Below, piece after piece: positions 1 through 35,912 of a stretch of DNA of 35,912 nucleotides. This DNA is from a virus. A program made the position numbers and the translations under genes. The stretch spans positions 1 through 35,912 of IMG/VR virus record IMGVR_UViG_3300045988_044516. One strand, given 5' to 3'. The notes beneath the pieces were generated by a model. That model was not told where the DNA came from and made no database searches. It was given only the letters and a program-made list of their open reading frames with translations. How positions within the stretch are numbered: the stretch's first letter is position 1; each line of letters begins with the position of its first letter.

Positions 1-55
1 CCGAGATCGGCGTCGACCGAAAAACCATCTCCCGCCGCCTGCCGCACATCTACAA
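1..55. repeat. Terminal direct repeat copy 1 (identical to 35858..35912)
   Basis: CCGAGATCGGCGTCGACCGAAAAACCATCTCCCGCCGCCTGCCGCACATCTACAA was read at both ends. This looks like the k-mer overlap of a circular assembly. Confidence 0.95.
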
Positions 56-92
56 CACCGCCCGCCGCCTGGCACAAAGCAGCCCGCCCTGA
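1..92 (+). CDS. 3' part of the junction-spanning sigma-70 region-4-like HTH protein (continues from 35719..35857)
   Basis: The frame starting at nt 3 reads EIGVDRKTISRRLPHIYNTARRLAQSSPP, with stop TGA at 90-92. It continues the open frame at the window end. Confidence 0.6.
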   Translation, partial: EIGVDRKTISRRLPHIYNTARRLAQSSPP

Positions 93-118
93 GCATTACG
101 CTCCGGGCGGGCTTTTTT
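82..118 (+). terminator. Rho-independent terminator, shared hairpin between convergent genes
   Basis: GCCCGCCC (82-89) pairs with GGGCGGGC (105-112) and is followed by T6 (113-118). On the minus strand the same hairpin is followed by UGCUUUGUG. Confidence 0.75.
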
Positions 119-127
119 ACATTCAAA

Positions 128-367
128 TCATATTTTTTCAGCCGAAGGTTGCTCTGCTGGCATGTTTTGCCGCATATACGCGTCGATCCATTTGCGGATC
201 AGTTCATTCGGGGTCGTGCCGTTGGCTTTCGCCGTAGCCTTAAAGGTTTCCGCGATCTCCCGTTTTAGCTTGCAGGAAATCACGGACATGTTTTCTGCAT
301 CCCACTTGTTGCGAGTGCGCTTTTGCGCATCAGTTGGCATTCCTTGCCGCCTCCTTTTCTGAATCAT
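128..367 (-). CDS. Ribbon-helix-helix (CopG/Arc-like) DNA-binding protein, last gene of the accessory operon
   Basis: 79 aa. A basic N-terminus is followed by VISCKLKREIAETFKATAKANGTTPNELIRKWIDAY, a beta-strand/helix/helix RHH pattern. It overlaps the upstream gene by 4 nt. Confidence 0.65.
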   Translation of the reverse strand: MIQKRRRQGMPTDAQKRTRNKWDAENMSVISCKLKREIAETFKATAKANGTTPNELIRKWIDAYMRQNMPAEQPSAEKI

Positions 368-1146
368 AAAAAATGAATATAGATTTCTCCGCTTCTGATT
401 TTTGTGTTGAGAAACGCGGCCTCTGGATTCGGGGCGTTCTCAATGCTTTTCTTGCATAAATAAAGTACGATCTGCAAAGCCTGTCTGTGCGCGGCAAGCT
501 CGGCGGTTCTCAACTCCAAAGTTGTGATCATGGCTCTGCGGATCTCTGGATTATCATCCGATAGATTTTTCAGAGCTTCGCTTACCGTATGAGATAAGCT
601 CGAACGAACCGTTTTTTCTCCAAGATGGATTGGGATGCCGATGGTTTTACCGGTTTCTTTGAGATACAGCAGCCGCAGCTCGTGGTCGCCGCTATTTACA
701 TCATCCTCAAGATGCACAAACACACCGTGGCACGGAGAATCAATATACCGAAAGCCGTCGGCGAATTGCACATAAAAAGATCGGTACGGGATATGGTACA
801 GCGCCTCGCTATCGATCTCAAACTCCTCATCTTCTTGTGCAAACAATCGTTCCTGCAAAGAACGGCCGACAATAAACACATCCTTGTTTTCAATCCATGG
901 TGCAAGGGCGGCGATCTCTTGCGTTGCCTTTGTGGCGGCAGAAATGTTTTCGTATGTGCCAGGAGAATCGCCCATCACAATCGCCATTGCCGCGGACATT
1001 GGTGCATAGCACCATTGATTCCATCTCGGAAGCCCGTTCTTGCCGTTCATTTCATGGAACAGTTTCATTTTCTCCCAGGCATCAGGGTATTCTTCTGTTA
1101 CTCTCTGCAACAGAGCAAGCGGTGGATATGATGGATCAATTCGCAT
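364..1146 (-). CDS. Hypothetical protein (260 aa), no recognisable motif
   Basis: Long ORF in operon context, translationally coupled to its neighbours, with protein-like composition. Confidence 0.75.
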   Translation of the reverse strand: MRIDPSYPPLALLQRVTEEYPDAWEKMKLFHEMNGKNGLPRWNQWCYAPMSAAMAIVMGDSPGTYENISAATKATQEIAALAPWIENKDVFIVGRSLQERLFAQEDEEFEIDSEALYHIPYRSFYVQFADGFRYIDSPCHGVFVHLEDDVNSGDHELRLLYLKETGKTIGIPIHLGEKTVRSSLSHTVSEALKNLSDDNPEIRRAMITTLELRTAELAAHRQALQIVLYLCKKSIENAPNPEAAFLNTKIRSGEIYIHFL

Positions 1147-1900
1147 TCTTGATCTCCTCCACCTTTTCCTTGTACGCTGCCAGCGCGGACTTGTAATTTT
1201 TTATGGCTGAAACATCTTCATTGGAAATACTTGTTTCCGTATTATCCAGGTAAATGCGCCAGTTTCCGGGCCTTCCATAGAATTTCCCGTTCCAGCGTCC
1301 TGCCGGGTAGCATACAGGGCGTTCCGGCTTTTCGAGCGCTGCTATTGCGCTCGCAACAGCGGCGTCATCTTCTGCGAGGTGCTTTGCCATATCGCAGAAG
1401 AGCATATGATCCATCTGCGTGAAAGAGTTCTTGGATTCGAGTTCAGGGATGATCTCTTTCAGCGAGCGGATTGCATCGGAAACAGCATAGGAAACGGCTT
1501 CTGAAAATTCTTTTGCAGTGGTATATTTGGGTGCCGGAAGTTCCTTGCTCCAACACGCGTTGAATCGAGTTCCCATATCCAGGATGCCGGACAACCCTGT
1601 TTCAAACGGAACATCCCAGCGATAGCCGCGAGATTTGAGTGCATCCTTCACGGGCCGGGTGTCCCCGGTAATGGAGATCACGATCTGTGCATTGAGAACA
1701 TCAAGCCCAACGAGCGCCGTGATCGGATTCTTCGATTCTTCGGAACGCATACGCTTTGCGTAGCAGGCAGGGCATTCCGTATAGTGGTCTGCCGCCCACA
1801 GGGCCCAGCTATCAGCTTCGGAGCGGAGCCCTTTGTTGGCCGTTCTCGTAAATTCTGTTCCGCATGTTTCACATTTGCAGTAAGCTGTTGCTTTTGCCAT
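1136..1900 (-). CDS. Hypothetical protein with N-terminal 4-Cys zinc ribbon (254 aa)
   Basis: Internal ATG at 1900 is preceded by GAGGGGG. The protein starts MAKATAYCKCETCG...ECPACY and contains ITGDTRPVKDALKSRGYRWD. Confidence 0.75.
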   Translation of the reverse strand: MAKATAYCKCETCGTEFTRTANKGLRSEADSWALWAADHYTECPACYAKRMRSEESKNPITALVGLDVLNAQIVISITGDTRPVKDALKSRGYRWDVPFETGLSGILDMGTRFNACWSKELPAPKYTTAKEFSEAVSYAVSDAIRSLKEIIPELESKNSFTQMDHMLFCDMAKHLAEDDAAVASAIAALEKPERPVCYPAGRWNGKFYGRPGNWRIYLDNTETSISNEDVSAIKNYKSALAAYKEKVEEIKNAN

Positions 1901-1989
1901 GATATTTGCCCCCTCATTTTTATTATACTGCTCCAATGCGGTTGCACCGGAGCAGTTTTTGTTGGAATGGAATGTGGTGGATCTAAAAC

Positions 1990-2205
1990 TCAGATCTTCT
2001 CGCCGCAGCATACGCGATACTGGATCTCTGCGGGTATATTGTGTTCAGTCCGCCCGCAATACCAACGGGAGAGGATTTCGCCGCTATCATCGTAGCTGGC
2101 TTTTTCGGCCAGCTTAAGAAGCCGGCTTGCAGAGTTCGAGCGGTGGAAAAAAAACATCTGGCCGTTTTCGTCGAATGCCTTAAAGAAGTATTTATACTGT
2201 TTCAT
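1990..2205 (-). CDS. Hypothetical small protein (71 aa), first gene of the accessory operon
   Basis: ATG at 2205 is preceded by AGGAGGA. The ORF track's start at 2223 lacks an SD. Confidence 0.55.
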   Translation of the reverse strand: MKQYKYFFKAFDENGQMFFFHRSNSASRLLKLAEKASYDDSGEILSRWYCGRTEHNIPAEIQYRVCCGEKI

Positions 2206-2268
2206 TTTGTGTTCCTCCTGCATTCATTTTTAATCTCCGGATCTCGCCTTGTTTTATCTTATGGCTAT

Positions 2269-2297
2269 ATTATATACTGTAATACCGTATATGTCAA
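2269..2297 (-). promoter_or_regulatory. Consensus sigma-A promoter with an inverted repeat in its spacer
   Basis: On the minus strand: TTGACA (2297-2292), 17-nt spacer, TATAAT (2274-2269). ATATAC-N9-GTATAT (2272-2292) lies inside the spacer. Confidence 0.7.
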
Positions 2298-2347
2298 GGG
2301 GCTTTCAAAATATTTTATAAAAAATAAAAACAAAAGCCCCCACAAAT

Positions 2348-2374
2348 GGGACAGAAATGTCCCGGAAATGTCCC
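2348..2374. promoter_or_regulatory. Palindrome plus direct repeat, candidate operator/activator site upstream of the 2448 operon
   Basis: Palindrome GGGACA-GAAA-TGTCCC (2348-2363). GAAATGTCCC is repeated at 2354-2363 and 2365-2374, an 11-bp period. Confidence 0.4.
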
Positions 2375-2447
2375 CCATAAAAACCGGGGAAGCGGCAAAA
2401 TGAGAGTAGGAGCTGGCCAGCTTACTACTTTTACCGGAGGATTTTTT

Positions 2448-3083
2448 ATGGAATACGCAAGCAAGGGACTCGCGGGGACTGCGCTGGGCTTTGGCATCGG
2501 CGGCGCCGCGATGAGTCTGGCAAACGGCGGACTCGGCAATCTGCTGGGCGGCATCGGACAGAACAACAAGTCGGCAGCCGCTGACATCGCTGCGGCGGTC
2601 ACGCCTGCCATGACGGTCGCCGCCATGCTCGCAGCACGCCAGCAGGAGCCGACGTGCAGCGAGAACATGCCGGTCACGCGCTACGATCTTGAACGGGAGC
2701 AGAAGCTGGCCGCGAAGGACAGCGAGATCGCGCTGCTCAAGGCCAACACGTACAACGATAGCAAGATGCTGGAGGTGTACGGTTATATCGACAGGCAGCT
2801 CAAGGACGTCCATGAGGCGCTGTGCAAGCAGGCCGTCCACAACCAGCGCACCGAGGACAGCTTCACGCTGGTCAAGCAGGACGTCGAGTCTGTCCGCAAG
2901 GAAGCTCTTGGCGCGGTCAAGATGGAGGCCGAGCGCCGCTGCTGCGGCGACAACGCCCTGAAGACCTATGTCAACGCAACCTTTTATCCCAAGCAGGTCG
3001 CAGATGTCACCACAGGCACCGCGACCACGGCGCAGACGCTCTACGATCCGCTCCCGAAGTGCTGCGGCTGCTGCAACAACTAA
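2448..3083 (+). CDS. Glycine-zipper / coiled-coil / C-terminal Cys-cluster protein (211 aa), function unknown
   Basis: ATG at 2448 follows GGAGG. Motifs: GLAGTALGFGIGGAAMSLANGGLGNLLGGIG, then AAKDSEIALLKANTY, then RRCCGDN, ending KCCGCCNN. Confidence 0.8.
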   Translation: MEYASKGLAGTALGFGIGGAAMSLANGGLGNLLGGIGQNNKSAAADIAAAVTPAMTVAAMLAARQQEPTCSENMPVTRYDLEREQKLAAKDSEIALLKANTYNDSKMLEVYGYIDRQLKDVHEALCKQAVHNQRTEDSFTLVKQDVESVRKEALGAVKMEAERRCCGDNALKTYVNATFYPKQVADVTTGTATTAQTLYDPLPKCCGCCNN

Positions 3084-3132
3084 GCCAAAGGGGCGGCAAT
3101 AGCCGCCCCATCCGAAAACGGAGGATAACTGT

Positions 3133-3471
3133 ATGACAGTGACGATAGATCAGGCCATGCGCGGCGCGATGCGCTACGCTGACAACGAGGTCATCCCGCA
3201 CCTGCCGGGCGGCAAGGGCATCGGGGCCGGGATCATGCTGGCGCTCATCATGGAGGGCAGCCGAGAAAAGATCCTTGCGCTGCGCGAGAATCCAGCGGTC
3301 AAGATGATGCAGATTTTTGACGACGCCGGAAACATCGACCTCGACAAGCTCTACAACGCGGCCCGGCCGCGATTTGAAAACAAACTGACCGTATCCGTCC
3401 CGCTGCTGGGCGATATGCGGTTTGACCAGAATGACGTCGATAAACTCTACCGGTATATCCAGGAGGCATGA
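3133..3471 (+). CDS. Hypothetical protein (112 aa)
   Basis: ATG preceded by CGGAGGA, in operon with its neighbours. Confidence 0.75.
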   Translation: MTVTIDQAMRGAMRYADNEVIPHLPGGKGIGAGIMLALIMEGSREKILALRENPAVKMMQIFDDAGNIDLDKLYNAARPRFENKLTVSVPLLGDMRFDQNDVDKLYRYIQEA

Positions 3472-3475
3472 CGAG

Positions 3476-3943
3476 ATGAAAGAATATATCGAAAAGCTTT
3501 ACACAAAGCTGCACGAGGCCATGGAGAAACCAGTGACGCTGGGCAGCGCAGAGGAAGTCGGACTGTACGCAAAGACGATCTGCAGGCTCGAAAAGCTGCA
3601 CGGGCACCACGACGAGCCGGAGACGGCCACATTTGATCGCGAAACGGCGATGCAGTGGGCAGCAAACATGCAAAACGCCGACGGCACGACCGGCCCGCAC
3701 TGGACGATGGAACAGACAACGGCCGTGGCCGAGAGCATGGGCATTCAGGCGCATGTGGTCCCGCGCTGGGCGTGGGGCGTGACCATGAACATGATGTACT
3801 CGGACTACTACCCCGTTGCCGTAGAGTTCGGCCTCAACCGCCCGGAGTTCTACGCCGCTCTGGCAAAGGCGTTCCTGCTCGATAAAGACGGCCCGGGGCC
3901 GGAACAGAAGCTCATGGCGTATTATGAGCATATCGCAAAATAA
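3476..3943 (+). CDS. Hypothetical protein (155 aa) with NADGTTGPHWTMEQT and MMYSDYY motifs
   Basis: Internal ATG at 3476 lies 9 nt after AGGAGG, with good coding composition. Confidence 0.8.
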   Translation: MKEYIEKLYTKLHEAMEKPVTLGSAEEVGLYAKTICRLEKLHGHHDEPETATFDRETAMQWAANMQNADGTTGPHWTMEQTTAVAESMGIQAHVVPRWAWGVTMNMMYSDYYPVAVEFGLNRPEFYAALAKAFLLDKDGPGPEQKLMAYYEHIAK

Positions 3944-3944
3944 A

Positions 3945-3974
3945 GAAATCCCTCCTGTCACCAGGAGGGATTTC
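3945..3974. terminator. Bidirectional hairpin terminator between convergent operons
   Basis: 13-bp stem GAAATCCCTCCTG/CAGGAGGGATTTC with loop TCAC. On the minus strand it is followed by UUUCUUUAU (end of integrase transcript). Confidence 0.6.
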
Positions 3975-4038
3975 CACTTGCTATAGAATCTATATTTAGA
4001 TGGGATTCATTCATACGTACCGAATAAATGTACAACCA

Positions 4039-5628
4039 TCAATCCGCGAGGGGATAGAGGGTGACGTGCATGTCGCTGCCGGATTTGGTGTAGGATTTGG
4101 TCTGTTTATGGTAGAGGACTTTCTGCAGGACAGTTTTCAGGAGGGCGTTTTTCTCCTGCGGGGATGCGGCGAGCGGGTAGGTCTCGAGGACGCGGCGGAC
4201 AGCGGGGGCCAGACGGGCGCGGGCCTGTCTGGCACGGGCCAGCTCATGGATCGTGGTCTGGCTTGCCTCGATGCGGTCGACGATGACCTGCTTGTCGGCG
4301 GCGAGCGCCTGCGAGCGCCGCAGGAAGATCTCCGGTGTATAGACACCAGTCTCGACCAGCTCATACGCGCGGGCCTCCTGCGCCTCCAGCTTGGCAAGCT
4401 GCTTGCGGTCGGCGGCGATCGAGGACTCGAGCGCGGCATGCATGGGAGCGTCATCCGGGGCGGCGGCCTCGCCAAGCTCCAGTTCGCGCAGCCAGCCGCG
4501 AAGAGCGTCCAGCACGGCGTCCTCCACATCGTCATACCACGCGCTGACGGTCGTGCAGCCGTAGGAGGGACAAAGGAGCGTGTCGCGGCGGTTGCCGGAC
4601 GACGGACGGCGCACCATCACGCGGCCGCACTGGTCGCAGCGGACGAGCCCGGCGAGGCTCGTCACGGTTCCCCATGCGCCCTTGCCGCGCGGGCTGGCGC
4701 TGGAATAGCTCAGAGCGACGGCCTTGTCGTACTGCTCCTGCGAGATCAGGCCGTCGTGCAGCCCTTTATAAAGCTTCAGATCCTCCTGCCGGGTGCGGGG
4801 GCGACTGACGACGACAGCGCCGTCGACAATGCGCTTCGTCTCCGGTCGGCCACCGGATTTGATCCAGCCAGCATTTGCCGGATTGCGCAGGATATCCAGC
4901 ACAGAGTCCGCGCGCCAGAGGCTGCCGGAGTTGGTCGGGACGCCGAGGCTGTTCAGCCGCGTGGAGATCGCCTTCGCGCCGATGCGCGCGCAGCCCTCGC
5001 CGGTGTACCAGTTGTAGATCTGCTGCAGGACGGGGGCCTGCTCCGGATGCGGGATGAGCTTATAGCCCTTGTCGTTCGGCAGCTTCTCACGCGACCAGCC
5101 GAAGGGCGTCTTGCCGGAGATCCACTTGCCTTCGCGTAAGGACGCCTCCTTGCCGCGCGACAGGCGGCGCTTGATGGTGTTGTACTCCCGCCGCGACATA
5201 AAAAGGCCGAATTCGAAGTACTCCTCATCCATCTCATTGTTTGGATCATAGATCTTGTTCGGCGTGATGATCTTCGTGTTGGAATACTTGAAGGTCTGGG
5301 CAATAATGCCCTGGTCGATGGTGTCACCGCGCGCCAGACGCTCGACCTCCATGACGATGACGCCCGCATAGTTCCCGGTCTCGACGAACTGCAGGACCTT
5401 CTGCACCTCCGGCCGGACAGCGATGGAGTCGCCGGTCACGACCTCCTCGCAGATCTCCACGACGTTCAGCCCGCGGCTTTCGGACAGCGACAAAAGCGCG
5501 GCCCGGTGCCGTTTGAGCGTGTCGGTCTGGCCGAGAGCTTCGGCCTCCATGTCCTTCCGGGACTTGCGCAGGTAAATGATGTACTGCGCGAGCGGGTCGG
5601 CGATTTTCCAGGTAGATGTAAATTTCAT
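4039..5628 (-). CDS. int: Large serine recombinase (phage integrase)
   Basis: 529 aa. N-terminal resolvase-type catalytic domain (YLRKSRKD...VERLARGD), then a recombinase domain, a zinc ribbon (CDQCG...CPSYGC) and a C-terminal coiled coil. Confidence 0.95.
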   Translation of the reverse strand: MKFTSTWKIADPLAQYIIYLRKSRKDMEAEALGQTDTLKRHRAALLSLSESRGLNVVEICEEVVTGDSIAVRPEVQKVLQFVETGNYAGVIVMEVERLARGDTIDQGIIAQTFKYSNTKIITPNKIYDPNNEMDEEYFEFGLFMSRREYNTIKRRLSRGKEASLREGKWISGKTPFGWSREKLPNDKGYKLIPHPEQAPVLQQIYNWYTGEGCARIGAKAISTRLNSLGVPTNSGSLWRADSVLDILRNPANAGWIKSGGRPETKRIVDGAVVVSRPRTRQEDLKLYKGLHDGLISQEQYDKAVALSYSSASPRGKGAWGTVTSLAGLVRCDQCGRVMVRRPSSGNRRDTLLCPSYGCTTVSAWYDDVEDAVLDALRGWLRELELGEAAAPDDAPMHAALESSIAADRKQLAKLEAQEARAYELVETGVYTPEIFLRRSQALAADKQVIVDRIEASQTTIHELARARQARARLAPAVRRVLETYPLAASPQEKNALLKTVLQKVLYHKQTKSYTKSGSDMHVTLYPLAD

Positions 5629-5657
5629 AAGCAGATTCTCGCCACTGTGGAAGGCGG

Positions 5658-6098
5658 TTATACGGGAACAAAGGATGCAAGCGCGGAGGCGCGAAGCCAG
5701 CCGATATTGGGATTACAAAGGTCGACAAGGAGCGCCAGGAGCGCGATGAGAACGATGCACACCAGCACGCCGATCAGAATATCCTTGCGCCGCGCCTCGA
5801 CGGACTTATGGCGGATGATCTGTTCCTGCTTGGAAATGATCGCGTTAGCATGCTTGAGCCGCAGCTCAAGCTCGGCGATGCGCGGCATTTTATCCGGCTG
5901 GTCCAGCAGCACGGCGCTGTCTGTGTCCATCGCGTCCGCGATCCGGTGCAGAGCGGACGAAGGGACGTCGCAGCCACGCTCATAGCGCGAGAGGCTGGCG
6001 ACGGAAACGCCGGAGGCATCGGACAGCTCGTTCAGCGTCATGCCGCGAGACAAACGCTCTGAACGGATGCGATTTTCACAGGTTTCCAAGGTTTCCAC
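5658..6098 (-). CDS. XRE-family HTH protein with coiled coil and C-terminal transmembrane helix
   Basis: HTH is IRSERLSRGMTLNELSDASGVSVASLSRYERG. The transmembrane helix is ILIGVLVCIVLIALLALLV. The likely start is GTG 6098 after GGAAAGGA. The ORF-track ATG at 6152 has no SD. Confidence 0.75.
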   Translation of the reverse strand: METLETCENRIRSERLSRGMTLNELSDASGVSVASLSRYERGCDVPSSALHRIADAMDTDSAVLLDQPDKMPRIAELELRLKHANAIISKQEQIIRHKSVEARRKDILIGVLVCIVLIALLALLVDLCNPNIGWLRASALASFVPV

Positions 6099-6233
6099 GA
6101 TCCTTTCCAAAAATGAGAATCCAGAAAATGCGGATTTCTCAAAAAATCTCATAAATTCTCATAACTGGTGGTTGCTGAAAACGAAAAACAGGCATACGCT
6201 GGAAGCGCAAGGACGGCTCCCGGTCGCCTGCGC

Positions 6234-6273
6234 AAGCAAAAGCCCGCGCCGTTGTTCGGCCGCCGGCGCGGGC
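6234..6273 (-). terminator. Rho-independent terminator of the 6279..7577 gene
   Basis: On the minus strand: GCCCGCGCCG, 12-nt loop, CGGCGCGGGC, then UUUUGCUU, directly after the stop codon. Confidence 0.75.
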
Positions 6274-6278
6274 GAATC

Positions 6279-7577
6279 TCAACGGATGGTGACGGACCAA
6301 CTGCCGGTCGCGTGGATCGTCATGACCGTTGCATCACGGTCAAGGCGGACGATCCCGCTGTAAGGGTCAGTGGTATTGACAAGCAGATCGTGGCCCTTGC
6401 CGTATGTCTCGACGCCGAAGTAGCCGGATGCCTGGTTGCCGCGGATATCTGCGGCGGTACAGTCGAGCGGGAGGAGAAGCACATCGTCGCCAATGCCGCT
6501 ATATCCTTCTCCCAAAGTCAGGAGCGGGCAGTCATAAAGCGAGCGGATCTTGACAGACCATGCGCCGGACGCCTTGACCTCAAGTGAGCGGGTATCCTGA
6601 CCGGGATCAAGAACATATCCGGAATAGGGATCCGTGGTGTTGACAAAAAGCTCTGTGCGATTTCCGTAGACGTCATAGCCGATGATGCCAAAATACTCCG
6701 AATTGCCATTGCCGGAGATCTCGAAATAGTAAAGCGAGTCAAACGGTTCGATGTCAAAATAGTCGTCGCTGGTTCCGGAGTAGACGATTGGGTCGGGAAG
6801 GACAAACGTGTCCTCGGATTTTCCCGTATCTTCGGACGAGGAAGAGACAGAAGCGGAGGAAGGAGGAACGGACGCTGCAACCGGAGCAGATCGATACAAG
6901 AAAAGTCCGTAAATCATAGCGGCAAGGCCGCAGAGCATGAGCAGTGCACATGGCCAGAACCACCAGCAGCGATATATAGGCTTATCGTTGACCGGCGCAT
7001 CGGACGGAGGAGTCTCCTGCCGCCCGGGCTCGGCATGGGGTGTATACTCGGGCGGCGGCTCTGGCTGGTCCCCGTCATCGCACGGCGTCTGCTGCCGAGG
7101 TGCGGAAAGCGAAGACCCGGCTGGCTGCTCCGGCTGCTTTTTTTCGGCCGCTGCTTGCGCAGCGAGCTTGGCAAAAGAAGCCTCACGCTCGGCGGTGGTG
7201 GGCTGCCGCCAGACTCTGACGTACAAGCGGGCACCGTACTTTTTATCCGGGAAATCGTCCTCCGGGCCACCATAGACATCACAGTCTTCACCGTCAACGA
7301 GATATCCGGCGGACTCCATTTCCGCGAGCTCCAGCGCAACGTCAGCTGGGACGTTTCCAGCCTCCCGGCCGTCAAAAAAGACACGGTATGCCGGGTTCCC
7401 ATCGAACTCATACCGCTCCAGGCCAACAATGACAGACTCAAATTCGGCTTGCTTTTTCGCGGCACGGCGGAGCGTAGCCTGACGGGATACGCCGGTGTCG
7501 CCGTTAAAAGAAGAACCGACGAGCTGGAAATCCCAAAGCTCAGTCCATGGGTTAGGATGCTCTTTGTTGATATACAT
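6279..7577 (-). CDS. Single-pass membrane protein: HIRAN-like cytoplasmic domain, Pro-rich linker, TM helix, Ser-rich linker, two tandem beta-rich extracellular repeats
   Basis: ATG at 7577 follows GAGGA. N-terminus reads FQLVGSSF...VGLERYEFDGNPAYRVFFDGREAGNVPADVALELAE. TM helix is WWFWPCALLMLCGLAAMIYGLFLY. The repeats share LFVNTTDPYSGYV / LLVNTTDPYSGIV and ASGAWSVKIR / ATGSWSVTIR. Confidence 0.8.
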   Translation of the reverse strand: MYINKEHPNPWTELWDFQLVGSSFNGDTGVSRQATLRRAAKKQAEFESVIVGLERYEFDGNPAYRVFFDGREAGNVPADVALELAEMESAGYLVDGEDCDVYGGPEDDFPDKKYGARLYVRVWRQPTTAEREASFAKLAAQAAAEKKQPEQPAGSSLSAPRQQTPCDDGDQPEPPPEYTPHAEPGRQETPPSDAPVNDKPIYRCWWFWPCALLMLCGLAAMIYGLFLYRSAPVAASVPPSSASVSSSSEDTGKSEDTFVLPDPIVYSGTSDDYFDIEPFDSLYYFEISGNGNSEYFGIIGYDVYGNRTELFVNTTDPYSGYVLDPGQDTRSLEVKASGAWSVKIRSLYDCPLLTLGEGYSGIGDDVLLLPLDCTAADIRGNQASGYFGVETYGKGHDLLVNTTDPYSGIVRLDRDATVMTIHATGSWSVTIR

Positions 7578-7623
7578 AGCTATCCTCACAAAAATATATG
7601 TAAATTTTTGTAGACTCTCATAA

Positions 7624-7652
7624 TTGTAATTAACGAACGTATGTTCTAATAT
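7624..7652 (+). promoter_or_regulatory. Candidate sigma-A promoter of a short plus-strand unit in the immunity region
   Basis: TTGTAA (7624-7629), 17-nt spacer, TAATAT (7647-7652). Confidence 0.45.
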
Positions 7653-7773
7653 AATCATGCGAGTCAGAAAAAGGAACCTACAAATATTGTAAGCCACCGC
7701 CGAGGAAAGCACAACCGGGAAAGTGAACAAAAAATGAACGGTCTTTTTGTGGAAGAATGGGGGAATGGATAGA

Positions 7774-7878
7774 ATGACGCGAAGTTTTTACCTGCAGGAC
7801 ATCCGCCGCATGCTGCGGCTTGCGACGACGGAACAACTCGATCTGGTCTGGCGCTTCCTGCGCGGACTGGTCGCATAG
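7774..7878 (+). CDS. Possible 34-aa small ORF (MTRSFYLQDIRRMLRLATTEQLDLVWRFLRGLVA)
   Basis: ATG lies 9 nt after GGGGGA. It sits between the candidate promoter and a terminator. Too short to judge whether it is coding. Confidence 0.3.
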   Translation: MTRSFYLQDIRRMLRLATTEQLDLVWRFLRGLVA

Positions 7879-7888
7879 AGAAAAAAGA

Positions 7889-7924
7889 GCCGAGGGCGGT
7901 CATCCGTCCTCGGCCATTTTTTTT
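7889..7924. terminator. Bidirectional terminator overlapping the repressor stop codon
   Basis: GCCGAGGGCGG-TCAT-CCGTCCTCGGC, followed by T8 on the plus strand (7917-7924) and CUCUUUUUUCUCU on the minus strand. Confidence 0.7.
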
Positions 7925-8274
7925 GCGATCTCGGCGAGCAGCTGCCATTCGTCAACGCTGAGCTTGCTGATGATCGATACAAACCGCTTGCGCGGCGAGT
8001 CGTCCGGGTCGTGCATGACGACGCCCATGAACTCGGCGATCTCCTGATTCCTCGTCAGCTTCTGCTTCATCTCGCCCTCGCCAGTGCGGAGCCAAGTCTC
8101 GCTCACGCCGTATTCACGGCAGATATCAGCGATTGTGCGATCACTTGGCTGCTTTGCACCGGAGCACAACGATGAGACGAACTGAGACGAGACGTGAAGA
8201 GATTCGGCAAACTTCGTCTTTGTAAAGCCAAGCTCTTTGATTAAGAAATCAATCCGCTGATTGATGGTTTCCAT
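7900..8274 (-). CDS. CI-like phage repressor (XRE-family HTH)
   Basis: 124 aa. IDFLIKELGFTKTKFAESLHVSSQFVSSLCSGAKQPS is the HTH. A strong SD (AAGGAGGG) precedes it, and it is divergent from the early operon. Confidence 0.9.
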   Translation of the reverse strand: METINQRIDFLIKELGFTKTKFAESLHVSSQFVSSLCSGAKQPSDRTIADICREYGVSETWLRTGEGEMKQKLTRNQEIAEFMGVVMHDPDDSPRKRFVSIISKLSVDEWQLLAEIAKKMAEDG

Positions 8275-8296
8275 TGTTATCCCTCCTTATGAAACT

Positions 8297-8325
8297 AGGT
8301 TACCACACGTAGGGACAAAAGTCAA
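8297..8325 (-). promoter_or_regulatory. Candidate repressor-maintenance promoter
   Basis: On the minus strand: TTGACT (8325-8320), 17-nt spacer, TAACCT (8302-8297), with a TGG extended -10. Confidence 0.4.
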
Positions 8326-8357
8326 GAAATAAATGAAACTTAGATTCAAAATAATGC

Positions 8358-8386
8358 TTGACAATGAAACTAAGGCGTGATAATAT
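8358..8386 (+). promoter_or_regulatory. Early (PR-like) promoter
   Basis: TTGACA (8358-8363), 17-nt spacer, TAATAT (8381-8386). Confidence 0.75.
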
Positions 8387-8430
8387 GAATCTAGGTTACA
8401 GAGAACAGAAACCAATGCGAGGTGAGAACA

Positions 8431-8577
8431 ATGTCCGAGAAGGAAAAGCAGGCAATCGAGAGCCTGAACAAGAGCACGGAAAAGCTGACGCCTGCGCAGA
8501 TGCAGCGTCTGAGCGATATCGCCTATGGTATGGCGCTGGCGAAGGAGAGCAAGAAAGACGAACGGAAGGAGGCGTGA
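8431..8577 (+). CDS. Small early protein (48 aa), first gene after the early promoter
   Basis: ATG follows GAGGTGAG. The protein is MSEKEKQAIESLNKSTEKLTPAQMQRLSDIAYGMALAKESKKDERKEA. It is below the ORF-track length cutoff. Confidence 0.6.
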   Translation: MSEKEKQAIESLNKSTEKLTPAQMQRLSDIAYGMALAKESKKDERKEA

Positions 8578-8580
8578 GCC

Positions 8581-9114
8581 GTGGCAAGCAAAAAGGTGGA
8601 GGACATTACCGATCTGATGCGAGAGACCGAAGCGCGGGTGACACCCGAGGAACAGAGATCGTGGATGTATCGGAACTGGAGCTACATGATGCGCCGGTGC
8701 TACCGGGATAAAGGCTATGAAGGGCGCAGCCCGAAAAAAGCGTACAAAAAAGCCGGGGTGACCGTCTGCGACGAATGGAAGGACTACTTCCGGTTTAAAA
8801 AATGGGCGCTGGCAAACGGCTACGACGAAGAGAGAAGCAACGGTGAAAACGTGGCAATGAGAATGTGCCCGGGCCGGATCGGCGACAAGGGGAATTTTGA
8901 ACCGGGGAACTTTGAGTGGATCACGCTCAACGAAGAGATCCGCAGATGGAACCACCCGAGTAAATGGAAAAGATTTTGGGCGCGAGTATCGCATGCCATG
9001 CGGGACGTGGGCAAGATGCTGCTGGGCATCATGCTTGCGCTGCTGCTGATATGCATAATGCTGATAGTTTTCGTTACTACTTGGGGAATAATCCGAGGAT
9101 TTCTAGGAAGCTGA
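8581..9114 (+). CDS. Putative DNA-binding protein (AP2/HNH-associated-like motif) with C-terminal TM helix
   Basis: GTG start lies 8 nt after GGAAGGAGG. Motifs: WSYMMRRCY...GVTVCDEWKDYFRFKKWALANGY...GNFEPGNFEWIT. The C-terminus is LLGIMLALLLICIMLIVFV. Confidence 0.75.
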   Translation: MASKKVEDITDLMRETEARVTPEEQRSWMYRNWSYMMRRCYRDKGYEGRSPKKAYKKAGVTVCDEWKDYFRFKKWALANGYDEERSNGENVAMRMCPGRIGDKGNFEPGNFEWITLNEEIRRWNHPSKWKRFWARVSHAMRDVGKMLLGIMLALLLICIMLIVFVTTWGIIRGFLGS

Positions 9115-9445
9115 GGGGACGACCAAAGATCTCAATACTGGAAAGCTGGAGCGCTCCAAGCGCAATCAACGCAGAAGCAAGAGCCAAGAACACGGAAATA
9201 ACGGAAATTACAACCGGGATAAGCCGGTAACGCCGATCTCGCCGGGATTCCTCAAAAGCAGCCTGCGAGCGGGTATCGAGGGAAACGGGGTCGTTATCAT
9301 CGAACGTGCAGCGGGCATCGAGCTTGAGATCGTCAAGCTCATCTTGCAGGGCGCTGTAATCTTCAAGGTGAAATTCTTTGAGGATTCTCTTGAGCGTCCA
9401 CTTGTTATCAATTTTTGTACAGATATCGTATTGCCTATTTGTCAT
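9077..9445 (-). CDS. Reverse-oriented membrane-anchored hypothetical protein (122 aa) inside the early operon
   Basis: ATG at 9445 follows GGAGG. The segment is AT-richer than its surroundings. C-terminal TM helix is LIPVVISVISVFLALASALIALGAL. The 3' end overlaps the 8581..9114 gene by 38 nt. Confidence 0.65.
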   Translation of the reverse strand: MTNRQYDICTKIDNKWTLKRILKEFHLEDYSALQDELDDLKLDARCTFDDNDPVSLDTRSQAAFEESRRDRRYRLIPVVISVISVFLALASALIALGALQLSSIEIFGRPLSFLEILGLFPK

Positions 9446-9464
9446 AAAATCGCCTCCGGCCAAT

Positions 9465-9493
9465 ATCTTACCACGCGGGCTGGGGTCGGACAA
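9465..9493 (-). promoter_or_regulatory. Candidate promoter of the reverse-oriented gene
   Basis: On the minus strand: TTGTCC (9493-9488), 17-nt spacer, TAAGAT (9470-9465), with a TG extended -10. Confidence 0.4.
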
Positions 9494-9552
9494 GAGCAAA
9501 AAGCGTAAAGCTGTAAAACCTGGAAAAACTAACGCCGGAAGGAGGCTGAACC

Positions 9553-9765
9553 ATGAGAAAGCCGTATGACCCGATCGCGGACGAAGAGCCGCACATCGTG
9601 GCCGAGTATCATTTTCCAAACTGCACGGCGTATATCGCCGACAACTACCTGCGCCGCCTGACGCCGGAGCAGAAAGAGGCCAACCGGCAGGCCGCCCGCC
9701 GCGTGGCGTGGCAGATCCTCGAGCGGGCCGCAGCCGAAGGGCGTCTGCCCGCGGCCAGCAATTAA
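9553..9765 (+). CDS. Hypothetical early protein (70 aa)
   Basis: ATG follows GGAAGGAGG. Confidence 0.75.
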   Translation: MRKPYDPIADEEPHIVAEYHFPNCTAYIADNYLRRLTPEQKEANRQAARRVAWQILERAAAEGRLPAASN

Positions 9766-9800
9766 ACGCGCCGCAAGGCGCGTACATAGGAGTCGATATT

Positions 9801-10052
9801 ATGGCGAAGGTAAAGACCTACACCCTGACGCTGGATGCGCAGGAGCTGCACGATCTGATCGAAGCGGCGATGGTGTGTGAGTGCCAGGCGGCGCAGATCA
9901 TAAACGGGCTGAAGCGCAAGGGGCTGGACCTGGACGCGCAGAAGCTCGTGACGCAAAACGCCCGTCTGGCGCGGCTCGTCAGGCGGATGCAGGAAGCAAA
10001 GGAGGATAAGCGGAATGCGGAAACTGATTCTCAGCGGAGACGATTGGTTTGA
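9801..10052 (+). CDS. Hypothetical early protein (83 aa)
   Basis: Internal ATG at 9801 follows TAGGAG. The protein starts MAKVKTYTLTLDAQEL. Confidence 0.7.
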   Translation: MAKVKTYTLTLDAQELHDLIEAAMVCECQAAQIINGLKRKGLDLDAQKLVTQNARLARLVRRMQEAKEDKRNAETDSQRRRLV

Positions 10053-10266
10053 GCTGAAGCACACGCTGGAGCTGCTTGTGATTGTGACAAACAACGCGGC
10101 GAATGAGCACGAGAACATGGCTGCACACGCGCAAGTGGCGGAATTGTCTGAACGGCATGCAAACCTCGCAAAACGCGCCAGGGAAAGGACGGAGACCTAC
10201 AAGCGGCTTATGGCACTGGTAGAATCGGCAGAACGCCTGCCGGAGACGAAGGAGGACGCAGAATGA
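10015..10266 (+). CDS. Hypothetical early protein (83 aa)
   Basis: ATG follows AAGGAGGA. Confidence 0.75.
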   Translation: MRKLILSGDDWFELKHTLELLVIVTNNAANEHENMAAHAQVAELSERHANLAKRARERTETYKRLMALVESAERLPETKEDAE

Positions 10267-10508
10267 GAACCAATCTTGCGGAACGGCTCGGGTATGAGCC
10301 GGAGGAAGAGACCAGAGAGCGGCAGGAGCGGCTGCTGGAGGAGCTGCGGTACCGGGAGGCCATGCGGCGGGTGGCGAAGACCTGCTGCGTGTGGCTGGGC
10401 GGCGCGGCCTTTGTGCTGGCGGTGATCGCCGGGTACGCAGAGATGACCGACGCCTGCGTCGCGACCGGCGCGATCGCGCTGGGCCTGACGACCTACGGGA
10501 TTCTGTGA
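10263..10508 (+). CDS. Small membrane protein (81 aa)
   Basis: ATG follows GAAGGAGGA. The C-terminal half is hydrophobic (CCVWLGGAAFVLAVIAGY...GAIALGLTTYGIL). Confidence 0.75.
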   Translation: MRTNLAERLGYEPEEETRERQERLLEELRYREAMRRVAKTCCVWLGGAAFVLAVIAGYAEMTDACVATGAIALGLTTYGIL

Positions 10509-10726
10509 TGGACGAAACGAAGATCACGGTCGAGCTCCGACCGGATCAGCTGGCAGACATCATCGACGCCGTTCTGGCTTTTGCCGATGACTGTGCCAAT
10601 GACCGGGAGATCCTGCAGAGCATGCCGCGCGTCGACCGGGACACGGTCGAAGACCTGCTGCAGCGCGAGACGGCGCTTCAAACGCTCGCGGCCTGGCTGC
10701 AGCATGTACAGGAGGAAGCGGAGTGA
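10508..10726 (+). CDS. Hypothetical early protein (72 aa)
   Basis: The ATG overlaps the previous stop (TGATG). The protein is acidic. Confidence 0.7.
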   Translation: MDETKITVELRPDQLADIIDAVLAFADDCANDREILQSMPRVDRDTVEDLLQRETALQTLAAWLQHVQEEAE

Positions 10727-10962
10727 ATTATTTTGCGCCGCGCATGCGGCCCATCCCGCCGCCCTGCGGCCGGAACTGCCCGGACCGAAGCGGCACATGC
10801 CGCGCCGGGTGCTGCACATGGACGCTCTACGAGAGCATCCGGAACCACATCTACGACGTAAACCACCGCGACAGGGACAGCCTGCAGCCCGACCTTGCAG
10901 CGGGAAAGCAGATGGTCCATGCCGATAACCAGATAAGGAGGCGCAAACACATTGCGAAATAG
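10723..10962 (+). CDS. Cys-rich small protein (79 aa)
   Basis: GTG start lies 7 nt after GGAGG. Contains CGRNCPDRSGTCRAGCCTW. Confidence 0.65.
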   Translation: MNYFAPRMRPIPPPCGRNCPDRSGTCRAGCCTWTLYESIRNHIYDVNHRDRDSLQPDLAAGKQMVHADNQIRRRKHIAK

Positions 10963-11215
10963 CATCGACTACCCCGGCGAGCGGGCGCCGCGGCGCCCCG
11001 CCGTGATCGCACAGGCCGGATACACCGGCCAGAACCACTTTTCCGTTACATATGGAGATCAGAAAGTGACCGTCCGCGCCGAGGATGGCTATGCGGCCCT
11101 TTTTACCGCCGCCAAGCACTGGGGCTATAAATTCACCCGCCCGGAGTACCATCAGAACGCCCGCGCAACCAAGCTCCACTACACGCCGGACACCCGGCCG
11201 GGGGCGCTGGTATGA
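10952..11215 (+). CDS. Hypothetical early protein (87 aa)
   Basis: TTG start lies 10 nt after AAGGAGG. Confidence 0.6.
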   Translation: MRNSIDYPGERAPRRPAVIAQAGYTGQNHFSVTYGDQKVTVRAEDGYAALFTAAKHWGYKFTRPEYHQNARATKLHYTPDTRPGALV

Positions 11216-12099
11216 GCGCGCAGGGGAAGCCGCTGCGCTGTGAGATCATCCACGATAATTTCCAGAATTACAAGAAATACAACGTGGCGAAAGCGCAGCT
11301 TGTGATCGCGGATATCCCATACAACATCGGCACGGACGCCTATGGCTCGAATCCCATGTGGTACAAGGGCGGAGACAACGCCAACGGAGAAAGCAAGCTC
11401 GCGAAAAGAGCTTTTTTCAATTCGGACGGTTATTTCAAGATCGCAGAGTATATGCACTTCTGTTCCCGGCTGCTGAGACCGGAGCCGAAGGAAAAGGGAA
11501 AAGCCCCGGCCATGATCGTATTTTGCGCGTTCGATCAGATACATACAGTCGCGGAATACGGCGCGCGGTACGGCTTTAAAAACTGGTATCCGCTTTTCTT
11601 CTGCAAGAATTATTCCGCGCAGGTGCTCAAAGCCAATATGCGGATTGTCGGCGCAACGGAATTCGCGGTCGTCCTGTACCGGGACAAGCTGCCGAAATTC
11701 AACAACGGGCGGCAGATCGGCGAGGACGGGAAGCCCATTCGGGGAACTGGGAAAATGGTGTTCGACTGGTTCCAGTGGGAGCGGGACGGGAAGGACATTC
11801 CGAAGATCCACCCCACGCAGAAGCCGGTGAAGGTGCTCCGACGTCTGATCGAGATATTTACGGATCCCGGCGAGCTGGTGATCGATCCGTGCTGCGGCTC
11901 CGGTTCGACGTTACGCGCAGCTGCGGAGGCAGGCAGAAGCGCAATCGGCTTTGAAATTGATAAGAGTTTCTATCTGGCCGCAAAAGAGAAAATGCTGGCT
12001 GGAGTACGGGAAGCACAGAAAACGGCCAGGGACGCTGGCAGCCAGATAACGATCGGCGAAATAGCAGAGGCTGCACAGCAAGGGGGGAGACCGGTATGA
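11212..12099 (+). CDS. DNA methyltransferase, beta-class N6A/N4C type
   Basis: Motif IV-like VIADIPYN lies N-terminal and motif I VIDPCCGSGSTLRAAAEAGRSAIGFEID lies C-terminal, which is the N6_N4_Mtase order. Confidence 0.9.
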   Translation: MSAQGKPLRCEIIHDNFQNYKKYNVAKAQLVIADIPYNIGTDAYGSNPMWYKGGDNANGESKLAKRAFFNSDGYFKIAEYMHFCSRLLRPEPKEKGKAPAMIVFCAFDQIHTVAEYGARYGFKNWYPLFFCKNYSAQVLKANMRIVGATEFAVVLYRDKLPKFNNGRQIGEDGKPIRGTGKMVFDWFQWERDGKDIPKIHPTQKPVKVLRRLIEIFTDPGELVIDPCCGSGSTLRAAAEAGRSAIGFEIDKSFYLAAKEKMLAGVREAQKTARDAGSQITIGEIAEAAQQGGRPV

Positions 12100-12287
12100 G
12101 GTTTGTGTGCGACGCCTGCCAGGATATCACGAACATCGAGGCCGACCGAATGGAGATCCAAGGCGACAAGCTGATGGTGTACAGCCGCGGGCGGCTGGTC
12201 TACGTTGCGGATCTGGGGCAGATCATGCTGGCCAAGCTTACGCCGGGGAGGGAGGACGGCAATGGACTTAGAACAAACCGCGATTGA
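12096..12287 (+). CDS. Hypothetical small protein (63 aa)
   Basis: ATG follows GGGGGGAGA and is coupled to the methyltransferase stop. It overlaps the next gene's start. Confidence 0.5.
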   Translation: MRFVCDACQDITNIEADRMEIQGDKLMVYSRGRLVYVADLGQIMLAKLTPGREDGNGLRTNRD

Positions 12288-13140
12288 GCGGCTGAAGATG
12301 GCCTCGGAGATGAGCTTGCGGCTGTACAAACAGCCGCTGGTGATCACGTACTCGGGCGGCAAGGACTCGGACGTGCTGCTGCATCTGGCGGAGGCAAGCG
12401 GGATCACGTTTGAGGTCCTACATAGTCTCACAACGGCGGACGCGCCGGAGACTGTCTGGCATGTGCGGGATACCTTCCGCCGCTTGGAGCTGGCTGGCGT
12501 AAAATGCGACATCGATACGCACCGGACGCCGGACGGCGGGAACGTGACGATGTGGAATCTGATCCCGCGTAATTCCGTGCCACCTACAAGAATCAGCAGA
12601 TATTGCTGCAGGGAACTGAAGGAAACCGGCGGAAAAGGACGTTTTATTGCGACGGGAGTCCGGTGGGCAGAGTCTGCAAGGCGGAAGCAATCACACGGCG
12701 TTATGGAAACTAGCCACAAGGACAAAGACAAGCGAATTATCCTGATGGACGACAACGACGAGCGGAGAATGCTCCTGGAAAACTGCCAGCTGAAAGCTCG
12801 ACGGACGGTAAACCCAATCATCGACTGGGCGGAATCTGACGTGTTGGACTACGCTTCTGCCGAAAAGATCTGCATGAATCCGCTGTATGAATGCGGATGG
12901 AAGCGCGTGGGGTGCATTGGGTGCCCAATGGCAGGGAAACACAGAAACACGGAGTTCTCGCGCTATCCAAAGATCAAGGCCGCGTATATCCGGGCGTTTG
13001 ACAGGATGCTTGCGAAACGGAAGAAGCGGGAGTCCTCGAACGACTGGCAGACCGGCGAGGACGTGATGCACTGGTGGATGGAAGATGGCGTTTTGCCGGG
13101 ACAAATGGTTCTTAAAGGAATGGAGGAGGACGCGCTATGA
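12262..13140 (+). CDS. Phosphoadenosine-phosphosulfate-reductase-family (PP-loop ATPase, DndC/IbrA-like) protein
   Basis: ATG at 12262 follows GGAGGGAGGA. PP-loop motif is VITYSGGKDSDVLL. A C-terminal Cys cluster reads CGWKRVGCIGCPM. Confidence 0.85.
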   Translation: MDLEQTAIERLKMASEMSLRLYKQPLVITYSGGKDSDVLLHLAEASGITFEVLHSLTTADAPETVWHVRDTFRRLELAGVKCDIDTHRTPDGGNVTMWNLIPRNSVPPTRISRYCCRELKETGGKGRFIATGVRWAESARRKQSHGVMETSHKDKDKRIILMDDNDERRMLLENCQLKARRTVNPIIDWAESDVLDYASAEKICMNPLYECGWKRVGCIGCPMAGKHRNTEFSRYPKIKAAYIRAFDRMLAKRKKRESSNDWQTGEDVMHWWMEDGVLPGQMVLKGMEEDAL

Positions 13141-13625
13141 CAGGCAAGAAAATCGTGCAGGCGCTGCGGTGCTGCGCAGAGGGCGAGTGCAAAGACTGCG
13201 CCATGCATGAGGATAAGCAGCGCTGCCAAGAGAATTTATTGGCCAAAGCCGCTGAAGCCATCGAGCGCCTGACCGCCGAGAACGCGGCGCTGCGGGAGAA
13301 ACAGAGGTGGATTCCAGTGGCGGAGCGGCTGCCGAAACCAGAGACAGATGTTTTGGCAGTCTGCAATCGAAACGGATACATTTTCGTGATACCGGCTATC
13401 TACGAGGACGGGAAGAAACTGACGCGGGACAGTGCGTGGAACTGGAGCGACATCTACTGCTATGGCCTGTACGACGAGGAGGCGAATGATTACTACATCC
13501 CGGAGGGATGGTGGGAGAACCGGCAGTTCAATCCCGATGATGTATATAACAATCCGGTAGACTGCGCAGTTACCCACTGGCTGCCGCTGCCGGAAGCGCC
13601 GGAGGAAGGAGACAAGCATGAGTAA
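13137..13625 (+). CDS. DUF551-domain protein
   Basis: WIPVAERLPKPETDVLAV...THWLPLPEAP is the characteristic DUF551 pattern. Confidence 0.8.
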   Translation: MTGKKIVQALRCCAEGECKDCAMHEDKQRCQENLLAKAAEAIERLTAENAALREKQRWIPVAERLPKPETDVLAVCNRNGYIFVIPAIYEDGKKLTRDSAWNWSDIYCYGLYDEEANDYYIPEGWWENRQFNPDDVYNNPVDCAVTHWLPLPEAPEEGDKHE

Positions 13626-14049
13626 AGCTGTTTTGATCAGCATTCGCCCTGAGTGGTGTGAGAAGATCATAAACGGGCGGAAGACGATCGAGGTGCGCAA
13701 GACGCACCCGAATATGAACCCGCCGTTTAAGTGCTATATCTACAAATGCGGAAACGGCAAAGTCATCGGGGAATTTCTGTGCGATGAGATCATCAAGATT
13801 AACGGCGCGGGAAGGATCCCGTCGGATGCTGCGCGGCCAACCTGCCTAGAGCCTGCGGAGCTGCACCAGTATCTCGGAGTTGCTATCGGCTACGGCTGGC
13901 ACATCTCAGATTTGCGCGTTTACGATCACCCGCGCGATCTGTGGGAGTTTACCGGCCTGCGGGAGACAAAATTCGGGTGGGCACCAGGACCGATTACCCG
14001 CCCGCCGCAGAGCTGGCGGTATGTGGAGGAAGAACTATGGGACGGCTGA
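13618..14049 (+). CDS. ASCH-domain protein
   Basis: The N-terminus AVLISIRPEWCEKIINGRKTIEVRK is typical of ASCH domains. Confidence 0.8.
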   Translation: MSKAVLISIRPEWCEKIINGRKTIEVRKTHPNMNPPFKCYIYKCGNGKVIGEFLCDEIIKINGAGRIPSDAARPTCLEPAELHQYLGVAIGYGWHISDLRVYDHPRDLWEFTGLRETKFGWAPGPITRPPQSWRYVEEELWDG

Positions 14050-14546
14050 CGATACCTGATGTTCGGGTGGACGAGCACACGACACGCAGAAGCGTGATTG
14101 ACGTAGCCGCGGTGCGAGAGCACGCGATGGAATTTTATTGTCGGCTGAAAGCCTACGAGGACACGGGGCTTGAACCGGAAGCAGTGGAAACGGTTAAGCT
14201 TGCGCTGGCCGCAAAGCATTTGGTAGACCTCGAAACGCTCAACAATACGCCAATCAGCAGGCTTGTAGAGCTTGCCGAGGCCGACAAGGACGGGCGCGTG
14301 GTGGTGCTGCCGTGCAAGGTGGGCCAGCGGGTGTTCGCCTTGATGGACACGGATAAGCATATAAGCGAGTGCGAGGTCAAGCAGATTGGTATGGGCAATA
14401 AAATCGGCTTTATTGGCCTTGAGCCAATAGGCGCCAGAGGGCGGGAGTATGGCGTATCGCTAAACGGATTTGGCAAGACCGTATTTCTCACCCGCGAGGA
14501 GGCCGAAAAGGCGCTGGAAGAAAGGGAGGGCAAGAAGGATGGTTGA
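14037..14546 (+). CDS. Hypothetical protein (169 aa)
   Basis: Internal ATG at 14037 follows GGAGGAAGA. Confidence 0.7.
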   Translation: MGRLTIPDVRVDEHTTRRSVIDVAAVREHAMEFYCRLKAYEDTGLEPEAVETVKLALAAKHLVDLETLNNTPISRLVELAEADKDGRVVVLPCKVGQRVFALMDTDKHISECEVKQIGMGNKIGFIGLEPIGARGREYGVSLNGFGKTVFLTREEAEKALEEREGKKDG

Positions 14547-14763
14547 AAACCGTGTGTGCTTTACCGTCCGAGGAGAGTTCGGAGCGCAGATGAGCTTCGA
14601 GTCAGAAAACACGATCCCGTATGAAGATCTGTGCAAGTGTGTCAACAAGGATACGTTGGTTGAGCTGATGTGCCTCGACAGGCTCGGCTATACCGGCGAC
14701 GATATTCAGTTCATCACGCCAGAAGAATACGACGAGCACTTTGGAGATGACGAAGATGGTTGA
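14539..14763 (+). CDS. Hypothetical protein (74 aa)
   Basis: ATG at 14539 follows AGGGAGGG. Confidence 0.65.
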   Translation: MVENRVCFTVRGEFGAQMSFESENTIPYEDLCKCVNKDTLVELMCLDRLGYTGDDIQFITPEEYDEHFGDDEDG

Positions 14764-15073
14764 CGAATACATCAGCCGCGAAGCGGCGCTGAAAGATTTT
14801 GAAGCCAGCAACGCTCACAATCCGTACTGGACGCCTCCGCGTGTGAAAACGCTCCTGCTTCGCCAGCCCGCCGCCGACGTTGCGGAGGTGCACCATGCAC
14901 GATGGGAAGAAGCGGACTGGCACGAATATGACGCGCAGAGCGGGGAAACGATTCGCTTTCCTAAAGCGGCAATCGTATGCTCGGACTGCCGGAACGCTTT
15001 CAAAAAGGATGCACTTTGGAAAAGGAATTCCTGTCCAAACTGCGGAGCGAAGATGGACGGAGCTGCCGAATGA
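14756..15073 (+). CDS. Hypothetical protein with C-terminal zinc ribbon
   Basis: Contains CSDCRNAF...CPNCGAKM. The start is ambiguous (TTG 14741, ATG 14747 or ATG 14756). Confidence 0.65.
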   Translation: MVDEYISREAALKDFEASNAHNPYWTPPRVKTLLLRQPAADVAEVHHARWEEADWHEYDAQSGETIRFPKAAIVCSDCRNAFKKDALWKRNSCPNCGAKMDGAAE

Positions 15074-15528
15074 GCGGCCTGCGGTTTGAATCCATGGCGG
15101 ACATGCCGCCGAGGATGCGGGAGGCTTACGCGCGGCAGATGCGCGACCTTTCAGGCGCTGCGGCGCCAGCTACCCTTCACAAGGGGAGCCATGGGAAGAC
15201 GAAGTACGGCAGCCGGAAGGATACGCGCGGCGAGCTGCGCTTCGACAGCCAGAAGGAGGCGCGGCGGTACGACGAGCTGATGGTGATGCTCCGGGCTGGC
15301 ATTATCTCCGATCTGCGGCTGCAGCCGCAATTCACGCTGCAGGAATCTTATGTGACAGAGACTGGCGAGCGCATCCGCGCAGTGCGGTACACGGCGGACT
15401 TTTCGTACAAATTCGGCGGAAAGCTGGTCGTCGAGGACGTGAAGTCCAAGCCGACGCGGACAAAGGAGTATCTGCGCAACCGGAAATTCATGCGGTCCAA
15501 ATTCGGGATCGAGATCCAGGAGGTCTGA
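15070..15528 (+). CDS. DUF1064-family protein (restriction-endonuclease-like fold, putative resolvase)
   Basis: Pattern LRFDSQKEARRYDEL...GIISDLRLQPQFTL...RYTADFSY...VVEDVKSKPT. The ATG overlaps the previous stop. Confidence 0.8.
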   Translation: MSGLRFESMADMPPRMREAYARQMRDLSGAAAPATLHKGSHGKTKYGSRKDTRGELRFDSQKEARRYDELMVMLRAGIISDLRLQPQFTLQESYVTETGERIRAVRYTADFSYKFGGKLVVEDVKSKPTRTKEYLRNRKFMRSKFGIEIQEV

Positions 15529-15529
15529 C

Positions 15530-15733
15530 ATGCCAGAAAAAAACGAGAGCAGCCCGCGCGAGGCATGCGGGCTACCGAAGCAGGGCAATGCCTGTCCGTA
15601 TGCAAAGCTCGCGCCGGTTCTTTGCGCGCGGTGCGGCTGGAACCCGGATGAGCACGCGCGGCGGCAGGCGCTGCCGTTGACCGAGAACGCCGACGGGCTG
15701 CGACACAAAGATATCAGCCAGCCCGAGGACTAA
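15530..15733 (+). CDS. Small Cys-containing protein (67 aa)
   Basis: ATG follows CAGGAGG. Confidence 0.65.
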   Translation: MPEKNESSPREACGLPKQGNACPYAKLAPVLCARCGWNPDEHARRQALPLTENADGLRHKDISQPED

Positions 15734-15744
15734 GACCAGCAATC

Positions 15745-16067
15745 AGCCGGGGAACCATATTTTTTCGGACTTATGCCGCGGCCGCTCCGCCATGAGACGG
15801 CTGCGGGAGGATCACCCCGGCTCTGCACCCGGCCCGCGAAACCTCAAGCCCGCGGGCCGGGGATAAAAAGCGCGTGTGGAACGTGCGCGCGGATGGGAAC
15901 CGTCAACGTTACCCCACGCCGGGTGTTGGGATCGCCCGGCGGCATCGTGTTACCTCCTTATGGAAAGCTGCCTGAGCAGACAAGGGCAGCTCGTCTGCGG
16001 CGACAGGGGGACGCGCAGGCGCAGGCGGTGCAAGTCCGCCCTGCATAGGGGCCGGGAGACCGGCCCC
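15745..16067 (+). other. Hairpin-dense GC-rich non-coding island (possible structured RNA or replication/packaging cis element)
   Basis: Seven strong helices were read directly, for example an 11-bp all-GC stem at 15828-38/15851-61 and GGGGCCGG-GAGA-CCGGCCCC at 16048-67. No ORF with an SD is present. Confidence 0.5.
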
Positions 16068-16086
16068 TGACGAAAGGAGAATGGAA

Positions 16087-16500
16087 ATGTCACACGTAGT
16101 CGATCTGACGGGCATGGACTTTGGATATTTGCACGTCATCGGGCGGGATACCAGCAAAAAAGGAGACAGGGCACACTGGATCTGCCGGTGTAAATGCGGG
16201 ACCATCTGCAGCAAAGACGGGAAATACCTCCGGAACGGGCATGCAAAGAGCTGCGGCTGCTTCCGGAAAGAACGCGCGGCCACGCTCGTCACCAAGAAGG
16301 ATCCAGCCAAAAAGCCAAAAGCCGAACCGAAGAAGAAAAAATTCGGCCGCGGCCCGCAGCGGGCAGGCTCCGGGATCTGCTACAACCCACTCTGTCCAAT
16401 GCGCAACAACTACCGCGGCGCCTGGAGCTGCACCGAATGCCGCTTCTGCCCGGAACGCAAATTTGCCCGCCAGTCCAGGCGGGAGATCATCACAATTTGA
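16087..16500 (+). CDS. Zinc-ribbon phage protein
   Basis: Contains LTGMDFGYLHVIGR...HWICRCKCGTICS...GHAKSCGC, then a Lys-rich linker and a second Cys cluster. The second ATG (16087) is better spaced from AAGGAGA. Confidence 0.75.
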   Translation: MSHVVDLTGMDFGYLHVIGRDTSKKGDRAHWICRCKCGTICSKDGKYLRNGHAKSCGCFRKERAATLVTKKDPAKKPKAEPKKKKFGRGPQRAGSGICYNPLCPMRNNYRGAWSCTECRFCPERKFARQSRREIITI

Positions 16501-16513
16501 AGGGAGTATCAAA

Positions 16514-16864
16514 ATGGCAGAAATCATGGGCACGTTTGCGCACGACCTAGACAATTTTGTCGCATACTACGAAAAACAGCAATGGGATACCAGCTTCCGC
16601 GGCGAGCAATACCCGCCGCGCATCGTCATGGAGCAGTCCACGCCGCCGCTCTTCGAAGTGGGGGCGGACGGTGCAAAGACGCTGGTGCCTAATCCGACAA
16701 TTCAGATTATTGGTCGACCGGAGACTGAGGTTGTTACGACCGGCAAACTGCGGATCAGCAAAAAGGATTTCACAAATCTGACCAACCGCGCCGCCGCTCT
16801 GCTGGAGCTGTTCCTGCACGGGTTTATGCAGGAGCGCAAGGAAATGGAGGCGGCACAGGAATGA
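16514..16864 (+). CDS. Hypothetical protein (116 aa)
   Basis: Internal ATG at 16514 follows GAAGGGAG. Confidence 0.7.
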   Translation: MAEIMGTFAHDLDNFVAYYEKQQWDTSFRGEQYPPRIVMEQSTPPLFEVGADGAKTLVPNPTIQIIGRPETEVVTTGKLRISKKDFTNLTNRAAALLELFLHGFMQERKEMEAAQE

Positions 16865-17382
16865 CAGACACAAAAAACATCTATTGGTCTGCAATTGAGA
16901 CATTTGGCTATGATTTGCAGATTGCGGTTGCAATAGAAGAAATGGCAGAGCTGACAAAGGAGCTGTGCAAGGCGCAGCGGGTGACGTTTGCGGGCCGCAG
17001 TGGGCTTGGGGACGGACTGATTGACAACTATGACGAGATCGCCGAGGAGATCGCGGACGTGCAGATCGTACTGGATGAAATGATGTGGGCGTTCGGTGTA
17101 GCGGCAGAGGTACAGTACGCCAGAAAGCAAAAGCTCGCACGGCTGGAAATGCGGATCGAGAAAGCAAGAGAGGAACGCGGGGATAATCGTGAGCACACCG
17201 CACATTGGGAGGAGCTGGGCCCGAAAGGGGCTCCATGGCATGCAAAGCTGAATGGGCCGGGGCCAGACCCCAAAGGAGCGCGAGGCGCGTGGGGGCACTG
17301 CCCGAAATGCGGGGCATCAGATTGCGAATGGGACGCTGAGACAGACATATGCACATGCAAGGCATGCGGATACACGAACTGA
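16861..17382 (+). CDS. MazG-like nucleotide pyrophosphohydrolase domain protein with C-terminal zinc ribbon
   Basis: Contains AIEEMAELTKELCK...EIAEEIADVQIVLDEM, and the C-terminus has CPKCG...CTCKACG. Confidence 0.75.
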   Translation: MTDTKNIYWSAIETFGYDLQIAVAIEEMAELTKELCKAQRVTFAGRSGLGDGLIDNYDEIAEEIADVQIVLDEMMWAFGVAAEVQYARKQKLARLEMRIEKAREERGDNREHTAHWEELGPKGAPWHAKLNGPGPDPKGARGAWGHCPKCGASDCEWDAETDICTCKACGYTN

Positions 17383-17393
17383 CCGTTGAAACT

Positions 17394-17414
17394 GTGGCCG
17401 GAATTTCCGGCCAC
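17394..17414. other. Perfect 21-nt palindrome immediately upstream of the Rep-like gene
   Basis: GTGGCCGGAA-T-TTCCGGCCAC. Only a weak T tract (GCTTTG) follows it. Confidence 0.5.
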
Positions 17415-17449
17415 GCTTTGAGCGGGCAGAGATGGGAGGAGCTGAGACT

Positions 17450-18217
17450 ATGGTGAAGAGGCACAAGCGTCGCCTGTTTACAGGGGCGGTATGTACGCAG
17501 ATCGTTTATACCGTGTCCGATGGCGCGGACAAAAAGACCAGCAAGCCGCGAAAGCCGCGCTTCCAGACGCAGGCGGAGCGCGATGAATTCAACAGCAAGC
17601 AATCGCTGAATCGGCTCGTTGCGCTGATGAACGACAATTTCTCGCCCACAAGCCTGTATTCCACCCTGACATTGGATGCAGAAAACGAGGTACATACCGC
17701 AGAGGAAATGCGCAGAGTGCGTGACAACCTTGTGCGCCGCATGCAGTATCACTATCCGGAGGCCAAAATCGTTGCTTTCTACGGAAGAGGAAAAACAACC
17801 AATCGCTTCCATTTGCACCTGGTAACAGAGGGGATCCCGGAAGAAGCCATCGGCGGGCTTTGGGGGCTCGGAAGCGTGATCGAGGTTCGGCACCTGCGAA
17901 AGCACAACTATTATATAGACGAGCAGGGAAACAAGGTCGACCACGGCCAGGACTACACAGCACTTGCCAGTTACCTGCATGCGCACTGGAGAAAAGAATT
18001 CGGCGGCCACCGGTACAAGGCGACGCGAAATTGTATCCGCCCAGAGCCGGAGCCCGCGACCGAGGCGGTCCGGGACTACAGCCTGACGCGCCCGCCAGTC
18101 GCCCCGCGCGGTTACATCCTCGTAGAGGCCCGGACGACAAAGTACGGGTATCAATATTATAAGTATGTAGTCGACCCAAGATTAGAGCACAAGCGGAACG
18201 GGAGCCGCTTAAATTAA
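17450..18217 (+). CDS. HUH-endonuclease-like rolling-circle replication initiator (Rep-like)
   Basis: ATG at 17450 lies 9 nt after GGGAGGA. Motif I-like is YSTLTLD. The HUH motif is RFHLHLV (H-L-H at 17810-17818). Downstream Tyr candidates are ASYLHAHWRK and HRYKATR. Confidence 0.6.
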   Translation: MVKRHKRRLFTGAVCTQIVYTVSDGADKKTSKPRKPRFQTQAERDEFNSKQSLNRLVALMNDNFSPTSLYSTLTLDAENEVHTAEEMRRVRDNLVRRMQYHYPEAKIVAFYGRGKTTNRFHLHLVTEGIPEEAIGGLWGLGSVIEVRHLRKHNYYIDEQGNKVDHGQDYTALASYLHAHWRKEFGGHRYKATRNCIRPEPEPATEAVRDYSLTRPPVAPRGYILVEARTTKYGYQYYKYVVDPRLEHKRNGSRLN

Positions 18218-18267
18218 GCCTTGTATATGCGTAAGGTTTTAGGACGAAGCAGGAAGGAAGTGGGAAA

Positions 18268-18678
18268 GTGTCAAAGCCGAGATACTGGTGGTACTGGAAC
18301 GTCTGCCGAACCATCGGCGAATTCCCGAAACTGGACAGACAGGTTCGGGATATGAGCCGCCAGAAGATCACACCAGGATATTCCGCGCAGCCGGGCGGGC
18401 ATTCATCCGGGCGCGCCGTCGAGGATATCGCCGTGCGGGTTTTATCTTCGCGGGAGTACGAGGACTATGCTGCCGTGCAAGCCGCGATCAATACCGCACA
18501 GACATGGCGGGACGGAGCCGACGTGCTGGAGATCGTGCGCCTGCACGCATGGATCTGGCCGAGGGAAAGCATGGAATCCGCCGCGCGCCGGGTGCATGTC
18601 AGCCAGTCGACAGCCAAGCGCATGTACAGCCGTTTTGTATACGAAGCGGCGCGGGAGCTTGGCTATCGCAAAAATTGA
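18268..18678 (+). CDS. RinA/ArpU-like late-gene transcriptional activator (sigma region-4-like C-terminus)
   Basis: 136 aa. It sits directly upstream of HNH and terminase. The C-terminus reads SAARRVHVSQSTAKRMYSRFVYEAARELG. Confidence 0.65.
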   Translation: MSKPRYWWYWNVCRTIGEFPKLDRQVRDMSRQKITPGYSAQPGGHSSGRAVEDIAVRVLSSREYEDYAAVQAAINTAQTWRDGADVLEIVRLHAWIWPRESMESAARRVHVSQSTAKRMYSRFVYEAARELGYRKN

Positions 18679-18736
18679 GCCAACAGGGCCAAAAAAATGT
18701 GCTACAGTGATAGCGTGAAGAATTGGAGGGAACAGG

Positions 18737-19069
18737 ATGCAGCCATGGGCCGCACGCTTTTACGCGTCCGGGCGCTGGAAGAAATGCCGCGCCGGGTATA
18801 TCAAGTTCCGCCGGACCATCGACGGCGGGCTGTGCGAAGAATGCAGAGACAAACCGGGCTACATCGTCCACCACAAGCGGGCGCTCACGCCGGATAACAT
18901 CGAAGACCCGGACGTCAGCCTGTCCTACTCCAACCTCGAGTACGTATGTAAAGACTGTCACGATCAGTTCGACGGGCACGGCATCGCAAGATCTCTGACG
19001 CAAAAAATTTTCTTCGACGCAGCCGGAGACCCGATCCCCCCCGTCGCGCGAGGCCGGGGCGCCGGCTAG
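18737..19069 (+). CDS. HNH endonuclease (terminase-associated)
   Basis: Contains CEECR...GYIVHHKRALTPDN...NLEYVCKDCHD. Confidence 0.9.
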   Translation: MQPWAARFYASGRWKKCRAGYIKFRRTIDGGLCEECRDKPGYIVHHKRALTPDNIEDPDVSLSYSNLEYVCKDCHDQFDGHGIARSLTQKIFFDAAGDPIPPVARGRGAG

Positions 19070-19200
19070 ATCACCGCACGCCCTACCTCGGAAGAATACG
19101 CAGGACGGTCGCGAGGCCCCCATGCTTTGAAGCGGCGATAAGTAATCCACGCGCACGCGCGGACAGACGGAAAAAATCACACGAAAAGGAGGCGGTTTTT

Positions 19201-19581
19201 GTGGCGAACAGGCAGGAAAAGACAAAGGAACAGCGTATCCGCGCCGAGAAAACCAGACTCCGGAGGATCTACAAGCTTCTGCCGAAGGAAGCGGCCGGGA
19301 CTGTCGCGGGACTCATCGATCAGGCAGCCTTTATGCGCATCGAGTGCGAGGATATGGCGGACGACCTGCGGGAAAACGGATGGACGGAGAAATTCCAGCA
19401 GTCGGAGCGACTGGAGCCATATGACCGCGCCCGGCCGATCGGGCAGGCGTACAACTCAACGAACGCGAACTACCAGAAGATCATCAAGCAGCTCACGGCG
19501 CTCCTGCCGAAGCCGGACACCGCGCCGAAGCAGGAGGACGACGGATTTGCAAGCTTTGTCCGGGAGCGTGACGAGCTGTGA
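19201..19581 (+). CDS. terS: Terminase small subunit (P27-family-like)
   Basis: GTG start lies 8 nt after AAGGAGG. The call rests on size, position and the pattern GLIDQAAFMRIECEDMADDLRENGW. Confidence 0.8.
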   Translation: MANRQEKTKEQRIRAEKTRLRRIYKLLPKEAAGTVAGLIDQAAFMRIECEDMADDLRENGWTEKFQQSERLEPYDRARPIGQAYNSTNANYQKIIKQLTALLPKPDTAPKQEDDGFASFVRERDEL

Positions 19582-21329
19582 CGCGCTATCCAGAAACGTA
19601 CAATCCGATCCTCGAATACTGGGCCGCGATCCAGTCCGGACGTGAAACGGTGAGCCTCAAGGTGCAGAAGACCTACAGACATGTGGTCGCGCAGCTTGAA
19701 AACGCGGATTCCGAGTTTTATTATTCCCCGCGCCGGGCAAACCACGTCCTCGAATTTTTTGAAAACTACTGCCACCACTCCAAGGGCAAAGCGGGCGGCC
19801 AGCTCGTCAAGCTGGAGCTCTGGGAAAAAGCGCTGCTGGCGACTGTCTTCGGGTTTATCGACATCGAGGGCAACCGCCAGTACCGCGAAGCGATCCTCAT
19901 TGTCGGCAAGAAAAACGGCAAGTCACTGCTTGCGTCAGGCGTCGGCCTGTATTTGCAGACGGCGGACGGTGAGGCTGGCCCGGAGGTCTACGCCGTGGCC
20001 ACCAAGCGAGACCAGGCGAAGATCATCTGGCAGGAAGCAAAGCGGATGGTCAAGAAGTCCCCGGCGCTCTGCCGCCGGATGCGCAGTCTGGTCGCTGAGC
20101 TGGACAGCGATTTTAACGACGGCGTTTTCAAGCCGCTGGCCTCTGACAGTGACACCCTCGACGGCCTCAACATCCACGGGGCCATGATGGATGAGATCCA
20201 CCAGTGGAAGAGCGGGCGCGCCCTGTACGACATCATCGCCGACGGCGTAACGGCCCGTGAGCAGCCGCTGATCTTTATCACTTCCACCGCGGGCACCATC
20301 CGCGAGGACATCTACGACGAGAAATACGAAGAAGCCGAGCGCATCATCAACGGCTACGAAGATCCGGACGGGTACCACGACCCGCGCCGGATCGCGTTTA
20401 TTTACGAGCTCGACAAGCGCAGCGAGTGGACGGACCCGGACTGCTGGAAAAAGGCAAATCCGGGCCTCGGGACGATCAAGAGCTACACGGCGCTGAAAGA
20501 GCGGGTCGAGCGGGCAGAGAAAAACCCGGCCCTCGTCCGCAACCTCGTCTGCAAGGATTTCAACATCCGCGAAACGTCCTCCGAAGCCTGGCTCAATTTT
20601 GAGCAGCTGGACAACCGCGACACCTTCCAGCTCGACAGGGAAAACCGCCGCCTGATCTGGCAGCATTACATGGCGGACGGGAATGTGCAGGAGCGCGTCC
20701 TGTCCTACCCACGCTACGGCATCGGCGGCGCGGATCTGTCCAAGACCACCGACCTGACGGCGGCGAAGGTCCTGTTCCAGGTGCCGGAGCTGCCGGAGAT
20801 CCTGTTTGTGCTGCAGATGTACTGGCTGCCGCAGGACCTTTTGGAAAAGCGCGTCACGGAGGACAAGATCCCCTACGACAAGTGGCATGAGCGCGGGCTG
20901 CTCCGCCTGTCCGAGGGCAACAAGATCCGCTATGAGGACGTCAAAGCATGGTTCATCGAGGTGCAGGAAGACCTCGATATTTTTATCCCCTTTATCGGGT
21001 ATGATGCGTGGTCTGCGTCTTATTGGGTGGACAGCATGGCGGACTATTTCGGGGCCGAGGCCATGATCGCCGTACATCAGGGCGTGAAGACCTTGTCAGA
21101 GCCCATGAAGCGCTGCGGGAACGACTTGGAATCCAAGCGCATTATTTACAATAACCACCCGATCGACAAATGGAATCTCGCAAACACCGCCTATGACGAG
21201 GACAAAAACGGCAACATCCAGCCGCACAAGACGAGCAAGTCCACGCGCCGCATCGACGGCACGGCGGCCCTGCTCGACGCCTACACGATCTACGACCAGA
21301 AGCAGGCGGAATACACCAGTATGCTCTAG
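19578..21329 (+). CDS. terL: Terminase large subunit
   Basis: 583 aa. The Walker A-like motif is IVGKKNGKS. It has Terminase_1-type architecture and overlaps the terS stop. Confidence 0.95.
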   Translation: MTRYPETYNPILEYWAAIQSGRETVSLKVQKTYRHVVAQLENADSEFYYSPRRANHVLEFFENYCHHSKGKAGGQLVKLELWEKALLATVFGFIDIEGNRQYREAILIVGKKNGKSLLASGVGLYLQTADGEAGPEVYAVATKRDQAKIIWQEAKRMVKKSPALCRRMRSLVAELDSDFNDGVFKPLASDSDTLDGLNIHGAMMDEIHQWKSGRALYDIIADGVTAREQPLIFITSTAGTIREDIYDEKYEEAERIINGYEDPDGYHDPRRIAFIYELDKRSEWTDPDCWKKANPGLGTIKSYTALKERVERAEKNPALVRNLVCKDFNIRETSSEAWLNFEQLDNRDTFQLDRENRRLIWQHYMADGNVQERVLSYPRYGIGGADLSKTTDLTAAKVLFQVPELPEILFVLQMYWLPQDLLEKRVTEDKIPYDKWHERGLLRLSEGNKIRYEDVKAWFIEVQEDLDIFIPFIGYDAWSASYWVDSMADYFGAEAMIAVHQGVKTLSEPMKRCGNDLESKRIIYNNHPIDKWNLANTAYDEDKNGNIQPHKTSKSTRRIDGTAALLDAYTIYDQKQAEYTSML

Positions 21330-21339
21330 GAGTGAGACA

Positions 21340-22533
21340 ATGGGATTTTTTAAAAACCTCCTGACGAATATCACGACCACCAAACGCGTCTCGACCGTCC
21401 AGATGGTGCAGGAGCGCGGGAATGGATTTTACAGCTACAACGGCAAAATGTATCAGTCAGACATCGTCCGCGCCTGCATCCGGCCCAAGATCAAGGCCAT
21501 CGGCAAGCTGACGGCCAAGCACATCCGGGAGACCATCACCGCCCAGACGCGGAAGATCGCCGTCAACCCGGAGCCGTACATCCGCTTCCTGCTCGAAGAG
21601 CCGAACCAATACATGACCGGCCAGCTGCTGCAGGAGAAGCTGGCCGCGCAGCTGGTCCTCAACAACAACGCCTTCGCCGTGATCCTCCGGGATGAAAACG
21701 GTCTGCCGAACGCCATTTTTCCAGTCGCGGCCATGCAGGCAGACGCTGTCTATGACGCGGGCGGAAATTTGTATCTGAAATTTTACATGCAGAACGGCAG
21801 CGTACTGACGTTTGCCTACGACGATGTGATCCACCTGCGCGGGGATTTCTACGAGAACGACATCTTCGGCGACCCCATCGCCCCGGCCATCGTGCCGCTC
21901 ATGGAGATCGTCACCACGACGGATCAGGGCATCGTCAAGGCCATCCGGAATAGCGCCGTCATCCGCTGGCTTTTGATGTTCGCATCCTCCATGCGCGCGG
22001 AGGATATCAAGAAGCGCGCGCAGGACTTTGCCGACAGTTTCCTCAGTGTTTCCAACGGCACGGGCGTCGCGGCCGTCGACGCAAAGGCCGAGGCCAAGCA
22101 GATCGACCCCAAGGACTACGTCCCGAACGCCGCCCAGATGGATAAGACCACGCAGCGCATCTACGCTCTGTTTAATACCAACCCGCATATCGTCACGTCG
22201 ATCGCGACAGAGGACGAACAGAGCGCGTATTTTGACGCCGAGATCGAGCCGGTTTTGAAGCAGCTCAGCGGCGAGTACACCCGCAAGCTATTCTCCCGGC
22301 GCGAGCGCGGATGCGGGAATCGCATCGTATTCGAGGCCTCCGCGTGGGATTTCGCGTCGACCGCGACCAAGCTCAACCTCCTGCAGCTGGTCGACCGAGG
22401 CGCGCTGACACCGAATGAATGGCGGCGTGCGTTCAATCTTGCACCGGTAGACGGCGGAGACAAGCCGATCCGCAGGCTGGACACGCAGCCAGTCAACCAG
22501 AATACCAACCAGAAGGGAGATGAAACCGCATGA
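21340..22533 (+). CDS. Portal protein (HK97 family)
   Basis: ATG at 21340 follows TAGGAGTGAG. 397 aa, positioned between terL and the protease. Confidence 0.9.
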   Translation: MGFFKNLLTNITTTKRVSTVQMVQERGNGFYSYNGKMYQSDIVRACIRPKIKAIGKLTAKHIRETITAQTRKIAVNPEPYIRFLLEEPNQYMTGQLLQEKLAAQLVLNNNAFAVILRDENGLPNAIFPVAAMQADAVYDAGGNLYLKFYMQNGSVLTFAYDDVIHLRGDFYENDIFGDPIAPAIVPLMEIVTTTDQGIVKAIRNSAVIRWLLMFASSMRAEDIKKRAQDFADSFLSVSNGTGVAAVDAKAEAKQIDPKDYVPNAAQMDKTTQRIYALFNTNPHIVTSIATEDEQSAYFDAEIEPVLKQLSGEYTRKLFSRRERGCGNRIVFEASAWDFASTATKLNLLQLVDRGALTPNEWRRAFNLAPVDGGDKPIRRLDTQPVNQNTNQKGDETA

Positions 22534-23225
22534 AGATCAGCATTCGCGGGCCCATCGTGTCCAGCAATCAGCACCGCTTCTATCAGTTTTACGGAATGGA
22601 GGCGACGAGCCCGAGATCCGTAGCGGACGCGCTTGCCAAGGGAAACGGCGAGCGGGCCGAAGTCGAGATCAATTCCGGCGGCGGCGAGATCTTCGCCGCG
22701 AGCGAGATCTATACCGCCCTGCGCAACTACGCGGGCGGCGTCCACATCCGCATCGTCGGCCTCGCGGCCTCGGCCGCGTCCATCATCGCCATGGCGGGAG
22801 AATCAGAAATGACGCCTACCGGCATGATGATGATCCACAACGTCCAGTCCAGCGCCGACGGTGACTACCGCCAGATGGAGCACACCGCCGGTGTCCTGCG
22901 CGACGCCAACCACGCCATTATCTCGGCCTACGTCGCCAAGACCGGCAGGCCGGAGGCGGAGATCGCCGCCATGATGGACGCAGAGACCTGGATCACGGCG
23001 GAGCGGGCCGTAGAGCTCGGACTCGTCGACCGCGTGATGCAGCCGGATACCGGCCAGAAGCCGCTGGCAGCGGATTTTTATTCCGGCATGCTCAGCGAAG
23101 ACGCGCTCCGGCGCGCGGAAAACTTTTTAAAAGGTCAGGCCGCAGAGCCTGATTTTTTTATGCCCGAACGGGCGCAGGCAGAAGCAAAACTGAAATTTTT
23201 AAAACTCAAAGGAGAATTGAAATGA
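22530..23225 (+). CDS. ClpP-like prohead (head maturation) protease
   Basis: Contains EINSGGGEIFAASEIYTALRNY...GLAASAASIIAMAG...MIHN. Confidence 0.9.
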   Translation: MKISIRGPIVSSNQHRFYQFYGMEATSPRSVADALAKGNGERAEVEINSGGGEIFAASEIYTALRNYAGGVHIRIVGLAASAASIIAMAGESEMTPTGMMMIHNVQSSADGDYRQMEHTAGVLRDANHAIISAYVAKTGRPEAEIAAMMDAETWITAERAVELGLVDRVMQPDTGQKPLAADFYSGMLSEDALRRAENFLKGQAAEPDFFMPERAQAEAKLKFLKLKGELK

Positions 23226-24433
23226 CAAAGGAAATTTACAACATCCAGCGCCAGAAGCTCATGGACGACGCCCAGAAGCTGCTGGACGAAAGCAAGACCG
23301 CAGAGGCACAGGCCAAGATGAAAGAAGTCGAGGCCCTCGACGCCAAGTTTGAGGAGGAAGCCAAGATCCAGGCGAACCTCAACGCGCTTGCAGGCCAGAA
23401 GGTTGCGGCACCGGCTTCGGCGGCACAGTCCGTCGACCTGTCCGGCACGGCGAAGACTCCGGACGTGCTCGACCGGTACGACACCGACGAGTACAAGCGG
23501 GCCTTCATGAACTATGTTTTGACCGGCAAGAAGATCCCGGCGGAGCTGACCAATGTGGACGCCAACACCAAGACATCCGACGTCGGCGCAGCCATCCCGA
23601 CCACGACGCTGCAGAAGATCTACGAAAAGATCGAAGCGACCGGCATGATCCTGCCGCGCGTGACGCACACGTCCTACAAGGGCGGCGTGACCGTCCCGAC
23701 CAGCTCGGCCAAGCCGACGGCCTCCTGGGTTGCCGAAGGCGTAGGCTCCGACAAGCAGAAGAAGGCGCTCGGCTCCATCACGTTTGCCTACCACAAGCTG
23801 CGCTGCGCGATCTCCATGTCGCTCGAGGTCTCCATCGTGACCTATCCGATGTTTGAGTCGCAGTTTGTCGCCAACGTGGCCGAGGCCATGGTCAAGGCAG
23901 AGGAACAGGCCATCATCAGCGGTTCTGGCTCCGGCCAGCCGAAGGGCATCACCAAGGAGACCGCCGTGACCGGCCAGAACATCGACATCGCTGCCGCAAC
24001 GACCGCGCTGGCGTACACCGATCTGGTCAAGGCAGAGGCCGCGCTGCCGCAGGCTTACGACGCAGACGCCGTCTGGTGCATGTCGAAGAAGACCTTCTTC
24101 GAGCAGATCGTCGGCATGGTCGACGACAAGAAGCAGCCCGTCGCCCGCGTCAACTATGGACTCAGCGGCAAGCCGGTCTACTCGCTCTTTGGCCGCGAGG
24201 TCGTCCTCGTCGGCGACTATCTGCCGTCCTTCACGGCAAGCGTGACCGCGGACACGATCTTTGCGTTCATTTTCAATTTCAAGGACTACCTCTGGAACGA
24301 AAATCTGGGCATGACCTTCCGCAAGTACACCGACAACGCGACTGACGACGAGGTCACCGTCGCGCTGGCGCTCGTCGACGGTAAGGTCGTCGACAAGAAC
24401 AGCCTCGTCACGCTGACCAAGAAGAAGGCCTGA
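23222..24433 (+). CDS. Major capsid protein (HK97 fold) with N-terminal scaffold-like delta domain
   Basis: 403 aa. A coiled-coil N-terminus (QAKMKEVEALDAKFEEEAKIQ) precedes the capsid body, and the gene directly follows the protease. Confidence 0.9.
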   Translation: MTKEIYNIQRQKLMDDAQKLLDESKTAEAQAKMKEVEALDAKFEEEAKIQANLNALAGQKVAAPASAAQSVDLSGTAKTPDVLDRYDTDEYKRAFMNYVLTGKKIPAELTNVDANTKTSDVGAAIPTTTLQKIYEKIEATGMILPRVTHTSYKGGVTVPTSSAKPTASWVAEGVGSDKQKKALGSITFAYHKLRCAISMSLEVSIVTYPMFESQFVANVAEAMVKAEEQAIISGSGSGQPKGITKETAVTGQNIDIAAATTALAYTDLVKAEAALPQAYDADAVWCMSKKTFFEQIVGMVDDKKQPVARVNYGLSGKPVYSLFGREVVLVGDYLPSFTASVTADTIFAFIFNFKDYLWNENLGMTFRKYTDNATDDEVTVALALVDGKVVDKNSLVTLTKKKA

Positions 24434-24463
24434 CGGCGCGCGGCCAACAGGGAGGGATAACCA

Positions 24464-24760
24464 ATGGCTTTGATCAACGTTGCAAAAACCGCCCTGCGGC
24501 TGACCACAAACGCCCTTGACGACGAGCTCGCCGACGAGATCGACGCCTGCCTCCTGCGCCTGCACCTTGCGGGCGCGGAGGGGGCCGACGAAGACCCGCT
24601 GGTCAAAGACGCCGTCCGAGCCTTCGTCCGCTGGCAGCATGACTTCTGCGGCCGCGGCGACGAATGGAAGACGTGCTTTGAGGAGCTGCGCGACGCGATG
24701 GGCCTGGCAGACGACTATTCGCCGGGCACAGAGGGAGGGGGCGCGTGCTGTGATCTTTGA
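24464..24760 (+). CDS. Head-tail connector protein (gp6-like)
   Basis: Called on size, position and the pattern LDDELADEIDACLLRL. Confidence 0.75.
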   Translation: MALINVAKTALRLTTNALDDELADEIDACLLRLHLAGAEGADEDPLVKDAVRAFVRWQHDFCGRGDEWKTCFEELRDAMGLADDYSPGTEGGGACCDL

Positions 24761-25052
24761 CACCCAGATCACGCTGCGCCTGCTGTCCTACCCCATCGTG
24801 AGCGGGCAGACCACCGAAAAGCTCGAACGCGAGACAACCGTCTGGGCTGCCCGCAAGTCCGTCAACCGCGCCGAGTATTACCAGGCCGCACAGGCCGGCA
24901 AGCGCACCGACGCAATCTTCCGGATGCACAGCGCGGAGTATGGCGGCGAGCAGCAGCTCGTCTGCGGCTCGGACGTCTTCGACGTCGTCCGCAGCTACGG
25001 CGCGGAGACGGAGGAAGTCGAGCTGACCTGCAAACGGAGGGACGGCGCATGA
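24750..25052 (+). CDS. Head closure / head-tail adaptor protein
   Basis: GTG at 24750 lies 8 nt after GGGAGGGGG. Contains TVWAARKSVNRAEYYQAAQAG. Confidence 0.7.
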   Translation: MIFDTQITLRLLSYPIVSGQTTEKLERETTVWAARKSVNRAEYYQAAQAGKRTDAIFRMHSAEYGGEQQLVCGSDVFDVVRSYGAETEEVELTCKRRDGA

Positions 25053-25372
25053 TGATCTATGAGGCGCTGGCAGACCTGGGCGTCCCGGTCTGCCACCCGC
25101 CCTACAAGGGCGCGGAAGAGACCTACATCACCTATCAGCTGCTCGGCCAGTCCGGCCAGATCTACGCCGAGGGCCGCGAGGCAGAGACCGGCGTCCAGTA
25201 CGCCGTTTCCATCTTTGCCGAGGGCTTCGCCGCCAGCCTCCTGCAGCGGGCAAAAGCCGCGCTGGAGGCCGCTGGCTACATCGTGACCGTCGACATGGAG
25301 ACATACGACAAGGAGACCGGCCGAACGCAGATCGCCCTCGTCGCCGAAACGGAGGGCGCAGCCTATGGCTAA
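25049..25372 (+). CDS. Head-tail joining / tail-completion protein (called by position)
   Basis: 107 aa, translationally coupled within the connector cluster. Confidence 0.65.
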   Translation: MMIYEALADLGVPVCHPPYKGAEETYITYQLLGQSGQIYAEGREAETGVQYAVSIFAEGFAASLLQRAKAALEAAGYIVTVDMETYDKETGRTQIALVAETEGAAYG

Positions 25373-25796
25373 CATCTCCATCACCGGCGCCGACGAGCTC
25401 ATGGCCACGCTCCAAAAAGCGAACGTCTTTGACGAAGACATGCAGAAGGAGCTCCTGTACGCCGCCGGGGACATCATCGTCGAAGAGCTGCAAAACGCCG
25501 TCCGGGCGAGCGGGTTTCACACCGAGGCCTACGCAAACAGCGTGAAGTACAAGAAAACCATCAAACGCGACAAAAACGGAGACCCGTACATCTCCATCAC
25601 GGCAGTCGGAAAAAACGAGCACGGAACGCGCAGGGCGACCGTGCTTTTCGTTTTGAATTACGGCCGCGCGAAGGAGTACGGGCAGATCACCGGTACATAT
25701 TTCTGGACCAAGGGCGTCCGCACCGCGCAGAAGCGCGTGAGCGAAACGCTCGAGCGGATCCTCACACAAAAGCTAAAAGAAAGGGGACTTTTATAA
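25365..25796 (+). CDS. HK97 gp10-like tail component
   Basis: 143 aa, positioned just before the major tail protein. Confidence 0.7.
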   Translation: MANISITGADELMATLQKANVFDEDMQKELLYAAGDIIVEELQNAVRASGFHTEAYANSVKYKKTIKRDKNGDPYISITAVGKNEHGTRRATVLFVLNYGRAKEYGQITGTYFWTKGVRTAQKRVSETLERILTQKLKERGLL

Positions 25797-26362
25797 TGCC
25801 TCAGTTTGACCTGCGCGGTATGAAAGTCGGCAAGTACAAGAATACCAACGGCGTGATCTCGTTTGAGACGCCGATCGCGCTCGGCGACGCCATGAACGTC
25901 AACCTCGACCTGCGCTTTGCAGAGGGGCGGCTGTATGCCGAGTCTGTGCTGGCAGAGTACGTCCGTGAGCCGACGGGCGGCACGATCTCGGTCGGCACGA
26001 AGTACATCAAGAAGGAAGCGGAGGTGCTCCTGTTCGGTTGCACCGCCGAGACAGACACGGACGAAGTGACCTACAGCGGAAAGGACAACGCCAACTATGT
26101 CGGTTTCGGGGCCTACGCGCCCGACAAGATCGACGGCGTGACGAAGTTCACGGCCTTCTTCGTCCACAAGACCATGTTTGGCCCTCCGGGCTACAGCCTC
26201 CAGACAAAGGGCGAAAACATCCAGTTTTCCACGCCGACGACCTCGGGTGAGTTCCTGCCTGACGACTCGGCAGACAAGAAGATGCTGTCCCGCGCGACGC
26301 TTGCGACCGAGGCCGCGGCGATTGCCTGGATCAATACGAAATTCGGGGTGACGGGCGGATGA
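25796..26362 (+). CDS. Major tail protein
   Basis: 188 aa, immediately upstream of the chaperone/frameshift pair and the tape measure. Confidence 0.85.
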   Translation: MPQFDLRGMKVGKYKNTNGVISFETPIALGDAMNVNLDLRFAEGRLYAESVLAEYVREPTGGTISVGTKYIKKEAEVLLFGCTAETDTDEVTYSGKDNANYVGFGAYAPDKIDGVTKFTAFFVHKTMFGPPGYSLQTKGENIQFSTPTTSGEFLPDDSADKKMLSRATLATEAAAIAWINTKFGVTGG

Positions 26363-26718
26363 TGGACGTGCGGCAGAAAACGGCGGAATTCGCCTATGAT
26401 GGTCGGATCTACAACCTGACCTGCAACATGAATGTCTTCGCCGACGTGCAGTGTGAATTTGACGGCGATCTGAAGCAGGCGCTGCGGAGCGTGATGCAGT
26501 TCAAAACGACGATGGTCTTCCTCGCGGCCATGCTCAACGATGCGGCAGAGACCCAGAACCTGCGCGGCGAGGACGGCAAGCTCCTGCGCGTGACCGCGCG
26601 GGAGCTTGGGAAGAGGCTGACGCTGGAGCAGACGACGGAGGCGACGCGGGCCATCATCCCGCTGATCGCCGCAGCCATGCCGGAGGCGGACAAAGACGAC
26701 AAGACACAAAAAAACTGA
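26359..26718 (+). CDS. Tail assembly chaperone (gpG-like)
   Basis: Position upstream of the tape measure. It ends at a slippery heptamer. Confidence 0.85.
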   Translation: MMDVRQKTAEFAYDGRIYNLTCNMNVFADVQCEFDGDLKQALRSVMQFKTTMVFLAAMLNDAAETQNLRGEDGKLLRVTARELGKRLTLEQTTEATRAIIPLIAAAMPEADKDDKTQKN

Positions 26719-26930
26719 CGGAGCCGGGGGAGCCAGAGACGGAAAGCGGCTTTGACTTCCCCGGCTTTCTGGCGCTCTGGCTGTACAAGCTGCACATGCC
26801 GGAGCAGGATTTCTGGAAGACGATGACGCCGCGCCGCCTGCTTGCGACGCTGCGCCCGCCGGAGCGGGAGCTGCAGCAGCCGGAGCGGCGGCAGGCGGTA
26901 TCGCTGTCCGCGTATTTGGGAGGCGCATGA
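26359..26930 (+). CDS. Tail assembly chaperone, -1 frameshift product (gpGT-like)
   Basis: After A-AAA-AAC (26709-26715) the -1 frame stays open for 71 codons (LTEPGEPETESGFDFPGFLALWLYKLHMPEQDFWKTMTPRRLLATL...) to TGA 26928-30, just before the tape-measure ATG. Confidence 0.7.
26709..26715 (+). promoter_or_regulatory. Programmed -1 ribosomal frameshift slippery heptamer A-AAA-AAC
   Basis: The zero-frame codons are caA AAA AAC TGA. Confidence 0.7.
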
Positions 26931-26931
26931 C

Positions 26932-28875
26932 ATGCCGAATATCAATACAAGATTTACGCTTGCGGGCGAAAAGGAGTACAAGGCAGCGATCTCCCAAATC
27001 GGCGAGGGCATGCGCGTGCTCAACTCCGAGATGCGCAAGGTGGAGAGCGAATACGCCAAAAACTCAGACAGCGTCGAGGCCCTGACAAAGGTCAACGATG
27101 TGCTCGAGCGCAAAATATACTCGCAGGTCGAAAAAATCGAGTATCTGCGCGCTGCCCTGCAGCAGTCTGCTGAAAAATACAAAGAGGCCGACAAGCGCAC
27201 CATGGCCTGGCAGACCAGCCTCAACAACGCCGAGGCCGAGCTGAACCGGCTCAACGAGCAGGTCGCGGAGAATAACAGGAAGATCAAGGAGTCGAGCGAC
27301 ACCTACGCGGAATCAAACAAGCGCATTGCCGCGGAAATGAAAGTGCTGGATGCGCAGATGAACCTGTTAAATACAGAGTATGCGGAGAATGCGGACAGCA
27401 CGGATGCGCTGGTGGAGAAAAACAACGTCCTAAACCAGAAGATACTTACACAAATCAGCAAAATCGAGCTCCTGAGTGAAAAACTGCAGGAATCCGCGAA
27501 GCAGTACGGCGACGCGGATGCGCGCACAAAGGAGTGGGAGGCGCAGCTGTATGACGCCGAGGCCACGCTGAATAAGCTCAACAGCGAGCTCGATGAGAAC
27601 ACCGGGAAGATCGAGGAGAACGGCGAAGCGGTCGAAGACACGGAGGAAGGCCATGTAAAGCTGGGCGACGCGATCAACATGGTCGCCGGGAAGCTTGGCA
27701 TCAACCTGCCGGAGGGTGCGGATAAAGCGCTGGAGGCGCTGAACGGCATCGACGCCGGGACGGTCGCATCCGTCGGCGTTTTTGCAGCACTGGCCGCCGG
27801 AGTCGTAAAGGTCGAAAAGGAACTCGCCAATATGACCAAAGAGGCGGCGGAGGATGCAAAAGAAATCAAGACATTCGCGAGCATCACCGGCCAGTCGGCA
27901 CAGGATGTGCAGAAGATGGAGTACGCCGCCGGGAAGCTCGGCGTATCGTATGACCGCGTCCGGGACTCGCTGAAAGAAGTCACCAACCAAATGCAGGAGG
28001 CGCAGAACGGCTCGGAGGATACGGCGAAAGCGTTTGACACGCTGGACGTGAAGATCGAGGACGGGAGCGGCCACCTGCGGAATGCAAATGACGTCTTTTT
28101 GGATATCATCGACTCGCTCGGCAACATTGAGAATCAGTCTGAGCGGGACGCGCTGGCGATGGATCTCATGTCCGAGTCCGCCCAGGAGCTGAACCCCATC
28201 ATCGACGCTGGCAGCGAGACGCTGCGCGGTTACATGCAGGCGGCGGAGGACATGGGCGTCGCGCTGGAAGACGATGAGCTCGGCGCGCTCGTAAAGGTAA
28301 AAGACGCTTTTTACGATCTGGAGGCGCAGCAGAAAGCGACGAAGAACCAGATCGCCGTGGAGTTTGCGCCGTACCTTGCATCGTTTTACGAGGATGTGAC
28401 GGGCGGCATCGGAGAGCTCGGGGATATGATGGAGGAATCCGGGATCGTGCAGGCGTTCGGCTCCATTCTGGAGACGGTCGGCGAGCTGCTGAACCCGTCG
28501 GAAGAGCTGGCGGACAACATCATCCCGGACCTTACGCTTGCGCTCCGCCCGCTGGCGCTGGTGCTGTCGATCGTGGCGGACTATATCCAGATCATCAACA
28601 GCGCGATCAAGGGTCTCAACTCCGGCGACTGGAGCAAGTTTAAAGACGCGGTCAACTTTAACCACACGGACGACCTGCTCAACAAGTGGGACACGCAGGA
28701 CTCGCGGACGACCAGCAGCGCCTCCAGCGGGCGCAGCGGCTTCGGGGGCGGCGTGGCCACGCAGAGCGTGGTCAACAACTACTACGAGGTCAGCGGCGCG
28801 AACGTCCGGGCCGTCAACCAGATCGCCGACGCCGCCGAAAGCTCCCGACAGCAAAACCGCAAATTTGGAGGGTAA
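26932..28875 (+). CDS. Tape measure protein
   Basis: 647 aa, a long coiled-coil protein after the chaperone pair. ATG at 26932 follows GGGAGG. Confidence 0.95.
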   Translation: MPNINTRFTLAGEKEYKAAISQIGEGMRVLNSEMRKVESEYAKNSDSVEALTKVNDVLERKIYSQVEKIEYLRAALQQSAEKYKEADKRTMAWQTSLNNAEAELNRLNEQVAENNRKIKESSDTYAESNKRIAAEMKVLDAQMNLLNTEYAENADSTDALVEKNNVLNQKILTQISKIELLSEKLQESAKQYGDADARTKEWEAQLYDAEATLNKLNSELDENTGKIEENGEAVEDTEEGHVKLGDAINMVAGKLGINLPEGADKALEALNGIDAGTVASVGVFAALAAGVVKVEKELANMTKEAAEDAKEIKTFASITGQSAQDVQKMEYAAGKLGVSYDRVRDSLKEVTNQMQEAQNGSEDTAKAFDTLDVKIEDGSGHLRNANDVFLDIIDSLGNIENQSERDALAMDLMSESAQELNPIIDAGSETLRGYMQAAEDMGVALEDDELGALVKVKDAFYDLEAQQKATKNQIAVEFAPYLASFYEDVTGGIGELGDMMEESGIVQAFGSILETVGELLNPSEELADNIIPDLTLALRPLALVLSIVADYIQIINSAIKGLNSGDWSKFKDAVNFNHTDDLLNKWDTQDSRTTSSASSGRSGFGGGVATQSVVNNYYEVSGANVRAVNQIADAAESSRQQNRKFGG

Positions 28876-28878
28876 AGC

Positions 28879-31032
28879 ATGGCGCTATACGTAAATTCGC
28901 GGCTCGTGACACTGAACAATGCGCTTTTTGTGGATGTCGATGAGCAGTATCCGGACTCCCGGAGCACACCGGCAGGGCCTACGGGCGGCTCGCTGATGCT
29001 GAGCAAAAAATGGACGCTGCTGCAGGGAACACTGCGCGAGGGCGCGGCAGTGGCGATCCTTGTAAAGTGGGACAGGAGCAGCGGACTTGACCAGCAATTT
29101 GACAAGAAAAACGTGCAGTATCTGTCGGATGAGGGCTGCTCGCTGGTTTTTACGCCGGGAACGATCTCGGACGGCTGCACGTCGGCCTACATCGCGGTGC
29201 AGACCGCAGCCGCAGCATTTGACCCGTCGACGGTGACGTGGAACACGAAGCCGAACATGGCAACGGTCGACCAGCGCTGGGCATCGACGATGCTGCCGGG
29301 GACGGAGGTCAGCTGCCGCCCGCAGGGCTGGGCAGACCTCGGCGCGACGGAAAGCTTAAAACAGGCAATCAACAACGGCCTCGGCTTTATCATCATGGCA
29401 AACGACGCGCGCCCGAAGGACAGCACGGCGACGCTTTTTGAGACGTACATCAGTCTGCTTTTAAACAGCATCAAGCTGACCGTCCGCGTGGCAGATATCC
29501 GGCTAGACCCGGAAAACCTGTCCCCGGCGTCCGGCGCGTATGTCGCGCCGGACGCGGCGGTGACGCTTTCGTGGACGGTGCCGGAGCCGGAGTATTATTT
29601 TAACACCGCACCGGTACAAGCGTCCTTTGCCGTGCAGTATTACACGGTCAAGGGCGGCATGGCGTCCGCTACAAAGACGATCACGGGCACGACGGAGAAG
29701 ACGGCGACGATCCCGTCCGTCGATATGACGGGCGTGGAGAGCCTCAGGTGGCGCGTGAAGATCACGTCGGACGACGGCATCGAGGGCGAATGGACGCAGT
29801 GGCAGCAGTGCACCTGCGTCAACCAGTCCGGCAAGGCGACGGCGCTGAGCCCGGACGGCGCGAACATCACGGAGGGCGAGACCGTCGTCTTCCTCTGGGA
29901 ACACAGCTCCGTTTCTGGCCGGCCGCAGGCAGGAGTTCAAATTCAGATGAAGCCCGCAGGCGCGGCGGATTACACGGACGTCTATACCGGCTCGACCACG
30001 GCGAGGCGGGCGGCGGTGACGCTGCCTGCGAGCGTGACGGGCACGGCCGGGCAGGCGGCGTGGCGCGTGCGGACGCGGGACGATCTCGGAACATGGTCGC
30101 AGTGGTCGGATCCGCTGTACGTGTATATCGTGGCGGCGGCGGCCGCGCCAGTCGTGTCGTCGGTCAGCGCGGGGACGGCGCGGCCCGTCGTGGCGTGGCA
30201 GAGCGCAAACCAGACGGGCTACCGCGTGCGCGTGCGAGACGCGGCGGGAAACACGGTCTACGACTCGGGCGTCCTGCCCGGCTCCGGGCAGAGCCACAAG
30301 GTGGCGGACTATCTGCCGGACGGCGATTATATCGCCGCCGTGACGATCTGGAACCAGTACGCCATCGAGAGCGCGGAGGGCACGAAGAGTTTTACCGTTG
30401 CGGCCCCGGCGCTGGCGGCTGCGCAGATCTGCGCGGGCGCCGTGCGCGGCGGCGTGCGGGTGCGCGTGACCTACTGCCCGGCGGCGGAGCGGGTGCTGCT
30501 GCTGCGGGACGGCGTGGCCGTCCTCGCGGCGCTGCCGACGGACGCGATCCTCTACGACTGGGGCGCGGGCGCGGGCACGCACGAATACCGGCTGCGGGCA
30601 GAGACGGAGGAGAGCTTTTCCGAGAGCGAGACCGTCTGGGCGGCTCCGGCGCTGGAATGCGGCTATCTCGCCCCGGCAAAGTCGCCCGGCGAGTGGCTCG
30701 AGCTGCGCGTCAACCGCGACACGCCGCCGACGCACGCCGACGATCTGGCTATGGAGGTGACGCAGCGCCTGTTTGACGGGCGCGAGCTGCCCGTGACGGA
30801 GTTTACAGGCCGCCGCGAGCACAAGCACCGCCACACGTTTGCCATGCCGGAAAACGGCGGCATCCTGCAGCTGGTCCGGATGATCCAGGCGCAGCAGACG
30901 CTTTTGTACCGCGACCAGTTCGGACGGCGGTATTTCTGCTCGTGCAGCACATTGCCGGTCAGCTACGACCGGTTCTCGGCGAGCTTTACGCTGGAGCTCG
31001 ACGAGGTGGACTATCAGGAGGCGCTGGTATGA
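28879..31032 (+). CDS. Enlarged distal-tail-protein-like tail protein with N-terminal carbohydrate-binding-like domain and FN3-like repeats
   Basis: 717 aa, following the tape measure. The N-terminus contains FDPSTVTWNTKPN (DNRLRE-like). Repeated units resemble LSWTVPEP, VVFLWEHSS and VVAWQSANQTGYRVRV. The C-terminal ~150 aa resembles siphovirus tail-family proteins. Confidence 0.75.
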   Translation: MALYVNSRLVTLNNALFVDVDEQYPDSRSTPAGPTGGSLMLSKKWTLLQGTLREGAAVAILVKWDRSSGLDQQFDKKNVQYLSDEGCSLVFTPGTISDGCTSAYIAVQTAAAAFDPSTVTWNTKPNMATVDQRWASTMLPGTEVSCRPQGWADLGATESLKQAINNGLGFIIMANDARPKDSTATLFETYISLLLNSIKLTVRVADIRLDPENLSPASGAYVAPDAAVTLSWTVPEPEYYFNTAPVQASFAVQYYTVKGGMASATKTITGTTEKTATIPSVDMTGVESLRWRVKITSDDGIEGEWTQWQQCTCVNQSGKATALSPDGANITEGETVVFLWEHSSVSGRPQAGVQIQMKPAGAADYTDVYTGSTTARRAAVTLPASVTGTAGQAAWRVRTRDDLGTWSQWSDPLYVYIVAAAAAPVVSSVSAGTARPVVAWQSANQTGYRVRVRDAAGNTVYDSGVLPGSGQSHKVADYLPDGDYIAAVTIWNQYAIESAEGTKSFTVAAPALAAAQICAGAVRGGVRVRVTYCPAAERVLLLRDGVAVLAALPTDAILYDWGAGAGTHEYRLRAETEESFSESETVWAAPALECGYLAPAKSPGEWLELRVNRDTPPTHADDLAMEVTQRLFDGRELPVTEFTGRREHKHRHTFAMPENGGILQLVRMIQAQQTLLYRDQFGRRYFCSCSTLPVSYDRFSASFTLELDEVDYQEALV

Positions 31033-32132
31033 TCGATCTTGCAACAGGCAATTACACCGCAGAGGCCGTGCAGCGCGCGCTGCACGCGGCCCTCGGCACG
31101 CGGCGGATCTGGTATCGCTACGAGCGCCTCAACCAGTACAAAATACCGATCGCCCCGATGAGCGGGGAGGAAGGCTCCATCGATCTTGCGTACAACGCGC
31201 AGATCATGCGCACGGGCCGCTTCGTCTTCCCGGACGACGACACCGTCAACTGGCAGGGCGAGCTGCTGCGCCCGTGGTTCTGCCTCGCCATGCCGGACGG
31301 CGGCACGGCGGAGTGGCCGCTCGGCGTATTTTACATGCCGACGGTGACAAAGACCGGCAGCCGCCACGTGTACCGCGAGGTCGAGGCCTACGACACCACG
31401 ACGATCCTCTGGGACGACCAGGTGACGGACCGCTACCGCGTGCCGCGCGGGTCCAAGTACACGGCGGCGCTGAGCGCGATCTTTGCAAGCGTGGGCGTAT
31501 TCGACGCGATCATCGAGCCGTCCGAGTCTGTGACGCAGACGGCGCTCGAGTGGGAGGCCGGGACGGCCAAGGGCGAGATCGTGCAGCAGCTTCTGACGGC
31601 GGACAACTACGAGCCGCTGATGGCGGACGCATGGGGCCGCTGGATGTGCCGCAAGTACAAGGACCCGCGCGCCCGGCGCGCGGAATACAGCTACACGGCG
31701 GACGCGCTGAGCGTGATGCTGCCGGGGCAGACGGTCGACGACGATCTGTTCCGGCTGCCGAACGTTTTTGTCGGCGTGGTCTCGCGGCCGGACCGGCCCG
31801 CGATGAGCTTTGCGTATGAGATCACGGACCCCAAAAGCCCGCTGGCGGCAGTCAACCGCGGCGGGCGGCACGTGACGGAAACAAAGATCTACGAGGACGC
31901 GGCCTCGGCGCTCGCGCTGGAGGCCGATGTGCGCCGCCGCGCGAGCCGGGCGTCGAGTTATTTTTCCGGCCTCAAATTCTCGACCGCGCCCATGCCGCAC
32001 CACGCGGCGGGCGACGTGCTGTGGATCGAGGACGGCGGCGTGCGGGGCAAGTATCAGGAGACGCGCTGGTCGCTCGACCTGCGGGCGGGCGGCGAGATGA
32101 CGCATGAGGCGCAGAAGGAGGGCATTTTATGA
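31029..32132 (+). CDS. Tail-associated (Tal/baseplate hub-like) protein
   Basis: 367 aa. Its ATG overlaps the previous stop, and it occupies the position after Dit. Confidence 0.7.
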   Translation: MIDLATGNYTAEAVQRALHAALGTRRIWYRYERLNQYKIPIAPMSGEEGSIDLAYNAQIMRTGRFVFPDDDTVNWQGELLRPWFCLAMPDGGTAEWPLGVFYMPTVTKTGSRHVYREVEAYDTTTILWDDQVTDRYRVPRGSKYTAALSAIFASVGVFDAIIEPSESVTQTALEWEAGTAKGEIVQQLLTADNYEPLMADAWGRWMCRKYKDPRARRAEYSYTADALSVMLPGQTVDDDLFRLPNVFVGVVSRPDRPAMSFAYEITDPKSPLAAVNRGGRHVTETKIYEDAASALALEADVRRRASRASSYFSGLKFSTAPMPHHAAGDVLWIEDGGVRGKYQETRWSLDLRAGGEMTHEAQKEGIL

Positions 32133-32356
32133 TCCCACAGAATTTATTCCAGAAGGAAAAACAGGAGCCGGTGAGGGCGCAGCTGGCGACCGTGACGCAG
32201 GTCACGGAGGACGGCGTGATGCTGCTTATCGACGGAGAGAATGACGCGGGGCAGACCGCGTGCCGGTATCTTTCCAGCTACAGCCCGAAGCCGGGCGATA
32301 GGGTCTATTTTCAGCGCGTCGGCGGGGCGATGCTGGTGATGGGGAGCGTGATTTGA
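32129..32356 (+). CDS. Small tail/baseplate protein (75 aa)
   Basis: Translationally coupled. It shows an OB-like pattern, ATVTQVTEDGVMLLIDGE...PGDRVYFQRVGGAMLVMG. Confidence 0.65.
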   Translation: MIPQNLFQKEKQEPVRAQLATVTQVTEDGVMLLIDGENDAGQTACRYLSSYSPKPGDRVYFQRVGGAMLVMGSVI

Positions 32357-32357
32357 G

Positions 32358-33992
32358 ATGGTGACACATGAATTGACGGTATTTCCGGATGGGCGCGTGG
32401 ATGGGAGCGTTTCGGCGCGGAACGGAGACTACAGGAGCCACACGCTGCACTTTGTCCTTGCCGAGGGGCTGACGGGTGCGAGCGCAAAGCTGATGGTATG
32501 GGCTCCGGGCGCGGAAAAGGCGACGGTCTACGACACGGCGAAGGGGGACGGCAGCTGCACGGGGCAGGATGTGACGGTCACGCCGGTTTTGTGGTCGGGT
32601 CCGGGCAGGACGCGGCTGCAATTAGAATTACTCAACAGCGCGGGCGATGTCGTGTGGCAGAGCAGGCAGTTTGTCGCGGTGGTAGAGGATGGGATTCCGG
32701 ATGACGCGGCGGTTCCTCCGGTGATCGATATCAGCGACGCAACATTGACGGCAGACAACGCGCCGTATGGGGCGGTATTCTACGGGGCAACCGGCCGCGC
32801 GGTGGGCAAGGTTCCGGACAACCGCACCAAGCCGCGCGGGTGGGAGGATATTCCGATTGATTCCATCCGGACGCAAACGGGTGCGGTTTATTTTCATCGC
32901 GTGGCGGATGATCTCTTCTGGGCTTGCACGCCCCGCAGTCTAGCGATTACGAATGTAGCGCTGATGCTCAGAACGCGCTCGAACGCGCTGGGCCAGATTA
33001 GCATCGTTGTCGGCGGTACTGCGTACCTGGTAAGCCCTGGAAGTACGCAGACGATTACAGGCGTAAATCTATCGAGTGCGCCGCTTGCGTTATCTATTTC
33101 GTGGAGCGGCAAGGATGGCGCAGCGCATGCAAAGGTCGTCCATGTGCAGGCAGTCGTGGCGACGTATGACCATGGTATTTTGCAGATCTCAGAAGCGGCG
33201 GTCGGCACGGGACCCGCGAATACTCCGGAAATTGTATCGCGCATGGGCGAGAACGCGGGATACGTCGAGGTTACAACGGAGGCATCTGGGGATGTGGTTC
33301 TGACGTGCGCGGACAATCGTGCGTGGGCGGTGTACCACGGGGCGCGGTATAAGGCAGATGCTTCAAGCAAACAGATCACGATTCCGAATGTGGACTTCCA
33401 CGAGGGCTTTGCAAGAATTGATATGCTCGACCCGGGGACGGGATATCGGGCGGCGTATTTCCTCATGAAAGAGCCGGGAGAAGAAGACGTTGAGACAAAA
33501 ACCTTGTTCCGCGCGGACTGCGCGATTGGTTTTCTTGCAAGCGATACAAGCATCTACGACTATGACGCAAATGGCTTCGGACCGCCGACGGCAGCAATGG
33601 CAAAATACGATGACTCTGTTCAGATCATTGATTCGGTCGGAGCGTCTTACAGCGAGGGGCCATGGCTGCCTGCCGACGTGAGTGCGTTCTATGCGGTAAA
33701 CGCAAGCGCAAATGACACACTGGACGCACAGATCACGACAGTTGCGGAAGAAAATGGTATTACCGTAGCCTTTGACGACTACGGCGGCATCGCAGAACTC
33801 GGGGACAAAACGAATCCGCTTGCGAGGGGAAGTCTCGGGCATGGCAGCCGGTGGCTGGTGTTTGTGAACGGCGTACCAGTCACAGCGCCGGGCTTTTTGA
33901 CGCATATTCCGGTCAACGCGAACATTCTGCTGGAGCTGGTATATACCTGCGCGGATGGGATCGACGTGGGATTCCCGTATGCGGGGATGTAG
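32358..33992 (+). CDS. Tail fibre / receptor-binding protein
   Basis: 544 aa and the last structural gene. The sequence is beta-rich. Confidence 0.7.
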   Translation: MVTHELTVFPDGRVDGSVSARNGDYRSHTLHFVLAEGLTGASAKLMVWAPGAEKATVYDTAKGDGSCTGQDVTVTPVLWSGPGRTRLQLELLNSAGDVVWQSRQFVAVVEDGIPDDAAVPPVIDISDATLTADNAPYGAVFYGATGRAVGKVPDNRTKPRGWEDIPIDSIRTQTGAVYFHRVADDLFWACTPRSLAITNVALMLRTRSNALGQISIVVGGTAYLVSPGSTQTITGVNLSSAPLALSISWSGKDGAAHAKVVHVQAVVATYDHGILQISEAAVGTGPANTPEIVSRMGENAGYVEVTTEASGDVVLTCADNRAWAVYHGARYKADASSKQITIPNVDFHEGFARIDMLDPGTGYRAAYFLMKEPGEEDVETKTLFRADCAIGFLASDTSIYDYDANGFGPPTAAMAKYDDSVQIIDSVGASYSEGPWLPADVSAFYAVNASANDTLDAQITTVAEENGITVAFDDYGGIAELGDKTNPLARGSLGHGSRWLVFVNGVPVTAPGFLTHIPVNANILLELVYTCADGIDVGFPYAGM

Positions 33993-34006
33993 AGCGGGCA
34001 GAGCGT

Positions 34007-34032
34007 AAAAAAGCCGCCCCATCCGGGGCGGC
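34007..34032 (-). terminator. Rho-independent terminator with minus-strand polarity
   Basis: On the minus strand: GCCGCCCC-GGAT-GGGGCGGC followed by T6 (plus-strand A6 at 34007-12). No U tract follows it on the plus strand. Confidence 0.7.
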
Positions 34033-34037
34033 GGAGA

Positions 34038-34066
34038 TAGACAAAATTTGCAGCGTATGATATGAT
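34038..34066 (+). promoter_or_regulatory. Candidate sigma-A promoter of the small-ORF transcript
   Basis: TAGACA (34038-43), 17-nt spacer, TATGAT (34061-66). Confidence 0.55.
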
Positions 34067-34141
34067 GGATACGCCCCATTCGTGGGGCGGGCGCTGCTGC
34101 ATACGGCGGTCAGTCACTTCCCTGTAAAGGGGGTGATGCTG

Positions 34142-34237
34142 ATGGGGAGCAGACCATGGGCGAAAGCCCTTCGGTTTTTGCTGCGGTTGGCTATGGTAAT
34201 ACTTATCATGCTGATTCTGTCCCAGAAGGTTTGTTGA
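34142..34237 (+). CDS. 31-aa hydrophobic peptide (type I toxin-like candidate)
   Basis: ATG lies 8 nt after AAGGGGG. The peptide is MGSRPWAKALRFLLRLAMVILIMLILSQKVC. An alternative ATG at 34136 adds 2 aa. Confidence 0.45.
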   Translation: MGSRPWAKALRFLLRLAMVILIMLILSQKVC

Positions 34238-34319
34238 CCGCCCGGAGGCACCCGAGCGGTCGACATTTCTTTGTTTTGACCTAACGGACTGACCGCCGCA
34301 GCAGCGTCCTTATATCTCC

Positions 34320-34347
34320 ATTATACCGTCCCGCTGTCAATTGTCAA
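34320..34347 (-). promoter_or_regulatory. Consensus sigma-A promoter on the minus strand
   Basis: On the minus strand: TTGACA (34347-42), 16-nt spacer, TATAAT (34325-20). It is embedded in the plus-strand terminator hairpin. Confidence 0.7.
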
Positions 34348-34366
34348 GCAGCGGGGCGGATTTTTT
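34326..34366 (+). terminator. Rho-independent terminator of the small-ORF transcript
   Basis: CCGTCCCGCTG (34326-36) pairs with CAGCGGGGCGG (34349-59) with one G-U pair, followed by A then T6 (34361-66). Confidence 0.7.
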
Positions 34367-34391
34367 GCGCCCCGGGAAAGGAGCATAAGGG

Positions 34392-34685
34392 ATGGACCTG
34401 CAGGATCTGAACGTTGCCGTCGCGGAGATCCGCGGCAACGTCGACCGGAACACCGGCCGGATCAAGGATCTCGAGAAGAAGACCGACGCCGTGGCCAAGC
34501 TGGCCGAGGCCGTCGCCGTCATGGCCGAGCACATGAAGACGCTCGACGACAAGATCGACGGCATGCAGACGAGCGTCAACAACCTCACCGCCCGTCCGGG
34601 CAAGAACTGGGACGCGCTGGTCAAGATCGTTTTGACTGCGCTCGTCACCGGCGTCATCGGCTGGGTGCTGGGCAAAATTCTGTAA
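34392..34685 (+). CDS. xhlA: XhlA-like lysis-associated membrane protein
   Basis: 97 aa. A coiled-coil N-terminus is followed by a single C-terminal TM helix (LVKIVLTALVTGVIGWVLGKIL), directly upstream of the holin. Confidence 0.8.
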   Translation: MDLQDLNVAVAEIRGNVDRNTGRIKDLEKKTDAVAKLAEAVAVMAEHMKTLDDKIDGMQTSVNNLTARPGKNWDALVKIVLTALVTGVIGWVLGKIL

Positions 34686-34727
34686 CACACGCCGCGAGGC
34701 GCGAAATTTGAAAGGAGAAAAATACTT

Positions 34728-34922
34728 ATGAACGCAAAATGGTGGAAAGCCGCGGGCATCCGCGCGATCAAGACCGTCGCCCAGACGGCGGTTGCAACCA
34801 TCGGCACGTCGGCAGTCATCTCGGAAGTGAATTGGCTCGTCGTCGCCTCCGCCTCGGCGCTGGCGGGCATTTTGTCCCTGCTGACGAGCGTCGCGGGCCT
34901 GCCGGAGGTCAAGGAGGAATGA
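34728..34922 (+). CDS. Holin
   Basis: 64 aa with two hydrophobic segments and a charged C-terminus (PEVKEE). Contains an IRAIKTVAQTAVATIG motif and overlaps the endolysin start region. Confidence 0.85.
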   Translation: MNAKWWKAAGIRAIKTVAQTAVATIGTSAVISEVNWLVVASASALAGILSLLTSVAGLPEVKEE

Positions 34923-34927
34923 AAACT

Positions 34928-35668
34928 ATGCCGCCGCAGATCGTAGACAATTTCACAAGCGTCAACATCTACCGGGGCGGCAATAAGCCGCAGTATCTGG
35001 TCATCCACTTCTTCGGGGCCCTCTCCAGCGCCTATGGCGCGTCGGAGTGGTTCAAGGCCCCGGAGGCGCAGGCGTCCGCGCATTACTGCGTGGATGAGAA
35101 GGACGTCATCTACCACTGCGTGCCGGATACCGACATGGCGTGGCACTGCGGGGCCGTGGGAGGCCTGCACTACCGGCATCCGAAGTGCCGCAACTGCAAC
35201 TCCATCGGCATTGAGCTGCGCCCGCAGAAGCTCGACAGCAGCCGCCTGAACGCAAACGACAAGGACTGGTACTTCGACCGCCGCGTCATCGAAAACGCCG
35301 TATGGCTCACCGCAAAGCTCATGCGGCAGTACAACATTCCGCTGGAGAACGTCATCCGCCACTATGACGTCACCGGAAAGATCTGCCCGGCCCCGTTCGT
35401 CGGCCCGGCGCATAACATCTACTACGGCACCTCCGGCGACCGCCAGTGGCAGGAATTCAAGGCAAGACTGCAGGAGGAGACAGCCATGAGATACGAAAAG
35501 CTGCGGGACGTCGACAATCAGACGTACCGCCAGACGCTGGACAAGCTGGTGGAGAAGGGCCTGCTCAAGGGCAAGGGCGGCACGGGCGAGGATCTGACGC
35601 TCGATCTGAGCGAGGACAACGTCCGCATGCTCGTCATCCTGGACCGCACCGGCGTCTTCGACCGCTGA
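34928..35668 (+). CDS. Endolysin, N-acetylmuramoyl-L-alanine amidase (Amidase_2/PGRP type) with C-terminal binding domain
   Basis: Contains YLVIHFFG...SAHYCVD...AWHCG...NSIGIEL...VIRHYDVTGKICP. ATG 34928 is better spaced from AAGGAGG than ATG 34919. Confidence 0.9.
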   Translation: MPPQIVDNFTSVNIYRGGNKPQYLVIHFFGALSSAYGASEWFKAPEAQASAHYCVDEKDVIYHCVPDTDMAWHCGAVGGLHYRHPKCRNCNSIGIELRPQKLDSSRLNANDKDWYFDRRVIENAVWLTAKLMRQYNIPLENVIRHYDVTGKICPAPFVGPAHNIYYGTSGDRQWQEFKARLQEETAMRYEKLRDVDNQTYRQTLDKLVEKGLLKGKGGTGEDLTLDLSEDNVRMLVILDRTGVFDR

Positions 35669-35718
35669 CCCGCCCGGGCGGCGGGCACGAAGGGAGCGAT
35701 GGACAAATCACTGCGCGT

Positions 35719-35912
35719 TTGGCTCTGCCGAAGGAGCTGGAACACCTAACGCGCAGCGACTGGGAGCGCGTCACTGACGAGGGACTTTTGGACGTGATCG
35801 ATCAGCAGATCGTGAAGCTTTATATCGTGCGCAGGCTCCCGCAGATGGACGCCGCCGCCGAGATCGGCGTCGACCGAAAAACCATCTCCCGCCGCCTGCC
35901 GCACATCTACAA
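35719..35912 (+). CDS. 5' part of the junction-spanning sigma-70 region-4-like HTH protein (continues at 1..92 on the circle)
   Basis: The open frame reads ...DWERVTDEGLLDVIDQQIVKLYIVRRLPQMDAAAEIGVDRKTISRRLPHIY. The start is uncertain: TTG 35719 has no SD, and GTG 35794 lies 9 nt after GAGGGA. Confidence 0.5.
   Translation, partial: MALPKELEHLTRSDWERVTDEGLLDVIDQQIVKLYIVRRLPQMDAAAEIGVDRKTISRRLPHIY
35858..35912. repeat. Terminal direct repeat copy 2 (identical to 1..55)
   Basis: Same 55-mer as positions 1..55. Confidence 0.95.

Follow-up and report, generated by a model that had tools for sequence, protein, structure and literature searches.

AcrVA2, encoded by a Moraxella bovoculi prophage, couples nascent-polypeptide recognition to mRNA destruction. 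How the two are coupled is unsolved, as are the targets of homologues outside Cas12a hosts; AcrVA2 homologues occur mostly in hosts without Cas12a. The N-terminal and middle domains hold the peptide-binding surface and W79, a residue required for stable target interaction, and D89 matters for the activity that brings down Cas12a mRNA. Residues H286, R288 and H291 are needed for mRNA knock-down but are dispensable for binding (bioRxiv 10.1101/2022.11.29.518452). Mutants that only bind Cas12a fail to inhibit it (Marino preprint), so a homologue without this motif may not inhibit at all, or may do so quite differently. On the regulatory side, Aca14 (WP_005725436.1) is a ribbon-helix-helix (RHH) type Aca, validated in Pasteurella multocida and experimentally shown to bind an inverted repeat over the -10 element (PMC13551039).

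The locus compared here is a minus-strand operon of four genes, g1 to g4 (Table 1), in a virus record (IMG/VR IMGVR_UViG_3300045988_044516) of 35,912 nucleotides; this whole stretch of DNA was analysed and is called the window. We read the region, with a probability of about 0.6, as one allele of a hypervariable accessory slot, in which a fixed regulatory frame carries exchangeable cargo, in a temperate phage whose hosts are gut Oscillospiraceae. The frame consists of a consensus sigma-70 promoter with a 21-bp palindrome in its spacer, g4 encoded last, and a shared terminator. By sequence comparison, the cargo is three independently shuffled genes, g1, g2 and g3. The window ends share a 55-bp terminal repeat and the assembly is thus circular, which places the operon between the endolysin gene (34739-35668) and the serine integrase gene (4039-5628), in agreement with the position from lysis side to integrase side given by an earlier sequence-only reading of this DNA. 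That reading had also described the segment as AT-richer than the structural genes, and the GC content is indeed 0.50 in the operon region vs 0.55-0.70 in the rest of the window. Its four genes are real; for the first three, ORF coordinates and independent gene calls on related contigs (71, 254 and 260 aa) agree, and the 11-nt overlap of g2 and g3 (1136-1146) is present as described. Across g1-g4, pN/pS values of 0.12-0.33 and the absence of broken alleles indicate purifying selection on all four genes. Database searches gave little: the region has no match among GenBank phages by blastn, scanning the g1-g4 proteins directly against Pfam, NCBIfam and PADLOC returned nothing above threshold (the Pfam model set was one without PF26125), none of the four proteins matches a PADLOC-DB v2 family even at E<=1, and an Rfam scan of positions 1-2600, including the stem-loop at 1928-1955, found no match.

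Table 1. Features of the accessory operon (positions in the window; a dot marks features not assigned to one strand)
Feature	Position	Strand	Basis or detail
g1, 71 aa	1990..2205	-	ORF; pN/pS 0.17 over 9 alleles
g2, 254 aa, zinc-ribbon protein	1136..1900	-	ORF; pN/pS 0.21
g3, 260 aa, AcrVA2-like (PF26125) protein without the C-terminal HxRRxHW segment	364..1146	-	Homologues, profile, fold
g4, 70-aa RHH protein, candidate autorepressor	128..340	-	Start most likely at ATG 340
Sigma-70 consensus promoter	2269..2297	-	-35 TTGACA 2297-2292, 17-nt spacer, -10 TATAAT 2274-2269
Candidate RHH operator, 21-bp palindrome	2272..2292	.	Operon sense ATATACGGTA-T-TACAGTATAT
5' UTR	2206..2262	-	RBS AGGAGG 8 nt before the g1 start, read from sequence
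Intercistronic stem-loop, g1/g2	1928..1955	-	Folding on operon-sense RNA
Strong hairpin common to the operon and the converging plus-strand gene	81..118	.	Folding at 81-113
Terminator-like hairpin and T-run	2336..2352	-	Consensus scan; directly upstream of the promoter

The promoter matches the TTGACA-17-TATAAT consensus at 12/12 positions and is the sole match in the window even with one mismatch allowed, against a chance expectation of 0.04, which confirms the perfect promoter noticed earlier. It is 97-100% conserved in related phages carrying different cargo. Its spacer is occupied by the palindrome, whose 10-nt arms (2272-2281 and 2283-2292) are complementary at 9/10 positions (90%) around a 1-nt centre and overlap the edges of both hexamers. 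The sequence-only reading had seen this repeat, as ATATAC-N9-GTATAT, but understated its size. The palindrome is found only at loci whose operon ends in a g4-type RHH gene. Within this lineage it varies at the centre base, which is T, A or C, and at the single mismatched arm position, and in another phage background (L160) an inner arm position shows a compensatory swap from A.T to T.A. The 5' UTR folds into no significant structure (-1.1 kcal/mol, z +0.9), and part of it, CCATAAGATAAAACAAGGCGA, also occurs in cassettes with another operator. The hairpin upstream of the promoter is conserved jointly with it in type A loci and is a possible insulator.

The protein that would bind the palindrome is encoded by g4. 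Its start most likely lies at 340, which gives 70 aa, rather than at the upstream in-frame ATG at 367, which would give 79 aa: AAAGGAGG precedes ATG 340, public gene calls for g4-type genes range from 59 to 70 aa, and between operons with different cargo similarity starts exactly at this ATG. The terminal RHH gene of the sequence-only reading is therefore present but most likely shorter than the 79 aa assigned to it, and the 4-nt overlap with g3 at 364-367 is probably not real. Profile matches of g4 are weak (RHH_10, BrnA, CopG/Arc-like; phrog_876 'transcriptional repressor' at 7e-6), and its relatives are annotated PF10723 or named AmrZ-like. Together, the sub-threshold Pfam scores, the PHROG match and the homologue annotation suggest an RHH-like protein. 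It has the lowest pN/pS of the operon (0.12), and a g4-type RHH gene comes last in at least five operons with different cargo. A 75-aa gene (MFYKPGEY...) found downstream of AcrVA2-like genes in other elements was considered as a counterpart and is unrelated to g4. In the proposed mechanism, which is modelled on Aca control of acr operons (RHH-type Aca14 included), the promoter would fire strongly until g4 accumulates; a g4 dimer or dimer of dimers would then bind the palindrome and occlude RNA polymerase, closing a negative feedback loop. The palindrome is thus a candidate operator and g4 its putative repressor.

Two further RNA structures lie within or at the end of the operon. The stem-loop between g1 and g2 has, on operon-sense RNA, 12 contiguous pairs including two G.U (-22.8 kcal/mol, z -6.6); on the plus strand the fold is weaker (z -3.4) and is followed by T5. 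Two of three natural variants stay paired only as sense-strand G.U, and the third breaks a pair. To take the hairpin at 1928-1960, noted earlier for its plus-strand T5 tail, as a plus-strand terminator is at best unproven. The strong hairpin at the operon end, previously placed at 82-112, is confirmed at 81-113, with a folding energy of -28 to -29 kcal/mol whichever strand is taken (z -4.6 and -5.6). It is followed by T6 on the plus strand and by only GCTTTGTG on the minus strand; it is a canonical terminator of the plus-strand gene ending at about 92 and a weaker one for the operon.

The slot is hypervariable across more than 80 related phage contigs. Of 57 related loci that could be classified, nine are empty. 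The promoter is followed by a 125-aa gene and the RHH gene in 20/57, and by a g2-like 184-aa gene, two further genes and the RHH gene in 3/57; the g1-g4 operon itself occupies 2/57. In 8/57 loci the cassettes have a different operator together with an HTH regulator, and in 15/57 there is a ToxN/AbiQ-type promoter, with toxN in 14 of the 15 and a 37-nt repeat array accompanying ToxN/AbiQ (14 related phages). The same promoter, palindrome and g4-type RHH gene recur in other phage backgrounds (L160, L164, L006), again with different cargo, and the g1-g4 operon is also found, transferred as a whole, in phages that have tyrosine integrases. These comparisons show joint inheritance of promoter/palindrome and RHH gene, with no fewer than five unrelated cargo sets between them. 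The operon has a small RHH-like regulator predicted to bind DNA, an inverted repeat over the core promoter, and a constant regulator and operator with changing cargo. An acr-aca-like accessory operon in a moron slot, which the sequence-only reading had proposed from the layout, gains backing from this co-inheritance and from the hypervariability of the slot. By analogy, the operon may serve an anti-defence or inter-element role. Slot location alone cannot separate anti-defence from defence or exclusion, since ToxN/AbiQ defence uses the same slot.

RHH antitoxins too autorepress via promoter palindromes. If the operon were a type II toxin-antitoxin system, with g4 as antitoxin and autorepressor and an upstream protein as its toxin, the weak similarity of g4 to BrnA_antitoxin (E 1.3e-3) and RelB-like proteins (E 0.12) would be expected; this is nevertheless highly improbable, because g4-type RHH genes stand behind five or more unrelated cargo sets, one of them a lone 125-aa gene, and so have no fixed partner. 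In addition, the operon proteins match no toxin family in Pfam, NCBIfam or PADLOC, and no RHH gene comes after the AcrVA2-like genes found elsewhere. The toxin-antitoxin alternative raised by the sequence-only reading is thus unsupported, and PADLOC and Pfam find no defence protein either. The preferred reading remains a fixed RHH frame around exchangeable cargo.

The sequence-only reading recognised none of the cargo proteins, which holds for g1 and g2 and fails for g3. For g1, searches of Pfam, NCBIfam, PADLOC and the PDB give no match. A 72-aa homologue lies in a differently regulated cassette (L113). The 90% cluster that contains g1 also contains a tyrosine integrase of 340 aa that bears no visible similarity to it; this was treated as a clustering artefact. 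The g2 protein opens with a 4-Cys zinc ribbon at its N-terminus, continues with a small domain of alpha/beta type (GDTxPxKDxLKxxGYxW) and helices, and has an RWNGKxYG beta unit before the long helix at its C-terminus. The zinc ribbon had been noted from the sequence and stands, its Cys cluster (C8/C10/C13/C43/C46) being conserved. The family is large (1,197 representative clusters at E<=1e-3), and a Pfam scan of g2 and 69 relatives returned no family. The AF2 model (pLDDT 94.7) finds no PDB match by fold; in BFVD it matches solely uncharacterised phage zinc-ribbon proteins. The middle domain may resemble DUF5710/DUF3560-type modules, to which one weak BFVD match points. Members of the g2 family recur in RHH-controlled cassettes. 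An obligate partnership with AcrVA2-like proteins was rejected, as a g2 relative lies near only one other (L009/L010) of about 40 independent AcrVA2-like loci; g2 relatives are also present without AcrVA2-like genes, and the genes after g2 relatives in L009 and L007 are unrelated to one another and to g3.

The 260-aa g3 protein, in which no nameable motif had been seen, belongs to the AcrVA2-like family (PF26125, which includes FinQ), as judged from homologue annotation, profile and predicted fold. All of its 27 homologues carry a precomputed PF26125 assignment, with E-values between 1e-101 and 1e-39 for the non-identical ones. In L163-L166 the same gene, also of 260 aa, bears the label AcrVA2-like (PF26125). 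A family profile finds AcrVA2 (7ci1) in the PDB at E 1.2e-21, and the profile cut to the portion present in g3 still ranks it first (E 0.0019). Foldseek, suggested earlier as a check, matches the g3 model (AF2, pLDDT 88; compact, last strand retained) to AcrVA2 alone in the PDB (7ci2_A, E 1.3e-7, prob 1.00, TMq 0.56, 245 columns), the next-best match being at E 0.27. With the g3 sequence alone, phmmer does not find AcrVA2 in the PDB, whereas family profiles and fold search do.

The AcrVA2 segment of about 90 residues that carries H286/R288/H291 (HxRRxHW) is missing from g3, and no RRGHW-type or HxRRxHW motif occurs in g3 or in any of the window's six frames. With few exceptions, full-length relatives have H-x-R-R-[GA]-H-W; it is lost only in the g3 lineage and in one sister lineage (58-60% identical), both of which are conserved. 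At the position of W79, g3 has W84, which is invariant. The position of D89 is taken by Gly94 in g3, by Ser in the truncated sister lineage and by Asp in full-length relatives. Supply of the missing segment by g2 was rejected (hhalign of the g2 family vs the AcrVA2-like family, probability 0.3%).

The absence of residues essential for AcrVA2 activity, together with the failure of binding-only AcrVA2 mutants to inhibit, would suit a g3 that is a decaying remnant inactivated by deletion, the real activity of the operon residing in g1 and/or g2. We consider this distinctly unlikely: g3 has 13 distinct full-length alleles with no stop or frameshift and a pN/pS of 0.33, the sister lineage retains the same shortened architecture, the model is compact and confident with its last strand kept, and the g3 cluster has 383 members, one of them on 257 contigs.

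The g3 protein retains the N-terminal and middle domains, which in AcrVA2 serve recognition, lacks the HxRRxHW segment and the D89 equivalent, and would bind a specific host-defence or rival-element polypeptide with no mRNA-destruction step. Since the recognition domains are kept and these elements lost, g3 most likely acts by binding alone, by analogy with AcrVA2. The specific proposal that g3 arose naturally as a 'binding-only' derivative within a family that senses nascent peptides and destroys mRNA, and that it acts in one of three ways, is unlikely as a whole. Such a protein may be a stoichiometric inhibitor of a new target; it may be a decoy that shields a polypeptide from the full-length AcrVA2/FinQ-type proteins of rival elements; or it may work with the translationally coupled g2, the latter giving a new effector function.

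The target need not belong to host immunity. The F-plasmid transfer inhibitor FinQ is a PF26125 member, and in most cases AcrVA2 homologues are found without Cas12a; both points would fit an exclusion or competition moron, expressed in lysogeny and hitting superinfecting phages or conjugative plasmids, with g3 binding a rival-element protein. A constitutive consensus promoter with feedback also fits prophage expression, and the ToxN/AbiQ modules are lysogen-expressed defence in this very slot. Even so, g3 is without the motif common to FinQ and AcrVA2, thought to act on target mRNA, PADLOC matches none of the four proteins, and the frame, with its strong promoter and palindrome, a small repressor encoded last and small cargo that can be exchanged, is that described for anti-defence operons, which leaves such a moron doubtful but with appreciable weight.

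As a conserved and selected protein that keeps the recognition domains and has cleanly lost the HxRRxHW segment, g3 offers a ready-made separation-of-function allele, and its partner would point to a target in abundant human-gut Oscillospiraceae. If the binding-only reading is true, recognition would be separated from destruction in the AcrVA2 family, and the zinc-ribbon family of g2, with its roughly 1,200 clusters, would receive a first function. The RHH and palindrome frame can also be used as bait: it flags at least five unannotated cargo sets in common gut phages which, the large g2 zinc-ribbon family included, are candidates for anti-defence or inter-element conflict genes.

Compared with described systems, g3 shows full-length homology to PF26125 proteins such as AcrVA2 (PDB 7CI1/7CI2) and FinQ, at a sequence identity to AcrVA2 of only 12-14%, and it is carried on a mobile element, as AcrVA2-like proteins usually are. 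AcrVA2 targets Cas12a, whereas this phage has its host among the Oscillospiraceae and g3 has no known link to Cas12a. The slot shares with phage moron hot spots, which lie between lysis genes and the attachment-site end, an own promoter and terminator, lower GC, an orientation opposite to the flanks and presence/absence polymorphism among close relatives. Unlike a single-gene moron insertion, it holds interchangeable cassettes with at least three promoter-operator/regulator pairings (RHH, HTH, ToxI-ToxN). Acr operons have proven anti-CRISPR cargo, whereas the link here is the homology of g3, without the essential motif, to AcrVA2; and Aca14 was validated in Pasteurella multocida, in contrast to the Gram-positive gut anaerobe considered here. 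The likeness to Aca14-controlled operons is one of layout: both have a strong promoter, an inverted repeat in the core promoter and a small RHH gene at the 3' end, and in both one regulator and operator serve many, mostly unannotated, cargo genes.

A 55-bp exact direct repeat joins the two ends of the window, indicating a circular assembly of ~35.86 kb, complete or circularly permuted. Besides a serine integrase and an endolysin (table below), two repressor-like proteins are encoded. The operon, on the strand opposite to the neighbouring genes, is placed between the lysis and integrase ends and has a GC content of 0.50 vs. 0.55-0.70 in the rest of the window. Its genes, g1 to g4 in transcription order, have the coordinates and sizes of the sequence-only reading, except for the start of g4, and the 71-, 254- and 260-aa genes are called on independent public contigs. 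Natural alleles (7-13 distinct per gene) contain no stops and no frameshifts; pN/pS is 0.17 for g1, 0.21 for g2, 0.33 for g3 and 0.12 for g4, rough values from allele pairs that are not independent. All four genes are real. The ATG at 340 is probably the start of g4, giving 70 aa, because AAAGGAGG lies 5′ of it, public gene calls are 59-70 aa long, and cassettes differ upstream of this Met and are conserved downstream. The g4 product has sub-threshold Pfam matches to RHH_10 (3e-4; RHH, ribbon-helix-helix) and BrnA (1.3e-3) and also matches PHROGs annotated repressor, CopG-like and Arc-like; its relatives carry PF10723 or an AmrZ-like name. A small plus-strand helix-turn-helix (HTH)/sigma-like gene spans the circular junction, ending at ~92, within the terminal hairpin. 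The flanking plus-strand gene product has a Gly-rich hydrophobic N-terminus, a C-terminal PKCCGCCNN and no PHROG match.

Features of the operon and its surroundings (window positions)
Feature	Position	Strand	Description
Terminal direct repeat	1-55 and 35858-35912		55 bp
Terminal hairpin	81-113		
g4	ends at 128	minus	small RHH-like gene
g3	364-1146	minus	260 aa; 11-nt overlap with g2
g2	1136-1900	minus	254 aa
Intergenic hairpin	1928-1955		
g1	1990-2205	minus	71 aa; RBS AGGAGG
Promoter	2297-2269	minus	TTGACA-17-TATAAT
Spacer palindrome	2272-2292		21 bp
Region upstream of the promoter (A/T-rich stretch and upstream hairpin)	2298-2352		
Upstream hairpin	2352-2336	minus	terminator-like, with T-run
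Flanking gene	2448-3083	plus	211 aa
Serine integrase	4039-5628	minus	
Endolysin	34739-35668		

The promoter matches the consensus at 12/12 positions and is the sole match in the window, even allowing one mismatch (0.04 expected). The inverted repeat noted earlier in its spacer is present but larger than the 6-N9-6 arrangement then described, forming a palindrome with 10-nt arms (9/10 complementary) around a 1-nt centre. Within the lineage only the centre base (T/A/C) and the single mismatched arm position vary. Directly upstream of the promoter are the A/T-rich stretch, flanked by GGGGCTTT...AAAGCCCC, and the upstream hairpin. Both are conserved along with the promoter in type A loci, and they may shield the cassette from the plus-strand genes that diverge from it. 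The terminal hairpin is strong on both strands, but T6 follows it on the plus strand only, so that it has the canonical terminator form for the converging plus-strand gene and is a weaker terminator on the operon side. In operon-sense RNA the intergenic hairpin forms 12 contiguous pairs (-22.8 kcal/mol, z -6.6), vs. a plus-strand stem that is shorter and interrupted; no U-tract follows it in the sense RNA, and Rfam gives no match. Of its three natural variants, two preserve pairing solely as G.U in the sense RNA and the third disrupts a pair. This hairpin may serve to stabilise or process the RNA, separating g1 from g2-g4, or else it may stop antisense transcripts.

Relatives of the flanking gene occur on 160 viral contigs. 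The slot (accessory-gene site, window 120-2298), surveyed from this gene to the converging gene or terminator on the other side, could be classified in 57 loci. It is empty in 9 and holds the window's four-gene operon in 2. In 20, the same promoter (97-100% identical) precedes one 125-aa gene and the same RHH gene (92-95% nt identity from 340 down), and in 3 the promoter has one base changed and is followed by a 184-aa g2-like zinc-ribbon gene, two other genes and a 63-aa RHH gene. Eight loci share the -10 and part of the 5′ UTR and have another spacer palindrome (CGCCCA-A-TGGGCG), with HTH regulators instead of RHH. This second cassette type (L047, L113, L109, L115, L043, L122) has TTGACT-17-TATAAT, a compensatory palindrome CACCCA-T-TGGGTG in L122, and as regulator a 113-aa HTH protein or a zinc-ribbon + HTH MqsA-like protein, with no RHH gene. 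Judging by these sequences, operator and regulator type appear to swap together. A ToxN/AbiQ gene follows a 37-nt x 3.1 repeat array in 14 loci, and one has the ToxN-type promoter with other content. The toxin gene (L055 4971-5892 and 13 similar loci) matches Pfam ToxN_toxin (1e-44) and PADLOC AbiQ (4.6e-40), and, with the tandem repeat before it, is arranged like a type III toxin-antitoxin (ToxIN) abortive-infection system. More distant relatives hold further slot alleles (L098 5138-5845, L078 4800-5788): a 235-aa plus-strand protein, the N-terminus of which seems NYN/LabA-like, and a cassette that encodes a 95-aa protein and a 238-aa zinc-ribbon + HTH protein behind a TTGACA-type promoter of its own.

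The same regulatory frame occurs outside the window's phage family. Locus L160, between lysis genes and a serine recombinase, has genes of 107, 73, 89 and 118 aa, and locus L006 a g2-like 248-aa gene and a 114-aa gene, in each case before a g4-type RHH gene and downstream of TTGACA-17-TATAAT with a related spacer. The L160 palindrome has its innermost arm pair altered on both sides, A.T to T.A. The complete four-gene operon is also found in phages with tyrosine integrases, in a 187-kb contig carrying a protein assigned by NCBI to Hominenteromicrobium and, 99% identical, in an Oscillospiraceae MAG. Because promoter, palindrome and RHH gene are shared across differing cargo, palindrome and RHH gene are co-inherited while cargo is exchanged. 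A toxin-antitoxin module is an unlikely reading of the operon, since the RHH gene changes partners between loci and none of the genes is recognisable as a toxin.

The cargo had been described as unrecognisable, which does not hold for g3. Its direct Pfam scan gave no match in a set that did not include PF26125; 27/27 g3 homologues carry precomputed PF26125 ('AcrVA2-like'). The g3-family profile matches AcrVA2 (PDB 7ci1) with E 1.2e-21 and, restricted to the part present in g3, still places AcrVA2 first (E 0.0019; next 0.81). Among PDB folds only AcrVA2 chains match the AF2 model (pLDDT 88; E 1.3e-7, prob 1.00, TMq 0.56; next E 0.27). By descent and predicted fold, g3 is thus a member of the AcrVA2-like family. 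Most homologues have ~350 aa and end in SPRPH-x-RR-[GA]-HWH-x-[FY]-W, a motif kept by nearly all full-length relatives (37 genomes). About 90 residues containing the H-x-RR motif are missing from g3 and from a single sister lineage (256 aa, 58-60% identical). Because their last strand (..YIHFL) aligns with that of the long forms, the shortening appears to be a clean internal deletion, not a broken 3′ end. The missing motif does not occur elsewhere in the window, and g2 was rejected as a source of the segment, the two being unrelated. In AcrVA2, H286, R288 and H291 are required for mRNA loss and not for binding, which by itself is not inhibitory, and W79 and D89 have a part in its activity (Marino et al., bioRxiv 10.1101/2022.11.29.518452). 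The Trp of W79 is kept in g3 (W84), whereas the D89 position is Gly and the His/Arg motif is absent. As read from its sequence, g3 fails the feature tied to the sole known activity of the family. That it is a dead gene is unlikely, because the short form is conserved in two diverged lineages. In other mobile elements a conserved gene of 75-83 aa (MFYKPGEY...KLYKSA..RI; L001 1627-1854, L004 6065-6295, L026 4728-4979), unrelated to the RHH gene, comes after AcrVA2-like genes, long and shortened; DUF3560, HIRAN/endonuclease I and Bro-N/ANT genes are present at these loci as well.

At E<=1e-3 the g2 family comprises 1,197 representative clusters (116 at 1e-30), and none of 70 members scanned has a Pfam domain. 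The very confident AF2 model of g2 (pLDDT 94.7) has no significant PDB match and in BFVD matches only uncharacterised phage zinc-ribbon proteins. In one relative (P0154, 850 aa), the g2-family part after the zinc ribbon is joined to the C-terminus of an SNF2-type helicase, a possible hint at a nucleic-acid-related role. Relatives of g2 recur as cargo in RHH-controlled cassettes (window operon, L054-type loci, L006). In L009/L010 a g2 relative is found two genes away from an AcrVA2-like gene of full length, a pairing that is not general among the compared loci. No search of families or PDB gave an informative match for g1. A g1 homologue in the HTH-controlled cassette of L113 indicates that the three cargo genes shuffle independently. 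The 90%-identity cluster holding g1 has as representative and most members a 340-aa tyrosine integrase with no visible similarity to g1, and looks like a clustering artefact of the protein collection.

Judged by sequence, the cassette may counter either host immunity or rival mobile elements: sister phages carry ToxIN in the same slot, and FinQ is an inter-plasmid inhibitor. FinQ is an AcrVA2 homologue, and the majority of AcrVA2 homologues are found without Cas12a (Marino et al., bioRxiv 10.1101/2022.11.29.518452). Operon kind and protein family are both already known. New are a conserved natural AcrVA2-like variant without the family's essential motif, the RHH/palindrome frame in common gut Oscillospiraceae phages, and the unannotated cargo genes that this frame marks. 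The RHH-type regulator Aca14 was recently shown by experiment to bind an inverted repeat that lies over the -10 element (PMC13551039), and by analogy g4 would bind the palindrome. The best-supported reading of these sequences is an autorepressed, exchangeable acr-aca-type accessory cassette with a motif-less AcrVA2/FinQ-family cargo. The acr-aca-like layout proposed earlier gains support from related loci, in which palindrome and RHH gene stay together and cargo is swapped: the defining pattern of acr-aca operons, regulator and operator kept and cargo exchanged, is also that of the window's cassette.

Follow-up and report, generated by a model that had tools for sequence, protein, structure and literature searches.

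A conserved, predicted multi-domain structured RNA between two genes of a gut phage operon, a candidate cis-acting translational gate

Introduction

Translational platforms built from an SD, an anti-SD and an anti-anti-SD segment are found, for example, in the thiM TPP, SAM-II and preQ1-II riboswitches and in the erm leaders. In phage Mu, the 62-aa zinc-finger protein Com opens a hairpin that hides the SD of mom. Few RNA families are several hundred nucleotides long and have ten or more conserved helices, and historically such large families have proved to be ribozymes, riboswitches or unusual RNPs. ROOL (RF03087) and GOLLD (RF01998) are large ornate RNAs associated with phages and prophages (PMC5737381, PMC12286853). 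The structured-RNA candidates from IMG/VR reported by Fremin, Bhatt and Kyrpides (2023; PMC10690425) are 29-151 nt long.

Here we describe an intergenic element in a stretch of viral DNA of 35,912 nt, referred to as the window. The element shares its data source (IMG/VR gut viral contigs) and its type of evidence (intergenic covariation) with the candidates of Fremin et al. (PMC10690425) and is longer than these, a comparison of reported sizes that leaves room for overlap with fragments. An earlier sequence-only reading had called the region a hairpin-dense non-coding island and offered as its function a structured non-coding RNA or leader controlling read-through, an origin recognised by an HUH Rep-like protein, or a packaging or recombination site. 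The best explanation of the comparative data presented below is that the region encodes a multi-domain structured RNA of ~340 nt, transcribed on the + strand within the phage's long rightward operon.

Results

The element occupies positions 15739-16080 of the window (+ strand, ~342 nt), beginning 5 nt past the upstream ORF's stop codon and reaching the SD of the next gene. The extent given by the sequence-only reading (15734-16080) captured a real region, and only its boundaries are revised; the right one is placed at 16080 because the SD-containing tail belongs to the element. The boundaries are constant across relatives although the downstream genes differ, and the length in relatives ranges from 190 to 590 nt. 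Within the window the element is flanked by a 67-codon ORF on the 5' side (15530-15733), which is directly preceded by a DUF1064 resolvase-like gene (14977-15528), and by a 139-codon ORF beginning at 16081 or 16087, all of the flanking genes being on the + strand. As the SD (GGAG) ends at 16079, the ATG at 16087 is the more likely start of the downstream gene than the ATG at 16081. No promoter- or terminator-like sites were found flanking the element, and no terminator-like sites were found on the + strand between 15.5 and 16.5 kb; the last hairpin lacks a U tract and is not an intrinsic terminator or attenuator.

The non-coding assignment is upheld. The single 91-codon R/P/G-rich frame is not conserved, has no SD and no Pfam match, and which frame is the longest differs from homologue to homologue. 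Homologue indels in the element are not multiples of three, and mismatches fall on the three codon positions as 18/24/15, i.e. without bias.

All eight helices listed in the sequence-only reading were found. Six are perfect complements (15745-52/15815-22, 15828-38/15851-61, 15917-23/15935-41, 15966-72/15985-91, 15976-81/15993-98 and 16048-55/16060-67), and the other two (15776-84/15798-806 and 16021-28/16036-44) have one G.U pair or one bulge each, as that reading had implied. Its judgement that the density is unlikely by chance agrees with a count of 13 perfect 7-mer inverted repeats within 90 nt, compared with 3.4 +/- 2.4 in dinucleotide shuffles (n=1000); 13 was reached in 1/1000 shuffles (p ~0.001), perfect stems are ~4x denser than in shuffled sequence, and other 347-nt blocks of the window have a median of 2 such repeats. 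The folding z was -3.45 for the + strand and -2.3 for the - strand. Two details are amended. The interleaved GCAGAC/GTCTGC is complementary as described and is probably unused, with 15992-99 pairing instead with 16014-21 in all lineages. The last hairpin had been placed 13 nt before the SD; the gap to the SD (AAAGGAG, 16073-79) is 5 nt, and 13 nt is the distance to the first ATG.

The features of the secondary-structure model, together with the usual upstream neighbour, are as follows (window positions).

15530-15733, + strand: 67-aa ORF, Cys4 zinc-ribbon-like, the usual 5' neighbour
15739-15826, + strand: 5' domain, with H1, H2 and H3 separated by a large conserved internal loop
15739-41/15824-26, + strand: H1, part of the 5' domain
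15745-52/15815-22, + strand: H2, with full compensation in L268, L286, L288 and L282
15753-75 and 15807-14, + strand: the large, conserved internal loop of the 5' domain
15753-75, + strand: J2/3, U-rich, GGACUUAUG
15776-87/15794-15806, + strand: H3, with A15797 bulged and the loop CGCCAU; fully compensated in L268, L286, L288 and L282
15806-15811, + strand: SD-like GGAGGA in J3/2, single-stranded and conserved, a candidate anti-anti-SD
15828-38/15851-61, + strand: H4, an 11-bp all-G/C hairpin with the loop AAACCUCAAGC
15870-15913, + strand: H-type pseudoknot of S1 and S2; loop 3 is 15 nt in the window and AAAA in short variants
15870-74/15886-90, + strand: pseudoknot S1
15878-84/15906-13, + strand: pseudoknot S2, with A15911 bulged
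15917-23/15935-41, + strand: H6, CGCCGGG/CCCGGCG; every lineage has a hairpin here, of differing sequence
15953-59, + strand: CCUCCUU, anti-SD-like, conserved and single-stranded; 15954-59 is complementary to the SD at 16074-79
15966-72/15985-91, + strand: H7, a hairpin of 7 bp whose 12-nt loop, UGAGCAGACAAG, is conserved
15992-99/16014-21, + strand: H8, CGUCUGCG/CGCAGGCG, with stem length and interior varying by lineage
16022-28/16036-43, + strand: H9, T-loop hairpin CAGGCGG-UGCAAGU-CCGC(C)CUG, directly abutting H8
16048-55/16060-67, + strand: H10, a G/C hairpin of 8 bp; its loop varies and no U tract follows
16073-79, + strand: AAAGGAG, the SD, in a tail (GACGAAAGGAG) that accompanies the RNA regardless of the next gene

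Copies of the element were gathered with motif scans (of IMG/VR, plus one scan each of metagenomes and genomes) and, by a motif-independent route, from contigs encoding diverged homologues of the upstream small protein. With an nhmmer profile, the full-length element was identified in 248 fetched loci, corresponding to at least 133 distinct sequences, from gut viral contigs, metagenomes and prophages in Oscillospiraceae/Clostridia MAGs. The search for related loci based on the small protein gave close relatives only; further diverged lineages are L268, L273, L276/277, L286, L288, L282/297/307 and L280. The element-bearing genome matches (L102, L103, L106, L108 and L109) are Oscillospiraceae, Clostridia or Eubacteriales MAG contigs, two of which are 78 and 140 kb long, which argues that the phages are temperate. 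Three other 18-mer matches, in unrelated phyla, had no profile match and are thus attributed to chance. No cultured or annotated phage genome carried the element, BLAST of phage records returning only two unannotated faecal-virome contigs. In the more distant of the two, MT839020, conservation is higher in the non-coding stretch than in the ORF next to it (94% identity in the 5' domain and 65% in the adjacent ORF), and several stems carry compensatory changes relative to the window. Matches to a 29-nt pseudoknot pattern in L318, L322, L333, L341 and L350 lie inside a coding gene and were discarded as chance. The pattern recurs within a conserved protein-coding gene of unrelated phages (...VVWNVRFTDVIP...), a caution for motif-only searches.

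The sequence-only reading had let its case depend on conservation and covariation of the helices in relatives, and we find them conserved and compensated across lineages. In a helix-wise test on 25 diverse sequences, aligned with MAFFT without regard to structure (88 pairs, 2122 pair cells), 92.3% of the pair cells were canonical, compared with 38-46% when partners were slid by 1-3 columns. Both sides had changed in 29 of the 88 pairs, compared with 9-15 in the slid controls, and none of 500 shuffles matched the observed values for pairing and covariation. All-against-all column covariation was dropped in favour of the helix-wise tests and added lineages, since the two dominant clades make clade-specific columns seem covarying and this measure is therefore uninformative. 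The comparison comprises about ten independent lineages only, and the motif columns are invariant by construction because part of the sample was retrieved via exact motifs; diverged copies found through the neighbouring protein, as opposed to DNA motifs, still have the invariant core.

Across the lineage table each hairpin is re-formed from other sequence in 8-11 lineages. H3, for instance, reads CCGCGGCCG, CCGCCGCCG, GCCGGCGCG or CGCAGGCUGCG depending on the lineage, and H10 reads GGGGCCGG, GGGGACCGG, CGCGGGGCGG, GCCGCAGCGCG or GCCCG, its stem being replaced in L288, L282, L297 and L280 (its 3' flank is UGACGAAAGGAG). Both sides have changed in 6/11 pairs of H4, and the stem sequence is wholly replaced in L277, L288 and L282. 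The closing stem of H8 is CGCCCGG/CCGGUGCG, CGCCUGCC/GGCAGGCG, CGCCCGC/GCGGGCG or CGCC/GGCG in other lineages. In H7, 100% of the pair cells are paired and two pairs are compensated. H9 contains a near-invariant GGUG.AAG.CCG together with a compensated G-C<->A-U change at 16025/16039. H6 is undercounted by the helix-wise test because the MAFFT columns are offset between clades. In 13 lineages 100% of the cells in pseudoknot S2 are paired and two of its pairs covary (GC<->AU and AU<->GC), and two pairs of the S1 core switch CG<->GC; slid controls were 20-47% paired. Overall these results indicate that the predicted ten helices, H-type pseudoknot and T-loop hairpin are maintained by compensatory changes in about ten lineages. 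G.U cells outnumber A.C cells (87 vs 39), favouring the + strand, and with all flanking genes on this strand we conclude that the folded molecule is the + strand transcript. Two tertiary contacts were considered and rejected: a loop-loop pairing of CCAUGAG in the H3 loop with CUUAUGG (15958-64) is complementary in the window only and is unconserved, and a D-loop/T-loop-like contact of the H7 loop with T-loop position 3 showed no covariation.

Pairing between CUCCUU (15954-59) and the SD AAGGAG (16074-79) is predicted in both the RNAalifold consensus and the centroid fold. The resulting CCUCC:SD helix closes the 3' domain (H7-H10), whichever gene follows, and an equivalent duplex is present in 11 lineages; in L280 the two sides have co-changed, with CCUCUCUA opposite UAGAGA(U)GG. 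CCUC(C) is found at the position of 15953-59 in 11/11 lineages. The SD-like GGAGGA, or its variants GAAGGA and GGGGGA, is present in 10/10 lineages having the 5' domain. A GGAGGA:CCUCC duplex is predicted at -4.5 to -15 kcal/mol, similar in stability to CCUCC:SD in all lineages, and GGAGGA could compete for CCUCC. This pairing shows a possible co-change in L297, and L280 has no GGAGGA motif. The CCUCC:SD helix itself gives little covariation information, because CCUCC is complementary to an SD almost by default.

At its 5' end the RNA directly adjoins the stop codon of the preceding gene or overlaps it. In ~145/160 loci this gene is the zinc-ribbon-like ORF, which is missing in L288, where the RNA directly follows DUF1064, and which occurs without the RNA in L263, L267 and L270. 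The 67-aa protein has four conserved Cys (C13, C22, C32 and C35) and the conserved tail CGWNPxE..RR.ALPL...DGL.HKD. It matched no Pfam or PHROG family, and its AF2 model (pLDDT 70.6) gave no PDB fold match with E < 2. The protein is a possible partner of the RNA.

Downstream, an ORF with an SD begins 10-27 nt after the end of the profile in 158/160 loci. At least four unrelated gene families occupy this slot, several of them Zn-ribbon or HNH-N-terminal-like, and judged by its gene content the slot is a gene-swapping or recombination hot spot for cargo genes. In the window, the N-terminus of the 16081-16500 protein (LTGMDFGYLHVIGRD...CRCKCG) is like the Zn domain with which phage HNH homing endonucleases (phrog_374) begin, and the protein has no nuclease part; an analogous gene lies behind the RNA in L288. 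In the early region of the window a PAPS-reductase-like gene adjoins a DNA methyltransferase gene (12205-13140 and 11212-12099), a pair that may be a DNA-modification or anti-restriction module and has a similar counterpart in L263 and L267.

Natural variants outline the modules of the element. A minimal form of ~190 nt in L280/L281 lacks H1-H3 and with them the 5' domain, and keeps H4, the pseudoknot, CCUC, H7-H10 and the SD. Loop 3 of the pseudoknot is cut from 15 nt to AAAA in one clade, and another clade has ~19 nt extra inside H8. A two-hairpin insert of 100-128 nt is found at peripheral sites, with two copies in L173/L176 and one in L325; in L173, H6 holds an insertion of 100 nt. The L173 copies (2708-2835 and 2929-3027) are 87% identical and lie at the H1/H4 junction and the H6 tip, and the L325 copy is at 2214-2329 on the minus strand. 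The two-hairpin module was found nowhere else among about 350 fetched loci and might represent either a miniature mobile insert or an expansion segment of the RNA. The RNA is missing in L263/264 and L267. In L270-272 only its last ~90 nt are left (H9, H10 and the SD tail; L270:3148-3260), a natural deletion that would leave the SD of the downstream gene unmasked; the remnant overlaps the 3' end of the small ORF.

The expectation of a structured RNA was borne out. No Rfam 15 family reached its gathering score anywhere in the window. At E <= 10, the window element and two diverged homologues gave chance-level matches only. ARAGORN found no tRNA or tmRNA in the window, where only the T-loop hairpin is present, and a literature search found no description of the element.

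Discussion

Three conserved motifs, GGAGGA (15806-11), CCUCC (15953-57) and the SD (16073-79), co-occur in the element, which leads us to favour a role for the RNA as a gate that acts in cis on translation of the cargo gene downstream. We put the probability of this reading at roughly 45%. In the closed form, the SD of the cargo gene would be sequestered by CCUCC; pairing of GGAGGA from the 5' domain with the same CCUCC would release it. The switch might be triggered when a factor, either a ligand or a protein, possibly the upstream zinc-ribbon protein, binds the conserved 5' domain or the pseudoknot core, or when ribosomes terminate at the upstream stop codon and melt H1/H2. Consistent with a gate, an ORF with an SD follows the element in 158/160 loci despite four unrelated gene families, the SD tail is conserved with the RNA, and the surroundings of the element are free of promoters and terminators. 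Against it, L280 has lost the 5' domain and with it the proposed anti-anti-SD and still keeps the core, and relatives (L263, L267 and L270) do without the RNA. The heterogeneity of the regulated genes means that no ligand logic is evident. The element is also far larger and more ornate than simple SD sequestration needs, which hints at an additional or different function. With regard to the leader controlling read-through that was suggested earlier, the structured RNA is retained as a conserved, covarying + strand RNA between a stop codon and an SD; control of transcriptional read-through finds no support, there being no terminator-like site in or after the element and no U tract behind its last hairpin.

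The invariant unpaired nucleotides, which are many, the pseudoknot, the T-loop and the conserved hairpin loops would also suit a stand-alone processed non-coding RNA or RNP scaffold, ROOL/GOLLD-like in spirit and acting in trans. The peripheral expansion inserts of 100-128 nt are tolerated as in large functional RNAs, and the core survives without the 5' domain in L280. We regard such an RNA as plausible, though less likely than the gate. Against it, in every lineage the element sits tightly between a stop codon and an SD without a promoter or terminator of its own, no ornate RNA in Rfam matches it, and the CCUCC:SD closing helix belongs to the conserved element. This reading would require release of the RNA from the polycistronic transcript and a target in the host or the phage, with the link to the downstream SD incidental, a scenario to which we give the same standing. 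A tentative reading of the ornate core, uncertain but with a substantial chance of being true, is that the element represents a new class of large phage RNA, in which the pseudoknot and T-loop do more than mask the SD. One possibility is that this core senses a small molecule, a host factor or a terminating ribosome, in which case expression of the hot-spot cargo genes would be coupled to infection state. Another possibility is a new ribozyme or RNP that acts after excision from the operon transcript.

Cutting of the operon transcript, by self-cleavage or by a host RNase (RNase P, III or Y) for which the element would be the structured substrate, seems improbable to us, as does the accompanying idea that a cut would uncouple the stability of the early-gene transcript from that of the downstream-gene transcript. 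The intercistronic site in a phage operon would be apt, and the stacking of H8 on the T-loop hairpin may resemble an RNase P recognition module, but ARAGORN finds no tRNA-like gene, and hammerhead, twister, HDV, pistol, hatchet and group I models gave no match at E <= 10. A weak, recurring match to Twister-sister (RF02681; 15.4 bits in the window and 13.1 bits in L276) is far under the gathering score of 34, and its alignment spans only 30 of 81 model positions (18-47), lying on the H9 T-loop hairpin. The likeness consists of a T-loop-type hairpin with the motif GGUGCAAG(C/U)CC and, in some lineages, a small hairpin before it. This small hairpin contributes to the match and is absent in L280 and L282, so that only H9 is conserved, and the P1/P2 internal loop that carries the cleavage site of Twister-sister was not found in the element.

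We give very little credence to a site acting at the level of DNA, as had been suggested, whether as an origin that the HUH Rep-like protein (17432-18217) nicks or binds or as a site for packaging (pac) or recombination. G/C inverted repeats at this density could fold into hairpins or cruciforms in DNA, and a replication-initiator-like gene (phrog_3584) lies 1.3 kb downstream. However, L263 has a Rep-like gene that is 65% identical and lacks the RNA, iterons and direct repeats are absent, and covariation through G.U intermediates together with a pseudoknot is typical of RNA; the G.U pairs of the structure would turn into C.A mismatches on the opposite strand. The terminase genes follow about 3 kb further downstream, and the element is deleted in other relatives, with only a remnant in L270. 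Being modular and dispensable in relatives, it is no essential replication or packaging site. The 17432-18217 protein itself has an HLH (HUH-type) motif and is similar to a replication initiator (phrog_3584); the genome encoding it is that of a tailed phage and is ~36 kb long. A rolling-circle-type initiator is unusual for a tailed phage of ~36 kb.

A chance G/C-rich spacer, or an overlooked small protein gene in the 91-codon R/P/G-rich frame, is already refuted by the comparative data: high GC alone does yield long open frames and hairpins, and one such frame is present, but the stem density (p ~0.001), the structure kept across lineages despite sequence divergence, and the behaviour of the frame (unconserved, without SD or Pfam match, indels not in threes, no codon-position bias) all speak against it.

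Returning to the translational gate, the ribosome-binding site of the cargo gene lies inside the fold, at a hot spot of swapped cargo genes, and the RNA would, if the model is right, be a portable module regulating any gene inserted behind it. If the model is wrong, the element is still an orphan among ornate RNAs and merits biochemical and structural work. The element is abundant in human-gut viromes, with hundreds of contigs in addition to Oscillospiraceae/Clostridia prophages, and a covariation-supported secondary-structure model, the family boundaries and natural minimal and expanded variants are now available, making the question directly testable.

Compared with known systems, the element is like ROOL and GOLLD in its multiple helices, its many conserved unpaired nucleotides, its variable peripheral expansions and its occurrence in Firmicutes phages and prophages. 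It differs in having no covariance-model match to either, in being about half their size or less, and in its setting, which is between ORFs and not beside tRNA genes, its closing helix taking in the downstream SD. As in com-mom of phage Mu, a gene for a small Cys4 protein lies directly upstream of an RNA that would occlude the next SD in a phage operon. In contrast to Com, the 67-aa protein has no Pfam match, Mu-like_Com included, and no fold match; the RNA is a 340-nt multi-helix fold where Mu has one hairpin, and the small ORF is missing in L288 and is present without the RNA in L263, L267 and L270. The element resembles the riboswitches and leaders with SD, anti-SD and anti-anti-SD segments in its position immediately 5' of an ORF, in an SD predicted to pair with a distant C/U-rich segment, in another purine tract of SD type that may compete and in a pseudoknot within the conserved core. 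Unlike these, the element matches no Rfam riboswitch or leader, is 3-5 times larger, precedes a regulated gene that varies, and sits between two ORFs and not behind a promoter. Overall the element is a new RNA family, probably working by a known principle, the sequestration of an SD.
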